DNA from: an uncultured bacterium
GTDB taxonomy: Bacteria; Chloroflexota; UBA5177; JANWHV01
NCBI GenBank assembly: GCA_963729625.1
Contig: CAVSOU010000011.1
Location: forward strand, 320,001-384,000
DNA: 64,000 nt
Reading direction: 5' to 3'
Shown: positions 1 to 64,000 of the stretch, in pieces
Layout of the letters: each line of letters starts with the position of its first letter
Position numbering within the stretch: position 1 is the stretch's first letter
Program-made: the position numbers and the translations under genes
Notes under the pieces: generated by a model
What the model was told of the DNA's origin: nothing
Seen by the model: the letters and a program-made list of their open reading frames with translations, nothing else
Database searches by the model: none

Positions 1-1
1 G

Positions 2-907
2 GTCACGCGAAGGCTTGGCGACCGCGTGAAGTACTGGATTACGCACAACGAACCGGCCGTCGTGGCATGGGACGGCCACATGGTAGGCTTGCACGCGCCG
101 GGTGTGACCGACGTGCAGACGATGGTTTCCGTGGGCCACCACCTGCTGGTGTCGCACGGCGCTGCGGTCCCCGTTATCAGGGCCAATAGTGGCCCAGGTG
201 CTCAGGTCGGCATTACCCTGAGTTTCGTCACGACGTACGCCGCGTCAGAGTCCGAGGCCGACATTGCGGCGGCAGCGTGGCACGACGAAGGCAGCAACCG
301 CTGGTACCTCGACCCTCTTTACCGGGGTCGCTACCCGCAGGCGGCCGTACAGCGCTACGAGCGACGCGGCGCCATCCTGCCCATTCGCGACGGGGACATG
401 GCGACGATCGCCGTGCATACCGATTTTCTTGGCGTGAACAACTACTTTCGTGCCGTGGTCAAGGCCGGCGCGCTTGGCGACGGTTCCGATGATCAATGGG
501 TGCGAAACCCCGACGCTATCTACACCACGATGGGTTGGGAGGTCTTCCCGGACGCATTCCGAGTCCTGCTGGTGCGGCTGCAACAGGACTACCAGCTACA
601 GCGCATGTACATTACGGAGAACGGTGCCGCATTCGAGGACACTGTTTCGGCCGATGGGCACATCCATGACGAGCTCCGAACCGCATATCTGCGCGAGTAC
701 TTGCGGGCGATGCGGCAGGCCGTCGCTGCAGGCGCGCCGGTGAAGGGATATTTCGTCTGGTCGCTCCTGGACAACTTCGAGTGGGCCAGGGGTTTCTCGC
801 AGCGTTTCGGCGTCGTCTATGTGGACTTCGCGACACAGCGCCGCATTATTAAGGACAGCGGCTATTGGTATGCCCGCGCGATCAAGTCAAACGCCCCGCT
901 TGACTGA
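2..907 (+). CDS. GH1 beta-glucosidase, C-terminal part (5' end outside window)
   Basis: The frame is open from nt 2 (VTRRLGDRVKYWITHNEP). It has the GH1 acid/base motif THNEP, nucleophile motif YITENG and C-terminal WSLLDNFEW...RFG. Confidence 0.95.
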   Translation, partial: VTRRLGDRVKYWITHNEPAVVAWDGHMVGLHAPGVTDVQTMVSVGHHLLVSHGAAVPVIRANSGPGAQVGITLSFVTTYAASESEADIAAAAWHDEGSNRWYLDPLYRGRYPQAAVQRYERRGAILPIRDGDMATIAVHTDFLGVNNYFRAVVKAGALGDGSDDQWVRNPDAIYTTMGWEVFPDAFRVLLVRLQQDYQLQRMYITENGAAFEDTVSADGHIHDELRTAYLREYLRAMRQAVAAGAPVKGYFVWSLLDNFEWARGFSQRFGVVYVDFATQRRIIKDSGYWYARAIKSNAPLD

Positions 908-1032
908 TCTGCTCAATCGGATTGCTCTTCAGCGCGCTGATCGACGGCATATCCGGCCGGCCGTCGGCGCGCGCCGGGGCACGAAGAGTGCCGGGCTATC
1001 CGTGGCGAAAGGTCTGCTTCGCGCGATCTGGG

Positions 1033-4000
1033 CTAGACCGATGGCACGAGGCCGAAGAAGACGTCAAGCCGGCGGATCTCCCCAGTTCGGTTGAAGATCT
1101 TGCCACTCACATGCGCGTCGAGGCTCAGTCCGTCGACTGTCATTCTTGCGTCTTCGAAGCCCGTGACCTCGATTTGCCGCGGGCCGGCGGCGTGCGCCAC
1201 GACTGGAACCTGGCACAGCGTGTAGGCAAGGCTGCCCGGACCGAGATCGATGCTCCGCAGCGTGCCATCCAAATCGTAGAACTCGAATGTTCGCGGCGAC
1301 TTCAGGAACTCGCCGCTGCTCACCAGCTCCTGCCTGAAGCGGAGGCAGCCGGCCGATACCACCAATCCCAGCTCGCCCGCGCGAGCGATGATATCTTCCT
1401 TCACCTGGCCGGTCATGCCTGGTTGCTGCGCTCCTGCGAATCCGGGCGTGTGAGAGTAGGGATCGGTCGGTATCGCCCCGTGCTGCTCGGGCGACTTATG
1501 CACGCCGATTCCCTCGCGAATACGTGTGTACTGCTTCTTCAGGCATCGCACCACCAGGTCATCTTCACCCGCGTCGACGGCGCGCTGCAGTACTTCGTGG
1601 ACTGCCAACAGCAGCTTCGACACCATGTGCCAGTAGATCGATCCCAGCCCTTCGTACTTGTAGAAGGTTCCCGAGCGTCCGGTGAACGATCGATGATGGA
1701 AGACTTCCTCATAGAGCGCCAGGATCTGCAAATGCTCTTCCTGGGCAAGGCTCTCGAGGTCGGTACCCCGCAAAGCGTTCAGTGCGCTCCGCAGCAGGTC
1801 GGCGTTGCGGAACGCCGCACTGAAATGCGTGCGGCCCGCGATGTCCCGCACGATGATGCTGCGGTCCCCGCGGCGCAGTAGCTCCGTCAGCAGCCGCGAG
1901 CGCCTCACTCCGGCTGCGGGAAGGTTGTTCTTCTGGAAGAAGAGTGGCAGTCGACGATCGGGGTAGAGCATGTAGCTGTCTTGATCGGGGCGATACAGCG
2001 GGCCCGCGCGCAGCGTGTCGAGCAGTCTGGAGGCCTCCTGAGCGGAGAGTACTCCAGAGCTGAGCACCGCAACTTGACCTTCAAGCATCTCACAGAGTCG
2101 TGTGACCGCAATTGTCTCACCGGCAAACTGCAAGACGTTATAGGAATGGTAGAGACCGTCGCCTCGGCGGTTGGCTCGGATCGCGTGCGCGATGTGTTGC
2201 TGAGCGACATCGCAGAAGGATCGTAGCTCTTGGATCATAAGTGAGCAACGCCGGCCCGAGAATCCCTTTCCATAGATGGATGCTCTATAGGCGCTGCCCG
2301 CGCGACCGAGATCGTCCGCGACGACCTTGCGGTCGAGGTCTGAAATTGGTCCGCTCAGTAGCGGGAGATGGCGTTCGAGCGCCGATGTCACGTCCGCCAA
2401 TGCTCGTGAAACCTCGATAGACAGATCCACGGCAGTGCTGCCAAGGCTGTCGAAGAGATCCCGGCAGAACCCCATGAAGCGCCCCAGGTAATAGAGCGTG
2501 ACCATCGACACGCCGTTACCGACCAGCGCGTTGTTGGCATCGTTCCACTCGGGGCGCTGAGTGTTCATCCAGATACCCGCCTCGGGGATATAGTTGAACA
2601 ACTTGGCAAGCGAGAGAACGATCAGTTTCTCCGTCAGGCTCACACGGTGGATTGCGCCGTGTCTGTCCCGGAGGACGGCCGCATCGGCGCCTTCCGCAGC
2701 CACACGCTCACGGATCGCCTTGTCCAGTTCGGCGTCAAATACGATCGTATTTCGAGGATCCGCGAGTATCTCCTCGTAGGGCTTGATTCTGTAGGGCACA
2801 TGGGCGTACGTGAAGACCGGGCGAGCCAGCAGCCGCGGCAGCGCATCGGGGCTGTGATTCATCAAGGATTCGAGTAGCCTGAGCAGGTAGATGACCTGGT
2901 GGTCGCTCCAGTAGCCAATGTTCGACCAGGGGTCACGAGGGTCGAGAAGTTCCCAGTCGAAGCCATCGCGCGTGACCCGATAAGGGTTGTACCCGTCGGC
3001 AGTTGACGCGTCCGCGAACTTGAAGATCATGCTCTCCAGGTAGGATGGGAACGACAGCGCGAGCGCTTCCCAGTTCTGGAAGATGTCGCGCCAATTCCCC
3101 TGGAAGTTCAGCTTCTTCTCGCCGCGTGCGTCCCTGACTGCGATGAGGAAGGAGTTCCATGGTCGGCTGGGGTCGCCATGACGGCGACTGAACGTGAGCG
3201 GCAGGTACTCGTGCGTCAGCCGCTCCAGATCGGGGTCTCCCTGATCGCGAGCCCGTGCGAGAAGATCCTGGTGTGCCAACGCCCGCGGCAGCGCGCGCAG
3301 GAATCCAGCGTGCCTCTGGGCTACCTCTCGACTGGCTCGCGCGACGAATGTCCCCAGGTCGGCGCGGTTGATACGATAGCCGTCGTCGGGGATACCTCCG
3401 CGCATTACGTTGAACAGCGTGTTTGAGAAATGGCGAGCAGTACCGAGCGCATCCGCGCTGGCCTGCAGGCCATCCGCGGCTGCCACGATACGCACCAGAT
3501 TCGCGGTGCCCTGTCTCACATCTTCGCCAATCGTCGCGGGGATGTCGGGACACGTCATGATAAACTTCGCGAGCACGGTAACGTCAGCTGCATCCCGATC
3601 TACATCGGCGACGACATGCCAGACGTGATGGACCCCGGCAGGCAGTGCCAGGCGCGCATTCACGAAGTACGCCCCGCGCCTGCCGCGCACAAGAGTCTCC
3701 TGCCGGACGGACAATCCACGGCGGAATTGCTCGACCTGCACGGAGGAGAGCAGAGTTGCGGCGGCCTCCAGCCCTTCGAGCCAAACGACTGTAGCACGCA
3801 GGGCTTCGCTCGGCTCGGCTCTGTCCGTCGGGATCGAACTCAGCTTGATCAGCCCTATGCCCGATTCGACCAGCAGCTCGCACTCCTTATAACCATCCAC
3901 CAGGGTGCTGAACTCGAGCTGGAATCGCCGGGTAACGCCGTGTGGCAGGAGGTTTTGCAGGCCGTCAAGCAACTCTATCGAAACAGGCTCGGCGCTCGTG

Positions 4001-4500
4001 TTGTCGAGCCTTACCCGCCGAACCCAGCCAAAGCGTTCACTGGCCAACCACGCGTAGGAGAACACCAAGGATAGATCGTGGTTTGTCTCCTCGAACATGA
4101 TCTTGTTGCCGTAGATGCTCTTGTACAGCTTCCGCGTAACGCGGTAGAGACCATCGTACCGGGGTGAAAACGGTTCCCAGAGAGACGTCTTGTCGTCGCG
4201 GCTCACGAAGAGTATGGTCTTGCAGCCCGTGATATCCGCGCTGTCGTGGGTACGGTCATCGGTGTAATACGGGAAGAGCGCGTGGTCGGGGTCGCGCCGA
4301 CCGGCCGTTAGGGCACCATTGCTGGAGGGAAACATCCAGAGATCGGAGTCGCTCACCAGGCTCATCAGGAATGGCTCCATGGCATCATAGTTGGAGACGC
4401 AATAGTAGCTCTCGCCCTCGACGTCCACCAGTGCTCCTTCGACATGGCGTGGACCGTAGTGCAACGGCGCCCCAGCAACAAACGACTCCTGAACCGTCAC
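1033..4500 (-). CDS. GH149-like beta-1,3-glucan (laminarin) phosphorylase, ~1155 aa
   Basis: Size and motifs NFQGNWRDIFQNWEAL, DGYNPYR, IGYWSDHQ, GIWMNTQRPEWNDANNALVG and YEGLGSIYWHMVSKLLLA match my recollection of GH149/GH161 phosphorylases. Probable start is GTG 4500 after GAGGAG (ORF track starts 4521). Confidence 0.78.
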   Translation of the reverse strand: MTVQESFVAGAPLHYGPRHVEGALVDVEGESYYCVSNYDAMEPFLMSLVSDSDLWMFPSSNGALTAGRRDPDHALFPYYTDDRTHDSADITGCKTILFVSRDDKTSLWEPFSPRYDGLYRVTRKLYKSIYGNKIMFEETNHDLSLVFSYAWLASERFGWVRRVRLDNTSAEPVSIELLDGLQNLLPHGVTRRFQLEFSTLVDGYKECELLVESGIGLIKLSSIPTDRAEPSEALRATVVWLEGLEAAATLLSSVQVEQFRRGLSVRQETLVRGRRGAYFVNARLALPAGVHHVWHVVADVDRDAADVTVLAKFIMTCPDIPATIGEDVRQGTANLVRIVAAADGLQASADALGTARHFSNTLFNVMRGGIPDDGYRINRADLGTFVARASREVAQRHAGFLRALPRALAHQDLLARARDQGDPDLERLTHEYLPLTFSRRHGDPSRPWNSFLIAVRDARGEKKLNFQGNWRDIFQNWEALALSFPSYLESMIFKFADASTADGYNPYRVTRDGFDWELLDPRDPWSNIGYWSDHQVIYLLRLLESLMNHSPDALPRLLARPVFTYAHVPYRIKPYEEILADPRNTIVFDAELDKAIRERVAAEGADAAVLRDRHGAIHRVSLTEKLIVLSLAKLFNYIPEAGIWMNTQRPEWNDANNALVGNGVSMVTLYYLGRFMGFCRDLFDSLGSTAVDLSIEVSRALADVTSALERHLPLLSGPISDLDRKVVADDLGRAGSAYRASIYGKGFSGRRCSLMIQELRSFCDVAQQHIAHAIRANRRGDGLYHSYNVLQFAGETIAVTRLCEMLEGQVAVLSSGVLSAQEASRLLDTLRAGPLYRPDQDSYMLYPDRRLPLFFQKNNLPAAGVRRSRLLTELLRRGDRSIIVRDIAGRTHFSAAFRNADLLRSALNALRGTDLESLAQEEHLQILALYEEVFHHRSFTGRSGTFYKYEGLGSIYWHMVSKLLLAVHEVLQRAVDAGEDDLVVRCLKKQYTRIREGIGVHKSPEQHGAIPTDPYSHTPGFAGAQQPGMTGQVKEDIIARAGELGLVVSAGCLRFRQELVSSGEFLKSPRTFEFYDLDGTLRSIDLGPGSLAYTLCQVPVVAHAAGPRQIEVTGFEDARMTVDGLSLDAHVSGKIFNRTGEIRRLDVFFGLVPSV

Positions 4501-4878
4501 ATCGTCTCCTCGAGCGAGCACTATGAACCATCACGTTGCGGTGCGACGCCGGAAAGAGGGCCGAACGCGGCTCGCGTCCGTATTGTACAGCGAGCTGTCG
4601 CCCGGCCACGGAGTACGGTTGGCGCCAAAATTGCCCCAGGGATCTGCTGACCACGGCGAAAGTTGACGATTACTATTGCCCCTGTTATATGTAGGCTAAT
4701 CGCCGTACCGGCGCTACCGCTCGATTCAGTTGATGAGGCGGGCCACCCGGCGCCGGCCAACCACCGCTTGACGTGACGCAACTCCGCCGGTGACCGGCTC
4801 ACAGTACGTGCCGGTCGACGCGCTCTCTCCAGGCCGCTACCCAATGTTGAGTGGACCGAAAGCCAGGAAATGGGGCAC

Positions 4879-6633
4879 ATGGGCAGAAACGATTTGGTTA
4901 TCCGCATTGCCGGTGAAAGCGGCGAAGGGGTTGTCAGCGTTGGCGATCTGGTTACGCAAGCGGCAGCGCGTGCCGGGTTCTACGTGCTCACGTTCAAGAC
5001 GTACCCAGCAGAGATCAAGGGCGGTCACGTGCTCTATCAGCTGCGCCTTTCGGATTCCCCGCTGACCTCACATGGTGACCGGGTGGACATCCTACTGGCC
5101 TTCAACCAGGAAGCGTACGACACGAGTTACGACCAACTGCGTGACGGCGGCCTGATGATCTATGACTCCGGCACGTTTACGCCTCCGGTCGACAAGCGAT
5201 GCCGCCACAAAGGTGTTCCGCTGACCGAGATTGCCGAGACCCAGCTCAGGTTCAAGCTGGGAAAGAACGTGGTTGCAGTCGGCGTAGCCGCCGCCATGTT
5301 CGGCCTGAATCCTGAGGTGATCGAACGCCTGTTGGACGAGCGTTTTGGCAGGAAGGGCCCGGACATTCTGGCCAAAAACATGCAGGCTCTGCAGGCCGGC
5401 ATCGATTTCGTGGAAACGCATGTTCCCGACCGGCAGGAGTTCCGGCTGTACCCCGGAACGCTCGCTCCAGATGTGATTGTCGTGTCGGGAAATCAGGCCC
5501 TCTCGATGGGCGCCATGGCCGCGGGTCTGCAGTGCTTCTTCGGCTACCCCATTACCCCGGCAAGCGAAGTCATGGAATTCTTGGCATCGGAACTCCCGAA
5601 GGTCGCCGGCTTGGTGCTGCAAGCCGAAGACGAGATCGCCGCTCTCGGCATGGTGCTTGGAGCCTCTTATGCTGGGCGCAAGGCCATGACCTCCTCATCC
5701 GGTCCAGGTATCAGCCTCATGACGGAGATGCTTGGCCTGGCCGCGATGGCCGAAATCCCATGCGTGATCGTTGACGTGCAGCGCGCCGGTCCCTCTACAG
5801 GTATGCCAACCAAGCACGAACAGGGCGACCTCAACCTCGCGGTGTTTGGTGGCCATGGCGAGGTTCAGCGTATCGTCCTCGCGCCGACCAGCGTGTCGGG
5901 ATGCTTCTACCAGGCAATCAACGCATTCAATCTTTCCGAACGGTATCAGATGCCGGTTCTGTTGCTGTCCGACACGGTGCTGGCAACGCGCACGGAGAGT
6001 ATTGTCCGGCCTGACCTTCCAACGCTTGACGTCTGGGAGCGTGAGCGTTTCAATGCGAAAGACGCTGAACCGACCCGCAGCGACGGCTACATGCGCTTCC
6101 AGTTGACGGAGAGTGGCGTCTCACCCATGAGTATTCCGGGCCAGGAGGGCGGCGCATACGTTTCAACCGGCCTTGAACACGATGAATATGGCCGCCCGCG
6201 GTACGACCCGATCAGCCACAGCACGATGACCGAAAAGCGATTTCGTAAGCTGGAAGCCTGCGTTCACGATGCGCCTCCGGCCGAGATGTATGGTCCACCC
6301 GACGCGGACGTGGGAGTGATCACCTGGGGGTCGACGTACGGTACCGCCGTGGAGGCAGTCAAGCTGGCAATTGCCGCTGGAATGTCCGTAGCGTCTATGG
6401 CGCCCACGATGCTATGGCCCCTTCCCGATTGGCAGATTGAGCCGTTCCTGAAGGGAAAACGGGGGATTATCGTCCCTGAGGTCAACTACAGCGGACAGTT
6501 CGCGCGGCTGCTCAAGGCACGATATGGGCTGACCGTACGAACAGTCAACACCTACGGCGGCGTGCCTTTTACGACACGAGAGATCCTGGACGCGATCGCG
6601 GAGGCTTGCGAGGAGGTTTTGCAGAATGCTTGA
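4879..6633 (+). CDS. korA: 2-oxoacid:ferredoxin oxidoreductase subunit alpha (fused gamma-alpha type)
   Basis: N-terminal IAGESGEG and YPAEIKGG gamma domain; GYPITPASE, QAEDEIAA and QRAGPSTGMPTK motifs. Alternative start at 4870. Confidence 0.93.
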   Translation: MGRNDLVIRIAGESGEGVVSVGDLVTQAAARAGFYVLTFKTYPAEIKGGHVLYQLRLSDSPLTSHGDRVDILLAFNQEAYDTSYDQLRDGGLMIYDSGTFTPPVDKRCRHKGVPLTEIAETQLRFKLGKNVVAVGVAAAMFGLNPEVIERLLDERFGRKGPDILAKNMQALQAGIDFVETHVPDRQEFRLYPGTLAPDVIVVSGNQALSMGAMAAGLQCFFGYPITPASEVMEFLASELPKVAGLVLQAEDEIAALGMVLGASYAGRKAMTSSSGPGISLMTEMLGLAAMAEIPCVIVDVQRAGPSTGMPTKHEQGDLNLAVFGGHGEVQRIVLAPTSVSGCFYQAINAFNLSERYQMPVLLLSDTVLATRTESIVRPDLPTLDVWERERFNAKDAEPTRSDGYMRFQLTESGVSPMSIPGQEGGAYVSTGLEHDEYGRPRYDPISHSTMTEKRFRKLEACVHDAPPAEMYGPPDADVGVITWGSTYGTAVEAVKLAIAAGMSVASMAPTMLWPLPDWQIEPFLKGKRGIIVPEVNYSGQFARLLKARYGLTVRTVNTYGGVPFTTREILDAIAEACEEVLQNA

Positions 6634-7501
6634 AGATACGGCTGTCGCGCCGGCTGCCCGGCTCGCGCACTACGACTACAAGAGCGGGAACAAACCGACC
6701 TGGTGCCCTGGCTGCGGCGACTTCGGCGTGCTCAGCGCGCTGTACGCTGCCCTCCGCCAGACAGGGCGTCATCCAAAGGATATCGTGTCCGTATCCGGCA
6801 TCGGCTGTTCGAGCCGACTGCCGTTCCTCGTTACGAGCTATGGCTTTCATGGTGTCCACGGCCGCGCCATTCCTATTGCCACCGGGCTCAAGACGGCCAA
6901 TCCCGAGCTTACCGTGCTGGTGTTCGGCGGTGACGGCGATGCGTTCGCCATCGGGGGCGACCATTTCATGCACGCTTGTCGCCGGGATGTGGACATCACC
7001 TACGTTGTCATGGACAATTCCACATACGGCCTGACAAAGGGACAGGCCTCACCAACCAGCCGCAGGGGCTACGTTACCAAGACGACGCCCTCCGGTGTAG
7101 CCGAGACGCCAATCAATCCATTGGCGCTGGCCATGGTGTGCGGCGCAACCTACGTCGCCCAGGGAATCTCGGCCCGACCAAAGGATCTCACTGACCTGAT
7201 CGTTCAGGGTGTGGCACACAAGGGGTTCGCGTTTATCGAAGCGCTCAGCCCATGCCCTACGTTCAACAAGCTTGACACGCACGTGTACTACAAAGACAAC
7301 TCGATCGACGTGCCGCCCGATCACGACCCGTCCGACCTGGCGTCTGCGTTGCGTTTGGCCAGTTCCGGCGAGCAGATCTACACAGGGTTGATCTACCAGC
7401 GCCCGACCCCAGTATTCGGGTCGAACCATCGAGAGCTGCTTGCCACGGGCGTTCAACGGCGCGAAGACGCGTTAGGCCGGCTCTTCACTCGATTCAGCTG
7501 A
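6626..7501 (+). CDS. korB: 2-oxoacid:ferredoxin oxidoreductase subunit beta (TPP-binding)
   Basis: WCPGCGDF, SGIGCSSR, HGRAIP, GGDGD and DNSTYGLTKGQASPT motifs; overlaps the alpha subunit stop. Confidence 0.94.
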   Translation: MLEDTAVAPAARLAHYDYKSGNKPTWCPGCGDFGVLSALYAALRQTGRHPKDIVSVSGIGCSSRLPFLVTSYGFHGVHGRAIPIATGLKTANPELTVLVFGGDGDAFAIGGDHFMHACRRDVDITYVVMDNSTYGLTKGQASPTSRRGYVTKTTPSGVAETPINPLALAMVCGATYVAQGISARPKDLTDLIVQGVAHKGFAFIEALSPCPTFNKLDTHVYYKDNSIDVPPDHDPSDLASALRLASSGEQIYTGLIYQRPTPVFGSNHRELLATGVQRREDALGRLFTRFS

Positions 7502-7593
7502 GTCCGCCCTGGCCACCTGCGGCTGGCGACGTTCCGACATGTTGTGACGCGGCACCATTGGCAGTCACGGGCCGCCGTCTCCTTCCCGCGCCC

Positions 7594-7839
7594 TTACGAT
7601 GCCGCAGCATGGGATCCGCCTGACTTCTTGTTCTTGATCAGGGCATTGATCGGGTTGCAGCACGCAAGCCGGAACAAGATGAGAGGCAACGCCACGATGG
7701 CAGGCTTCGACTTCAGGCAGTTGATGGCGTACTGCGAACACGTTGGGACGTAAAGGCAGTTCACGCGCCGTTGAGCAAGCGATGGGGAGACCTTGAGCTG
7801 ATACCACTGAATCAGGTCGACGAGCCGTCTGTTGAGCAT
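7594..7839 (-). CDS. YidD-like membrane protein insertion efficiency factor / small Cys-containing protein (81 aa)
   Basis: LIQWYQLKVSP...CLYVPTCSQYA...RLACCNP resembles YidD (YQ..ISP...CRFxPTCSxYA...RC.P); ATG 7839 is preceded by GGAGG. Confidence 0.75.
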   Translation of the reverse strand: MLNRRLVDLIQWYQLKVSPSLAQRRVNCLYVPTCSQYAINCLKSKPAIVALPLILFRLACCNPINALIKNKKSGGSHAAAS

Positions 7840-8545
7840 CCCCAGTGCGCCTCCATCACGCGTTCTGGCCCTGGCCAGAGGTGATTCCAGCCCCATTCCG
7901 GAAATGAGCGTTGCTGCCAGGCCGCACAGAGCCGGCAGCCATGTCTTCAACGTAGCAATATCTCACAGAGTACAGTGCACCGAGGCTTGCGCATGTGGCA
8001 CGAGTTTCTGGATAGCACCGTGCTAAGGTTCGGCGATCTGCCCGAGTGAAATGCGTATCGTGTCGCTCGTGGTCATCGCTTGCTGCCACTCCCTCGCATG
8101 ATTGGCCCCCGGCTCGGCACCGCGCCACTCGAACCGTGATTCTTCCAAGAGACACCTGCAGTGACTCCAATTGTCCAGCGTCCGGCCAATCCGACGACCG
8201 CTGGCACCCGAGATGCTCGCACCCGCGACCGGCTTGTGCGCCGTGCCACTGGCCAAAATACCCAGCCAGCATACGACGGCACCGATGCCTGCAGGCCCTA
8301 ACCAAATCTAGCAGGCCGCAGCACCGAAGCGCGCTTGCCGGTTGAAGCAATACCAAGAGGTCGCGACATCGACCGATAACGTGAAAGAAATGGCTGAGAA
8401 TTCTCCGGCGAGCGTGGTGGCACGTCATTTCGCATTCGTAGCACGCTGTTCCGCGTCCTGGCTCGGAGCTAGAATATGAATGGATGATGAATTCCAGCGT
8501 GCTGGCGGCCTGCGAGAACAGCGAGATTGCAAACACGGAGCCCAC

Positions 8546-10273
8546 ATGCTTCAGCAAGGCAGGAGCCGGTCAAGCTCGACGGCGAACGTCCTGGCCATTC
8601 TCTTGGCGCTCGCAGGCATTATCGACATCGTCTCGGCTCTTACGCCGGCGATTCACCCGCGTCTGATCCTCATTGAGGAGATGGTCGGCACGCCGACTAT
8701 CCGCCTGAGCCAGACCGCCATCGTGCTGACAGGAATATTGGCGGTCATGCTTGCCCAGTCGTTGGCGAGGCGGAATCGTCGCGCGGCGAGCTTGGCGATG
8801 ATGGCATTGCTCGCGTCGGCGGTCCTGAACATCCTCAAAGGCATCGACTACGAAGAAGCGTCGTTCTGCCTGTTCGTAGCGTGGTTGTTGTGGCGCGCTC
8901 GCAAGGAGTTCGTCGTGCCGGGATTACCAATATCATGGCGCGTTGCCGTCACCCGGGCGCTCTGGTTTGCCGGCTTGTGTGTAGTCTACGCCGAGACCGG
9001 GGCGCTGCTCTTGGGCCATCAGGTGCGTGTGCTGATGACACTTGGACCTTCGTCTCACCCGGTGCCATATCTGGTGGCGGCCTTCGTCGGTCTTTGGACC
9101 GACTCTCCTACCGTAAAGTACACGGGAGCTCGAGGTCCGTGGTTTCACCATACCTTGTACGCGCTTGCCTTTGTAGGGGTGATCTACATGGCAGTGCACT
9201 TGTTGCGCCCGCTTATCCAAGCCGCGTCGGCGACGGCGGACGAGCGCGTGCGGGCGAACAGACTGCTCGACCGCTATGGCGCCGACGCCCTGTGTTACTT
9301 CCACATGAGGGGCGACCGCTCGTACATTTTTGCACCTGGGGGGCAGGGATTCGTATCTTACGTGGTGCGTGGGGATATAGCCCTGCTCGGCGGCGATCCG
9401 GTTGCCGCCCCGGGAAGCGTGCGGCCGTTGATCGAACATGCCCTGGATGTGTTCGCTTCAAATGGTCTGAAGGCCTGCGTGGTAGGCGCTTCTGCGGGGG
9501 CCATGGCGCACTATCGCGCCTTGGGGATGCACGCACTCAAGATTGGCGAGGAGGCGACGATCGATCTGCCAAGCTTCGACGTGCGGATGCTCGCCAAGCG
9601 CGTTCGTCGTGCGGCGCGCGCGATCGCGGCGCGGGGCATTGAAATACGCTTCAGCACTATGGCGAGTCTCGAAACGGATCTTGTGCTGCAATGCGCGGCG
9701 GTTTCGAGGGCGTGGCTGGGCGCTCACGGTGGAGTAGAGCAGGGTTTCTCGATGACGAGCGGCAGCCTCCCAGGACGCAACGATGGTTGCCATCAGTTGG
9801 CCCTGGCCGTGGTTCCTGGACGAGCGGACGAGTCGGATCGCCTGATCGGGTTCCTGACGTTGGCGCCTGTCCCCGCCTCCAACAGCTTGTCGCTCGATCA
9901 CATGCGGCGGCTGCCTGATGCCCCGAACGGCCTCATGGAAGCGCTTATCATTTCTAGTGCCGAGCATTTCAAGGATGCTGGGTATGCGTGGCTCAGTTTG
10001 AATTTCGCCACGCTCTGCGACAAGGAGCGCCCTGAGGGCGAAGGTGCGGCGATCCGAGCGGCGCGATCCGCCCTGTTCGAAGGTGCGCGCCACTTGCCGC
10101 TGCGATCCCTCTATGACTTCAACAAGAAGTTCAACCCCTCGTGGTCCTGCCGATACTGGCTCTATGAGAATCGGCTCGGCCTGGTTTCAAGCGCCGTGGC
10201 CACAGTTCGCGCCGAGGTATCCACGCCAGCCCTGCTGCCGGGCCCGCTGGCGACTGTCTTGCGCCAACGCTGA
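8546..10273 (+). CDS. MprF/LysX-like phosphatidylglycerol aminoacyltransferase domain membrane protein (DUF2156)
   Basis: N-terminal TM helices with LKGIDYEEA; C-terminal GDP, IGEEA, LDHMRR...PNGLME and SLYDFNKKFNP motifs; ATG 8546 after GGAG. Confidence 0.88.
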   Translation: MLQQGRSRSSSTANVLAILLALAGIIDIVSALTPAIHPRLILIEEMVGTPTIRLSQTAIVLTGILAVMLAQSLARRNRRAASLAMMALLASAVLNILKGIDYEEASFCLFVAWLLWRARKEFVVPGLPISWRVAVTRALWFAGLCVVYAETGALLLGHQVRVLMTLGPSSHPVPYLVAAFVGLWTDSPTVKYTGARGPWFHHTLYALAFVGVIYMAVHLLRPLIQAASATADERVRANRLLDRYGADALCYFHMRGDRSYIFAPGGQGFVSYVVRGDIALLGGDPVAAPGSVRPLIEHALDVFASNGLKACVVGASAGAMAHYRALGMHALKIGEEATIDLPSFDVRMLAKRVRRAARAIAARGIEIRFSTMASLETDLVLQCAAVSRAWLGAHGGVEQGFSMTSGSLPGRNDGCHQLALAVVPGRADESDRLIGFLTLAPVPASNSLSLDHMRRLPDAPNGLMEALIISSAEHFKDAGYAWLSLNFATLCDKERPEGEGAAIRAARSALFEGARHLPLRSLYDFNKKFNPSWSCRYWLYENRLGLVSSAVATVRAEVSTPALLPGPLATVLRQR

Positions 10274-10356
10274 CGTCCTGGCACCTGCGAAGTTGCGGTA
10301 GAATTCCACCTGGAATCGCCCGCGATTGTAACGCAAACTCCTGGACAAGTGTTCAC

Positions 10357-11256
10357 ATGAACCGCATTTGGGACAACGACATCGAAATAGCTGAAATACA
10401 ATCCCTGCCTGCGCTGGCGGAGTGGCAGGCGGTTGAGGCGCTTGTGTGGTCAGGCTCTGAATCCGAGATACTGCATACCGGCTTGCTCATCACGCTCCAA
10501 CGCTACGGCGGCCTGCTCCTCAGCGCCCGAGACCAATCTGGAAAGATGATTGGAGTCCTGTTGGGCTTTCCTGGACTCAAGAACGGCGAGCTCGTTCACT
10601 GTTCGCATTTGCTCGGCATGCTGCCTGAGTGGCGCAGCAAGCACGTTGGATACGGAATGAAGCTGAGGCAACGCGAGTTCGTGCTGAACCAGGGCCTGGA
10701 CGTGGTCGTGTGGACGTTCGATCCTCTTGAGTCGCGGAACGCACATCTGAATGTGGGGTACCTGGGCGCGATTGCGCATCAGTACAGCCCAAACCTCTAC
10801 GGCAGTATGAACGACGCTTTCAATCACAGCATGGAGTCAGATCGATTGACGGCTGCCTGGTACATCCGGCACTCCCGAGTCGAGGCGCGGCTGGCCGGTG
10901 CGCGGCCGGCGCCCCTGGCACGAGATCTGCTGGCGTCGGGCCTGCCGTTGGTCACGCGCTGCGAAGCGGGAGTGCTGGCGGCCGCTCAGGAGCCGTACGC
11001 ACGGCTGGTCGACACCGTGCTCGGTGCGGATTCCGCGGCGATGCTTCTCGAAGTGCCTTCGAATTTTCAGGCGATCAAGCGATTTGCCGACGCGGACGCA
11101 CGTGCATGGCGGTATGGCACACGGTCGGTCTTCACCGATTTGTTTGATCGCGGCTATGCCGTGTTGGACTTCGCGGTTGACGTCCGGCCCGGCGAGCTGA
11201 CTCGCTGTTACTATGTGGTTGGCCGGCTGGAGTCGTTTTGGCATGATCCGGCGTGA
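10357..11256 (+). CDS. GNAT-family acyltransferase (putative D-amino-acid N-succinyltransferase)
   Basis: HCSHLLG, LKLRQR, WTFDPLESRNAHLN, YG.M.D..N and SDRL motifs are typical of the GNAT found beside NSAR/OSBS genes. Confidence 0.85.
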   Translation: MNRIWDNDIEIAEIQSLPALAEWQAVEALVWSGSESEILHTGLLITLQRYGGLLLSARDQSGKMIGVLLGFPGLKNGELVHCSHLLGMLPEWRSKHVGYGMKLRQREFVLNQGLDVVVWTFDPLESRNAHLNVGYLGAIAHQYSPNLYGSMNDAFNHSMESDRLTAAWYIRHSRVEARLAGARPAPLARDLLASGLPLVTRCEAGVLAAAQEPYARLVDTVLGADSAAMLLEVPSNFQAIKRFADADARAWRYGTRSVFTDLFDRGYAVLDFAVDVRPGELTRCYYVVGRLESFWHDPA

Positions 11257-11271
11257 GAGTGGAGCCGATTG

Positions 11272-12390
11272 ATGTATCTCGAGGAAGTGGAAGTCTTCTA
11301 CGTCACGATGCCCTTGGTCACACCGTTCACGACCAGCTTTGGCACCCAGGTCGAAAGGCCTTGTTTGCTCGTGCGTCTCGCCGGTGGAGGCGTCGAAGGA
11401 TGGGGCGAGTGCGTGGCTGGAGACGGACCGTGGTATTCCTATGAAACCGTCGAGACTGCGTGGCACGTCATCAAGGCATTCGTCGTGCCCGAGCTGGTGG
11501 GCCGCGACGTGGCAGACGCGGCGGATCTCTGGGTGCGGCTGGCGCGAATCCGCGGGCATCGCATGGCAATCGCGGCAGTCGAGCAGGCCTTCTGGGATCT
11601 CTTGGCTCATGCGGAAGCAAAGCCGCTGGCCGAAGTCCTCGGCGGCACGCGCTCCGAGACGCCGAGCGGTGTCAGCATCGGGATCAAGGAGACGCCGGAG
11701 AAGCTGGTAGAAAGCGTCAGGTTGCACGTCGAACAGGGCTACCGGCGCATCAAGCTCAAGATCGCGCCTGGCCGCGATCTGCAATTCGTGGCGGCGGTTC
11801 GCGAGCGGTTTCCAGACATCCTGCTCAGCGTGGACGCCAACTCGGCCTATACGTTGGCGGACGCCGGCCACCTCGGCGAGCTGGACCGGTTCGGCCTGCT
11901 GATGATCGAGCAGCCGCTGGGCGACGACGATATAGTCGATCATGCCGACCTCCAGCGGCAGCTGCGCACCGCGATTTGTCTGGACGAGGCCATCTGCAGT
12001 CCGGAAGACGCTCGGCACGCCATCGCCCTGGGAAGTTGCCGCATCATCAACATCAAGCCGGGTCGTGTTGGCGGCCTGCTGCGTAGCCGGCAGATCCACG
12101 ACATCTGCCAGGCGTCCGGAGTGCCCGTGTGGTGTGGAGGAATGCTGGAAACCAACGTCGGTCGGGCGACCAATGTCTGCCTGGCCAGTCTGCCGGGCTT
12201 CACATTGCCCAGCGACATTTCGGCGAGCGCACGGTACTTCCATGAGGATATTGCCGGTCCGTCGTTTGTGCTCCAGCCCAACGGCACGATGAAGGTACGT
12301 ACCGAGCCCGGCATCGGCGTGGACGTCGATCGCGCGGCGCTTGCGCGCGTAACGCAGCGGAGCCAGTCGTTTTCCAGCACGCGGGCATAG
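11272..12390 (+). CDS. menC: o-succinylbenzoate synthase / N-succinylamino-acid racemase (enolase superfamily)
   Basis: RIKLKI, VDANSAY, IEQPL, CLDE, NIKPGRVGG, WCGGMLE and PSDISAS motifs of the NSAR/OSBS subfamily. Confidence 0.9.
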   Translation: MYLEEVEVFYVTMPLVTPFTTSFGTQVERPCLLVRLAGGGVEGWGECVAGDGPWYSYETVETAWHVIKAFVVPELVGRDVADAADLWVRLARIRGHRMAIAAVEQAFWDLLAHAEAKPLAEVLGGTRSETPSGVSIGIKETPEKLVESVRLHVEQGYRRIKLKIAPGRDLQFVAAVRERFPDILLSVDANSAYTLADAGHLGELDRFGLLMIEQPLGDDDIVDHADLQRQLRTAICLDEAICSPEDARHAIALGSCRIINIKPGRVGGLLRSRQIHDICQASGVPVWCGGMLETNVGRATNVCLASLPGFTLPSDISASARYFHEDIAGPSFVLQPNGTMKVRTEPGIGVDVDRAALARVTQRSQSFSSTRA

Positions 12391-12415
12391 AGCGGCCGGC
12401 TGACGACTGAATAGC

Positions 12416-12964
12416 ATGCACGCAGATCTGGAATCCGCACTTGCAGAGCTCGATCCGCCGGCAAGGACGCTAAAGGTGCTGAAACCGTCGTACCTCGATC
12501 CGGGTGATTGGCGGCCGCGAGGGGCGCGCGCGCCTGCCGGATGGCAGTCCTTGCGAGGGGACGTGCTGCAACGCGACGGAGGCTGCGTGTATTGTGGCCA
12601 GGGCGAGGGGGCTGACAGGCACGCCAGGCTGGAGGTCAACCACCTCAACGGCTATCGAGACAATCGCCTGGAGGCGCTCGAGACCGTGTGCGTGCTCTGC
12701 CATCGGGTTCTTCATGGCGGTCGCAGCGCGGCCGTTTACGGTAGTTTGCTGCTCTATCAAGAGGCTGGCTGCGATCAGAATACGCTTATCCGGCTCTGCT
12801 GGATGCTCAGGACCAGACACCACAAGCGGGATCGCGAGCTGATGAGCCTGCTAGGGCTGAAGGACAAGGTGCCGTTCCGTATGGATCGTGCCTACCTGGC
12901 AGGTCTTAGTGGCTACGTGGTCGAGCGTTTCTGGTTGCTGGAAAGCGGGGGAGGCCAAGGCTAA
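12416..12964 (+). CDS. HNH-fold Zn-binding protein (DotN/IcmJ-like architecture)
   Basis: VLQRDGGCVYCG...LEVNHLNG..DNRLEALETVCVLCHRVLH has two CxxC pairs flanking an H-N-H core. Confidence 0.8.
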   Translation: MHADLESALAELDPPARTLKVLKPSYLDPGDWRPRGARAPAGWQSLRGDVLQRDGGCVYCGQGEGADRHARLEVNHLNGYRDNRLEALETVCVLCHRVLHGGRSAAVYGSLLLYQEAGCDQNTLIRLCWMLRTRHHKRDRELMSLLGLKDKVPFRMDRAYLAGLSGYVVERFWLLESGGGQG

Positions 12965-13068
12965 CTGCCAGGAGCGCCGAGGCAATACGGTTCCAGACGG
13001 TGGCGCGCGAACGCCTAGGTGTCGCAACTTTGCCGGCGCCTCGCGGCTGCATGAGTTGTCGATCGCCA

Positions 13069-13464
13069 TCACTCTACCGCGATTCTGACGAATGAATCTC
13101 CATCGTGCACTTCAAGCAGTGTGTTCTCCCCATCTTCCACCTGCAGGCCTTCCAAGATTGCCTCGATGCTGATTTCCCGCTCTTCCAGGTACGTTTGCGC
13201 CTGGCGCGGAATGAATCGGCCGGCAGCGCGAGCCAGAGCCAGGGGAATCCGCACGTTTACCTTCGTCTTATCGCCTTCAATGATCTCGATGGATAAGTGC
13301 CGCTTGGTTGCCGACCGGGCCGCCGTGGCGAGCGCTGGCGGCGCCGGAGGCGGTGAAGACTTTCGCTGGTGCTCGAGTGCGGCGAGGAGGTCGCCGGCCT
13401 CAGCAGGCGTGATCGTGCCTTCGGCCACCATGCGCAAAATGCGCGCTTGCTCGTCGTCGCCCAT
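13069..13464 (-). CDS. SHOCT-like (YvlB N-terminal type) domain protein
   Basis: N-terminal EQARILRMVAEGTITPAEAGDLLAAL and C-terminal KVNVRIPL...VRIAVE pattern; GAGGAG RBS. Confidence 0.8.
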   Translation of the reverse strand: MGDDEQARILRMVAEGTITPAEAGDLLAALEHQRKSSPPPAPPALATAARSATKRHLSIEIIEGDKTKVNVRIPLALARAAGRFIPRQAQTYLEEREISIEAILEGLQVEDGENTLLEVHDGDSFVRIAVE

Positions 13465-13536
13465 TAGCAGAATCTCCTCGCGCTATAGCAGAGTGCGGTA
13501 CCGAACCCGCGAGCAACGCGCCGCAAGTTCTCAACT

Positions 13537-13565
13537 ATTATCTAGTCTGTATATAAGAATGTCAA
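13537..13565 (-). promoter_or_regulatory. sigma70-type promoter for the SHOCT-like gene
   Basis: Minus strand TTGACA (13565-13560), 17 nt, GATAAT (13542-13537), in an AT-rich tract. Confidence 0.7.
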
Positions 13566-13705
13566 TACTCTATCACAAATATTAAACTCATCTATGGGCC
13601 CGATGCGCGAGTGGCGTGCTGCGCACCGCGAACGGACAGACGCCAGCGGTCGCCAAGGCTCGCGTTCTAATCCATGGGGGCACAGAGGGGAGTGATGTCG
13701 CACGA

Positions 13706-13794
13706 GCCAGGCGGTTCTGCACATAACGACTGAAACTCTATCTCTTGGTTGAAAGAGTTTAGGTAGGGGTTCTAATCGTTATGTGTAGGCCTGG
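13706..13794. repeat. Imperfect inverted repeat (MITE-like remnant or RNA hairpin)
   Basis: CACATAACGA...TCGTTATGTG perfect 10-bp arms, outer CCAGG/CCTGG and inner AAACTCT/AGAGTTT pairing. Confidence 0.5.
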
Positions 13795-13921
13795 GTTTCG
13801 CGTGTTGGCGCCAACTTGCTCGTCCGCATGTACAATGCCGTGAGGCGACCTCTGTGCTGCCTGCCCCGCCCAGCCGGACTGGACTGAAGCCCGGGTGACT
13901 CACCGTTCGGGAGAGTGCTCA

Positions 13922-14526
13922 ATGGCAGACGAACGCCTGAAACGGCAGATCGAGTTCATCGTAGAGATAGACCAACTCAAAAGCGTGCTCCGACGCACCA
14001 CGATCATGAGCGGATCACGGCAAGAGAACAGCGCGGAGCATTCATGGCACCTCGCGCTCATGGCCCTGACGCTCTCCGAATATGCCGACGATTCGATCGA
14101 CATCGGCCGCGTGCTCCGGCTGGTCTTGCTCCACGACATCGTGGAGGTTGACGCAGGAGATACCTTCTGCTATGACGAGGCAGCCGCGCTCAGCCAGGCC
14201 GAACGCGAGCACCGAGCAGCGCTAGCGTGTCTTCGGCCTGCTGCCGGACGATCAGGCAGGCGCGTTACGCGAACTCTGGTACGAATTCGAAGCGGGGGAG
14301 TCTGCCGAAGCGCGCTTTGCCGTTGCACTCGACCGGCTGCAACCCCTTCTCTGCAACATGGAGAGCAAGGGCGGTTCGTGGGCTAAGTACGGGATCAGCG
14401 CCGACCAGGCACGCACGCGTATGGCCCCAATTGCCCGAAGCTCCGAGCGACTTGCAGACCTTTGCTCGCACGCTCATCGACGAGGCAATTGCTCGCGGCT
14501 TCCTGAAAGAGCCGCAGAACACCTAA
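13922..14526 (+). pseudogene. HD-domain phosphohydrolase (HDDC2/YfbR-like) with two frameshifts
   Basis: ENSAEHSWHL...LLHDIVE in the first frame. It continues as RVFGLLPDDQ...ALDRLQP after a frameshift near 14222 and as QTFARTLIDEAIARGFL* after another near 14450. Confidence 0.85.
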
Positions 14527-14838
14527 CTCTGCTCCGCCGGAGACGCGTCGACGTACTTTCGTTCGCCAGTTGCTGGATTGTATTGCACTTCGACGAGGCG
14601 CTTCGTGGTCGGGATCCACGAAGCGCTCACCGGTCAGTTCCCAGTGCCCTGGGCCTCGCCCCAGGCGAGGCTGATAGTAGCTGCGCTCGAAGATCACGCC
14701 CCGGTAATCAATGAAGCCGTTCACTCCCAGATACGCGATAGCTACCCAGTGCGAACCTCTCAGCATCAGTAACTCGGCGCCGAGCAGCATGACCACCCCG
14801 TAGACAGCAACGACGATCCGGAGCACGATGCCGGTCAC
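14523..14838 (-). pseudogene. Small membrane protein with ERFVDP...YNPATGERKY C-terminus, frameshifted
   Basis: GTG 14838 overlaps the ybjQ stop; hydrophobic N-terminus, then TGERFVDP. Removing one base gives DPTTKRLVEVQYNPATGERKYVDASPAEQS*, stop 14525-14523. Confidence 0.6.
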
Positions 14839-15176
14839 CCTTCGATCTGGACGATGACTGCAGTACCAAACGCGCATACTTCAGTCATTGTCTTACCGCT
14901 GGCACACGAGTCAAAGCACATCATCGTCACAGCGTTTGCGCCGCGCGCCTGAGCGTTGGCGACCATGCGATCGATTGCTTGACGGCGCGTATCCTCCAGA
15001 AGTCGCGTGTACTCGGTTATCTCGCCCCCGCCCAGCGAGCGCAGGCCGGCAACAACGTTTCCGCCGAGTCCACGGCTGCGTACTACGACACCGGCAACCT
15101 CACCCAGAATCTCCGCCGTGCCGTAGCCCACTATCTTCCCGGTTGTCGTCACGATCATCAGCGCCTCCGTCGACAC
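14835..15176 (-). CDS. YbjQ / UPF0145 family protein
   Basis: MIVTTT...VRSRG...GLRSLGGGEITEYT.LL...R..AI.RM...A...GANAV...EVCAFGTAV. Confidence 0.9.
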   Translation of the reverse strand: MSTEALMIVTTTGKIVGYGTAEILGEVAGVVVRSRGLGGNVVAGLRSLGGGEITEYTRLLEDTRRQAIDRMVANAQARGANAVTMMCFDSCASGKTMTEVCAFGTAVIVQIEG

Positions 15177-15411
15177 GTGTCATCTCGAATGATACGGCAC
15201 TGGAGAAGGAACATGCCGACACAACCGGCTCTTCCCGCGATCAACGGCTTCTCGATCGGGCGTGGTGCTGCCGGTTGGGGGTATACTGACGCGAAACCAG
15301 CGGATACATGGGCGCCATGGCCTGCCGTCGCTTGCGCGCTCATTCGGCCCGTTCCCAGTCGGCCGTGCGCGCCCCAGCGCGCTTTGGCCGCGACCTCAAG
15401 GAGATCCACCC

Positions 15412-17442
15412 ATGAGCAACCGATTGGCCTTCGAGAGCAGCCCATACCTTCTCCAGCACAAGGACAATCCCGTGGATTGGTATCCCTGGGGCGACGAGGC
15501 CCTTGCGCGCGCCAAGGCCGAAGACAAACCCATTCTGTTGAGCATCGGCTACTCGGCCTGTCATTGGTGCCATGTGATGGAGCGCGAGTCCTTCGAGGAC
15601 GATGAGACAGCCGCACTCATGAACCGGCTCTTCATTCCGATCAAGGTAGATCGCGAGGAACGCCCAGACCTCGACATGATCTACATGGAAGCGGTTCAGC
15701 GGCTCACCGGGCATGGGGGCTGGCCCATGACAGTATTCCTCACACCGGATACGCGGCCCTTCTACGGGGGGACGTATTACCCGCCAGAGCCGCGCCACGG
15801 CATGCCGGCATTCAGGACGGTGCTAACAGCTATTGCCGAGACCTATCGGTCTCGGAGAGGCGAGGTCGAAGAGGGCGCCGCGGAGTTCCTCGGAAACCTC
15901 GGCACGCACATTCCTGTACCGGACACCCTCGAGCTGAGCACAGATCTGGTGCTGCATGCGGCAATAGCCATGAGCGCGCGGTACGACAATCGCTACGGTG
16001 GCTTTGGCACTTCGCCCAAGTTCCCCCAGCCCATGGTACTGGAGCTGCTCCTTCGCGCGCACACCATCGGCGTACCGCAGGCCCTGGCAATGGCCCGAAA
16101 CACCCTGGACCAGATGTCGCGCGGCGGTATGTACGATCATCTTGGCGGCGGGTTCCATCGCTATAGCGTTGACGAGCGGTGGCTTGTGCCTCACTTCGAG
16201 AAAATGCTCTACGACAATGCCCAGCTGGCTCGCCTGTACACCATGGGGTTTACCCTCACCGAGGACCCATCGTATCGCCGCACCGCGAAGGAGACTCTGC
16301 GCTACCTGCTGCGAGAGATGCGTTCGCCGGAAGGTGGATTCTACTCCACACAAGACGCCGATAGTGAGGGCCACGAAGGGAGGTTCTTCCTTTGGCACGC
16401 CGATGAGATTCGGGGACTGCTGGGAGACGATGCGCGTCTCTTCATGCGTGTGTACGGGGTGACACCTCGCGGCAACTTCGAAGGCAGCACTATCCTCCAC
16501 CTGGCGCGACCGATCGCGGACATGGCCGCCGACTCCGCCGAGTCCCCGGAGGCGATGGACGTACAAATCGCGCAGTGTCGCCGCACACTTTTCGAAGCGA
16601 GAGAGAAGCGAGTACATCCTCACCGCGACGACAAAGTGCTCACGGCCTGGAACGGCCTGATGCTCCGCGCGCTCGCGGACGCCGCCGCGGCTTTCGGAGA
16701 CCCGCTGTACCGCGACGCGGCAGAGACAAACGCGGGCTTCGTCCTTACGGCTTTAAAGCACAATGGTCGCCTCCTCCGCAGTTACCGAGACGGCAAAGCG
16801 AAGATCAACGCATTTCTCGACGATTACGCCTTCCTAGCGGATGGGCTGCTCGCGCTCTATGAAACAACCGGCACCCACCAGTGGCTGACTGAGGCAATCT
16901 TGCTGGCACACATCATGATCGATCGCTTCGCCGATCCGGACGGCGGGCCTTTCTTCAGCACGGCAGACGACGACGCACAGCTTGTGAGCCGGCCGCGCGA
17001 GATTGTCGACAACGCGGTCCCAAGCGGTAACTCAGTGGCGGCCGAGGTGATGCTTCGTCTGGCCGTTCACACGGGTGATAGCGCTTACCGCGAGCAAGCG
17101 CTGCGCGCCATCGCGCCGCTGCAACACGCCGCGCTGCAACAGCCACTTGCATTCGGCAGGATTCTGTGCGCGGCGGACATGGCCACCGCCCCACAGCGGG
17201 AGCTGGCAATCGTCGGCGAGTCAGACGATCCGGACGTGCGCGCACTGCTGCGAGTCGCTCAACGGCGATTCGATCCGAATCTTGTGATTGGTATTGCAGC
17301 CCCCGAACACGCCGCGCTCAGCCGCTCGCCGTTGTTTCTCGGTAGAGAGCAGCGCGACGGCCGGGCAACCGCGTACCTTTGCCGTCACTACACCTGCCTG
17401 GCGCCCGTGACTGCTCCAAACGAGCTAGCCCAGATCCTCTAG
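15412..17442 (+). CDS. YyaL/SSP411 thioredoxin-domain protein (DUF255 + six-hairpin glycosidase-like fold)
   Basis: [49 protein letters not shown]; AAGGAG RBS before ATG 15412. Confidence 0.95.
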
Positions 17443-17462
17443 CGCTTCCTGCGAACACGCAT

Positions 17463-18233
17463 CTATGGCGTGGTCAGGAGTTGCGGCAGCACAGAACCCG
17501 CCCCGCCGGCCAACGTCACCGTCGCGTGTAGCAGGCCCGAACCTGGCCAAGCATAGCCGTTTGAGCGAAGAGCCGGCTCCGGGTTGACCTCGACGATTGG
17601 TATCCCGTGGCGATCCGCGTGCCACAGCAAACCGGTCGGCGTCGTCACCAGCAACGACGTTCCGACCAGGAGCACAGCGCCCGCACCTTCGATCGCCGCG
17701 GCTGAGCCCCTGACCACGTCATCCGGCAGCATTTCGCCAAACCAGACGACCGCGGGACGCACAAAGCTCCCGCAGCGCGAGCAGCGCGGCACGGTTTCCG
17801 CATCCGCGACACCGAGCACCTCGTGGCGACGGTCGGCGCAGAAGAAACGATGGAGGCTGCCGTGCATCTCCACAACCGTGCTGCTTCCCGCCCGCCTGTG
17901 CAGCCCGTCTACATTCTGCGTGACGATGCGCACTGACGCATGTTGCTCCCACTGGACGAGGGCGCGGTAACCTGGATGCGGCGTCGCCTCGAGCGCCGTC
18001 CGGCGCCGCGCGGCGTACCAGGCCCAGACCCGCTGAGGATCGGCGGCGAATCCTTCCGCCGTCGCCAGCGTCTGTGCCAACGTATCCCAGTCCTCCCCGC
18101 CGTCAGCGTCGCGAAACGTCGGGATTCCGCACTCCGCAGACATGCCTGCCCCTGTTATGACAAGTAGGTTCTCCGCTGCGGCAATGATCTCGCGGGCCTC
18201 GGCCAGTGCCTCTTCCGATACTCCGACTGGCAT
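17463..18233 (-). CDS. cobB: NAD-dependent protein deacylase (sirtuin, class III-like)
   Basis: GAGMSAECGIPTFR, TQNVDGLH, HGSL, RPAVVWFGE, VGTS; W.WY..RR motif; GGAGGAG RBS before ATG 18233. Confidence 0.92.
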   Translation of the reverse strand: MPVGVSEEALAEAREIIAAAENLLVITGAGMSAECGIPTFRDADGGEDWDTLAQTLATAEGFAADPQRVWAWYAARRRTALEATPHPGYRALVQWEQHASVRIVTQNVDGLHRRAGSSTVVEMHGSLHRFFCADRRHEVLGVADAETVPRCSRCGSFVRPAVVWFGEMLPDDVVRGSAAAIEGAGAVLLVGTSLLVTTPTGLLWHADRHGIPIVEVNPEPALRSNGYAWPGSGLLHATVTLAGGAGSVLPQLLTTP

Positions 18234-18490
18234 ACAACGACTCCTCCTGAGATAGTGTACTTGGGGCCGAGCCATATCCATGCGCCCAGAGCGACCAAGT
18301 GCCTGGAACACGCGATCACATTGTGCAGGCATGCACGCGCCGAGACTGGTCGTGGTGTCGACAGCACGCTACAGTGCATCTATGGCGGATGCGTGCACGG
18401 TCCCGGCCAGCCAGATGCTACGGCGGGAGAATCGCACTCCAGTGGGCGCGTCAGACGTTGACTGGAAGGACATAGGGAGAGCGTCATTGC

Positions 18491-19660
18491 ATGGCCTATG
18501 ACCTGGTGCTCAAGGGCGGAACGGTTGTCGATCCTGGCAATGCAGTTCATGCCCCGCTAGACGTCGCGGTCCGGGATGGCTGCGTCGCGGCAGTTTCGGC
18601 TGATGTGCCGACAGGTGAAGCCGACGTCGTACTGGACATGCGCGGCTGCCTGATCGCGCCCGGCCTCATCGACCTCCACACACATTGCTATTGGGGAGCC
18701 ACCTATTGGGGGATCGAGCCAGACCCGGTGTCTGCGCGCTCAGGAGTCACGACTTGGGTAGACGCCGGAAGTGCCGGCGCGTACAACTTTCCGGCGTTCC
18801 GACGCTATGTCGTCGAAGCGAGTCGCTCGCGCGTGCTTGCCCTTCTCAACGTCAGCACTATTGGACTCGTAGCACCCACATATGAGCTGACCAACCCGGC
18901 CTATTGCGATGTCGACGCCGGGGAGATCGTGGTCGAGGCGAACCGCGACTGTATCCGAGGCATCAAGGCGCGTGTGGATCGCGCGACAACCGGCGAGATA
19001 GGTGTCGAAGGCCTCCGGCGTGCACGAATGCTCGCCGATCGCGTTCGGTTGCCGCTGATGGTTCACATCGCTTCTGCGCCCCCGCACCTGCAGGAGATCG
19101 CCGGCTTCTTGAGGGCCGGTGACATCCTCACGCACTGCTTTACCGGACAGGACAATCGCCTCGTCGATCCGGCCGGCAATGTGCTCCCGATGGCGAAGGG
19201 CCTCCGCGACATCGGCGTGATGCTGGATATCGGTCACGGATCCGGAAGCTTCAGCTTTGCCTCCGCGGAGGCGCTGCTGGCTGGCGGTATTGCGCCCGAC
19301 ATAATCAGCAGCGACATTCACCAGCTCAGTCGAATCGGTGCCATGTGCGATCTGCCGACCACACTATCGAAGTTCCTGCATCTGGGAATGTCTCTTGACG
19401 CTGTGATAGCCAGCGCCACCGTACGACCGGCGGCAGCGATCGGAGAACGTGCACTCGGCACTCTCAGCGTCGGATCGCGCGCCGACATCGCCGTCTTCCA
19501 ACTCGAATATGGGGAGTTCACATATTCCGATACCGCCTGGCAGTCACGGCAGGGGTCCGTTCGCCTAGTGAGCGCTGCGACGTTTGTCGGCGGCGAAAGG
19601 TTGCCACGGTTGGAGGAGCGCCCTCCCGCGCCCTGGGTGGCGCGGGACTCGACGCGATAG
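18491..19660 (+). CDS. Amidohydrolase/deacetylase family metallohydrolase (EF_0837/Atu3266-like)
   Basis: PGLIDLHTH, DAGSAG, GIKAR, MVHI, DILTHCF, DIGHGSGSF, ISSDIH. Confidence 0.9.
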   Translation: MAYDLVLKGGTVVDPGNAVHAPLDVAVRDGCVAAVSADVPTGEADVVLDMRGCLIAPGLIDLHTHCYWGATYWGIEPDPVSARSGVTTWVDAGSAGAYNFPAFRRYVVEASRSRVLALLNVSTIGLVAPTYELTNPAYCDVDAGEIVVEANRDCIRGIKARVDRATTGEIGVEGLRRARMLADRVRLPLMVHIASAPPHLQEIAGFLRAGDILTHCFTGQDNRLVDPAGNVLPMAKGLRDIGVMLDIGHGSGSFSFASAEALLAGGIAPDIISSDIHQLSRIGAMCDLPTTLSKFLHLGMSLDAVIASATVRPAAAIGERALGTLSVGSRADIAVFQLEYGEFTYSDTAWQSRQGSVRLVSAATFVGGERLPRLEERPPAPWVARDSTR

Positions 19661-19813
19661 TGTCCGGTTCTCGCAGGTCCGGCGGTCTGACTGCCGAGCG
19701 TGGAATGGCCTTGTAGCTGCCGCCGGGTCACGGCGGTTCCTCCCGCTCTGGCACTGGCCCGTTGCAGAAGCAAGCGAACGCCGCATAGATATGACCTTGC
19801 GATCGGCCCCTTT

Positions 19814-21139
19814 TTAGCGGCGTCCACAGGCGCGGGCGTATGCGGCCGCAACTTCGTCAATCTTGTGCAGCACGAGGTCACGCGGTCTATTCGCAATCAC
19901 TCCGCCACGCACCGCCTCGTACTGCTTCGGCAGGAACTGGCTGATCAACGTGAGGGGGATCGTTCGACCTGAGAGGTTCGCCATCAGCCTGTCCAGCGCA
20001 CTCTGCACCGCTGGGTTCGGCCAGTAGTACCGGATCCGGTCGGACAGGCTGAAACCTCGGGCCAGGCGCTGCGCCGTTCCGTCGCCGTGGTAGTAGTTCT
20101 TCCAGTAGCCGGGAGCATCGATCATCACCTGCTCAAGCGTGCGTCGTAGGCCGGAGAGCTCGACATTCATCCCCGACAGCCACTCCTGCTCTATCATCTC
20201 CAGGCTAAACACGGCTTCGCGGAAGGCAAATGTCAGCGCAGGGCCAACCTTGAGTATGGCGAAGTGATCCATGACCAAACTGCGCAGGGAATCCTCGCGC
20301 TGGTAGTCCGTGGAGTGCGCCTCGAACACGAGGTTGCCGTACCCCTCGATCGCGTGCGACAAGGCGCGCGCCTTTTCCGGCTGATAGTCAAAGATGGATT
20401 CTTCGCCAAACTCGACGCCAGGCTGAACGACCGTGGCAACCACGCGCTCCCAGGCTGCCTGCAAACCGCGCTCCTTGAACGCCTTGCCGGTAACTTCAAC
20501 CGTGTGCTTGGCCGCTTCAGGCGTCGTTACTGCCAGTGTCTCCTCGGATTCCTGCGCCCCTCCCGGAATCGGTACCTCCGTACCGATCACGTAGACCGGA
20601 GCGGGCACTCCAGTTTCGCCGCGCGCAAAGGTGTCCTCGGCCGCGCGACAGAGCTCCGCGGCGCGCGCGGCCACGATCTCCTCTTGAAGAGGCGCGCGCG
20701 CCTCGCCGGGATCATCGGCACAACGCATGCTCGCGTCAAGATGAATCTTCTGGAAACCTGCCAGCACGTAGTCCCGCACCATCTGGCACGCCTTCTCCAT
20801 GGCGACGGCGGCCGTGTCTGTTTGCCAGGCGTTTGGGCCCAGGTGATCTCCGCCGAGGACCAGGTGCTCGGGCCCCAGGCCGGTCTTGAACGCCAGCTTC
20901 CGCACGTAGTCGGCGTACCGGACAGGAGTCATGCCGGTATAGCCGCCGAACTGGTTAACCTGGTTGGATGTCGCCTCGACGAGCACTATGTCATCGTTGG
21001 CGACCGCTTCCCGCATGCACGCTTCCAGTGCGTACGGATGCGCAGAACAGATGGATGGCATACCGATGGACTCGCCTCGCTTGTGGCGGCGCACCAGGTC
21101 CTGCACGACGCTCCGTTGCACGTTTCCCTCACTGTTCAT
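19814..21139 (-). CDS. gatZ: GatZ/KbaZ-family protein (tagatose-bisphosphate aldolase accessory subunit / tagatose-6-P 4-epimerase)
   Basis: SICSAHP, EATSNQVNQFGGYTGM, GGDHLGPN, IHLDASM, GTEVPIPGG, VVQPGVEF, EAHSTDYQ, LKVGPALT, SDRIRYYW. Confidence 0.93.
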   Translation of the reverse strand: MNSEGNVQRSVVQDLVRRHKRGESIGMPSICSAHPYALEACMREAVANDDIVLVEATSNQVNQFGGYTGMTPVRYADYVRKLAFKTGLGPEHLVLGGDHLGPNAWQTDTAAVAMEKACQMVRDYVLAGFQKIHLDASMRCADDPGEARAPLQEEIVAARAAELCRAAEDTFARGETGVPAPVYVIGTEVPIPGGAQESEETLAVTTPEAAKHTVEVTGKAFKERGLQAAWERVVATVVQPGVEFGEESIFDYQPEKARALSHAIEGYGNLVFEAHSTDYQREDSLRSLVMDHFAILKVGPALTFAFREAVFSLEMIEQEWLSGMNVELSGLRRTLEQVMIDAPGYWKNYYHGDGTAQRLARGFSLSDRIRYYWPNPAVQSALDRLMANLSGRTIPLTLISQFLPKQYEAVRGGVIANRPRDLVLHKIDEVAAAYARACGRR

Positions 21140-21521
21140 GACCTGTCACCCTATCATCTCTAGCTCAAGTCAAAGATCCCGGTGATTCAGGCTCCACATC
21201 CCGCAGGAAAGCGCCATGGCTATCCAGCAGATCGACCAGGCCACGTACGCCGGCGTAGGCGGCGCTGCTACGCCGAGAGGATCGGTGTTGAGCCTGCCTA
21301 ACCTCAGCACCGTGGGCTCGAGGTTATGACTGCTCCACGCCACAGACCGTCCGTCGGCAGTACCAGGCTGACGACTCTACCTATTCTCTCCAACCTCGTA
21401 CCTGTAACCGCATATACCATACCGCTCTTCCGCCAGAACGCGCCGTTGCCATCGCTGGTGAGTTCCCGAGCGCCAGGCCCTGCCCAGTCGCTTAGATCGC
21501 GCAAGGGCACGGCGACGCGCG

Positions 21522-21552
21522 AAAAAGACCTCCGGCGATACCTCGCCGGAGG
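21522..21552 (-). terminator. Intrinsic terminator downstream of yceI
   Basis: 10-bp stem CCTCCGGCGA/TCGCCGGAGG with a 4-nt loop, followed by TCTTTTT on the minus strand. Confidence 0.8.
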
Positions 21553-21620
21553 CCTGACTGAGAATACTACAACGCCGGAGAGAACAACCCGCAGATAGCC
21601 GGGAGTCGACGCCGGCTGTG

Positions 21621-22172
21621 TTATGCCTGCTTGGTCGCTTCGATCTCGAGCGAGATCTTGACCATCTCGCCTACCAGCACACCGCCCGCTTCAAGGGCGA
21701 CATTCCAGCCGAGGTCGAAGTCCTTACGGTTGATCTGGGTGGCGCCGCTGAACCCAGCGACCTGCTGGCCCCAGGGATTGGTTCCGCTGCCCGTCCTCGT
21801 GACGTCGAGGGTCACCGGACGAGTGGTTCCGCGTATCGTCAGGTCGCCCGTCACACTCAGGTGGTCGGCGCCGCCCGCGGTGACACTCGTGCTCTTGAAG
21901 GTAATGGTCGGGTGCTGTTCGGCCAGGAAGAAGTCCGAAGAACGCAAATGCTCGTCGCGCTTCGAGTCGCGCGTGGTAATGCTGGCAACGTTGATGGTGA
22001 CGTCGACGGAAGAGCGCGTCGGATCAGCTGCATCTTCGACGATGGTGCCGCTGAACTCGGTGAACTGGCCTTTGACGGTGGCAAACATCATGTGCTTTAC
22101 GGCGAATTCGATTTCCGAGTGGGCTTGGTCGATTACCCAGGTGGCGGTTTGAGGCTGGATCTGTGTCGTCAT
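21621..22172 (-). CDS. YceI-family lipid/polyisoprenoid-binding protein
   Basis: WVIDQAHSEIEFAVKHMM, RDEHLRSSDFF, GDLTIRG, INRKDF. Confidence 0.95.
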   Translation of the reverse strand: MTTQIQPQTATWVIDQAHSEIEFAVKHMMFATVKGQFTEFSGTIVEDAADPTRSSVDVTINVASITTRDSKRDEHLRSSDFFLAEQHPTITFKSTSVTAGGADHLSVTGDLTIRGTTRPVTLDVTRTGSGTNPWGQQVAGFSGATQINRKDFDLGWNVALEAGGVLVGEMVKISLEIEATKQA

Positions 22173-22657
22173 GTCTTCTCTCCATCTATATGCTTGTCGC
22201 TCGCGAGCGAACGATCCAACTTCCTGAGCAGGGTCACGAGCTGAAGCTGCTCTGGCCTGGTCAACGCCGAGAACATGCCGCCTATTGCCAGTTCCTGAGC
22301 GGGCACGGATTCGACAAACAGTCGCTTCCCTCGATCGGTAAGGAATAGCTTGTTTGACCTTCCCTCCGGAACTCTCCGGACAAGCCCATCCCGCTCCATG
22401 CGATCCACAAGCTGGCAGACGTTGCCCTTGGTGACCAGCAGCGCAGCCGCCACATCCTGCTGTGTGATTCCTTCGGAGCCGCCCACGTGCACGAGCAGGT
22501 CAAACTGGGCGGAGCTTAGGCCCCAGAGCCGGAGGTGATCCGCTGAAAGCTGCTCGAGCCGTTGGAACACGCGCGCCAGTCGCAGCCAAGACAGCACCGC
22601 TGCGGTTGGGCGAGCAGTGCGTTCCTCGACTGAAAGATTCGCCTCCACTCGCGTCAC
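22169..22657 (-). CDS. MarR-family transcriptional regulator
   Basis: LSSAQFDLL...ITQQDVA...VTKGNVCQLVDRMERDGLVRR winged HTH; ATGA overlap with yceI. Confidence 0.93.
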   Translation of the reverse strand: MTRVEANLSVEERTARPTAAVLSWLRLARVFQRLEQLSADHLRLWGLSSAQFDLLVHVGGSEGITQQDVAAALLVTKGNVCQLVDRMERDGLVRRVPEGRSNKLFLTDRGKRLFVESVPAQELAIGGMFSALTRPEQLQLVTLLRKLDRSLASDKHIDGEKT

Positions 22658-22675
22658 TCCTATCCCTGCTCGCAG

Positions 22676-22699
22676 CTATAGTTTATACCTAAACTATAG
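22676..22699. promoter_or_regulatory. Putative MarR operator (perfect palindrome)
   Basis: CTATAGTTTA-TACC-TAAACTATAG, 10-bp perfect inverted repeat 18 nt upstream of the marR start. Confidence 0.75.
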
Positions 22700-22859
22700 T
22701 GATGTCAATGCCACTTAGAGAAATCAACTGCGGAATAGTCGACCATGCTATGCCTCGGGCCACCTGGACGCGCGTCGCGCTTCCCGGGCCGCGGCGTATG
22801 CGGCCGCCTGCGCTGAACTATCCTTCTCTGTGGCAGGCGAGACAGGTAGCCGACCGGGA

Positions 22860-23620
22860 TGACAAGCGAGCGAATCGCGTCGCGCAGCACCTTGAGGTAG
22901 GCAGGGAGATCTTGCGTGGGAGAGGCGACGCTGGCGATAATCGCTCTGCTGAAGTTGTCCAGAATGGTCACACAGTAGGCCTGCTGGCCGAGCAACGGCG
23001 TGTCGAGATAGCGCACGTCCGAGGTCCAGTATTGGTGGCGTCGACTGGCGGCGAAGGGCATGGGCTTCTTCACGTGCGGCTCGCGCTCAGCTGCTTCCAG
23101 GTGATAGAGCGCGCTATGGTGGGCCATGATCCGGTTGCAAGCGCGCACACTCGCCCGTATACCCAGCCGGAGTAAGGCGGCATGCATCCGAAAGCCACCC
23201 AGGCGCGGATCTTCCTGCTGTTTCTTCTCAATCATGGCCATCGTCTTGAGGTCGACAGCGCGGAACCCTGGTTTCGGCCCGGGCCTCTTGTCCTCGAGCC
23301 CGAGCCGGCCCTCTTCAATCCAACGGCGCAGCGTCGTGTGTACGGTCTGGCGGCTGGTGGCCAAGTAGGCCGCGATGCTCTTGGCATTCCAGCCCTCTGC
23401 ATGCGGCGTGATAATTGCGCTGGTTCACCCGATGGTAGAGCGTGCTCCGTGCAACGCCGGTCTCCAGCGCACGTTCAGAGGGGGACTGGCCGAAGAGCAC
23501 TACCGAACGCAGCACCTCATAGCGGACTGGCTCTTCCCAATGCATCCGCTTGCGCAGTCCCGCGAACTCGCGCTGTCGTTCCAGGCGCTCTTGCACATCC
23601 ACGGTTGGCCGATCGTCCTC
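22860..23620 (-). mobile_element. Degraded IS481-like HTH/rve-integrase transposase remnant
   Basis: Fragment YEVLRSVVLFGQSPSERALETGVARSTLY is joined out of frame to HAEGWNAKSIAAYLATSRQTV...WTSDVRYLD...TILDNFSRAIIAS. The DDE domain is truncated. Boundaries approximate. Confidence 0.8.
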
Positions 23621-23921
23621 GCGTACACCATCTGACCACTGGAGAGTGATTGCTCCACGGTACGCATCGCACGCGAAAGCGTGCAACTCTGGGCGACGCG
23701 AGCTGCGTCTCTTGACGACTCGGCGACGCGCGGGCCGCTCCTCTGCACAGGCTAGCACCCCACTGTCCAGGTCACATCCGGGCGTGTCTTGGACATGATG
23801 CGTCGCCTCCGCTCGTTGCTCCCCGACCGTGACTTGATAGGAGCCTGCGGCTACGTGCCTCCAGAGAGCTTGGCCCCGTCGGAAGCAGGGCTCGCGTGGT
23901 TCAGAAGAAAACGGTCGTCCG

Positions 23922-25205
23922 TCATGCGTATTCCTGCGTCACTTCAGCTGCCATTGCCGCCCACTCCCACAGACGCTGCGGCTGGTGGCGCATCGTGCTG
24001 ATGTCCTTCATGATCACCTCGACGATGCAGTCGTGCGCTTTCGCCTTTGTCAGCACAGTCTCGAGGTCGCGCCTGGCTTTGTCGAGATGCCACGTTTCTT
24101 CGGCGAACACGGCGGGACTGGGCTTGTAGGAGAACACATAGCGATCCCCTACAGTAGCAACCGCCTCGTCGACATTGATCCACGGGCTCATCGACACCTT
24201 CCGCAGGTTCGGAATCTTCTCGAGCATCCGCATTTTCCTGTGCAGCGGGTCGCAACAGCCGTAGTACGTGAGGCCAAACCTGCTCAGCCAACGCAGTTCG
24301 TACTGCAGCGCGAATTCCCAATGCATGCGCGGCGACACGTCGGAGAAGATCTGCGCCGCTCCATGGCCCCACAGGTCCTTGACACGCACATGGGATGGTT
24401 CAAAGTCCGGCTGCGGCAACTCGTCCGTGTATCCCAGTCCCCCGGACCCGATGCGGTTGTAGCCGTTGTTGAGGGTAAGGAGATTCTGGTCCTGCCACTG
24501 ATCGAGCATGGCCAGGTAGGCGTTGACCAGCCGGTCCATCGCCTTGTGCACCAGGTCCGGCTTGTCGACCAGATCGGTAAGGGCTTGCTGCGGTCCCCAC
24601 CACCGGATCAGCTCATCCCAGGGCGCAAACCACGTAACAAAGCCGGGCGCCCCGCGCTTCTCGACGTGAAGAACGCCGCCGAAGATTTCTTTCAGCTGCT
24701 GGCAGTGCTCCTCGGACGCGACTGCATCATGCGCCACGACCGGCGTCTCGATCTTCTCCAGATCCTCTTCATCGCGTATCTGGAAGTTGAAGTGCCGGGA
24801 GACGACGTCACTCGCGTCGTCGGTCTTGACGATGTCGACATTTTCGGCAATGCCAAAGCCGGTATTGTGGATCACCAGGGGCGAGAAGACCGTGGGCTCC
24901 ACGACCATGTCGCCCGGAAAGTGCTTCCATTGGTAGAGCAGCGACCGCAATTCCCATTCGTGGTAACGGCACCATGCGGTCGTCGTCCGCAGCCGGAGCT
25001 CGCCGTCGACGTCCATTTCGTGCCAGGGAACCTCGTTGATCCAGACCAGCGGTCGGACGCGCTTGAGGCCGTTCAGGTCGCGCCACATGGCTGCCCGCTC
25101 AGCGTGCACCGGCAACGCAGCGATCTCGGCAAGCTGCTCCCCGAGGTCGCGCAGCACCGTACGGTCCCCTGCGGATACATCCGCGCTATGAAGCTTGACG
25201 GACAT
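23922..25205 (-). CDS. Uroporphyrinogen decarboxylase (URO-D/MtaA-CmuA)-like uncharacterised protein
   Basis: L.DLVD.PD.VH, VSPRMHWEF..YE, YYGCCDPL, LRKVSMSPW and KPSP motifs of URO-D/CIMS-like barrel proteins. Confidence 0.7.
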   Translation of the reverse strand: MSVKLHSADVSAGDRTVLRDLGEQLAEIAALPVHAERAAMWRDLNGLKRVRPLVWINEVPWHEMDVDGELRLRTTTAWCRYHEWELRSLLYQWKHFPGDMVVEPTVFSPLVIHNTGFGIAENVDIVKTDDASDVVSRHFNFQIRDEEDLEKIETPVVAHDAVASEEHCQQLKEIFGGVLHVEKRGAPGFVTWFAPWDELIRWWGPQQALTDLVDKPDLVHKAMDRLVNAYLAMLDQWQDQNLLTLNNGYNRIGSGGLGYTDELPQPDFEPSHVRVKDLWGHGAAQIFSDVSPRMHWEFALQYELRWLSRFGLTYYGCCDPLHRKMRMLEKIPNLRKVSMSPWINVDEAVATVGDRYVFSYKPSPAVFAEETWHLDKARRDLETVLTKAKAHDCIVEVIMKDISTMRHQPQRLWEWAAMAAEVTQEYA

Positions 25206-25320
25206 GTAACACTCTTTTCGCTACTGATCGATCGAGCCAACCACAGCAGGTGCTGTAGCTATCATCCAGGAGCGCCATGCCAGGTTGGATCGGCCTGTGC
25301 TGCGCCAGCATGCATGGCCG

Positions 25321-26658
25321 TTAGATCCGCTCGATAGGCTTGTCAATGCAATGCTCCTGATCCAACGGACTCTGCAGATCGATCTTCAGCACGGTGGCAT
25401 ACGGATCCAGTTCCTGCTCCGGCACGGAAATCCACAATACACCTGGCACGTTCGCCCACGGCGCTCCGCCCAGCGTCCGGTGCGCCACTTCGGTGCCGCG
25501 TCCCAGCACGCTGACGCGTGACACCCTCGCGTTGATACCCTTGACGGCGACCTCATCGTATGGCCGGTCGAAATTGAAGACGTACAGGGATCGACGATCT
25601 GCCGAGAGCGTGGTGGCGCCGTACGCATAGCCGGGCGGCAGACCCGCTACCGTGCCGTAGACCGCCTCCTCATGCCTGCCGATCCAGGCTCCGAGCGTCT
25701 CCAGCCGCTCGACCTGCTCAGGTGGTATCGTACCGTCGGCCCTCGGCCCCGCGTCCAGCAACAGATTGCCCCCCATGCCAATGCACTCCGCGAAGGTGCG
25801 AATGATCTGCCGCGCCGACTTGTAGTTGCGGTCGTGCTCTTTGTAGCCCCAGGAATCGTTCATGGTCATGCAGAACTCCCAGGGTCCCGAGGGTGGCGTG
25901 ATCGGTAACCCCTGTTCCGGTGTCTCATAGTCGCCGCAACCGGCCATACGGGAGTTCAGGACGACCTTGGGCAGCATTCTATGGAGCTGTTCGCGAAGAG
26001 CGGGCATGTTCCAGTACGAGGCCTCTGGTGTCCAGTCACCGTCGAACCAGAGCAGATCCGGCGCGTAGCGCGTGCATAGCTCCTCCAACTGGGCGTTGCG
26101 GAACTGCAGAAAGCGCTGCCAGTCCGGTGTGGCCGGGCCCTCCGGCCATCCCTGCCGGTAGGTTTCCACGTCGAGGGTTGCCGGAATACGGCCGCCTTCG
26201 AACTGTGCCAGCCACGCCGGAGTCGCCAGCTTCTCCCATGTACGCTCTGCTGGGAAGACGGGCGCGTAGTCGGGGTGCGACCAGTCGAGGTGTGAGAAAT
26301 ACAGCCCGACTTTGAGGCTTTGGGCGCGCAGCGCGTCGCAATAGGGGCCAATAAGGTCCCGTGCGGCGGGCGTGCAAGCCGCCATGTTGAGGTCGCTCAG
26401 CGCCGTCGGCCAGAGGGCCACGCCGTCGTGATGTTTGCTGGTGAGCACTGCGTAGCGTGCCCCGGCGCGCCGGAACAGGTCGGCCCAGGCCGGCGGGTCG
26501 TAGCGATCCGCCGTGAACCCGTCCAGCTGAGCCATGTATGCGGCATAGGGTACGTCGCGGTTGAAGATCGCCCACGATTCCGAGGTGCCGTTGACGGCAT
26601 AGATGCCCCAATGGATGAAGATGCCGAGCTTGGCTTCCGAGAACCAGGGTTGCAACAC
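25321..26658 (-). CDS. GH29 alpha-L-fucosidase
   Basis: KLGIFIHWG, LTSKHHDG, LYFSHLDW, LLWFDGDW nucleophile motif, GGNLLL.GP; GGAGGT RBS. Confidence 0.95.
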   Translation of the reverse strand: MLQPWFSEAKLGIFIHWGIYAVNGTSESWAIFNRDVPYAAYMAQLDGFTADRYDPPAWADLFRRAGARYAVLTSKHHDGVALWPTALSDLNMAACTPAARDLIGPYCDALRAQSLKVGLYFSHLDWSHPDYAPVFPAERTWEKLATPAWLAQFEGGRIPATLDVETYRQGWPEGPATPDWQRFLQFRNAQLEELCTRYAPDLLWFDGDWTPEASYWNMPALREQLHRMLPKVVLNSRMAGCGDYETPEQGLPITPPSGPWEFCMTMNDSWGYKEHDRNYKSARQIIRTFAECIGMGGNLLLDAGPRADGTIPPEQVERLETLGAWIGRHEEAVYGTVAGLPPGYAYGATTLSADRRSLYVFNFDRPYDEVAVKGINARVSRVSVLGRGTEVAHRTLGGAPWANVPGVLWISVPEQELDPYATVLKIDLQSPLDQEHCIDKPIERI

Positions 26659-29402
26659 CTACTTACCTCCAACTGACTACCGAAACCGTCGTTATCGGGT
26701 TGAGCTGAGAAAATACGTTGGACGTTACTGAGCGGGATACTGAAGTGATAGACTCCTGAACCGATCTCCAGTACTGGCGAGCCGTGGCCGACCGTGCCGC
26801 CGGCGAGGACAGACATCCCGTCCACCGGCACATCATCCTCGAGCACGGCGCCCAGCCGGGATGCCGGCAGGTACACAGCAGCAACTGTATTCACGGGTAT
26901 CTCAAGGGCCAGCTCGCAAGCCTCGTCGGTGAGCCGCCACGAACAGCCGATGCGCCCGTAGAGTGACCGGTGTTCCGCTTCCACCCACGTGAGATCCCCG
27001 ACCACGTGTGGCTGAATGCGAAAGTGCTGGAATCCCGGAGCTTCGAGATCCGGCATGATGCCGCCGAGCGTCTTGAACAGCCATGCGCTGATATCGCCGA
27101 ACATAATATGGTTCTGCGAGGAGCGCCCTTCCCAATCTTCCCACAGCGTCGTCGCGCCTTGCTCGATCCAGTAGCCCCAGCTCGGGAAGGTCGTCTGCGT
27201 GGCAAGGGCATAGGCGACGGCCGCATGGCCGTATTGGCCGAGTACGTTCAGCACGTACTTCGTGCCCAGGATGCCGCAGTTCAGATGACCGTCGTGCAGG
27301 GCGATTGCCCTGAGGAGCGCATCGACCACTTTGTCCTGCTCGGCAGGTTCCACGAGTCCTTGAAAGAGCGCGCAAGCCTGCGACGTCTGGTCGCCCTCTG
27401 CATAACGCCCCAGTGCCGGGTCATAGAACCTGGCGTTGAAGGCGGTCTTCACCGCTTCCGCCGACTCCTCATACTGCCGGGCATCGTCGTCTCTGCCGAG
27501 CATGGAGGCTATCCGTGCGATCAGCCTGCAGTTCGCGTGGTAGTAGCCGGTCGAGGTCAGCGCTGTCGGGGACTCATGCCCATCCGGTTCCCCTCCAGGT
27601 GGGCACCAGTCACCCAGGCCGAACGAGATGATGTGGTCGGTCGCCATGCTCGTCATGAAGTCCACGTAGCGGCGCATGCCATCATAGTGGGTCTCCAGGA
27701 TCCGCCGGTCGCCGCTGTACAGATACAGGTACCAGGGAATATGCGTGTAGGCGCTGTCCCAGGCCGGCCCGCTGCCCCAGTTGAAGCCCCAGCCTCCGGT
27801 GGGCACGACACCGGGCAGCTGGCCGTTTGCGCGCTGGATGTCGGCGAAGTCCGTCAGCCATTTCGTGTAGGCGGCCTGCGGGGCGAAGTTCAGCAGGCCG
27901 GTCTCGGCGGCCAGCATCGCGTCGCCTGTCCAGCCGTTCTTCTCCCGGTGCGGGCAATCGGTCGGGATGCCCACGAAGTTCGTCAGATATGACCAGCGTG
28001 TGCAGGTCTGGATGGCGTTGAGCAGCGGGTTGGAGCAGCGGAACTCGCCCGTTGGGTCCATGGCGGTGTGCACGACCCGGCCGCGCAGGCTGTCGAGGCT
28101 GGGGTTGCCAGGGAAGCCCGTCAGCTGCACGTAGCGGAAGCCGTGATAGGTGAAGCGCGGTTCCCAGACCTCCTCGTCTTCGCCCTTGAGCGTATAGCGG
28201 TCGGTCTGGCATTCGCCGCTCCGGATCAGCCCGGCAATCAGCGACTGGTCGATGTCGCCATCCGGCGCCAGCCGCTCGGCATAGCGGAGCGTCACGGTCG
28301 CACCGGCTACTCCTCGTACGGTCAGTTGTGACCAGCCGGAAATGTTCTGGCCCAGATCATAGATGTAGACATTGGGATGGACTTCCGCCATGGAGACCGG
28401 TGTCAGCGTCTGCATGACCTTGCACGGCGGCATCTGCTGCGCCGCCAGGACGCCCCCCGGACTGGACACGATCATAGCGGGCAGCCAGTCAGCCGCGTCA
28501 TAGCCTGTAGCTTGCCATCCCGGTCTCTCCCGACGGGCGTCGTAGGTCTCCCCGTTGCGCAGTCCATCGAAGACGACCGGCCCGGTCGTCGTCTGCCAGG
28601 TGGCGTCACTGCAGATCGTTCTCGTGCTGCCGTTCGCAAACGTGAGGCACAACTGCACTAGCAGCTTGGGCCGGTCACGCCAGGGGGCTTTCTCATAATC
28701 CCAGCCACACGCCGTGTGGCAGTCGTACCATCCGGTTCCCAGCATTACGCCGACAACATTCTCGCCGGTGCCGAGCATGCCGGTGATGTCGTGCGTGATG
28801 TACAGTGCCCGTTTGTCGTAGTGGGTGACCACCGGATCGAGGACGTGATCGCCCACTTTCCGGCCGTTGAGGTAGAGCTCGTGGAATCCCAGCCCGCAGA
28901 TGTAGGCTCGTGCCGACGCTACGGGGCGATCCAGACTGAATGCCTTGCGGAAGAGGGAACCGGGAATAGACGGTGGACCCAGCGGCGTGGAAGGGTTGGG
29001 CGCGCCTATCCACTGCGCGTGCCAATCTCGGTGGCTGAGCAGGCCCATCTCCCACCAGCTCACCTCGCTGAACGGTCCCGTCTGCCCGTCCCGATCGCGG
29101 GCGCGCACTGTCCAGTAGTACCGCTGTCCCGACCGCAACTGCGCACCTGCATAGGGCACCTGGACCGACTGCCCGGAAGTGACCCAGCCGGAGTCCCACA
29201 CGTCTCCGGTGCCATGCTGCAGTATCCGCGGCGCACTCCCGACCAGGATCTGGTACGCCGATTGCCGTTGCTCGCGTTCGTCGGCCCGCAGCTCCCAGCT
29301 GAGGCGTGGGGCGTGCGTGTCTATACCCAGGGGTGTCTGCAGGTATTCGCAGCGCAGCCGAACTGGCATGAGCGAGGCAGGCGCGTGGATCTCGGCCATC
29401 AT
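26397..29402 (-). CDS. GH78 alpha-L-rhamnosidase (native C-terminus probably near 26700; frame runs on into the GH29 gene)
   Basis: LRCEYL..PLGID..PRLSW, DLGQN, PRFTYHGFRY, PTDCPHREKNGWTGD, GATTLWE, SQNH. Start ATG 29402 after GAAGGGGG. Confidence 0.92.
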   Translation of the reverse strand: MMAEIHAPASLMPVRLRCEYLQTPLGIDTHAPRLSWELRADEREQRQSAYQILVGSAPRILQHGTGDVWDSGWVTSGQSVQVPYAGAQLRSGQRYYWTVRARDRDGQTGPFSEVSWWEMGLLSHRDWHAQWIGAPNPSTPLGPPSIPGSLFRKAFSLDRPVASARAYICGLGFHELYLNGRKVGDHVLDPVVTHYDKRALYITHDITGMLGTGENVVGVMLGTGWYDCHTACGWDYEKAPWRDRPKLLVQLCLTFANGSTRTICSDATWQTTTGPVVFDGLRNGETYDARRERPGWQATGYDAADWLPAMIVSSPGGVLAAQQMPPCKVMQTLTPVSMAEVHPNVYIYDLGQNISGWSQLTVRGVAGATVTLRYAERLAPDGDIDQSLIAGLIRSGECQTDRYTLKGEDEEVWEPRFTYHGFRYVQLTGFPGNPSLDSLRGRVVHTAMDPTGEFRCSNPLLNAIQTCTRWSYLTNFVGIPTDCPHREKNGWTGDAMLAAETGLLNFAPQAAYTKWLTDFADIQRANGQLPGVVPTGGWGFNWGSGPAWDSAYTHIPWYLYLYSGDRRILETHYDGMRRYVDFMTSMATDHIISFGLGDWCPPGGEPDGHESPTALTSTGYYHANCRLIARIASMLGRDDDARQYEESAEAVKTAFNARFYDPALGRYAEGDQTSQACALFQGLVEPAEQDKVVDALLRAIALHDGHLNCGILGTKYVLNVLGQYGHAAVAYALATQTTFPSWGYWIEQGATTLWEDWEGRSSQNHIMFGDISAWLFKTLGGIMPDLEAPGFQHFRIQPHVVGDLTWVEAEHRSLYGRIGCSWRLTDEACELALEIPVNTVAAVYLPASRLGAVLEDDVPVDGMSVLAGGTVGHGSPVLEIGSGVYHFSIPLSNVQRIFSAQPDNDGFGSQLEVSRCCNPGSRKPSSASSSIGASMPSTAPRNRGRSSTATYPMPHTWLSWTGSRRIATTRRPGPTCSGAPGHATQCSPANITTAWPSGRRR

Positions 29403-29434
29403 GTTGCTTCCCCCTTCATGGTGCTGGAGTCTCC

Positions 29435-30550
29435 CTAGCCGAACACCGCGTGCATCCGGTCGCAGTAATACCGCACGGTGTCCCACTCGGCATCGGGAGC
29501 GATGCGATGATCCGGGCACGGGATGTAGCCACCCAGAGCGACCAGAGGGCGGAGGCGCTCGATCTCGGCGTCGACCGCCGCGCGATCCCGAGCGAAAACC
29601 CGCTTGTCCATGCCGCCGACGCCGCGGAGCTCGCGCCCGAAGCGCTCGCGCCAGGAGGCGATGCTGGCATTCCAGGTGCCGACCTCGATCGGGAACATCG
29701 TGTTTACCCCGTTTCGCAGCCATATCGGCAGCAAGCGGTCGATCTTGCCATCACAGTCGAGCGATACGATGTCGATGCCGTGATCGTGCAATAGCCGGGT
29801 GATGCGTGCGTAGTGCGGGCCAACCTTGCGCTCGAAGACGGCGGGATTGACCAGTGGTCCGTTCTTAAAACAGATATCTTCCCAGAAGTGCCCGAAATCG
29901 AAGATGACACCAGAGGCAAGGACCTGCCGAGTAACGTCGTAGCACAAATCAGCGACCGTCGTGATCATCTCGTCCACGAGGTCCTCGTCGTCGGCGAGCA
30001 GATAGCTGAGCCCCACGACACCACACCAGTCGCGGAGCTTGCCGAACAGGCTGCCGCAGTGGATGCCGATCGGCGTGTCGCGGTCGTGCGCGTTGCGCAC
30101 CGCCTCCAGCGCCTCGCGGTCAATTCGCCCGGCCGCCGGTTGCAGTCGCGGCTTGTAATGCTCTTCCCAGCCGGCTCGGTCTTTGAGCAGGTGGTCGACT
30201 TCCGCGGGGATCGAGCGTAGGCCGTCTTTCTGCATGACAACGACCCCGTCGACGCTGACGATCAGCCTGGTGCCGTCGGGTCGTTCCTCTACTACGCGCT
30301 CCTTGAACGGCGGCTCGAGCCCGGAGTTGGCGGCGAAGCAGGAGTACCAGTTGAAATCGAAACCGAGCCGGGCCGAGAGCGTCTGGTCCCACTGATTGCC
30401 GTCAGCGAAACCCTGCGCCTCCTCCGATGACACATGTCCGTCGGCCCGCCACTTGGCGAGCGTCTCTTCCCAGAACCCAAAATGGACTACCGGCAGCCGG
30501 TCATAGGCTGTGTAGCGGAGCAGGGCCAGCGTTCGCTCCCTGTTCGTCAT
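29435..30550 (-). CDS. Uroporphyrinogen decarboxylase (URO-D)-like family protein
   Basis: MTNRERTLA, WEDICFKNGPLVNP, SLDCDG, FPIEVG, GGMDKR, GGYIPCPDHRIAP. Confidence 0.85.
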   Translation of the reverse strand: MTNRERTLALLRYTAYDRLPVVHFGFWEETLAKWRADGHVSSEEAQGFADGNQWDQTLSARLGFDFNWYSCFAANSGLEPPFKERVVEERPDGTRLIVSVDGVVVMQKDGLRSIPAEVDHLLKDRAGWEEHYKPRLQPAAGRIDREALEAVRNAHDRDTPIGIHCGSLFGKLRDWCGVVGLSYLLADDEDLVDEMITTVADLCYDVTRQVLASGVIFDFGHFWEDICFKNGPLVNPAVFERKVGPHYARITRLLHDHGIDIVSLDCDGKIDRLLPIWLRNGVNTMFPIEVGTWNASIASWRERFGRELRGVGGMDKRVFARDRAAVDAEIERLRPLVALGGYIPCPDHRIAPDAEWDTVRYYCDRMHAVFG

Positions 30551-30694
30551 TGCGTCATTGTCCTTCTCACTCTCTGGCGGTCAGAGATGGCGGACGTACG
30601 AACCGGAGCCCACAGCGGTTACCGCCTCGCGTGTGCTTGCTCCAGGTGCTGCTCTCCAGATATGGTAGCTTTGGTCGGTCCCCACCCGACTGTA

Positions 30695-31473
30695 TCATTG
30701 TCCGGCGCCGTCCCCACTCGCCGGACGCGGCAAGACGAGGTAGCTCCCACCCGTCTCGACAGCGAAGTGCACGACACAAACCTCCGGACACGTGACAGGC
30801 ACCGGCAGACTACCCCGCGACACCGTCAAAGGCTGGAGGCCCCGCACACGGCATATGCCATTGCGCGATGCATCGATGATCGCACACTGCAGGGTCCCGT
30901 CTTGCCATGCGATTGCCGCCTCAAAGCCGCCTCGTGCCCGCAAGCCCTGCACTTTGCCCGCCGGCCACGCGCTGGGGAGGGCAGGAAGCAGGTGGATTTC
31001 ACCGTCGTGGCTCTGGAGCAACATCTCGACGATCCCCGCCGTCACACCGAAGCTCGCGTCAATCTGGAACGGCGGATGGGCTACGAACATGTTGGGATAC
31101 AGCCCGGCACCGGCGCCGGCATAGCTCGTGCCGGCCGTCGTGGTCGGGACAATCAGGCGTGAAAGCAGGCTGCAGGCCCGGTCTCCGTCCTGCAGCCGGG
31201 CCCACTGGCTGATCCTCCAGGCAATCGCCCAGCCGGTGGCCTCGTCCCCGCGCAACTCCAGGCTCTTGCGCGCGGCTCGCGACAGCGCCGGGGTGCCGCG
31301 CAGCGTGATCTGTCGCCCGGGGTGTAGGCCGAACAGGTGGGACGTGTGGCGATGCCGATCCTCGGGATCGTCCCAATCCTCCGACCATTCCTGAAGCTGG
31401 CCGAGCCGGCCGATACGCGGCGGGGTGAGACGCGCGCGGGCAGCGGCCAGTTGCACCTGAAAGTCGCGATCGA
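30695..31473 (-). pseudogene. GH95 alpha-1,2-L-fucosidase C-terminal fragment (N-terminal part missing)
   Basis: GQLQEW, HRHTSHL.GLHPG, TGWAIAW...WARL.DG, LYPNMF..HPPFQID, EMLLQSH, LLPALP..W..G.V.GLRARG. Homology begins only at about 31473. Confidence 0.88.
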
Positions 31474-32662
31474 AGTTCTCCAGCGCGATGCCCTGGGCAA
31501 AGCGACGGTGCGCGGAGAGTCGGGAGACAGCACCGATCTGCCCGTGGGTGGGCCCTATGCGATTCGCGGAGCGACGGGCGTGCTGGTGGGGGACATCTGG
31601 GTTTTGGCCGGGCAAAGCAACATGGAGGGCGTGGGGGACCTGGTGGATGTCGAAGAACCCTCCCCGTTCGTGCACTCATTCCAGTCCCGCGAGGAGTGGG
31701 CGATCGCGGAGGAGCCCTTGCACTGGCTCTATGAGTCGCCGCAGCCGGTGCATCATCGCTTGTTTGACCGGGAACCTATACCTGACAGACTCGAGGAGCG
31801 TGATCCGAGCCGGGCCAAGGGCGCCGGCCTTGGCCTTCCCTTTGCCAAGCACCTGCACGCATGCACGGGTGTGCCGATCGGTCTCGTCCCCTGTGCGCAC
31901 GGGGGCACGACGATGGCGCACTGGGATCCGCGCCTCAATGACGGATCGGGTGAATCGCTCTACGGGGCCTTGTTACGGCGCATTCATGCAGTGGGCGGCA
32001 ACATTGCAGGCGTGTTGTGGTACCAGGGAGAATCAGATGCGTTGCCGCAGCAGGTCGATACCTACAGCGAGCGCATGACGAACCTCGTGTCCGCGCTGCG
32101 GAACGATCTGGCACAGTCCGACCTGCCATTCTACGTCGTCCAACTTGGATGCGTGGCGTTTGGCGCCGAACAAGACGTGGACGGCTGGAACGGTATCAGA
32201 GAGCTCCAGCGCACGTGGGCTGGAACTGTTGCCGGGACTGCTATGGTCCCCACTATCGACCTCGGACTGGACGATGTGGTTCACCTTGCCACGCAGGAGC
32301 TTAAGCGCTTGGGTCGGCGCCTTGCGGCAGTTGCTGCCGGAGACCCGCCTCTTGCGGTTGCCCGCGTCACGGTCGACGGGCCGCGCATCGGTATCATAGT
32401 GGATAACGTGCGCGGCGGGCTGCGCGCACAAGGGCGACCTGCAGGCTTCTCGCTGCGCGACAGAGGGGGGAAGGATCTCCTGGGCGTGTTCAAGGTCACC
32501 CTGGAAGAGAACCGCGCTTGCCTCCACATCGACCTGAACTTGCTGCCGCCTGAGGCCTATCTGTGGTATGGATGTGGCCTCAATCCGTACTGCAATATCA
32601 CCGATCTGACCGACGCGGCCCTGCCTGCTTTCGGTCCATGGCGTGTGGAGCTGCGGACATGA
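31472..32662 (+). CDS. Sialate O-acetylesterase / SGNH (SASA-domain) carbohydrate esterase, start region apparently lost
   Basis: LAGQSNMEG, CAHGGT, WYQGESD and DVVH catalytic blocks. Homology starts at EVLQRD; the upstream ORF extension is antisense GH95 sequence. Confidence 0.85.
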   Translation, partial: EVLQRDALGKATVRGESGDSTDLPVGGPYAIRGATGVLVGDIWVLAGQSNMEGVGDLVDVEEPSPFVHSFQSREEWAIAEEPLHWLYESPQPVHHRLFDREPIPDRLEERDPSRAKGAGLGLPFAKHLHACTGVPIGLVPCAHGGTTMAHWDPRLNDGSGESLYGALLRRIHAVGGNIAGVLWYQGESDALPQQVDTYSERMTNLVSALRNDLAQSDLPFYVVQLGCVAFGAEQDVDGWNGIRELQRTWAGTVAGTAMVPTIDLGLDDVVHLATQELKRLGRRLAAVAAGDPPLAVARVTVDGPRIGIIVDNVRGGLRAQGRPAGFSLRDRGGKDLLGVFKVTLEENRACLHIDLNLLPPEAYLWYGCGLNPYCNITDLTDAALPAFGPWRVELRT

Positions 32663-32835
32663 CGCCGGGGCCGGCAGTGGCAGTGCATGAGAGCTAGTAT
32701 CCGCAGGCGGATCGTTGCATCGCTAGAGGATCGAATGTGCCATCCGTAGGCGGCCCCGCGACTGCCCGTGGTGCCGAGCAGGCTGGTATTCTCCCAGCCG
32801 CGGCCCGTGCGTGTATTGCCAGAGGAAGTGAGTAG

Positions 32836-35295
32836 ATGCGAATTGAGCGGTGTGCTCGAACGCCTGAAGGCGTGATCCTCGAGACCACCAAGGGGCTGAT
32901 CAAGATCGAACCGCGCGGCGCTGCCATTGTGCACGTGGTGTACACGGCGGGCGAGGCATTCAGCGAGAAGCAGAGCCTGGCGGTCCTGCCTGCCAGCGGG
33001 GCGCCCGTGGTCTGGGAGCTGGACGAGCTCCCCGATGCGCTCCACCTTCGCACCGCCGCATTGGACGTCGCCGTAGATCGCGCAACCGGCGCCTTCACCT
33101 ACCGCGATAAGCGCGGGAATCTGCTGGTCCGCGAACCAGAGCAGGGCGGCAAGACGCTCGTCCCGGTCGACGTCCTGAGGACGGTGTTCGACCCGGTGCC
33201 GGCGCTGCGGGTCGAACACACCGTCGATGGGGAGCGCGTGCGAGCGGAGGAGGCGCGGCAAGTGGTCGACCGCACCGCCTACCATGCGAAGCTGGACTTC
33301 GTGTGGAGCGAGGACGAGGCCCTCTACGGACTTGGGTCGCACGAAGAAGGCATCATGAACTTGCGGGGTACACACCAGTATCTGTACCAGCAGAACATGA
33401 AGGCGGTCGTGCCTGTCCTCGTCTCGACCAAGGGCTACGGCGTCCTGATGGACTGCTATTCGCTAATGACCTTCCACGACGACCAGCATGGGTCGTATCT
33501 GTGGACCGACGTGGACGATGAGCTCGACTTCTACTTCATCTACGGGCCCGCGCTCGACGCCGTCGTCGCCGGCTATCGAGAGCTGACCGGACGTGCACCC
33601 ATGCTCCCCAAGTGGGCCTTCGGGTACGTGCACTCTCAGCCCACGTACACCTCGCAGGACGAGCTGATCGCCGTCGTGCGAGCCTACCGCGAACGCCGGA
33701 TCCCGCTCGACGTGATCGTGCAGGACTACCTGTCCTGGCCGGGCACGTGGTGGGGCCAGAAATCGTTTGACCCCACGCGCTATCCGGATCCGGATGCCCT
33801 GGTGCAGCAATTGCATGATCTGCATGTCCGACTGATGGTCTCGATCTGGCCGAATATGACCAACGACGGGCCGAATCACCTGGAGATGCAGAAGCACCAG
33901 TGCCTCCTGGGCAATCGGTCCACCTACAATGCCTTCAGCCCTCTTGCTCGCGCGCTGTACTGGAAACAGGCGCATGATGGATTGTTCGCGCACGGCGTGG
34001 ACGCCTGGTGGTGCGACTGCACAGAGCCGTTTGAGGCCGACTGGAACGGTGAAGTGAAACGCGAGCCAGAGGAGCGCCTGCGAGTCAACACCGAGGAAGC
34101 CAAACGGTACCTGGACCCCGAACACATCAACGCCTATTCGCTGCTGCACGCAAAGGGCATGTACGATGGGCAGCGCGCCACCACGAACGACAAGCGCGTG
34201 CTAAATCTGACGCGTTCGTCGTACGCCGGCCAACACCGCTACGGCACCATCACCTGGTCGGGCGATACCGCCGCGAGCTGGGAGACTCTGCGCCGCCAGA
34301 TTCCTGCCGGTCTCAACTTCTGTGCCGCCGGCGAGCCCTATTGGACGCTCGATATCGGCGCATTCTTCGTTGCAAAGCGGGAGCAGTGGTTCTGGGATGG
34401 GCAGTACGACGCTGGCTGCGATGACCTCGGCTACCGCGAGCTCTACGTTCGCTGGTTTCAGCTGGGGACGTTTCTGCCCATGTTCCGCGCGCACGGCACG
34501 GACACACCACGCGAAGTATGGCGGTTCGGCGAACCCGGCTCGATGTTCTACGATGCGTTGGTGAGCTTCATCCATCTGCGTTACCGGCTGCTGCCGTATA
34601 TCTACTCAGTGGCAGGCTGGATAACCCAATCGGCATACACGATGCTGCGCGCGTTGCCCTTCGATTTCCGCCTTGACCCCACGACATACGACATCTGCGA
34701 CGAGTTCATGTTTGGACCCGCATTCCTCGTCTGTCCGGTGACCACGCCAATGTACTATGGCGCCGGCTCGAAAGAGCTCAAGCGTACCGGCAGGATACGA
34801 CCGGTGTACTTGCCGGCCGGCACTGACTGGTACGACTACTGGACCAATGCGCGGTACGCTGGCGGACAGTGGATCGATGCCGAGGCGCCGCTGGATCGTC
34901 TGCCGCTGTACGTGCGGGCAGGTTCCATCGTACCGACGGGTCCCAGAGTCCAGCACACCGGCGAGCGATCGGACAGCCTCGAGCCGAGTATTTATGCCGG
35001 GCAGGACGCCGACTTCGATCTGTACGATGACGAAGGCGACAACTACAACTATGAGGGCGGAGCCTTCGAGGTCATTCCAGTGCACTGGGACGATCGTCAG
35101 TGCGTCCTGACCATCGGCGCTCGGAGGGGTACGTACCCGGGCATGCCAAGCCTGAGGAAGTTCAGTGTCATGGTGATCGGGCCAGAGCAGGTCACCTCGT
35201 CTGGGAGACACTGCGGTTCAGATACGTGCATTGAGTATGATGGCTCCTGCCTGGTGCTCCCGCTAGTATCAAAGGGCTCCGGATCGGAGGCATAA
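32836..35295 (+). CDS. GH31 alpha-xylosidase/alpha-glucosidase
   Basis: MLPKWAFG, IPLDVIVQD, WWCDCTEP nucleophile, WSGDT acid/base, YWTLDIGAF, RWFQ, RAHGT. Confidence 0.95.
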   Translation: MRIERCARTPEGVILETTKGLIKIEPRGAAIVHVVYTAGEAFSEKQSLAVLPASGAPVVWELDELPDALHLRTAALDVAVDRATGAFTYRDKRGNLLVREPEQGGKTLVPVDVLRTVFDPVPALRVEHTVDGERVRAEEARQVVDRTAYHAKLDFVWSEDEALYGLGSHEEGIMNLRGTHQYLYQQNMKAVVPVLVSTKGYGVLMDCYSLMTFHDDQHGSYLWTDVDDELDFYFIYGPALDAVVAGYRELTGRAPMLPKWAFGYVHSQPTYTSQDELIAVVRAYRERRIPLDVIVQDYLSWPGTWWGQKSFDPTRYPDPDALVQQLHDLHVRLMVSIWPNMTNDGPNHLEMQKHQCLLGNRSTYNAFSPLARALYWKQAHDGLFAHGVDAWWCDCTEPFEADWNGEVKREPEERLRVNTEEAKRYLDPEHINAYSLLHAKGMYDGQRATTNDKRVLNLTRSSYAGQHRYGTITWSGDTAASWETLRRQIPAGLNFCAAGEPYWTLDIGAFFVAKREQWFWDGQYDAGCDDLGYRELYVRWFQLGTFLPMFRAHGTDTPREVWRFGEPGSMFYDALVSFIHLRYRLLPYIYSVAGWITQSAYTMLRALPFDFRLDPTTYDICDEFMFGPAFLVCPVTTPMYYGAGSKELKRTGRIRPVYLPAGTDWYDYWTNARYAGGQWIDAEAPLDRLPLYVRAGSIVPTGPRVQHTGERSDSLEPSIYAGQDADFDLYDDEGDNYNYEGGAFEVIPVHWDDRQCVLTIGARRGTYPGMPSLRKFSVMVIGPEQVTSSGRHCGSDTCIEYDGSCLVLPLVSKGSGSEA

Positions 35296-35673
35296 GGTCG
35301 CTGGAGTGCTCGTCCTAGATGTCTCTGCCCAGTGTCTATCGCCGTCCGTCGCTCTCTGGACGTGATAGATTCCGGCCGCATTGGTAGACAGAATGCGCCG
35401 ACTCTCGTGTCAGTCCATGAGCAGCGAGGTCGGTACCGGCAACGCCTGGCGTCCAGAGAGATGCATCAGTGCCCGTGGCTATCAATACTCTGCGTCATGG
35501 CCAAGGCTTGCTTGAAGCGGCAATAACGCCAACGCACGACTACACCTGTGAGACCGATTCCTTCGAGATACGTTCGTCTCATGGTGAAGTGCACATATGT
35601 GTCAAGCGAATTCTGGCAGAGCGTCAGGCCGTCGCCCTGCCGCTGGAAAGGTCAAGGTACGGCGCGGTAGACC

Positions 35674-37083
35674 TTACGCCATCGTCTTGTTGTTGCGTTT
35701 CCCATCGAACGACAGTCGCACCTTCTTGCCATCGATCACGGTCTCGAGATGCACTGTCCGGTTCCAGATAGCATACGTATGCTGGAGCGTCTTTTCGGCG
35801 TAACGGATGTCCAGCTCGGAGACGTCGAAGCGGTGTTCAAGATACAGCTCTCGATTACCGCGATAGTCGCCGTCAGCGACCACGATCACCGGCAGGCCGA
35901 AGTTGTCCAGGCTGGCAACAAGTGCGTCGCGGACGTTTCGCCAATCCGTGTCCGCAACTTGCCACTCGTCATCCACCAGCTTATAGGTGTAGAGGTCGAG
36001 ATCGCGCACCAGGTCCTCGGTGAGATACTTGCGCAGCAGCGTCTGATCGCTTTCCATCTCGCGCACTTCGAACAGCTTTGATCGTCCCTGACCGAGTGTC
36101 CTGCCGAGGTGTTCCTGTTCCTCTGTCGTCGGACTGTCCCAGCGGCGCTCAATGTCTTCGAGCACTTTGAAGCCGAGATAGTATGGGTTCACCCGCATCC
36201 GTCCGCTCGGCGATACGACTCCCGCGTGCATGCGGGCAAACGCTGCGTGCTCTGCCGGGGGCAGATCAAGCGCCTCCATGATCCGATAATGCCAGTAGCT
36301 GGCCCAGCCTTCGTTGATGATCTTCGTCTGCATCTGAGGCAGAAAGTAGAGCATCTCCTCACGCACAATGGCCAGGACGTCCCGCTGCCAGTCATCGAGG
36401 TCCTGGGCATGGGCGGCAAGAAAATAGAGCAGGTCGTGTTCGGGGTGCTCGGGCACCTTCTTGCCGCGACCAGGCTTCTCGGCCTTCGCCGGCGCTTCGC
36501 CCAGGGTGAGCATATCCTCGTACGGCGACCCACGGCTGGATTCCGACGGTTTCGTCTGTTCGGCGTGCCACCCAGGTTGGTTGTCGGGACTTAGCGAGAC
36601 ATGCTCTTTCAGGGATAACACGGCGTCCAGGAATTGCTCGACGGAACGCGGACCGTGCTCAAACTCGTAGCGTGCCACGCGATCGGCGTGGGCACTGACC
36701 GTCTCTGGCATCTTCCGATTGGTATGGCCAAAGTACGCGTTGTTCTTGAAGAAATCAGTGTGGCCGAGCACGTGAGCCATCACCATCTTGTTCTCGAGGG
36801 CATCGTTTGTGTCGAGAAGGAAGGCCTGTGATGGGTTGGCGTTGACGACCAGCTCGTAGATCTTGGACAAGCCGTAATCGTACATGGTCTTCATGTTGTA
36901 GAACGCTTTGCCGTGGGTCCAGTGACTGAAGCGGCCAGGTATGCCGTAGGCGCCGAACTCATACATGATCGACGCGGGCACGATCTCGAAGTGCGTGGGA
37001 AACGGATCCAGCCCGAACGACCCGGCAACATCCCATACTGCTTGCATCGTCGCTTCAGGATTTGGATCGGTGCGCACTGGCAT
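35674..37083 (-). CDS. spoVR: SpoVR family protein
   Basis: PGRFSHWTHGK, SKIYELVVN, AHVLGHTDFFKNN, TKIINEGWASYWH; TGATG overlap with the yhbH stop. Confidence 0.95.
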   Translation of the reverse strand: MPVRTDPNPEATMQAVWDVAGSFGLDPFPTHFEIVPASIMYEFGAYGIPGRFSHWTHGKAFYNMKTMYDYGLSKIYELVVNANPSQAFLLDTNDALENKMVMAHVLGHTDFFKNNAYFGHTNRKMPETVSAHADRVARYEFEHGPRSVEQFLDAVLSLKEHVSLSPDNQPGWHAEQTKPSESSRGSPYEDMLTLGEAPAKAEKPGRGKKVPEHPEHDLLYFLAAHAQDLDDWQRDVLAIVREEMLYFLPQMQTKIINEGWASYWHYRIMEALDLPPAEHAAFARMHAGVVSPSGRMRVNPYYLGFKVLEDIERRWDSPTTEEQEHLGRTLGQGRSKLFEVREMESDQTLLRKYLTEDLVRDLDLYTYKLVDDEWQVADTDWRNVRDALVASLDNFGLPVIVVADGDYRGNRELYLEHRFDVSELDIRYAEKTLQHTYAIWNRTVHLETVIDGKKVRLSFDGKRNNKTMA

Positions 37084-38306
37084 CAGACTGAGCCTACACG
37101 TTTGGCGAAGAACTTCTTGAGCGCCGCATAGACGTCCTCTTTCCCTTTGATCGTCACCGCGACGAATTCGGGGGCAGTGATCTCGGACAGTGCGGACATA
37201 AGCGTGCTGGTCGACCACCGGCCATACGACTGCTCCTTGATCTCGCCGTAGCCGAAGAGATTGCACCGCTCGACGAGCGACTTAACCAGCGTAACGCAGG
37301 CGGCATTGTCTTCGTCGCTCCAATTGTCGCCGTCACTGAAGTGGAACGGATAGATGTTCCAGCGATCGGCCGGAAATCGCTCCTCGATGATCTTGTCACA
37401 CAGTTTGTACGCGGTAGAAACACGAGTGCCGCCTCCCTCGCCAAGACTGAAGAACGCCTGCTCGTCGACCTCTTTTGCCTCCGTGTGGTGTGTGACAAAC
37501 ACAATCTGCACGCTTGAGTACTTCGTGCGCAGGAAACGAACCATCCAAAAATAGAACGCGCGCGTGATGTACTTCTCGAACTCACCCATGCTTCCGGAAA
37601 CGTCGCGCATGGCGATGACCACGGCGCTATGCCGCAGCTCCTTTGTCACATCCCAGGTGCGATAGCGAAGGTCATCGCGAGTGATTCTGAGGCCGCCTCC
37701 TGGCTTCGCGGCACCTGGGTCGTCCTCGGACGCGTCGCCTGCACGGTCCGGCGGCAAGGCCTGGAGGGCGCGCCCCATGGCCTGGCGCTTCATCGCCTGG
37801 AGAATGGACCGCTTCTTGTCGAGGTTGGGAAGGATGCCGACCTTACGCACGTCGTCGAAGCGCACGTGGTCAGACAGAACCTCTTGTTGGCCCTTGTCCT
37901 TCAAGTTCGGCAGGCCGAGGTCCGCAAAGATCATCTCGGCCAGCTCGTCGATCGTGAACTCAGTCTCATAATAGTCGACACCCGGCTGGTCGCCGGCGGT
38001 TCGTCCGCGCCCCGGCTGCTGCCTGGGCACCTGGCCGATTACATCGCCCGGCCTGCTGTCGCCCTGACCCTGGCCGACACCACCCTTCTTGAACGGATCG
38101 AAGCGGAAGCTGTACTCCTCAAGTGACCGCACGGGTACCTTGACGATCTTCGTGCCGTCGCTCGTGATGATCGACTCGTTGGAGATAATCTCGCCGAGAT
38201 GATCCTTGATCGCCTCCCGGACCTTCTGCTGGTGACGCGCCTGATCCTTGGGCCCCTTTCGGTGCAGGCTCCAATCGCTCTCGCTGATACTCATGGTCGT
38301 TGTCAT
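37083..38306 (-). CDS. yhbH: YhbH/YeaH (DUF444) vWA-like protein
   Basis: DWSLHRKG..DQ.RH, MRDVSGSM, HHTEAKEV, GGT, YPFHFSDGDNW. Confidence 0.93.
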   Translation of the reverse strand: MTTTMSISESDWSLHRKGPKDQARHQQKVREAIKDHLGEIISNESIITSDGTKIVKVPVRSLEEYSFRFDPFKKGGVGQGQGDSRPGDVIGQVPRQQPGRGRTAGDQPGVDYYETEFTIDELAEMIFADLGLPNLKDKGQQEVLSDHVRFDDVRKVGILPNLDKKRSILQAMKRQAMGRALQALPPDRAGDASEDDPGAAKPGGGLRITRDDLRYRTWDVTKELRHSAVVIAMRDVSGSMGEFEKYITRAFYFWMVRFLRTKYSSVQIVFVTHHTEAKEVDEQAFFSLGEGGGTRVSTAYKLCDKIIEERFPADRWNIYPFHFSDGDNWSDEDNAACVTLVKSLVERCNLFGYGEIKEQSYGRWSTSTLMSALSEITAPEFVAVTIKGKEDVYAALKKFFAKRVGSV

Positions 38307-38379
38307 TGGTATGGTTTGGCCCCGATCTCCACTCACGCCGGCGCGGGCGCCTCGCGCCATCTCACAGGCCCTCGCGAAT

Positions 38380-40284
38380 CTAGCGATTCAACAGAGCGCC
38401 TACGTAGCCGAGCAGATCTCGCGCGCATACGGCACAGTAGTTGTGCTCGGCCATAAGTCGATCCACCACTTCGTTGATCCGGCGGAGCTGCTCTGCATCC
38501 GGCGTCTTCGTCGAAGTCGTGATCTTGATCACGTCCTTCAAGTCGGCGAAGAGCTTCTTCTCGATTGCTTCCTTCAAGCGCTCGTCGCTGGTGTATTCGA
38601 AGGCCTTGCCATGGCGAGCCAGGCTCGCCATGGACATCAAGACACTCTCGCGGAAAGTCTGCTTTGCGTTGTCCGTAACTCCTATCTGCTCTTCGATCGA
38701 ACGCATGAGCTTCTCATCCGCATCGATCGGCTCATCGGTCAACGGGTCCTTGAGCTTTTCTTTCCGGCAGAATGCCTCGACATTGTCGAGGTAGTTGTTG
38801 AGCAGCGTATGCGCGGAATCCTCAAACGCGTAGACAAACGCGCGCTGCACCTCCTTCTTCGCCAGCTCATCGTATTCCCGCCTGGCATCGGCCAGTATGT
38901 TCAGGTACTTCTCGCGCTCGTCCTTGCTGAAGGCGGTGTGCTGATCAAAGCCGTCGCGCAAGGCGCGGAGAGCGTTGATGGGATTGATGCACGTGATGCC
39001 CTGCTTGATCAGCGCGTTGCTGAGGCGATCGATGATGTAGCGCGGCGAGATGCCGTCCATCCCTTCACGCACTGCCTCTTCCTGCAGCTCCCGCACGTCT
39101 TTGAGCTTCCAACCTTCGACTTCCTCCCCGTCATAGAGCTTCATCTTCTTGACGAGGCTCATGTTCGCCTTCTTGGAGGGCTCGAGGCGCGAAAGCACCG
39201 CAAAGGTCGAGGCCACCCGGAGGGTGTGCGGTGCTATGTGCACGTTGCTGATGTTGCTCTGTTGGAGAAGCTTCTGGTAGATTCGCTCTTCCTCGGACAC
39301 ACGAAGGTTGTACGGCACCCGAATGAGGATGATGCGATCCTGCAGCGCCTCGGACTTCGGATTGCCGACGAAGCTCTTGTATTCATTCTCGTTCGTATGC
39401 CCCAGCACGACCTCGTCGGCGTACACCAACGAGAATCGCCCGGTCTTGATGTTCTGCTCCTGGGTCAGCGTCAGCAGCACGTACAGCAGCTTCTCATCCG
39501 CCTTAAGCACTTCGATCAGCTCAACGATGCCGCGGTTGGCCACGTTGAGCTCGCCGTCGAACCGGTATGCGCGTGGATCGGACTCCACGCCGACATCGCC
39601 GATGGTCGAAAGATCGATGGAGCCAACCAGCTCGGAGACGTCCTGGCTCTTGGGATCGCTCGGCACGAACGTACCCAACCCGACGCGGTGCTCGGAGTCG
39701 AACACGACACGCTCCACGGGGACACGGTAGATATCGCCGTCGTACTTGTTTCTCAGGCTAAACGCGCAGGCAGGGCAGAGCGATCCCTCGACGTACAGAC
39801 CGAAATCGCGCAGCAAATCCGCGCGCATCTCGCGCGGTATCAGATGCAGCGGCTCCTCATGCATTGGACAGCCCGTAATGCCGTACAAGGCACCGCGAGT
39901 CGTACGCGTGTAGCGCTCGAGTCCTTCGCGCAGCATGATTGCTATCGTCGACTTGCCGCCACCGACCGGGCCCATGAGGAGCAGGATGCGCTTGCGCGGC
40001 TCCAGTCGGGCGGCCGCGGCGCTGAAATACTCCACGACCTGGGCAATCGGCTTCTCAAGTCCAAACAGCTGTTTCGCGAAGAACTTGTAGCGCGGCTGCC
40101 TGTCTGGACCATCTTCAACGCCATCTTCCATAACCATGTCGTGCACGCGCGCATGTGCAAGCTGCGCGACATGAGGGTTCTTGACCGCTATATCGAGGTA
40201 CTGTTCGAAGGTGCCGGACCAGTTCAGTTCTTTCTGGTGCTGCCGGAACGCTTCGAGGCGGGCACGGACTTCACCAGTGTCCAA
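38380..40284 (-). CDS. prkA: PrkA/YeaG serine protein kinase / AAA+ protein
   Basis: LLMGPVGGGKS Walker A, CPMHEEPL, DPRAY.FDGELNVANRG, REGMDGISPR. Confidence 0.96.
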   Translation of the reverse strand: MDTGEVRARLEAFRQHQKELNWSGTFEQYLDIAVKNPHVAQLAHARVHDMVMEDGVEDGPDRQPRYKFFAKQLFGLEKPIAQVVEYFSAAAARLEPRKRILLLMGPVGGGKSTIAIMLREGLERYTRTTRGALYGITGCPMHEEPLHLIPREMRADLLRDFGLYVEGSLCPACAFSLRNKYDGDIYRVPVERVVFDSEHRVGLGTFVPSDPKSQDVSELVGSIDLSTIGDVGVESDPRAYRFDGELNVANRGIVELIEVLKADEKLLYVLLTLTQEQNIKTGRFSLVYADEVVLGHTNENEYKSFVGNPKSEALQDRIILIRVPYNLRVSEEERIYQKLLQQSNISNVHIAPHTLRVASTFAVLSRLEPSKKANMSLVKKMKLYDGEEVEGWKLKDVRELQEEAVREGMDGISPRYIIDRLSNALIKQGITCINPINALRALRDGFDQHTAFSKDEREKYLNILADARREYDELAKKEVQRAFVYAFEDSAHTLLNNYLDNVEAFCRKEKLKDPLTDEPIDADEKLMRSIEEQIGVTDNAKQTFRESVLMSMASLARHGKAFEYTSDERLKEAIEKKLFADLKDVIKITTSTKTPDAEQLRRINEVVDRLMAEHNYCAVCARDLLGYVGALLNR

Positions 40285-40300
40285 ACTCGTCCACCTTTCT

Positions 40301-40681
40301 TTACTCCAGGTCGAGCGTGATGCGGAGCGCCGAGTCGACCTGGACCATCGCCACCTCGCTCAATTCCCCGAGGTGGTGAACCAGTTGCTCGCGAGCGATT
40401 GCCCGCAGCTGACCGGTCAGGACCACGCTGTCAGACGTCAACCCTCCTTCCGGCGCCGCTACACGCACGTCGCTTGGATACGTCTGGCCCACGGTGGCCG
40501 CGTCGACAATCGGACACACAATGACCACGGCGCTGTGCCGATTGATGGCCTCGCGACTAACCAACACGACCGGCCTGAGAATGGCGAACGGCACGTCGCC
40601 TCGTTCCCATTTCTCCACCAACGCGCGCTCGAGGCGCTGTGCGCCCCCCTGCGACACGAGATACACGGCCCCCCGTTTCAC
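40301..40681 (-). CDS. PemK/MazF-family toxin-like protein (126 aa)
   Basis: MKRGAVYLV...RPVVLVS...N....VIVCP...GGL..DSVVL..QLRAI...L...LG; GTGA overlap with the upstream gene. Confidence 0.85.
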   Translation of the reverse strand: MKRGAVYLVSQGGAQRLERALVEKWERGDVPFAILRPVVLVSREAINRHSAVVIVCPIVDAATVGQTYPSDVRVAAPEGGLTSDSVVLTGQLRAIAREQLVHHLGELSEVAMVQVDSALRITLDLE

Positions 40682-40968
40682 GGCGATCGGTCCCCTGCTT
40701 CCGCTATCTGGTCGTCTTGCCCAGCAAACTCCTGAAGGACCTGCCTGTTCAGCTCCCTGTAGCTCGCGTCGGTCTCCATGGCAGCGAACTGCCTGTCGAT
40801 CAACTCTCGGTCGAGCTGATCCAGATAGTCTGCCAACGCTGTCGTAAACAGCGAGTTCTGATTCTTCGCCAAACCCCTGTCCACAATGTCGCGCGAGCGA
40901 TCCAATAGCTCCCGCGGCAAGTCGACGGTCGTACGAATCCGTGCAGGCTGCTCGATCAGGTGTTTCAC
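40678..40968 (-). CDS. Ribbon-helix-helix antitoxin-like protein
   Basis: RIRTTVDLPRELL beta-strand/helix start and acidic C-terminus; translationally coupled to the MazF-like gene; GGAGGAG RBS before GTG 40968. Confidence 0.75.
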   Translation of the reverse strand: MKHLIEQPARIRTTVDLPRELLDRSRDIVDRGLAKNQNSLFTTALADYLDQLDRELIDRQFAAMETDASYRELNRQVLQEFAGQDDQIAEAGDRSP

Positions 40969-41040
40969 GCTGCGCCACTCCTCCAAAGGTCCTACCTGCT
41001 TTCACCCTACCACGATCTGCAGAACCAGACTATGGACATG

Positions 41041-41061
41041 TTGCTAGCAATTTCGCTAGCA
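41041..41061. promoter_or_regulatory. Possible TA autoregulatory operator
   Basis: Palindrome TTGCTAGCAA followed by a second GCTAGCA 12 nt later, about 75 nt upstream of the antitoxin. Confidence 0.4.
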
Positions 41062-41549
41062 GATCATACCACGCATTCGCCTAGCATGTTCCGCGCGACC
41101 CGGCGCGCCGCCCAGTCGCCCAGCGTGTCAGTGGCCCGGCCAGGCACGGTGGTGGCAAAACGACGACCTAGGTAGAGCTCGAGGCGAGTTCGTAAGGCGA
41201 CGTGCTGTTCAACCCACGGGGACAGGCTGATCGGGATCCGAGTCAACACCCCGCTGATTGATAGTTTCGACGTCGGTTCCGGGCACCGTACCGCCGCGCC
41301 TGGGTCCCCGTTCACGGCCCAGGCTCTCGGGCCTTTTGGCAGCGAGTTTCAGCCTACTAACCCGCAAATTGACGGCGCCCGATATGCACGGCCTGGACGC
41401 GCGTGTCGCTCATCGTCCTGGCGTTCACGGGTGCTGCCATGAATGCAGTGGGGATCAAGACATGACCGGTCGCAAGCGCGGTATGCTGTTCGGGATACGC
41501 ATCGAGCTTGACAACGATTCTAAGGCTGACAGAGAGAAAGTGCAGCGGC

Positions 41550-42338
41550 ATGCCTGAAACGTTCCGAGACATTGTGCCGGCCATCGACGGCTTGGCGATC
41601 GACCGAGGTCTCCGGCTGTGGTGGCTTGGAGGCCCAAGCTACGTGATTCGCAGCCGGACGACCACCGTATACGTCGACCCCTACTACTCGGGGGACCGGG
41701 TGGGTCATCCCCTGGGTTTCGAGCGCGCCATACCGAATTACTTCCTGCCCGAGGACGTGACACGGGCCGATGTGATTATCTCGACGCACAATCACAATGA
41801 CCATTGCGATCAGCACACACTCAGCGTTCTGTGTGAGCACACCGCGGCCCGCATCGTGGCAGCACCATCATCAGCGCGAAAGATGGAAGCATGGCCGTTC
41901 ACCCTGGGCAGAGTGGACGAGTTTCCCCTCGGCACCTGCAAGACCTACGGCGATATCACGATCGAATCCTGGCCGGCAATGGACTGGGACGACGCCGGGG
42001 CGGCAACGTTCGTGCTCGCGCATGGCGGACGCTCAATCTTCGTCGGCGGCGATACGCTACTGTTCGAAGGGCTTGGCGAGGTCGCGGATCAGTATCAGAT
42101 CGACCTTGCAGTGCTCGCGCTCGCGCGAAACAGGCGGGATCTCATCGACGCCGAAGTCTACCTCGACCCGCAGGGGCTTGCCAGGGCGGCCGCGCTGTTG
42201 CGAGCTCGGCGAGTAATGCCCATCCACTGGGACATCTGGAAGGCGTGGGTCGAGGATCCGCGCACGGTGCTGCCGCATCTCGAGGGCACCTGCGTCGACC
42301 TTATCCTGCCCAGACCAGGAGAGCCCGTCGTGCTGTGA
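41550..42338 (+). CDS. MBL-fold metallo-hydrolase (UlaG-like)
   Basis: LWWLGG, VDPY, STHNHNDHCD, GGDT, MPIHWD. Confidence 0.9.
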   Translation: MPETFRDIVPAIDGLAIDRGLRLWWLGGPSYVIRSRTTTVYVDPYYSGDRVGHPLGFERAIPNYFLPEDVTRADVIISTHNHNDHCDQHTLSVLCEHTAARIVAAPSSARKMEAWPFTLGRVDEFPLGTCKTYGDITIESWPAMDWDDAGAATFVLAHGGRSIFVGGDTLLFEGLGEVADQYQIDLAVLALARNRRDLIDAEVYLDPQGLARAAALLRARRVMPIHWDIWKAWVEDPRTVLPHLEGTCVDLILPRPGEPVVL

Positions 42339-42341
42339 GGG

Positions 42342-43355
42342 TCAGGAGGCGATCAGTCTGCCGCGGCGCTCATCCCAGCGCCAGGGTGTGGTGTCTCCGA
42401 CCAGGTGGACACCTCCGAGCCAGCGATCGATGCCACGGTAGGAGATCCAGTCGGCACGAGCAGCCACTACCTGCCGACCCAAATCGGTCAGGGTAACCGA
42501 TTGGCGCAAGAATGCGTCATTGGGCTTGCCATTTGCGGGCAACGCGAACGCCTCACTGTTGCACGTCAGCAGTGGCGCCTTCCCACTCGAGAGTGACACG
42601 AGGATGCTCCACACGATCGCGTCGCCGTGGAACGGGGCAAGCTCGCGTTCTTGCGAGGCAATGAACACTTCAAACGGCGTGTGCATTCCGTCACGCACGA
42701 CCTCGATCAGCTGCTTCTCGGTGCGCGACACGCCGCTATGCAGCAGGGGAAAGTCCTCGAGATGGCGGATCAACGCCGGACGAAGGAACGGCAAGACTCC
42801 GCTATCGCCATGGACGTACGCCTCGAGCTGTTTGGGATCGGACGAGGTGTAAGCTGCCCAGGCGGTGCGAGCTGCCGCAAACTCGTCGGACTTCACTTTT
42901 CTGCGTCGGTCCAGCAGCGGCCGAAGCTGCGCCGGCGTGAGCTGACCCAGCCCCGTGAAGCGCGCGATTCCAGGGTACGACCCGATGCAGATGAGGTAGA
43001 TGGGAAGGTCAGTGCCTCCGTGCTCGGCGAACCAGTCAAGGATCTGGATGAGCTGGAGCTGGTCGCAAAGATCGTGCTCAAACCAGAGAATGATCTGCCC
43101 GTAGGTCGGGGCCTGCGACAGCGTCGAGTCACGGGCCTCGAGCTGGGCCAGAATCGCATCGCGATCCCCGATGCCGATCGCGGCGAGGTACTCGGCGCGT
43201 AGCTGTCGCAGCTCCTCCGCGGACGCAGCCCGCGGCACCGGGCCTGCGTGCAGTACATCGCGCCAGATAACGATCGGCCCCGGAATGCCGGCCTGCCGGA
43301 TTCGTTCCGCTGTACTGTCGCCGTTGGTCACGTGGATTGGCCGAACGCTGCTCAC
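42342..43355 (-). CDS. DUF1835-domain protein
   Basis: IHVTNGDS, WRDVLHAGP, LWFEHDLCDQLQL, RWLGGV. Confidence 0.85.
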   Translation of the reverse strand: MSSVRPIHVTNGDSTAERIRQAGIPGPIVIWRDVLHAGPVPRAASAEELRQLRAEYLAAIGIGDRDAILAQLEARDSTLSQAPTYGQIILWFEHDLCDQLQLIQILDWFAEHGGTDLPIYLICIGSYPGIARFTGLGQLTPAQLRPLLDRRRKVKSDEFAAARTAWAAYTSSDPKQLEAYVHGDSGVLPFLRPALIRHLEDFPLLHSGVSRTEKQLIEVVRDGMHTPFEVFIASQERELAPFHGDAIVWSILVSLSSGKAPLLTCNSEAFALPANGKPNDAFLRQSVTLTDLGRQVVAARADWISYRGIDRWLGGVHLVGDTTPWRWDERRGRLIAS

Positions 43356-44740
43356 TCACCCTCCACTTCCGGAGGCACCTTCACGGGTTCTCCGGACAGC
43401 AGCGCCTCGTCCAACGCTGAGCCAACCAACTCCGGGCTCTCTTCCTCGGGCTGCCCGCTCGAATCCTCACTTTCTATGGTACCTGCCTCCTCGAAAGCGG
43501 GCTGGACAAACGTGCTGACGATGTCGCCGAGAATCTTGGCAATCAGTTCTGGTTGCTCGAGAAATGGCGCATGGCCGCAGTTCTCAAGAGGAGTGACCTG
43601 CGCCGAGGACAGCATGCGCGCCAGGCGTTCCGCGGTAGCGAAAGGAGCAATGCGATCCTGCAGGCCGTGCAAGATCGTCACCGGTGTCTTGACGTATTGA
43701 AGCGTGGGCTCCGGATCCTCCAATAGGAATACGTCGAACATCTTCACCTGAGCGTGGTGCGCTCCGTGCATCATGCGTGAGAGGATCCAGTCGCGGCGGC
43801 TCGCCTCCAAAGGTGCCGCGGTCAGCCGATCGACCAACTGCCCGAAGACCGCAGGCCGATTGCGGAGTAGCGTGGATTGCCACCCGCTAAGAATCGGACC
43901 GTCAAGCTCCAGCTGGTTCCCAACCCAGGTCTGAGCATCCTCCGCGGCAAGCCATGCCGGTATGAAGGGCGAGATGAGAACGACGCGGGACAACCGTTTA
44001 GGGTGATCCTGGGCGTAAGCGAGAGCGACCTCTGCGGCGGTAGACCAGGCGACCAGCGTGACATCGTGCAGGCTTTGCTCGACGATCAAGCGATGCAGAT
44101 CCTGGGCAAGTGTCTGCGTAGAGTAGAAATCCCATGGCCTATCTGAGTCGCCGGTTCCCCGCATGTCGAACGTGACGACACGGTTCCACACGGCCAGCTC
44201 GTAGGGCAGCGGCTCCCAGATCGAGCTGTCAAACGGCCAGCCCTGCATGAGCAGGATCGGCATACCGTAGCCAAGGTCAGCGTATGAGAGATTGAGGGCA
44301 TGCTCGATTTCCACGAGCCCGTTTGGAAGCGGACGGTTGTACGACGGCGTTTCCTCGTATTCGTCTTCACCGGACCACGCCCCCGGAAAGGCGATCGGCT
44401 CCGATCCCGCACCGGCCTCCGACGGATAGTCGGACAGGCTGTCCTGGCCCACGGTGCGCGGCTCGCTATCGTACGGTTCCTGCGTAGTCTCCGCAGCCGC
44501 CACGGGCACCGGTGGTTCGTGCGATACGTCCATCTTTCGCAGCACCTCACGGGTGACCGTCAGCACAACGGTGCCATTCTCAACATGGTCGACAGTGCCA
44601 AGGGGAAGATACATGTCCCTCACCCACAGCACGCCCCGGCTGACCAGTATGAAATGATCGTGCACCTCTGTAACATCGCCAACGCGTTTTCTGTCCGCGC
44701 TGAACACCGGCCAGCCCCGTCCGATCTGCATGTCGCTCAT
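43352..44740 (-). CDS. Alpha/beta hydrolase (non-heme haloperoxidase-like) with N-terminal DUF2171/PRC-barrel-like domain
   Basis: N-terminal GWPVFSADRKRVGDVTEV...YLPL; acidic linker; QGWP, FDMRGTGDSDRP, AWSTA nucleophile elbow, HGLQD, GHAP. Confidence 0.85.
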   Translation of the reverse strand: MSDMQIGRGWPVFSADRKRVGDVTEVHDHFILVSRGVLWVRDMYLPLGTVDHVENGTVVLTVTREVLRKMDVSHEPPVPVAAAETTQEPYDSEPRTVGQDSLSDYPSEAGAGSEPIAFPGAWSGEDEYEETPSYNRPLPNGLVEIEHALNLSYADLGYGMPILLMQGWPFDSSIWEPLPYELAVWNRVVTFDMRGTGDSDRPWDFYSTQTLAQDLHRLIVEQSLHDVTLVAWSTAAEVALAYAQDHPKRLSRVVLISPFIPAWLAAEDAQTWVGNQLELDGPILSGWQSTLLRNRPAVFGQLVDRLTAAPLEASRRDWILSRMMHGAHHAQVKMFDVFLLEDPEPTLQYVKTPVTILHGLQDRIAPFATAERLARMLSSAQVTPLENCGHAPFLEQPELIAKILGDIVSTFVQPAFEEAGTIESEDSSGQPEEESPELVGSALDEALLSGEPVKVPPEVEGE

Positions 44741-44773
44741 TACGTTCCCTATCATGGTGCGCGCCAAGCACGC

Positions 44774-45667
44774 TTATTTGGAGTAATACAGGATAATCAA
44801 GCCGATAACGTTGTTCAACATGTGTGCCGTCATATTGGTCAAAGGGTTGCCCGTTCTGGAGTAACCATATGCCAAAACGGCGCCGATCACGATCAGTCCG
44901 ACAAACTCCCACGTCACTCCCCCCAAAAGATGGAGCGCACCGAATGTCACCGATGAACAGACCATCCCGCTGGCGAATCCATAGCGTACCGACATAGCGC
45001 GAAACACGTAACCGCGAAAGAAGGTCTCCTCCACGATCGGAGCGATGACGGCGGCCGCCAGAACAAACGGCATGAACGTCACCAGAGACGCGTGATGCAC
45101 CGACGTGAGCTCGGTCTCCTGGCCGCTCGTATTGAGGCCAGCGCCATGCACGATATACACGACCACATCGCCAAGGATCAGCGCTATCACACCCAACCCT
45201 ATGCCAGCGGCACACGCTCGAATCGGACGGTCTCGCAGTGCCGGGCCAAATCCCAGGTCGGCCCAGGACATGGTGCGCGGACCTACCACGCGCACATAGA
45301 GCACTAACAGGATCCCGGCCGCAGTGACGAACTCCCCAACTGCCAGTCCGGTAGGCGACGTCACCCAATCCTTTGCCGAGTTGTATACGGCCGTCGTGGC
45401 ATCGTTTGTGGCGAGACCCCTGGAGAAGTCGCGGTCGTGCACGGCGATGATTGCCACGCTCGCCGCGAGAAGCACCAGCGACAGGATCACTTCCACGACC
45501 AGCAGCAGAATCAGATCGACAAGCACCACTGGCCAGGTTCCCAGCATGCGCAGCCGTTGCACGTCTCGCGGATCATCCGCCCGTGCAAGGCGCGACTCGT
45601 ACGCTACCTTCCACTGCTCGACCACGCGGTCACCGGTATCGTGCTGCTGATGCGGCACCCCGATCAT
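44774..45667 (-). CDS. CPBP (CAAX/Abi) family intramembrane metalloprotease
   Basis: APIVEETFFRG, FGALH, HMLNN; ATGA overlap with the rnhB stop. Confidence 0.92.
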   Translation of the reverse strand: MIGVPHQQHDTGDRVVEQWKVAYESRLARADDPRDVQRLRMLGTWPVVLVDLILLLVVEVILSLVLLAASVAIIAVHDRDFSRGLATNDATTAVYNSAKDWVTSPTGLAVGEFVTAAGILLVLYVRVVGPRTMSWADLGFGPALRDRPIRACAAGIGLGVIALILGDVVVYIVHGAGLNTSGQETELTSVHHASLVTFMPFVLAAAVIAPIVEETFFRGYVFRAMSVRYGFASGMVCSSVTFGALHLLGGVTWEFVGLIVIGAVLAYGYSRTGNPLTNMTAHMLNNVIGLIILYYSK

Positions 45668-46272
45668 TCGCCAATGCCCGTCTCGAAAAGACGCCGCAAG
45701 AAGAGCGTTCGGTGGTGCGGGCACGGTCCGAACGAGAGAATCGCGTCACGATGCTCAGTTGTAGCGTATCCGGCGTTGTGGCTCCACCCATAGCAAGGGT
45801 AATGGTCGTGAAGCGAAGCCATCAAATGGTCTCGGCAGACTTTTGCGATAATGGACGCAGCCGCGATAGCCGGTTCCCGGGCGTCGCCATCGCATATGCA
45901 TACGACGACACTGCCTGCGGGTGCCAACCCATGGAGACGGAGATTGCCGTCGACGAGGTACCGCCTTGCCCGAGAGCGGGACATAAGCCTGCCGAAGATC
46001 ATGCGATTCGCCCACCCTATCCCAAGCGCATTGATCGCTTGCACTCCAACCACTTCGACCGCGATCCGCACCGCGTGCTCGCCAATCCAGTCGGCGGCCA
46101 TTTCCCTCTGTTCGGGCAGCAGACTCTTTGAGTCCGTCAGTCGGATTCCGGCTGGCGGCACAAGTCCATCAGGCCATATGACCGCAGCCGCAACCAGCGG
46201 ACCGGCGAGAGCCCCACGCCCGACTTCATCCATTGCCGCGCACGACTGCCGTTCATCGTCTTCCATCTTCAC
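45664..46272 (-). CDS. rnhB: Ribonuclease HII
   Basis: DEVGRGALAGPLV, DSK, VDGN, GD...IAAASIIAKV.RD, GY.T..H, HR. Confidence 0.95.
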   Translation of the reverse strand: MKMEDDERQSCAAMDEVGRGALAGPLVAAAVIWPDGLVPPAGIRLTDSKSLLPEQREMAADWIGEHAVRIAVEVVGVQAINALGIGWANRMIFGRLMSRSRARRYLVDGNLRLHGLAPAGSVVVCICDGDAREPAIAAASIIAKVCRDHLMASLHDHYPCYGWSHNAGYATTEHRDAILSFGPCPHHRTLFLRRLFETGIGE

Positions 46273-46371
46273 CTGGTCACCCGCATAACTGCCGTGGGAA
46301 CACAGACCTTGGCCAAAGGCTTCTCCCGACGCCGCGCAGACATCCAGCGGGAGAGCTCACGCACTTGGAAA

Positions 46372-46971
46372 TCAACTGAAGGTGCACGCGATGGCCAGCG
46401 CACTCCGCAATCGCTCCAGGTATTGGGCTCCTGGAATGAGTGTAGCGCCGAGACTCGCCATGTGAGCGGTGACCATCTGCGTGTCGTGCAGGAGGTAGCC
46501 GCGCTCCCTCAGACGTTCGACCAGTGCCACCAAGCACACCTTTGAAGCGTTAGGCACGCCGGTGAACATGCTCTCACCCATGAATGCCCCACCAATGGAT
46601 ACGCCGTAGAGCCCGCCCACGAGCTCATCGCCCTGCCAAGCTTCCACGCTGTGGGCGAAGCCGTGCCTGTGTAAGACGGTGTAGGCCCTGACAAGTTCCT
46701 CGCTGATCCACGTGCCTTCCGAGTCTCCCCGGGGCGCCGCACAGGCTCGCATCACACACTCGAACGCGGTGTCAAATCGCACCGCGAAGATGCTCCGGCG
46801 GATGATCGCATGAAGAGTCCGGCTGACGCGCAGGTCACGGTGCTCGAGAATGCCGCGAGGATCGGCCGAGTACCAGCCGATTTGCCCCAACTCGTCGGCC
46901 ATGGGAAAGATGCCTTGCGCATACGCTTCGAGCAGGAAGGCTGGATCGAGTTGCTCAGGCAGGCCGGCCAT
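46372..46971 (-). CDS. aat: Leucyl/phenylalanyl-tRNA--protein transferase
   Basis: AYAQGIFPM, TWIS, AHSVEAW, LVGGLYGV, GESMF, ASKV, DTQ. Confidence 0.95.
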   Translation of the reverse strand: MAGLPEQLDPAFLLEAYAQGIFPMADELGQIGWYSADPRGILEHRDLRVSRTLHAIIRRSIFAVRFDTAFECVMRACAAPRGDSEGTWISEELVRAYTVLHRHGFAHSVEAWQGDELVGGLYGVSIGGAFMGESMFTGVPNASKVCLVALVERLRERGYLLHDTQMVTAHMASLGATLIPGAQYLERLRSALAIACTFS

Positions 46972-46973
46972 GG

Positions 46974-47957
46974 TTACGGCTTGTCACGCATGACGCCGAC
47001 TGGCGTGTTGAGCAGATCGGCATCGTGCGCCTGCTGCAGTGCCTCGATCGCCGTGGGCGCGCCGCCCTCCGTAGGTATTCTCTGATCTCTCAGCGTGCGG
47101 GTGAGATCGTAGCGCCAGTATCCGATGCCCATGTGCAGAGCGTTGACCTGGGCGCCGACGAGCAAGACGACCGAAAAGAACCAGAACCAGGTAATCGCAA
47201 TGATCGCCGTGGCCAGCGCGGCCGTGCCATACTGCTTGGTTCCCAGGAAATGGGCGGCGTAGACGGGAAACGCGATGTTCACGACAGTCATTGCCGCCGC
47301 CGCGATCAGAGCCCCGCGCCATGCGTAGCGCCAACGAATCGGCAGGTTGGGCACGATCATGTAAATGATCAGGAAGAGTACGAACAGGGCAGCGAAGCTC
47401 GTGCCCATGCCGACGATCTCCGCTAGCGGACCATTCATGTACGCGGGGAGTATTCTGCCCAGCGTCGTTGTCCCCGCACTCACCAGGAAGGTCGAGACAA
47501 ACGACACCGGCAGGAGAATGGCGAACACGACGATCATCAAGATCGACATTGCCTTCTGCGGAATGATGTCACGCGTCTTGACCCTGAAGATAATGGCGAA
47601 GGCGCTCTCGATGGAGCCGAACAGGTTGCTTCCTCCCCACAGAAGCCCGACCACGCTGATAACTGTCAGCAGGGCCGAACGATCGTTGACCTGGGCAATC
47701 AGGCGGCTCACGTCGATCTGCGACTGAATATCCGACGGCAGGATGAGATTAAGCTGCCTTGCCACGTCTTGCCGGCTTCCGGCCATGTTTGGAACGGCGG
47801 CGAGCAGCGTGATTACCGCGAGTGCGAGCGGAAAGAACGAAGTGAGCGCATTGTAGGCCACCATGGCGGCCAGGTTCAGCGTCCAGTCGTTGTTGAACTT
47901 GTTGAATGCACGCAGTGCCTGTCTCTTGCCTTCTCTTGCGTCACGTGCGATGCCCAT
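46974..47957 (-). CDS. YihY/virulence factor BrkB family membrane protein
   Basis: AAMVAYNALTSFFP, LLWGGS, Y..VPN, W....LLVGAQVNA; GGAGG RBS before ATG 47957. Confidence 0.9.
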   Translation of the reverse strand: MGIARDAREGKRQALRAFNKFNNDWTLNLAAMVAYNALTSFFPLALAVITLLAAVPNMAGSRQDVARQLNLILPSDIQSQIDVSRLIAQVNDRSALLTVISVVGLLWGGSNLFGSIESAFAIIFRVKTRDIIPQKAMSILMIVVFAILLPVSFVSTFLVSAGTTTLGRILPAYMNGPLAEIVGMGTSFAALFVLFLIIYMIVPNLPIRWRYAWRGALIAAAAMTVVNIAFPVYAAHFLGTKQYGTAALATAIIAITWFWFFSVVLLVGAQVNALHMGIGYWRYDLTRTLRDQRIPTEGGAPTAIEALQQAHDADLLNTPVGVMRDKP

Positions 47958-48531
47958 GTGGCCTCCCCAAAAAAGGTTGAGCTCCGTGCCGCTGAGGCAC
48001 TGGGAAGCGCGGCTGTAGCCGAGTACGCGTGCGAATCCGCATAGCGCACGCACAAGGGCGGCGATCAGACGGCCTCAGTCACCGCATTAAGGCCCAACGC
48101 GAACGCCGGCGAACACCGATATACATCATACCGGCGGAGCCCCGCAGTTACCGCAAACTCGTGCTTCAAGACATGCGCGGACGTGGGGAGCCGACCCTGA
48201 GATAATCGAGATCCGAACGATTGGGCCAGAGACCGACAAACCAAGTATTGCAGCAATGCCGGTCGACTTATCGGCCGAATGGCCGACAGGAGCGTGCAAA
48301 CCGTACTGGTACGTCCCAGATGTGCCACCTATGCAGCTCCGTGGATGTCAGCCGCGTTGCGCGGGTGCCGGATGTGTGATGCTATCCTCAATCCAGGCGG
48401 CAACCTGCGGGGGGTGCGCTCCAAACGGGAAAGTACTCGACGCGGAGGCGTCGACTCTTGAAAGCTTCGGCGCCCCGACCGGCACGTCGAGTGCTTCGTG
48501 TCCGGGCCGCCGTGTGGGAAACCTGGGTGCA

Positions 48532-49767
48532 ATGCCGCGCTTTCGCTTGGCCGAATCCTACCGATTCTCGCGTAACGCCCACATCGTCCTTTGGTACACG
48601 CTCAGCAAAGGGTTGACACTGGCCATGTTCGGCCTGGTGTTCAATCTCTACCTGTACGCAATAGGTTTCGATAAGCAGTTCATCGGAATCGTCAATGCCA
48701 TGCCGGCGATCACGAGCCTCCTGTGCGCAGTGCCGGTTGGCCTGCTTGCCGATCGCATTGGTGCGCGCGCCCTATTGCTCATCACCGGCGTTCTGAACCC
48801 CCTGACGATGCTCGGCATGGCTCTGACTACGTCAGGAACATGGCTGATTCTGTTTGGGCTCGCGAACGGCGCCATCGCAACGCTGTACTGGGTGAGCAAC
48901 GTTCCATTCCTCGCCGGCAGCACGTCAGACGAGAACCGCGTCAGGCTCTTCTCGATTAATTCGTTCCTGCTTTGGGGAGCAGGCTCGCTCGGCTACGTGA
49001 TCGGCGGCCAGATTGTTTCACTGGCGGCGGCCGTGCTGCACGAGTCAGCGAGATCGGTCGAGCCGCTCCGCTGGGGGATGATGGCGGTGGTCGTCGTCAG
49101 CTTCATGGGAGCGGTGCCCCTGCCGTGGCTCCGAGCAACCAAGGGAAATGTGACGGCACATTCAAAGCGTCTGCCCTACGACCTTCGGCTCTACGCGCGG
49201 CTATTGGTACCCGACGTGCTGCTAACTTGTGGCGGCGGCGCGGTCGCGGGCTTCATAGGACTCTACCTTACCCTCCGGTTCGGCATGCGGCCGGCTGCCC
49301 TCGGCGGCTTCCTTACCGTCAGCGGGCTGGTCGGTGGAACGTTAGTGCTGCTGGCGCCGCGCTTCGCGGACCGGCTCGGCACGACCCGAGCTGCGGTTAT
49401 TCTGCAGGCCGCCGGAGTACCGGCCATCCTGTTGTTGACTCTCGCCCCGGTACAAATCGGCGCCATGGCCGGCGAGCTGCTCCGCAATGGGTTCCGGAGC
49501 ATGGGAGACCCGGTCTACAATGCCTTCATCATGTCCCAGGTCCCGGCAGAGCAGCGCGCCACAGTAAGCGGCCTGTACAGCGTCACCTGGAGTGTCGGCT
49601 TCAGCGTCGGTCCCGCCTTGAGCGGCATCATTCAGCAGCATGCGGGGTTCACGCCGGCGTTTCTCGCGGGCGCGGCGACGATGAGCGCCGGCGTCCTCCT
49701 GCTGCGAATGTTCTTTCTTGTGAAGTCTCGGCCTTTGCCGGCGACCGCCGTTCGGCTGGGGTTATGA
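48532..49767 (+). CDS. MFS transporter
   Basis: About 12 hydrophobic segments; MFS motif A in GLLADRIGAR and RFADRLG. Confidence 0.92.
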   Translation: MPRFRLAESYRFSRNAHIVLWYTLSKGLTLAMFGLVFNLYLYAIGFDKQFIGIVNAMPAITSLLCAVPVGLLADRIGARALLLITGVLNPLTMLGMALTTSGTWLILFGLANGAIATLYWVSNVPFLAGSTSDENRVRLFSINSFLLWGAGSLGYVIGGQIVSLAAAVLHESARSVEPLRWGMMAVVVVSFMGAVPLPWLRATKGNVTAHSKRLPYDLRLYARLLVPDVLLTCGGGAVAGFIGLYLTLRFGMRPAALGGFLTVSGLVGGTLVLLAPRFADRLGTTRAAVILQAAGVPAILLLTLAPVQIGAMAGELLRNGFRSMGDPVYNAFIMSQVPAEQRATVSGLYSVTWSVGFSVGPALSGIIQQHAGFTPAFLAGAATMSAGVLLLRMFFLVKSRPLPATAVRLGL

Positions 49768-50078
49768 CCTCTGCCAGAAGCCCGATGCGAACTTAACCAG
49801 TACTCTGCCGGATCGGCAGATATGAGGTCAAGCGGAATCTGGGCAACGGTCAGGGTTAGCCGGCGCGTAGTGATGCATGAAACTGCATTCTCGTGCATGT
49901 CTACGCGACAACGCCTGCCGCGTGTACCAACCTGAATCCGCTCCAATGTAGCCCGGCAAGCATCCTCCACTTTGAGACTTGGGCCGATGTCATACATGGG
50001 TTCGCTTGCTACTGCGGCAATCCCAGCGATATCACGACACTCGCATGCCTGTCAGCGGAGTCGAGCCTTCAACGCCCG

Positions 50079-53000
50079 TCAGGGCACGTTCGGGCACGAC
50101 CTTTGGTACGGCAGGTCGCCGAGGTACTGCTTCCATTCCTGGGTCGTCAAGTTGCGATTGGCGATCGCGCAGGCACGACTCGCCGGGGACGTGGACCCGA
50201 TAGACCACAGCCGGACAGGCGCGTCGAGAACTCCCCCAGTGCCAGAGGCCAGCAGCCGGCCGTCTGGACTGAAGGCAAGGCTCGTGACCTTGTCTCCGTG
50301 CCCGGCAAGGGCCGGGCCGAGCGGCTGCCTGGTCGCCACGTCCCACAGCTGGATCGTGCCATCGGAGTTGCCGGAGGCCAGAGTTTGGCCGTCGGGACTG
50401 AAGGCCACGCTGTACAGCGGGATAGTGCCATCGGTGAGGGGCGCACCGAGGGCTCGCCGGTGACCCACGTCCCAGAGCCAGAGTGCGCAGTCGGCGGAGG
50501 CCAGAATCCGGCCATCCGGGCTGAACGCCAGGCTGTTCACAGCGCCGGTATATCCCATGAGCGGCGGACCAAGTGGCCGCCGGGTTGGCACCTGCCACAG
50601 GCGAATAGTCCCGTCCTCGCCGCCGGAGGCCAGCGTCTTCCCGTCGGGACTGAAGGCCTCGCTCAGCACGGCGCCTGCGTGCCCGGCGAGCGGTGGGCCG
50701 AGGGGCTTCCGGTGCGCTACATCCCACAGGCGCACCGTGCCGTCGCCGCTGCCCGTGGCAAGCACCGTGCCGTCAGGGCTGTACGCGGCGCTGCTGGCGC
50801 TTTGCACGGCGAGGGTTGGGCCGAGCGGCCTGCCGGAACGCGCACTCCACAGGGCGTAGGAGGCGCTCCCGGTGGCCGGACCGGCGCTGGTGGCGGCCAG
50901 GGTCTTGCCGTCGTGGCTGAAGGCCACACGCAGCACGGAACCTGCCTGCCCGGCGAGCGGTGGGCCGAGTGGCTGGCCGCTCGCCACGCGCCACAGGCGG
51001 ATGGTGGCGTCATCGCCGCCCGACGCCAGGGTCGTGCCGTCCGGGCTGAAAGCCACGCTATTGACCTGACTGGTGTGCCCGGCAAGCACCCGGCTGAACG
51101 CGCCCGCACCCAGAGAGTCCCAGAGGCGCACCGAGCCGTCACTGCCGGCGGACACGAGCGACTGGCCGTCGGGGCTGAAGGCAAGGCCGTTCACCGCACC
51201 CGCATGGCCGGTGAGGGACGGACTGCGCTGTTGCCATGTCGCCGCGTCCCACAGCCGAATGGTGCCGTCCTGGCCACCGGCGGCGAGGATCGTACCGTCG
51301 GGACTGAAAGCCAGGTCAGGCACGGACTCCGAGGCCGCCGAGATCACCTGGCGGGAGAACTGCCGGGTGGCCATATCCCACAGCAGAATCGCGCCGGCTT
51401 CGCTGCCGGCGGCGAGCGTGCGGCCATTCGGGCTGAAGGCCAGACTTAACGCCGCGAAGCTGGGCCCGCCGCGCAGCGGCGGGAGGAGCACATGGTGCGC
51501 CAGGTTCCAGAGCGCGATCGTACCGCCTTCGCCGCAGGCGGCCAGGATCGTGCCGTCGGGGCTGAAGGCCACGTCATACACGTACCAGATACCCGACTGC
51601 GGAAGGGGGCCGAGCGGCCTGCGGCCCGCGACGTCCCAGAGTTGGATCGAGCCGGCGCTGTCGCCGGCGGCGAGGAACGTGCCGTCGGGGCTGAAGGCCA
51701 CGCTGGTTACGGCAACGCCCTGGTGCATCAGCGATGGCGCGAGGAGTCGGCGCTTGGCCACATCCCACAGCCGCACCGTGCCGTCGTTGCTCCCCGAGGC
51801 GAGGAGCCTGCCGTCGGGGCTGAAGGCCAGGCCGTTCACCGCCCCGGTATGGCCGGCGAGGGGCGGGCCGCTGGGCTGGCGGCTCGACGCATTCCACAGC
51901 CGAATCGTGCCGTCGGCGCTCCCTGCCGCCAGCAGTGTGCCTTTTGGGCTGAACGCCACGCTGCGCACCGGGCTGCCCTGAGCGGCGAGAAACGATAGCA
52001 GCCTGGGGTTGTAGTCGATGGCACGGAGCAAGTCGGCATGAGCCTCCGCCGAGCCGCTCAGCCGATCGGCTTCCAGGCTCAACAGCAGCGTGACCTGCAG
52101 GTCGCTGCCAAGCATCGTGCCGGCCCGCAGACCCAACTCGCGCGCCAGCTCGGCAACCGCCGCATCGCGGGCGGCCACTTCGCGTGTCCGTTCACTCGAG
52201 GCGACCGAAGCGTTGTAGCGTGCGAGCAAGGCCAGGCCGGCTGCGACTGCCAGGAGGAGGGCCAGCACCGCCGCCAGCAGACGCAGGCGCGTGGCGGCCA
52301 CGCGCGCCAGCGCCAGCCCGCGCGCCTGCCGATCCCGCTCCACGGCCGCCTGCTCAACCTCGGCGCGCTCGGCCGCGTGCAGAAAGGCCTGCTCCTCGGC
52401 GCTCGGCGTGTTCCGCGCCGACCAGTCCCGCGCCTCCGCCAGCACGGTGCCCCGATACAACTTGTCCGCTGGCCTGTCCCGCCGCGCCCAGGCCGCGGCA
52501 TCCGCGCTGATTGTCTGCTGCAGCCGCACGTCCTCGCGCGCTTCATGTAACCACTCGGCCAGGCGCCCCCACTCGCAGATGAGCGCCTCGTGACTGACCT
52601 CAAGCCGGCCCACCCCGCCCTGCTCGCTCGCCGTCAGCAGCCGTGCCGCCACGAAGGTGTCGGCGACCTCCCGCATCACGGCGGTCTCGTGCTCCCCGGG
52701 CAGAGCCAGCTCGCTCTTGGCTGCTCGCCGGCGGGTCGTGTCCTGCTCGGTGGCGCCCGGGTCGATCAGCCGCAGGAACAGGGCCCGCGCCAGGTGCCGG
52801 TGCTCGTCCGATGGCAACAGGGCGTAGGTTGCTTCGGCCTGCCGGCTCAGGGCGCCACGCACCCCACCCAACTCACGGTAGGCAGCCACGGTCAGGGCCG
52901 TTCCCTGCCGGCAGGCGACGAGCTGCTCGAGCGTGAACTGCAGCAGCGGCAGCGCTCCTGCCCGCCCTGCCACCTCGTAGAGCAGGTCGCCTACCAGACC

Positions 53001-54470
53001 GGGCTCGAACACGAGCTGCACGTCGGGCAGCGCCGCGGGCCGCTCGACGGCCTCGCGCAGCTCGGCCACGTTCATCGGTAGCACCGACTTGCTCCGTGCC
53101 TCCAGCGCCGCCCCAAGTGCTGAATACGCCATCGGCCGGTCGCAGAAGTCAGCGCGCATGGTGACAATGGCCAGCAGCGGGCCGCGCGGCTCGGCGACTG
53201 CCGTGAGCAGCAGGTCGATGAACTGCCGGCGCTCCTCGTCATCCGTGGTGAGGGTGAATAGCTCCTCGAGCTGGTCGACCACCAGCACCACTCGCTGTTC
53301 GACGCGAGGAGCCAACTTCTGTACCCACAGGTGCAAACCACGGGCATCGTCGGCGCCCAGGTCCTCGCGCAGGGCATGGATGCTCCGCTCATCCCTACCC
53401 GCCAGGGCCACGGCCAGGGCCTCGAGGGGCCGGGCACCGGGGAGCACCGGATCGAGGTAGACCCAGCGCTCGCTGCCGGGCAGGGCGCCTGCCTTCAGGC
53501 GGGATATGAGCCCGGCGCGCACCAGGCTGGACTTGCCCGAGCCGCTCGGCCCCACCACGGCAAGCAGGCGGGGTGTCGCCGCTTGCGTCGGGGCGAGGCT
53601 GGCCGCCACCGCCTCCAGCAGGGTCTGCACGAAGGCGCTCCGCCCGAAGAAGTCGCCCGCGTCCTCCTCGCCGAAGGCGCGCAGGCCCTTATAGGGGTTA
53701 CGCGGCGCTACGTGCGCGGCCGGTGCGGCAACGGCACTCTCTCCAGGCAAGGCAGCAGTGAGCGCGCCTATCGCGGCCACGAGGGCGACTACTGCCTCGG
53801 GGTAGCGGGCCCCGCGGGCGTCCACGTAGGGCACGCCGGCCAGCGCCGCCGGCGCGCAGTCGGCCCACTGCTCCCCGGCCGACCAAACGGGCACGACAGG
53901 GCGGCCGTACATCTCGGCCAGGCCGAGCTCCCTGCCGACCCAGCGCGAGGCGCGGGAAGCGGGCGAGGCCACCAGCAGCACCGCGTGGCACGCGCGCACG
54001 GCTGCCCGCAGCACTTCCGGCGGCCCTGCCCCGAACTGCGGATCACGGCGCTCGGCCCACGCGGCGATGCCGTGATCAGCGAGGTCGGCAAGCAGCCGCG
54101 CCGCGAAGTCGCCGTCCTCTACAGCATGCGACAGGACGGCGGGCGTGCCCGCCGCGCTGTTCGGCTGCCAGGTCAGCGATGGCCGGTCCTCGCAGGCGAG
54201 GCCGGGCCACGGTGCCGTCGCGCGAGCAGCACCTTCCTGCGAGGCACTCGCGGCCGCGACAAGACGGTCGCGGTCTGCAGGCGTCAGGCCCAGCGCATCG
54301 GTCAGACGGCGCGCCGTGTCGGGAAAGGGGTGGTGCGCGCCCTGCTCGAGTTTCTTGACCGCGCTCGTGCTCAGCCCCGCCCGCTCGGCCAACTCCTCCT
54401 GGGTCAGGTTGGCGTCCCGTCGATACGCGCGGAGGAGCGCTCCAAACGCCTGCGTCTCTGTGCCGGCCAT
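50079..54470 (-). CDS. NLR-like signalling protein: XRE-HTH + TIR + nSTAND1 NTPase + TM + 14 WD40 repeats (1463 aa)
   Basis: LTQEELAERAGLS...LEQG HTH; SH...D...RL..DL...G...W and SPAS..S.WV.RE TIR motifs; NPYKGL, GPSGSGKSS, LVVDQLEELFT, LPLLQFTL; hydrophobic helix; 14 AFSPDG-type repeats. Confidence 0.92.
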   Translation of the reverse strand: MAGTETQAFGALLRAYRRDANLTQEELAERAGLSTSAVKKLEQGAHHPFPDTARRLTDALGLTPADRDRLVAAASASQEGAARATAPWPGLACEDRPSLTWQPNSAAGTPAVLSHAVEDGDFAARLLADLADHGIAAWAERRDPQFGAGPPEVLRAAVRACHAVLLVASPASRASRWVGRELGLAEMYGRPVVPVWSAGEQWADCAPAALAGVPYVDARGARYPEAVVALVAAIGALTAALPGESAVAAPAAHVAPRNPYKGLRAFGEEDAGDFFGRSAFVQTLLEAVAASLAPTQAATPRLLAVVGPSGSGKSSLVRAGLISRLKAGALPGSERWVYLDPVLPGARPLEALAVALAGRDERSIHALREDLGADDARGLHLWVQKLAPRVEQRVVLVVDQLEELFTLTTDDEERRQFIDLLLTAVAEPRGPLLAIVTMRADFCDRPMAYSALGAALEARSKSVLPMNVAELREAVERPAALPDVQLVFEPGLVGDLLYEVAGRAGALPLLQFTLEQLVACRQGTALTVAAYRELGGVRGALSRQAEATYALLPSDEHRHLARALFLRLIDPGATEQDTTRRRAAKSELALPGEHETAVMREVADTFVAARLLTASEQGGVGRLEVSHEALICEWGRLAEWLHEAREDVRLQQTISADAAAWARRDRPADKLYRGTVLAEARDWSARNTPSAEEQAFLHAAERAEVEQAAVERDRQARGLALARVAATRLRLLAAVLALLLAVAAGLALLARYNASVASSERTREVAARDAAVAELARELGLRAGTMLGSDLQVTLLLSLEADRLSGSAEAHADLLRAIDYNPRLLSFLAAQGSPVRSVAFSPKGTLLAAGSADGTIRLWNASSRQPSGPPLAGHTGAVNGLAFSPDGRLLASGSNDGTVRLWDVAKRRLLAPSLMHQGVAVTSVAFSPDGTFLAAGDSAGSIQLWDVAGRRPLGPLPQSGIWYVYDVAFSPDGTILAACGEGGTIALWNLAHHVLLPPLRGGPSFAALSLAFSPNGRTLAAGSEAGAILLWDMATRQFSRQVISAASESVPDLAFSPDGTILAAGGQDGTIRLWDAATWQQRSPSLTGHAGAVNGLAFSPDGQSLVSAGSDGSVRLWDSLGAGAFSRVLAGHTSQVNSVAFSPDGTTLASGGDDATIRLWRVASGQPLGPPLAGQAGSVLRVAFSHDGKTLAATSAGPATGSASYALWSARSGRPLGPTLAVQSASSAAYSPDGTVLATGSGDGTVRLWDVAHRKPLGPPLAGHAGAVLSEAFSPDGKTLASGGEDGTIRLWQVPTRRPLGPPLMGYTGAVNSLAFSPDGRILASADCALWLWDVGHRRALGAPLTDGTIPLYSVAFSPDGQTLASGNSDGTIQLWDVATRQPLGPALAGHGDKVTSLAFSPDGRLLASGTGGVLDAPVRLWSIGSTSPASRACAIANRNLTTQEWKQYLGDLPYQRSCPNVP
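50150..51990 (-). repeat. Intragenic WD40 tandem repeats (~14 units of ~43 codons)
   Basis: Recurrent GCCGTCGGGGCTGAAGGC-like DNA motif encoding AFSPDG. Confidence 0.9.
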
Positions 54471-54536
54471 CCTGTGGCACCGCTGCGCATTCTGCGGCTT
54501 CGCGTTAGCACCGCTTGTCTTTCCGCTCCGCCCACG

Positions 54537-54602
54537 ATCATAGCACGGCCTTCGCCCTTACTGTGCTTCAACTTGACCCCAACTTTACCCCTACCGTACC
54601 CC
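54537..54602. promoter_or_regulatory. Divergent promoter region with 11-bp phased direct repeats and an extended -10 for the STAND gene
   Basis: Units GCCTTCGCCCT / TACTGTGCTTC / AACTTGACCCC / AACTTTACCCC / TACCGTACCCC (54548-54602); minus-strand TGCTATGAT at 54545-54537. Confidence 0.65.
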
Positions 54603-54820
54603 TCGTTTCCCTGGCGCGGGCAACCACAACGGCGCAAAGTGCTTGCGTGGATGTTGATGCGATGCATGCCTCGCGACCGACGGTTTCTCGGGCGTGGCCC
54701 AGGAGCATTGCCTGATGGGTAGCATAGGAGGAGTCGATGAAAGCCATGTCCTAGCCGGCCAAGCAGCGCAGTAGCCCGCCAAGCCAGACAGTATTCAGGT
54801 TGAGCCATAAGGACAAAGAG

Positions 54821-55510
54821 ATGAGCCACATGAGGAGACTGGAAGCGTTGCTGGTAGTTATGCTCGCCGTACTCGCCCTGGGACTGTCGCCTGCCGCCCG
54901 CGCGGGGAGCGCACAGATTCACGTCTTCCCGCCCCAGGCGCACCCCTACGGCTACATGTACAGCGAATGGGAAGTCCGGTTCGTGCAGTGGTGGACGGCC
55001 ATACCCAAATCTCAGGACCCCTTCATGGATCGTACCGGAGCGGACTGCGCCGTGGGCCAGTCCGGCCCGGTCTGGTACCTCGTCAACAATGAAGTCGGCG
55101 GCCATGTTGGCCGGACCTGCACGGTGCCCGCCGGCAAGGCGCTCTCCATCATGCCGGGAATTTGGGAGTGCTCGGCCGCTGAAGGAAACGGCAGCACCGA
55201 AGCGGCGCTGCGCAGCTGCGCCAAGGGCTACATGGACCAAGTCACCAAGGATACCGTGACGGTGGATGGGGTTCCGCTCACGAACCTGCTCACACGCTAC
55301 CGGTTCGAGACACCACTCTTCACCTTTCGGTATCCCGCACACAACGTGCTAGATGTCCCAGGGCCTGGGACCTCCAAGTCGGTGGCTGACGCCGTCTTCG
55401 TCATCCTCTCTCCGCTGGCAGCCGGACGGCATACAGTCGAGCTTCACGGTGTGGATCCGGCTCTGAAATGGGACGGAATAACGACATACCATCTGACGAT
55501 TGGCCGCTGA
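54821..55510 (+). CDS. Uncharacterised secreted Cys-containing protein
   Basis: Signal peptide MRRLEALLVVMLAVLALGLSPAARA; mature part ...QWW..IP...P..D.TG..C..GQSGPVWYL...RTCTVPAGK...PL..G.HT; four Cys. Confidence 0.85.
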   Translation: MSHMRRLEALLVVMLAVLALGLSPAARAGSAQIHVFPPQAHPYGYMYSEWEVRFVQWWTAIPKSQDPFMDRTGADCAVGQSGPVWYLVNNEVGGHVGRTCTVPAGKALSIMPGIWECSAAEGNGSTEAALRSCAKGYMDQVTKDTVTVDGVPLTNLLTRYRFETPLFTFRYPAHNVLDVPGPGTSKSVADAVFVILSPLAAGRHTVELHGVDPALKWDGITTYHLTIGR

Positions 55511-56055
55511 GCGGCGTGTTCCCGGCGCGCAGTTTACCGACCGCCTCAGGGCGTCGCCGCACCGTCTGCCGGTGCCTGGCCCTGAGGCTATCTGTGGCCA
55601 GGAGATGACCAGCGACCGATGCGACCGCCCCTGTGCGCTCTGTATCGGTCGACATGGCGCTTGTTGGCCACCTCGCAGTGGACAGGCGGGCGATGCTACT
55701 AGATATGCGCCCACGGCAGTTGCGGCGAGGCAACCATTCGCAGACAAACGCAGGACAAGGCCGTGGACCTCGTCCCGAGTAGCGCGGCAGCATAAATATG
55801 CGCGGACCTGGTTGGGGTTTCTCCCTACACCGCTTCTGGAACCGCTTTGAAAAAGCCGGCTACGGACGACGCCCGTGGCGCAAAGCCGTGCAAGAACTCA
55901 CGTCTCGCACGTTATCCTCCAGCATGCTAGGGTAGAGTCTGGTCTCGCCCTCCCCGGCCACGGGTATGGACTATCAACTCGCGGCGGGGCCGAGCCATCG
56001 TTCCCGCAGCAGGCAACGTGTGCGGGGAGGATGAAAACAGGCGATATCCTTGGCG

Positions 56056-56250
56056 ATGACCCGTGCCGAGCGGGGGCCTTTCTGGCAGCGCCACATGTCG
56101 ACGTGATCAGTATCGAGCAGAGAGACCGTGCTCCGCTCGCGGTGCCGGCGTGGTACGGCAACACCGCCGGTGATGCGCTACACGTGATCGCGTTGGAGGA
56201 CTCACGCAAGGCGCTGGCCCTGCGTGTCGCCGGCAGGTTCAGTCTCTGCT
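56056..56250 (+). pseudogene. Pyridoxamine 5'-phosphate oxidase-like (PPOX class) fragment
   Basis: MTRAER, then a frameshift to AFLAAPHV.VISI.....APLAVPAWY...SRKA..L..AGRFSLC, then loss of homology. Confidence 0.65.
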
Positions 56251-56456
56251 GCTGGCACCTCCCCAACACTTCTGAGTGCTTGGCGTTCTGGATGTCTAGA
56301 AATGCAGCGGCGAGCTGCCCAGTGTGTTCTCATCTCCTGCCGATTTCCGCCGAGCTATCGAGGCATCGAGGAGCTGAAGCGCATACGGCATACACGGTGA
56401 TGTCGCTGCACGAGGTCATGTCGAATGTGGTCGACGAGAGAGCAAGGAGAAGACTG

Positions 56457-56760
56457 ATGCAGTCCTACCGGTCGGCGCTGCCGCAACTCGGGGGCGATCT
56501 CTTTCTCACCGAGGTGGGACTTGAGACATCCCTCATATTCTATGACGGCATCGAACTGCCGTACTTCGCGACCTTCCCGCTCCTCGACACCGAAGACGCG
56601 AAGAGGAGGCTGCGAGAGTACTACCGGCCACTGCTGCGGCTGGCACGGGAAAACCATACGGGGTTCATCCTCGACACTCTGACCTGGCGCGCGAACCCTG
56701 ATTGGGGGGCGCAACTCGGCTACGACGGTGCTGCGCTCGCACGGGCCAACCGCCTGGCGA
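56457..56760 (+). pseudogene. Homocysteine S-methyltransferase family, N-terminal fragment
   Basis: YRSALPQL.G.LFLTEVGLETSLIF..G..LP.FA.F.LL...TWRANPDWG..LGY...L..AN. Homology stops after ~100 aa; the C-terminal Zn-binding GGCC region is absent. Confidence 0.8.
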
Positions 56761-56901
56761 CCACACGCCCCATCCGACTGCTGCAAGTGGCAGCCGGTCC
56801 GTGTAGGTATGCACCGGCCGCAACGTTACCGTTGCGTTGGTGCCCGTCGCTTTGCTGGAACCAGGCTGTCGCGCCGGCGCCCGGTTCCCATCACTCCGGC
56901 G

Positions 56902-58269
56902 CTACAGTCCGTAGGCAGCCTCGCCATGCTGTGTAACATCCAGTCCGAGGACCTCGTCATCTTCGTCTACGCGCAGGCCGAGGGTGCGGTCCACTGCCTT
57001 AAGCACCGCGAACGTCCCTACTGCGCAGAATGCCCACGTAGCCCCAACCTCGACAAGCTGCATGGCAATCTGGTGGTAATGCCCGTCTACGGCGCCCGAT
57101 CCTCCTCCAACCCCCGTAATCGCGGTCGTGGCAAAAATACCGGTCGCCAAGGTGCCCCAGGTGCCGCCCATGCCATGACACGCGAATACGTCCAGCGCGT
57201 CATCGGCACGCAGCATATTCTTGAGTTGCGTGCTCAGGTAGCAGACCGCGCCGGCGCCCATGCCGATGAGCATCGCACCGCTCACATCCACGTAACCGCA
57301 CGCCGGGGTGATAGCTACCATGCCGCAGATGGCGCCGAATGCGCCGCCGACCGCGCTGGGCTGGCCTCGGTGCCACCAGCCGATGGTGAGATAGGTCAGA
57401 CAGGCCATAGCGCCGGCGGTGTTGGTCATCACGAATGCTGAAGTGGCCGAGGATCCCGCGGCCACCGCGCTGCCGGCGTTGAAGCCAAACCAGCCGAACC
57501 ACAGCAGCGACGCGCCAAGCAGGACATAGGTGGAATCGTGCGGCTCCATCTTGGCGGTCCCCAGGCCGATGCGGGGTCCGAGCATCTTGGCGGCCACGAG
57601 TGCCGAGACACCTGAGCTCATCTCCACGACGCTGCCGCCGGCGAAATCCAGCACGTGCAGATCATGCAGCCAACCGCCATGCCCCCACACCCAGTGCGCG
57701 AGGGGATCGTAGACGCAGGTAGCCCACAGCAGGCTGAAGAGAAGATACGCTTTGAAACGCTTCCGCTCGGCGAACGCTCCGGTGATCAGCGCCGGAGTAA
57801 TCACGGCGAACATCATCTGGAAGATCATGAATGCCTGGTGGGGAACCGTTGGCGCATAGCCAAACGGATCGGGTCGACTCGTGCTGACTCCACGCAACGC
57901 GGCCCAGTCGAGTCCACCGATGAGGTGCCAGTGATCTGGCCCGAACGCCAGGGAATATCCCCACAGCACCCACTGAAGGCTGATCACGCACAGCATGAAG
58001 AAGCTATGCATGATCGTGGTCAGCACATTCTTGTGGCGGACCAGACCGCCGTAGAAGAAGCCGAGTGCCGGAGTCATCAGCATCACCAGCGCCGCCGACA
58101 TGAGCACCCACGTCGTATCACCGCTACTGATCGCGGTCGCTGCCGCGACGCCGGCGGTCGCACGTGAGAGAGCCCCGGCGGCATGTGCGGAGTTCGGGAG
58201 AACCAACAGGGCCAGGGAGGGCGCGCCAGCCACTGTCAGGAATACTTGGGAGCGCTTCATCGACGTCAC
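56902..58269 (-). CDS. amt: Ammonium transporter, paralog 1 (Glu-His pore variant)
   Basis: LVMLMTP.L.FFYGG, FQMMFA.IT.ALI.GAFAER, DFAGGSVVE (His->Glu), WFGWFGFNAGS, DDALDVFACHG, GLD..QHGE.AY. Start GTG 58269 or ATG 58260. Confidence 0.96.
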   Translation of the reverse strand: MTSMKRSQVFLTVAGAPSLALLVLPNSAHAAGALSRATAGVAAATAISSGDTTWVLMSAALVMLMTPALGFFYGGLVRHKNVLTTIMHSFFMLCVISLQWVLWGYSLAFGPDHWHLIGGLDWAALRGVSTSRPDPFGYAPTVPHQAFMIFQMMFAVITPALITGAFAERKRFKAYLLFSLLWATCVYDPLAHWVWGHGGWLHDLHVLDFAGGSVVEMSSGVSALVAAKMLGPRIGLGTAKMEPHDSTYVLLGASLLWFGWFGFNAGSAVAAGSSATSAFVMTNTAGAMACLTYLTIGWWHRGQPSAVGGAFGAICGMVAITPACGYVDVSGAMLIGMGAGAVCYLSTQLKNMLRADDALDVFACHGMGGTWGTLATGIFATTAITGVGGGSGAVDGHYHQIAMQLVEVGATWAFCAVGTFAVLKAVDRTLGLRVDEDDEVLGLDVTQHGEAAYGL

Positions 58270-58376
58270 GTATCACTACTCTTGAGCAGGTAGTATCGAC
58301 GCAGCCGCGCGTCATTCGCATATGTGCGGAGTCCTCGCCTCACCGCAGTGATAGCGCTGCGGAATCGACGCATAAA

Positions 58377-58427
58377 CGCAGACATCGCCTGAGCGACACG
58401 GCGTGCCGCCTACAGGCGATGTCTGCG
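58377..58427 (-). terminator. Strong hairpin between small peptide 1 and amt paralog 1 (attenuator, terminator or stabiliser)
   Basis: 15-bp perfect stem CGCAGACATCGCCTG/CAGGCGATGTCTGCG plus an inner stem; only a short TTTAT tail on the minus strand. Confidence 0.5.
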
Positions 58428-58536
58428 CTGCCAGTGCCAGACTGCGGTGCGGTCAAGGGCATGCGCGCCTGCAGAAAAGAGATCTCTCTATTGCGGTGCG
58501 AACGGCCTCGACAACACATCCGATCGCAGAGGTCAG

Positions 58537-58659
58537 TTACGCGGTCGCGGGGAGTGCGGACATGACAGGTGCGGCCTCGGTCCTCTTGGCCTTACGATCG
58601 GGGAGCGCTACCCACGCTATGACGTGAGCGGCGAAAGCAACGAATACGATAGCGGCCAT
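58537..58659 (-). CDS. Small single-TM peptide upstream of amt paralog 1 (40 aa, MAAIVFVAFAAHVIAWVALPDRKAKRTEAAPVMSALPATA)
   Basis: Paralog of 60708-60833 with mostly synonymous third-position differences over FAAHV.AWVALPDRKA; GAAAGAGA upstream. Confidence 0.85.
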   Translation of the reverse strand: MAAIVFVAFAAHVIAWVALPDRKAKRTEAAPVMSALPATA

Positions 58660-58913
58660 TGTGCAATCTCTTTCATGTGGTGCTCCGTCGGCAATCGCCG
58701 GCGAACATGTACGAGTACGGGATTGCGCGCCATCATGGCGCACAACTGCTCGATCGGCTACGACCGAGCAACCCCAAAGGGTCCGTGCATCAATGCGCCT
58801 TCGCTCGAACGCTGAGCGGGGACTTACCAGGCCGGCTCGTTCTTCACGACGGCCGAGTGGACGTGGCTACCTCGCCAGACAACGGACCGACACATACCTC
58901 CTTTTCCTTTGAA

Positions 58914-59011
58914 CGGCGCCCTCGCCGGCAGGCTCAGCCGATTGCCCAGACACCGAGACAACGTGCCCAATCGGTTGCAGACACCTTACCAAAGCACCCT
59001 TCGAGTGTCAA
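58914..59011 (-). promoter_or_regulatory. sigma70 promoter and structured leader of the peptide1-amt1 unit
   Basis: TTGACA (59011-59006), 17 nt, TAAGGT (58988-58983); then a long 5' hairpin (CCGATTG...CAATCGG) and the hexaloop hairpin CGGC-GAGGGC-GCCG (58927-58914). Confidence 0.7.
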
Positions 59012-59037
59012 CTACCGGAATTGCTCACCTGACCGGG

Positions 59038-59077
59038 GAAAACGGAAGAAGCGAGATCCTTCGACCTCGCTTCTTTC
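59038..59077 (-). terminator. Intrinsic terminator after amt paralog 2
   Basis: Minus strand GAAAGAAGCGAG-GTCGAAGGAT-CTCGCTTCTTCCGTTTT, 18 nt after the stop codon. Confidence 0.75.
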
Positions 59078-59095
59078 GCCAGAGACTGATCGCGC

Positions 59096-60457
59096 CTAGA
59101 TCCCGTACGCAGCCTCACCGTGCTGCGACACGTCGAGCCCCAGCACCTCCTCCTTCTCATCTACCCGCAGTCCTACCGCGGCATTGACAATCTTGAGAAG
59201 AACGAACGTACCAACGCCGGCATAGAGCCACGTGGCGCCAATGTCGGCTCCCTGATACAGCAGTTGCTTCCAATGCCCATCGACGACGCCGGATCCGCCG
59301 GGGTTGATGGCGGTCGTAGCAAAGATACCGGTCGCCAGGGCGCCCCAGGTGCCGCCCATCCCGTGGCAGGCAAAGACGTCGAGCGCGTCGTCGGCCATGA
59401 TGATGTTCTTCAGTTGCGCGCTGAAGTAGCAGATCGTGCCGGCGCCCATGCCGATCAGAATAGAACCACTGACGTCGACAAAGCCGGATGCAGGCGTGAT
59501 AGCTACCAGTCCGCAGACCGCACCGACCGCAGCGCCGATGGCGCTCGGCTGACCCTTGTGCCACCAGCTGACCGTCAGGTACGTAAGTCCGGCCATCGCG
59601 GTGGCCGTATTGGTCACCACGAATGCTGACGTCGCGAGCCCGCCGGCCGCCACCGCGCTACCCGCGTTGAAGCCGAACCAGCCGAACCAGAGCAGTGAAG
59701 CTCCCAGTACCACATATGTCGCGTCGTGCGGCTCCATCTTGTCTTTGCCGAGTCCGATGCGCGGGCCAAGCATCTTGGCGGCGACGAGGGCTGAGACACC
59801 GGAGCTCATGTGTACGACGCTGCCACCGGCAAAGTCGAGCGCTCCAAGGTTTCGCAGCCAACCATTGTCGCCCCACACCCAATGCGCCAGTGGGTCGTAG
59901 ATGAACGTTGCCCACAACAGGCTGAAAAGCACGTACGCCTTAAACCGCTTCCGCTCAGCGAATGCGCCTGTAATCAGCGCGGGCGTGATCACGGCAAACA
60001 TCATCTGGAAGACCATGTACGCCTGATGCGGAACGGTGGGAGCGTAGCCGTAGGGGTCAGGAGCGTACGCGCTGACGTTCTTCAGCAACGCCCAGTCAAG
60101 TCCGCCTATCAGGTGCCCGTGGTCGGGACCAAAGGCCAGAGAATATCCCCAGAGGACCCACTGAACGCTGATCAGGCACAGAATGAAGAAACTGTGCATG
60201 ATTGTTGACAACGCATTCTTGGGGCGAACTAGGCCTCCATAGAAGAAGCCCAGTGCAGGCGTCATCAGCATGACGAGCGCTGCCGACACAAGCACCCAGG
60301 ACGTATCTCCTGAGCTCGGTGCCCACGGTGGCGCGGCGCTGGGGTGCGACGCAAGACGTGTAGCAGCCTCGGTTGCGGCATGGACGGCGTTAGGCATGGC
60401 GCCCATGAGGAAGCCAAAGAGTATCGCCACCATGATGAGCATAGGGGTGCGCTTCAT
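59096..60457 (-). CDS. amt: Ammonium transporter, paralog 2 (canonical twin-His)
   Basis: Same Amt motifs with DFAGGSVVH and DVFACHG; N-terminal signal-like segment; ATG 60457 after GGAG. Confidence 0.96.
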   Translation of the reverse strand: MKRTPMLIMVAILFGFLMGAMPNAVHAATEAATRLASHPSAAPPWAPSSGDTSWVLVSAALVMLMTPALGFFYGGLVRPKNALSTIMHSFFILCLISVQWVLWGYSLAFGPDHGHLIGGLDWALLKNVSAYAPDPYGYAPTVPHQAYMVFQMMFAVITPALITGAFAERKRFKAYVLFSLLWATFIYDPLAHWVWGDNGWLRNLGALDFAGGSVVHMSSGVSALVAAKMLGPRIGLGKDKMEPHDATYVVLGASLLWFGWFGFNAGSAVAAGGLATSAFVVTNTATAMAGLTYLTVSWWHKGQPSAIGAAVGAVCGLVAITPASGFVDVSGSILIGMGAGTICYFSAQLKNIIMADDALDVFACHGMGGTWGALATGIFATTAINPGGSGVVDGHWKQLLYQGADIGATWLYAGVGTFVLLKIVNAAVGLRVDEKEEVLGLDVSQHGEAAYGI

Positions 60458-60707
60458 CGGCAAATCTGCTCCAAATGCTAGAGTGCGGGACTCGTCCAAA
60501 CGACGGTCCCACCAGAACGACACATGCTCTGTCGGCGGTGCGGACGGCGCCGAACCAACTTCCGGAATCGACAGAGCGGCACAGCGTACGCGTCGAACGG
60601 ACGATCAGCCCACATGCTCACCATCGACAACCGGCCGCGATACGTGCGACCAGGGCGTGCCGCGGAGAGGGCGAGCGGGAATGGCCCTGGCCGCCGTCGC
60701 GATCGAG

Positions 60708-60833
60708 TCAGGCCAAGGCTGGTACGCTAATCGGCACCTGCGCGGGCCGGCTCTCTCTCGCTTTGCGATCGGGAAGAGCGACCCAAGCGACGACGTGAGC
60801 GGCGAAGAGGACGAAAACAAGTACGGCCATCAT
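60708..60833 (-). CDS. Small single-TM peptide upstream of amt paralog 2 (41 aa, MMAVLVFVLFAAHVVAWVALPDRKARESRPAQVPISVPALA); not in the ORF track
   Basis: Hand translation; GAAGGAG RBS directly upstream; paralog of 58537-58659. Confidence 0.87.
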   Translation of the reverse strand: MMAVLVFVLFAAHVVAWVALPDRKARESRPAQVPISVPALA

Positions 60834-61052
60834 GCGATCTCCTTCGTGGCGAAGCACCGAACGGTACCGGTGCTAGCTCTTGGCTGTCGCGGATAGGGTG
60901 CGAGCTCACTGCTGCGAGCACATCCAGAGCACCCAGGACCGCTAAACCAATGACGACATACTGTGCAACAGTGCGCCTGGGCTCAATCGCCGAGCCACGA
61001 AATCCGACCTCCGCGATTCGGAGGACTATGAGTTGATGGCAACGCCGCCAGG

Positions 61053-61098
61053 AAAATAGAAAAGCGCCCTCGTCTCAACGACGACCGGCGCCCTTGCC
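61053..61098 (-). terminator. Leader attenuator: hexaloop hairpin overlapping an intrinsic terminator (ANTAR-like)
   Basis: Minus strand GGC-AAGGGC-GCC, whose 3' half is also the 5' arm of GCGCCGGTCGTC-GTTGA-GACGAGGGCGC-TTTTCTATTTT. Confidence 0.7.
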
Positions 61099-61152
61099 AG
61101 GAGAGGTACGGAAGGCGTCCACCAGATCACTGTGTCCGCTTCCTTACACTGT

Positions 61153-61182
61153 ACCGTAGCAAAACAAGTTAGTGCTTGTCAA
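61153..61182 (-). promoter_or_regulatory. sigma70 promoter of the peptide2-amt2 unit
   Basis: TTGACA (61182-61177, overlapping the M50 stop), 18 nt, TG-C-TACGGT (61158-61153). Confidence 0.7.
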
Positions 61183-62009
61183 GGACCTATCCAGCGTGCG
61201 ATCGCAGCCGCGTTCACAAACATCGCCACCCCGCCTACGAGCGTCAGCCCATACGCACAGGCGACGAGAAGCCGAACAGCGATAGGGACGTGAAAGCTCG
61301 CCTGCCACTCTTGAAGACCAGTTGGATCGCCGCGCTCCATGCGAGCGCGCAGGCCATCGGCATACCGCCGCCACCTGTTCACGCGGTGTGCGGCTATCAG
61401 AGCCGCCAGAATGGGAGCCGCAACCCCACCTAGGGTGTACAGCAGGCCGGCGTGCAGCAACCACGCGGCGAGCGCCATGGGGAACACGAGAATTGCTGGG
61501 TACGGCAACGCGCGGCTGATCAGCCCTCCGTCCAGAGGCTCAAAGGGCAGGAGGTTGAAGAGATTCAGTCCAATCGCCGTTGCCGCACCTACGACTACCT
61601 GCTGTTCAAGAGCGCCCTCCAGCGTTCTCGACGCGACAAGCACCGCGGCTTCGGCGCTCATGATGCCGGCGACCGGCCCTGCCAGAAAGATCAGCGCGAT
61701 GTCCGCACTGCGCAGCATGGGTCTGCCAGCACGCACGAAAGCGCCGATAACCGGCAAAAGCCGTACCGGACCGGGCGAGTACCCCAGAATGCGCATCATG
61801 TACCGATGGGCGAACTCGTGGTCGAGAATCGTCGCTACGAGCACCAATGCCGCTAGAGGGCCGAGGAACGCGAAGCTCGCCACACTCAGCCCGACGCTGA
61901 TCACCGGGTACTTCGTCACGCCATCCACGGCGGCGCGCAACCGGAGTCGCGCAGCCGAGTGGGCCACTGCATTGTGGGCGAAATACGGAGCAAGATTCTC
62001 TGTTGTCAC
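61179..62009 (-). CDS. Site-2 protease (peptidase M50) family membrane protein
   Basis: HEFAH zinc motif, LAGP, NLFNLLPFEPLDGG. Confidence 0.9.
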   Translation of the reverse strand: MTTENLAPYFAHNAVAHSAARLRLRAAVDGVTKYPVISVGLSVASFAFLGPLAALVLVATILDHEFAHRYMMRILGYSPGPVRLLPVIGAFVRAGRPMLRSADIALIFLAGPVAGIMSAEAAVLVASRTLEGALEQQVVVGAATAIGLNLFNLLPFEPLDGGLISRALPYPAILVFPMALAAWLLHAGLLYTLGGVAAPILAALIAAHRVNRWRRYADGLRARMERGDPTGLQEWQASFHVPIAVRLLVACAYGLTLVGGVAMFVNAAAIARWIGP

Positions 62010-62047
62010 GCTGCGTGTACAGGGGAGTACTTACGGCTGATGGGATC

Positions 62048-62255
62048 GGTCGTGAGGGGAAACGCCATGCGTCATAGCCGCCGGCGAGGACCAGCGCCCA
62101 TCCAGTCAGTCGGCCACCTGCCTCCCTGATCCAACTGTACAGCGAATGTCAGTAAGAGTCATCGCGTGCGGACGGTCCAGCGGGTGGGCGCTCGCCGGGT
62201 CGTTTCGGTTAAAGTGTAACGAAGAGGATCTCCAGCCGCTTTCCACCTCGCTACC
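62048..62255. ncRNA. Candidate rod-shaped structured RNA (6S-like fold or alaS leader)
   Basis: Terminal pairing GGT.GTGAGG.GGAAA / TTTCC.CCTCGC.ACC and inner pairing CCGGCG..AGCGCCCATCC / GGGTGGGCGCT.CGCCGG, separated by an asymmetric bubble. No family motif confirmed. Confidence 0.3.
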
Positions 62256-62315
62256 GTCTCTTTGCGTGCTGAGACGAGTGTCAACGGAGACCTCAGCGAG
62301 GCAACAAAGGACGTT

Positions 62316-64000
<1,685 letters not shown>

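Follow-up and report, generated by a model that had tools for sequence, protein, structure and literature searches.

Single-helix peptides encoded beside ammonium transporter genes in Chloroflexota, a probable unrecognised transporter partner

To our knowledge, the Amt-GlnK pair is regarded as near-universal in prokaryotes. The normal position of the glnK gene is just downstream of amt. GlnK is described as an effector-sensing soluble trimer of about 112 amino acids, which blocks the exit on the cytoplasmic side (PMC10710835). In Methanosarcina mazei, the 61-amino-acid protein sP36 has been reported to target AmtB1 and to be required for its regulation; a cytoplasmic protein, it relocates to the membrane upon a nitrogen upshift and mediates the binding of GlnK1 (PMC10714827). 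Other transporters are described as having small membrane partners: KdpF is a 29-amino-acid subunit of the KdpFABC potassium pump, thought to stabilise the complex (PMC12648545), and AcrZ, MgtS, MgtR and MntS, which have fewer than 50 amino acids and are mostly single-helix, bind transporters and change their specificity, activity or turnover (PMC10710835). For Amt, no small membrane partner is named in the accessible text of these small-protein and transporter reviews (PMC10710835, PMC12648545).

Our study analysed a stretch of 64,000 nucleotides from an uncultured Chloroflexota bacterium (hereafter, the window), which carries the only two amt genes of this genome, both on the minus strand and both matching the Ammonium_transp family (PF00909). 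These are amt2 (59096..60455, E = 1.1e-120), with a likely ATG at 60455 and a longest open reading frame from a GTG at 60523, and amt1 (56902..58260, E = 2.9e-119), with a likely ATG at 58260 and a longest open reading frame from a GTG at 58269. An earlier note on this DNA had reported a tiny open reading frame some 250-270 nt upstream of each gene, and both frames are indeed present on the minus strand, 252 nt from amt2 and 276 nt from amt1. The first, pep2 (60708..60833), encodes 41 amino acids plus a stop codon, with one hydrophobic helix (best 17-residue hydropathy, 2.66), an F-x6-W-x3-P pattern and a basic tail, and has a GAAGGAG 6 nt 5' of its ATG; pep1 (58537..58659), of the same family, encodes 40 amino acids plus a stop codon (best 17-residue hydropathy, 2.46), and its ATG is preceded by GAAAGAG. 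The two peptides are 63% identical, and their DNA is 75% identical in the first 23 codons and 44-48% identical in the tail and both flanks. The flanking DNA, in which the earlier note saw no evident similarity, is not dissimilar throughout: both copies have leader hairpins and a 15-nt leader motif in common. This motif, GGCGCAYTGNTGCAC, is found on the minus strand at 60963..60977, about 130 nt upstream of pep2 and preceded by a GCTC/GAGC hairpin, and at 58785..58799, about 125 nt upstream of pep1; these two leaders are its only exact matches in the genome. A role for GGCGCAYTGNTGCAC as a genome-wide nitrogen operator was rejected, given that its 8 one-mismatch matches are about as many as the 7 control matches.

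The absence of both exact peptide sequences from a collection of 15 billion proteins agrees with their being unannotated in this genome, as had been claimed, and orthologues in related metagenome-assembled genomes are recorded as "hypothetical protein". The window peptide is absent from the ESM Atlas, where a homologue (P0055) falls only in "hypothetical protein" clusters with scores below 0.9. Weak peptide matches on other contigs of the genome were discarded; the match near glnA, on inspection, holds no peptide gene.

Evidence for a coding gene was obtained from 12 DNA copies of a 19-codon core, in which 8 of 19 first, 6 of 19 second and 18 of 19 third codon positions are variable, with a summed pS of 0.63, a summed pN of 0.15 and pairwise dN/dS values of 0.03-0.23. 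This third-position bias, together with ratios that are not near 1, confirms the purifying selection on a real peptide that had been proposed from the comparison of the two copies alone. An ATG is located 6-10 nt past an AGGAG- or GAAAGAG-type motif in all 7 copies of the window's genus, and an ATG with a Shine-Dalgarno-like motif is also present in 4 of 4 distant copies of one set and, by a scripted motif test, in 18 of 19 copies of a further set (the nineteenth has GAGGGG); overall, about 30 loci keep this arrangement. Length differences among the members preserve the reading frame. Judged from these sequence patterns, pep1 and pep2 are real peptide genes, conserved at the protein level. An Rfam 15 scan of positions 56500-61500 gave only two sub-threshold matches at chance level, neither of them overlapping either frame. 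Among the sequencing runs listed as containing this region, none is recorded as RNA.

The family comprises predicted single-helix peptides of 26-49 amino acids and, as is the case for small single-pass transporter accessory peptides, its members have fewer than about 50 residues and one hydrophobic transmembrane segment. Across 32 aligned members, the best 17-residue hydropathy is 2.06-3.13 in every one, and the only residues invariant family-wide are the F, W and P of the F-x6-W-x3-P pattern. The earlier note had emphasised a central His, a central Trp and a basic tail; the Trp is common to the whole family, whereas the His is conserved in the window's own subfamily and in two relatives of the class (G118 and G100) but not beyond them, and the charge of the tail varies between members. 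Over the first 8 residues of the tail, 14 members carry a positive net charge, 13 a negative one and 5 none at all, which implies that topology and any cytoplasmic interaction are not simply conserved across the family. Within the subfamily of the window, the basic tail (+2) points to an orientation with the N-terminus outside and the C-terminus inside.

Database searches recovered 36 matches of 40-62 amino acids among 5.8 billion proteins and 19 representatives among 1.84 billion proteins, and a broader profile gave 33 additional matches. All records that name an organism belong to Chloroflexota (Ca. Chlorohelix, Oscillochloris, Chloroflexales and Ca. Limnocylindria); this family of predicted peptides is real but small and, among such records, restricted to the phylum. 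The carriers include named organisms, Oscillochloris trichoides and Ca. Chlorohelix allophototropha, which should make laboratory tests practicable. For 14 members (pep1, pep2 and 12 from distant loci), no Pfam or NCBIfam family, including KdpF, AcrZ and other named small-protein families, was matched above its cut-off, and a search of PDB chains gave no match at E<=1. FixQ/CcoQ (PF05545) was considered and rejected: one window peptide scored 13.2 bits (E = 0.089), below the gathering value of 29 bits, and the other gave no match. A search of longer proteins for fusions, which is weak evidence, found no Amt-peptide fusion and yielded three matches of 92-107 amino acids with no Pfam domain on record, which are probably over-extended open reading frame calls.

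The genomic context of the family was surveyed in a phylum sample of 401 genomes, counting profile matches at E<=0.003. Among 39 matches, 31 have a same-strand amt gene as their neighbour and 7 have none, the remaining one being located where a contig ends; homologues with amt linkage, on which the earlier proposal depended, are consequently found phylum-wide. In the window's genus, 5 of 5 genomes have the peptide gene upstream of a same-strand amt, with spacers of 130-630 nt, and 5 of 6 metagenome loci have this order as well. This order is inverted with respect to the usual one elsewhere: the peptide gene is 3' of amt in 18 distant loci, and in 13 of these the distance from the amt stop to the peptide start is 21-43 nt, a gap typical for a functional operon pair. 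The whole unit has been duplicated in G388 (amt-pep-amt-pep), and G358 has the arrangement amt-pep-pep; the peptide gene has thus been kept next to amt through changes in gene order and copy number, a conserved genetic association with a transporter. A control scan for small hydrophobic frames with a Shine-Dalgarno motif detected none beside 11 amt genes that lack a profile match and recovered the 4 known ones. Of the 290 genomes with amt in the sample, only about 27 show the peptide, which is a lower bound because the query is so short. In a quick Amt tree, the peptide-linked transporters cluster together (2 label changes, with 0 of 500 shuffles as low).

The 7 of 39 matches away from amt indicate that some members may function where no Amt is encoded next to them, or may have a different partner. 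Three of the seven form a coherent subfamily of one genus, located between a P-type ATPase gene and an amidase gene on the opposite strand, and one metagenome copy has glnA and an ANTAR regulator in its vicinity and no amt in the 4.1 kb of sequence covered. The co-duplication of the peptide upstream of both amt genes is true in the window but not in the close relative G190, which has both peptides but lacks one amt gene of the pair; its single peptide-linked amt groups with amt2 (SH-aLRT 99) and is the orthologue of that gene. The second peptide of G190, pepB, is the orthologue of pep1 (dN/dS 0.10), and the fact that it is under purifying selection although no amt follows it suggests that the peptide acts in trans. 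A functional partnership with the gene that precedes pep2, a member of the M50 (site-2 protease) family, was considered and rejected, because among 31 loci only G000, G190 and G127 have this gene next to the peptide.

Two promoter-like elements were read by eye on the minus strand: TTGACA-N18-TACGGT at 61153..61182, about 320 nt upstream of pep2, and TTGACA-N17-TAAGGT at 58983..59011, about 325 nt upstream of pep1 and between amt2 and pep1. Part of the pep2 element, TTTGCTACGGTA, recurs upstream of the peptide in four loci (L040, L041, L050 and L052). A strict sigma-70 consensus scan returned no promoter-like site, and the single terminator-like site falls inside amt2. Between pep1 and amt1 there is a long perfect hairpin (58372..58426, minus strand; arms 58426-58413 and 58391-58378, followed by GTTTAT) with a folding energy of -46.4 kcal/mol (z = -7.0; none of 200 shuffled sequences reached this stability), and in G190 an equivalent hairpin of different sequence follows pepB (-46 kcal/mol, z = -7.2). 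The pep1-amt1 hairpin might serve as a terminator, an attenuator or a site of RNA processing. Since it separates pep1 from amt1, the promoter unit that the earlier note assigned to each peptide and its amt is no more than putative for the copy at 58.5 kb, and this hairpin and the spacers in the genus leave the co-transcription of peptide and amt in the window as only putative.

It is important to consider P-II proteins in this context. A profile search (PF00543) found none in the whole genome of the window (87% complete), in the 5 genomes of its genus or in the 21 of its class, so that the reported lack of an adjacent GlnK extends to the genome. The window and the 30 peptide loci searched have no P-II gene, which was present only at a control locus (G275). 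In the phylum sample P-II occurs in 142 of 401 genomes and amt in 290 of 401. Among the 27 genomes with an amt-linked peptide, 8 encode P-II elsewhere (E<=0.001; 5 of these at E<=1e-7), which, set against 142 of 401 overall, gives no clear complementarity, the difference being not significant and related genomes not independent. The window peptides, with 40-41 amino acids, do not contain the P-II domain of about 100-112 amino acids; what the family has in common with P-II is a gene adjacent to amt (31 of 39 matches, and 13 of 18 distant copies 21-43 nt past the amt stop).

Several explanations of these observations can be weighed. We give almost no credence to an untranslated conserved RNA or DNA element whose frame is open by chance, which is contradicted by the three-base periodicity with 18 of 19 third positions variable, by the start signals conserved in about 30 loci, by the frame-preserving length changes and by the lack of any Rfam match at E<=1. 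A cis-acting leader peptide, whose translation would control the downstream amt in the window's genus, accords with the position of the peptide there, ahead of amt and behind a long structured leader, and with the strong hairpin and GTTTAT between pep1 and amt1. We nevertheless regard it as very unlikely: a leader peptide or attenuator is always upstream and acts in cis, whereas this family is downstream of amt in most lineages (18 distant loci) and pepB of G190 is conserved without a following amt. In addition, arrest and attenuation signals are usually found at the C-terminus of leader peptides, whereas here selection acts on the transmembrane residues and the C-terminus is variable, and the hairpin is 110-165 nt beyond the stop codon, too distant for ribosome-coupled attenuation.

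The remaining alternatives concern the partner and the task of a translated peptide. A small membrane protein that is independent of Amt, such as a stress peptide, a peptide resembling type I toxins or the partner of some other membrane protein, and whose adjacency to amt reflects nitrogen co-regulation or synteny, would account for the 7 of 39 matches away from amt, for the persistence of pepB in G190 and for the metagenome copy near glnA and an ANTAR regulator, which hints at a common nitrogen regulon. This possibility appears improbable, however, because the adjacency outlasts order inversion, tandem duplication and deep divergence over many families of the phylum, the 21-43 nt gap occurs in 13 of 18 distant loci, the invariant residues are predicted on one helix face, and pepB itself is only 676 nt downstream of an amt. 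We assign a similarly low probability to a special case of Amt association, a P-II-independent gate in which the peptide replaces GlnK as a conditional Amt inhibitor or regulator where P-II has been lost. The parts of this stand-in idea that hold are the occupation of the glnK slot outside the genus (amt-glnK-amt-glnK in G275 compared with amt-pep-amt-pep in G388), the lack of P-II at the 30 peptide loci and in the window, and its lack in the class (0 of 21) despite 142 of 401 in a phylum sample where amt reaches 290. It is weakened by the P-II found elsewhere in 8 of 27 peptide genomes and by the fact that most amt-bearing genomes without P-II show no peptide; moreover, a helix of 26-49 amino acids whose tail varies shows no evident site for binding an effector and no obvious means of sensing nitrogen status, and the tight operonic coupling suits a stoichiometric subunit more than a switch.

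We favour, with moderate confidence, the explanation that pep1 and pep2 represent an unnamed family of single-pass peptides acting with one Amt clade as an accessory subunit or modulator; given that relatives adjoin ammonium transporter genes across Chloroflexota, the peptide is probably an unrecognised transporter partner. The undescribed Amt accessory or regulator put forward in the earlier note thus gains a strong phylum-wide amt link and the lack of a matching described family, while its role in Amt function stays that of a candidate. As an accessory subunit, the peptide would insert as one transmembrane helix, with the F, the W (7 residues further) and the P (4 more) roughly on one face, which may pack against lipid-exposed Amt helices and so stabilise or tune the channel, as KdpF does for KdpABC and AcrZ for AcrB. 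Matched co-expression would follow from the short distance of 21-43 nt to the preceding amt in most lineages and, in the window's genus, from a position ahead of amt with a common upstream promoter-like element. Of a constitutive subunit and a conditional switch, the former seems to us somewhat more likely. A complex prediction for the peptide (45-row alignment) with a single Amt monomer (residues 40-455, 24-row alignment; the natural form is a trimer) gave scores of 0.26 and 0.06, the mark being 0.32, which counts neither for nor against binding.

A broader proposal, which we consider doubtful at present, is that in Chloroflexota, where some two thirds of the genomes in our sample lack P-II, the main Amt channels are controlled by or built with a dedicated one-helix peptide in the glnK slot. 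If true, it would provide a P-II-independent way to regulate or assemble ammonium channels, and the peptide would be the first integral-membrane partner described for bacterial Amt/Mep/Rh proteins. The setting is a class (0 of 21) and a phylum sample mostly without detected P-II, in which one amt clade has a conserved mini-gene in the glnK position. Should the peptide bind Amt, these transporters would join the short list of those with small membrane subunits, and the family would offer a handle on ammonium uptake control without P-II and a testable case of a conserved, unnamed small protein that gene callers missed at these boundaries here.

Compared with the systems described above, the peptide resembles GlnK in its genomic slot by amt and, if it binds, presumably in its target transporter; unlike GlnK, it is a predicted membrane helix of 26-49 amino acids that does not match the P-II profile, and 8 of 27 genomes encode P-II in addition to the peptide. 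With sP36, as that protein is described, it would share a small size and Amt as its putative target, and it is set apart by being a predicted integral membrane helix in genomes mostly without P-II. Like AcrZ, MgtS, MgtR and MntS, it has fewer than 50 amino acids and a single helix, and it may likewise bind a transporter; unlike them, whose genes are usually unlinked or separately regulated, it is tightly operonic with amt, and it has no homology to them. KdpF is likewise a very small single-pass peptide and is encoded within the operon of its transporter; the present peptide differs from it in having no sequence relationship (no Pfam match) and in its putative partner, a channel-type Amt trimer instead of a P-type ATPase.

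pep1 and pep2, the two small ORFs that stand ahead of the window's ammonium transporter genes, belong to a family of conserved mini-genes that encode a hydrophobic helix, are preceded by a Shine-Dalgarno (SD) motif, are constrained at the protein level and are kept beside one clade of amt genes. In the window, the gene order on the minus strand is an M50-family (site-2 protease family) peptidase gene (61179-62009) directly upstream of the pep2 leader, pep2 (60833-60708; 41 aa), amt2 (60455-59096), pep1 (58659-58537; 40 aa) and amt1 (58260-56902), which confirms the earlier note's observation of two small ORFs ahead of the amt paralogs. The two peptides are 63% identical, and profile searches of their genome assembly (21 contigs, 87% complete) found two amt genes, two peptide copies and no others. 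The M50 gene was considered as a functional partner and rejected, since it is adjacent, among 31 loci, only in the window's genome, G190 (a close relative) and G127, the three closest genomes; its place beside the pep2 leader is probably local synteny with no functional link. Other ORFs observed in the window include one of 353 aa on the plus strand (55875-56936), which converges on the 3' end of amt1 (there 56902-58269, minus strand) with an overlap of ~35 nt, and one of 1463 aa (50079-54470, minus strand), whose translation alone indicates an N-terminal helix-turn-helix-like part, an NTPase-like centre and numerous WD40-like repeats.

At the DNA level, pep1 and pep2 are 75% identical over the first 23 codons and 44-48% identical in the tail and both flanks. 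Our codon analysis used 12 DNA copies (the two of the window, five from the other four genus genomes and five from metagenome contigs): within a 19-codon core, 18 of 19 third positions vary, as do 8 of 19 first and 6 of 19 second positions, the summed pS is 0.63 versus a pN of 0.15, and pairwise dN/dS among the copies is 0.03-0.23. In all seven genus copies, the ATG lies 6-10 nt past an AGGAG- or GAAAGAG-type motif. Such a constrained codon pattern behind an SD-preceded ATG marks a translated gene, and the claim of a real peptide under purifying selection is thereby borne out.

Among 5.8 billion proteins, a profile of the seven genus peptides retrieved 36 with lengths of 40-62 aa, which have either no name or the label 'hypothetical protein [Chloroflexota bacterium]'; among 1.84 billion it retrieved 19 cluster representatives. 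Weak matches in other Chloroflexota families were located directly after amt genes; the profile that joins them to the genus peptides (A6) gave 39 matches at E<=0.003, in 34 of the 401 sampled genomes. The broader alignment A8 (32 members) retrieved 33 more database proteins, including those of Ca. Chlorohelix allophototropha, Oscillochloris trichoides, Ca. Oscillochloris fontis, a Chloroflexales bacterium and Ca. Limnocylindria, all of them 'hypothetical protein'. Family members are 26-49 aa long, the best 17-residue hydrophobic window is 2.06-3.13 in every one of them, and the pattern F-x6-W-x3-P has no exception across A8. The mid-helix His described previously is conserved in the window's subfamily and in the class relatives G118 and G100, but elsewhere the residue is M, L, Q or I. 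The tail, basic (+2) in the window's subfamily, is positive in 14 members, zero in five and negative in 13, so that no one topology or cytoplasmic contact is evidently conserved across the family. No Pfam or NCBIfam model reached its cut-off for the peptides scanned, no PDB chain matched the peptide at E<=1, and no form fused to Amt was found among longer proteins, the last being weak evidence.

Linkage to amt was then scored across these homologues, as the earlier note had proposed: 31 of the 39 A6 matches adjoin a same-strand amt, seven do not and one is at a contig edge, and two weaker matches (G113, G032) also lie just after amt genes. Within the genus, the peptide precedes a same-strand amt in 5/5 genomes. 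Five of six metagenome loci are arranged likewise, with gaps of ~130 to 630 nt, and the remaining copy (L049) adjoins an ANTAR response-regulator gene and glnA at a contig end. In loci outside the genus, amt comes first; its stop and the peptide ATG are separated by 21-43 nt in 13 of 18 loci and by 80-236 nt in the other five, and each distant copy has its own SD-like motif. Tandem units were found in G388 (amt-pep-amt-pep; L098, G388:C5:19000-22500) and G358 (amt-pep-pep; L099, G358:C43:8000-11500), and G275 parallels the former with amt-glnK-amt-glnK. A control scan for ORFs of 22-75 aa with a hydrophobic window and an SD found none beside 11 amt genes without a profile match, a set that included divergent paralogues of G190 and G172 and the glnK-linked amt of G275, and recovered all four known peptides of G388 and G358. 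In a quick maximum-likelihood tree built from 24 peptide-linked and 9 unlinked Amt sequences (33 in all), omitting the truncated or partial sequences L047, L051, L090 and L096 and the near-duplicates of L078 and L080 (L073, L079 and L081), the peptide-linked Amts cluster with two label changes (0/500 shuffles as low); this would be compatible with a single origin of the linkage. It is important to note that sampling was one genome per species and absence from incomplete MAGs is no proof, and that the 27 peptide carriers among 290 amt-bearing genomes are a lower bound, short divergent peptides being easily missed. The unpublished G226 accounts for one case of adjacency and for a single row in each of alignments A7 and A8 and the tree, and G038, G145, G173, G271 and G343 are counted in tallies only; no conclusion rests on any of these. 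We also observed, in one genus, a coherent subfamily unlinked to amt (L069 1462-1599, minus; L074 1495-1629, plus; L082 1489-1623, plus). Two of these three loci have the peptide between P-type ATPase and amidase genes, on the opposite strand; the subfamily's peptides may be orphans or have another partner.

In the window's genus, where the inverted order places the peptide ahead of amt, leaders of ~300 nt precede the peptides (58660-58990 and 60834-61160, minus strand; also L038 and L039). Common to them are a GCTC/GAGC hairpin, a further hairpin just ahead of the SD and the motif GGCGCAYTGNTGCAC, whose exact matches in the genome are at the two peptide leaders only; 16 of 45 predicted pairs show changes of both partners in one or more of the five sequences compared, some of them compensatory. 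No Rfam family matched the leaders, which may represent an undescribed cis-regulatory leader. A promoter-like TTGACA-N17/18-TA(C/A)GGT was read by eye ~320 nt upstream of each window peptide, and its TTTGCTACGGTA portion recurs in four other loci; a strict scan found no promoter-like site. The pep2-type leaders (window, L038, L039) contain a terminator-like hairpin followed by a T-run; the fold of the window's copy is no more stable than that of shuffled sequences (z -1.0). A very stable perfect hairpin followed by GTTTAT (58372-58426, minus strand; -46.4 kcal/mol, z -7.0) separates pep1 from amt1, and G190 has an equally stable one of different sequence after its pep1 orthologue (L038 ~7177-7222, plus strand; -46 kcal/mol, z about -7). 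This element may act in termination, processing or stabilisation, and because of it the placement of pep1 and amt1 in the same promoter unit is unproven. In the window's genome, an ANTAR response-regulator gene also immediately precedes glnA (G000:C7:245130-246950), and the pair lies beside the metagenome peptide copy as well (L049:1654-4105); the hairpin-rich nitrogen leaders might be targets of an ANTAR antiterminator.

The absence of an adjacent GlnK was corroborated: a tblastn search with the G275 P-II protein matched neither the window nor any of 30 peptide loci, only the G275 control locus (L097). The whole-genome search that had been suggested found no match to the P-II profile (PF00543) in the window's genome, in the four other genus genomes or in 21 class genomes (0/8 high-quality ones); the profile matched in 13 of 14 control genomes. 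In the Chloroflexota sample, P-II is present in 142 of 401 genomes (135 over the cut-off) and amt in 290. Among the 27 genomes with an amt-linked peptide, eight have a P-II match elsewhere (five at E<=1e-7), a proportion not clearly different from the phylum rate in genomes that are related. The peptide holds the glnK slot, and phyletic complementarity with P-II is not evident. How ammonium uptake and glutamine synthetase are controlled without P-II in these Chloroflexota is a question in its own right.

Based on sequence comparisons, we consider it rather probable that the peptide associates with Amt as an accessory subunit or modulator. Its helix would insert in the membrane, with F, W and P (i, i+7, i+11) predicted on roughly one face that may contact Amt, and the tight operonic spacing makes us lean toward a constitutive subunit. 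A GlnK-like conditional gate is unlikely: the glnK slot and a class without detected P-II speak for such a stand-in, but carriers with P-II elsewhere speak against it. Similarly doubtful is an independent membrane peptide whose tie to amt is one of regulation or synteny alone, the linkage having outlasted inversion, duplication and deep divergence. Very improbable is a cis leader peptide, because G190 keeps both peptides with only the amt2 orthologue, and its second peptide, followed by an unknown ORF and a BrkB-family gene, is conserved without its own amt (dN/dS 0.10 vs pep1), which favours a trans-acting product. A non-coding element is scarcely credible given the codon pattern, and an Rfam search of the region found no RNA family. 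The interpretation of the earlier note is thus supported in part: the gene is real and its amt link strong, while partnership with Amt is still inferential and GlnK replacement conjectural.

The accessible portions of two reviews on small proteins and transporters describe KdpF, AcrZ, MgtS, MgtR, MntS and others; one has GlnK as the only Amt partner (PMC10710835), and the other does not mention ammonium or AmtB (PMC12648545). Nothing closer on small membrane partners of Amt, or on P-II in Chloroflexi, was found in the accessible portions of the open-access literature and bioRxiv. The only small protein with a known action on an Amt, according to the accessible text, is sP36 of Methanosarcina mazei, which has 61 aa, is cytoplasmic and mediates the binding of GlnK1 (PMC10714827; PMC11456600), whereas the peptide described here has 26-49 aa and a predicted membrane helix. 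It would represent a new family that fills a familiar kind of role, in a transporter class without such a partner on record.
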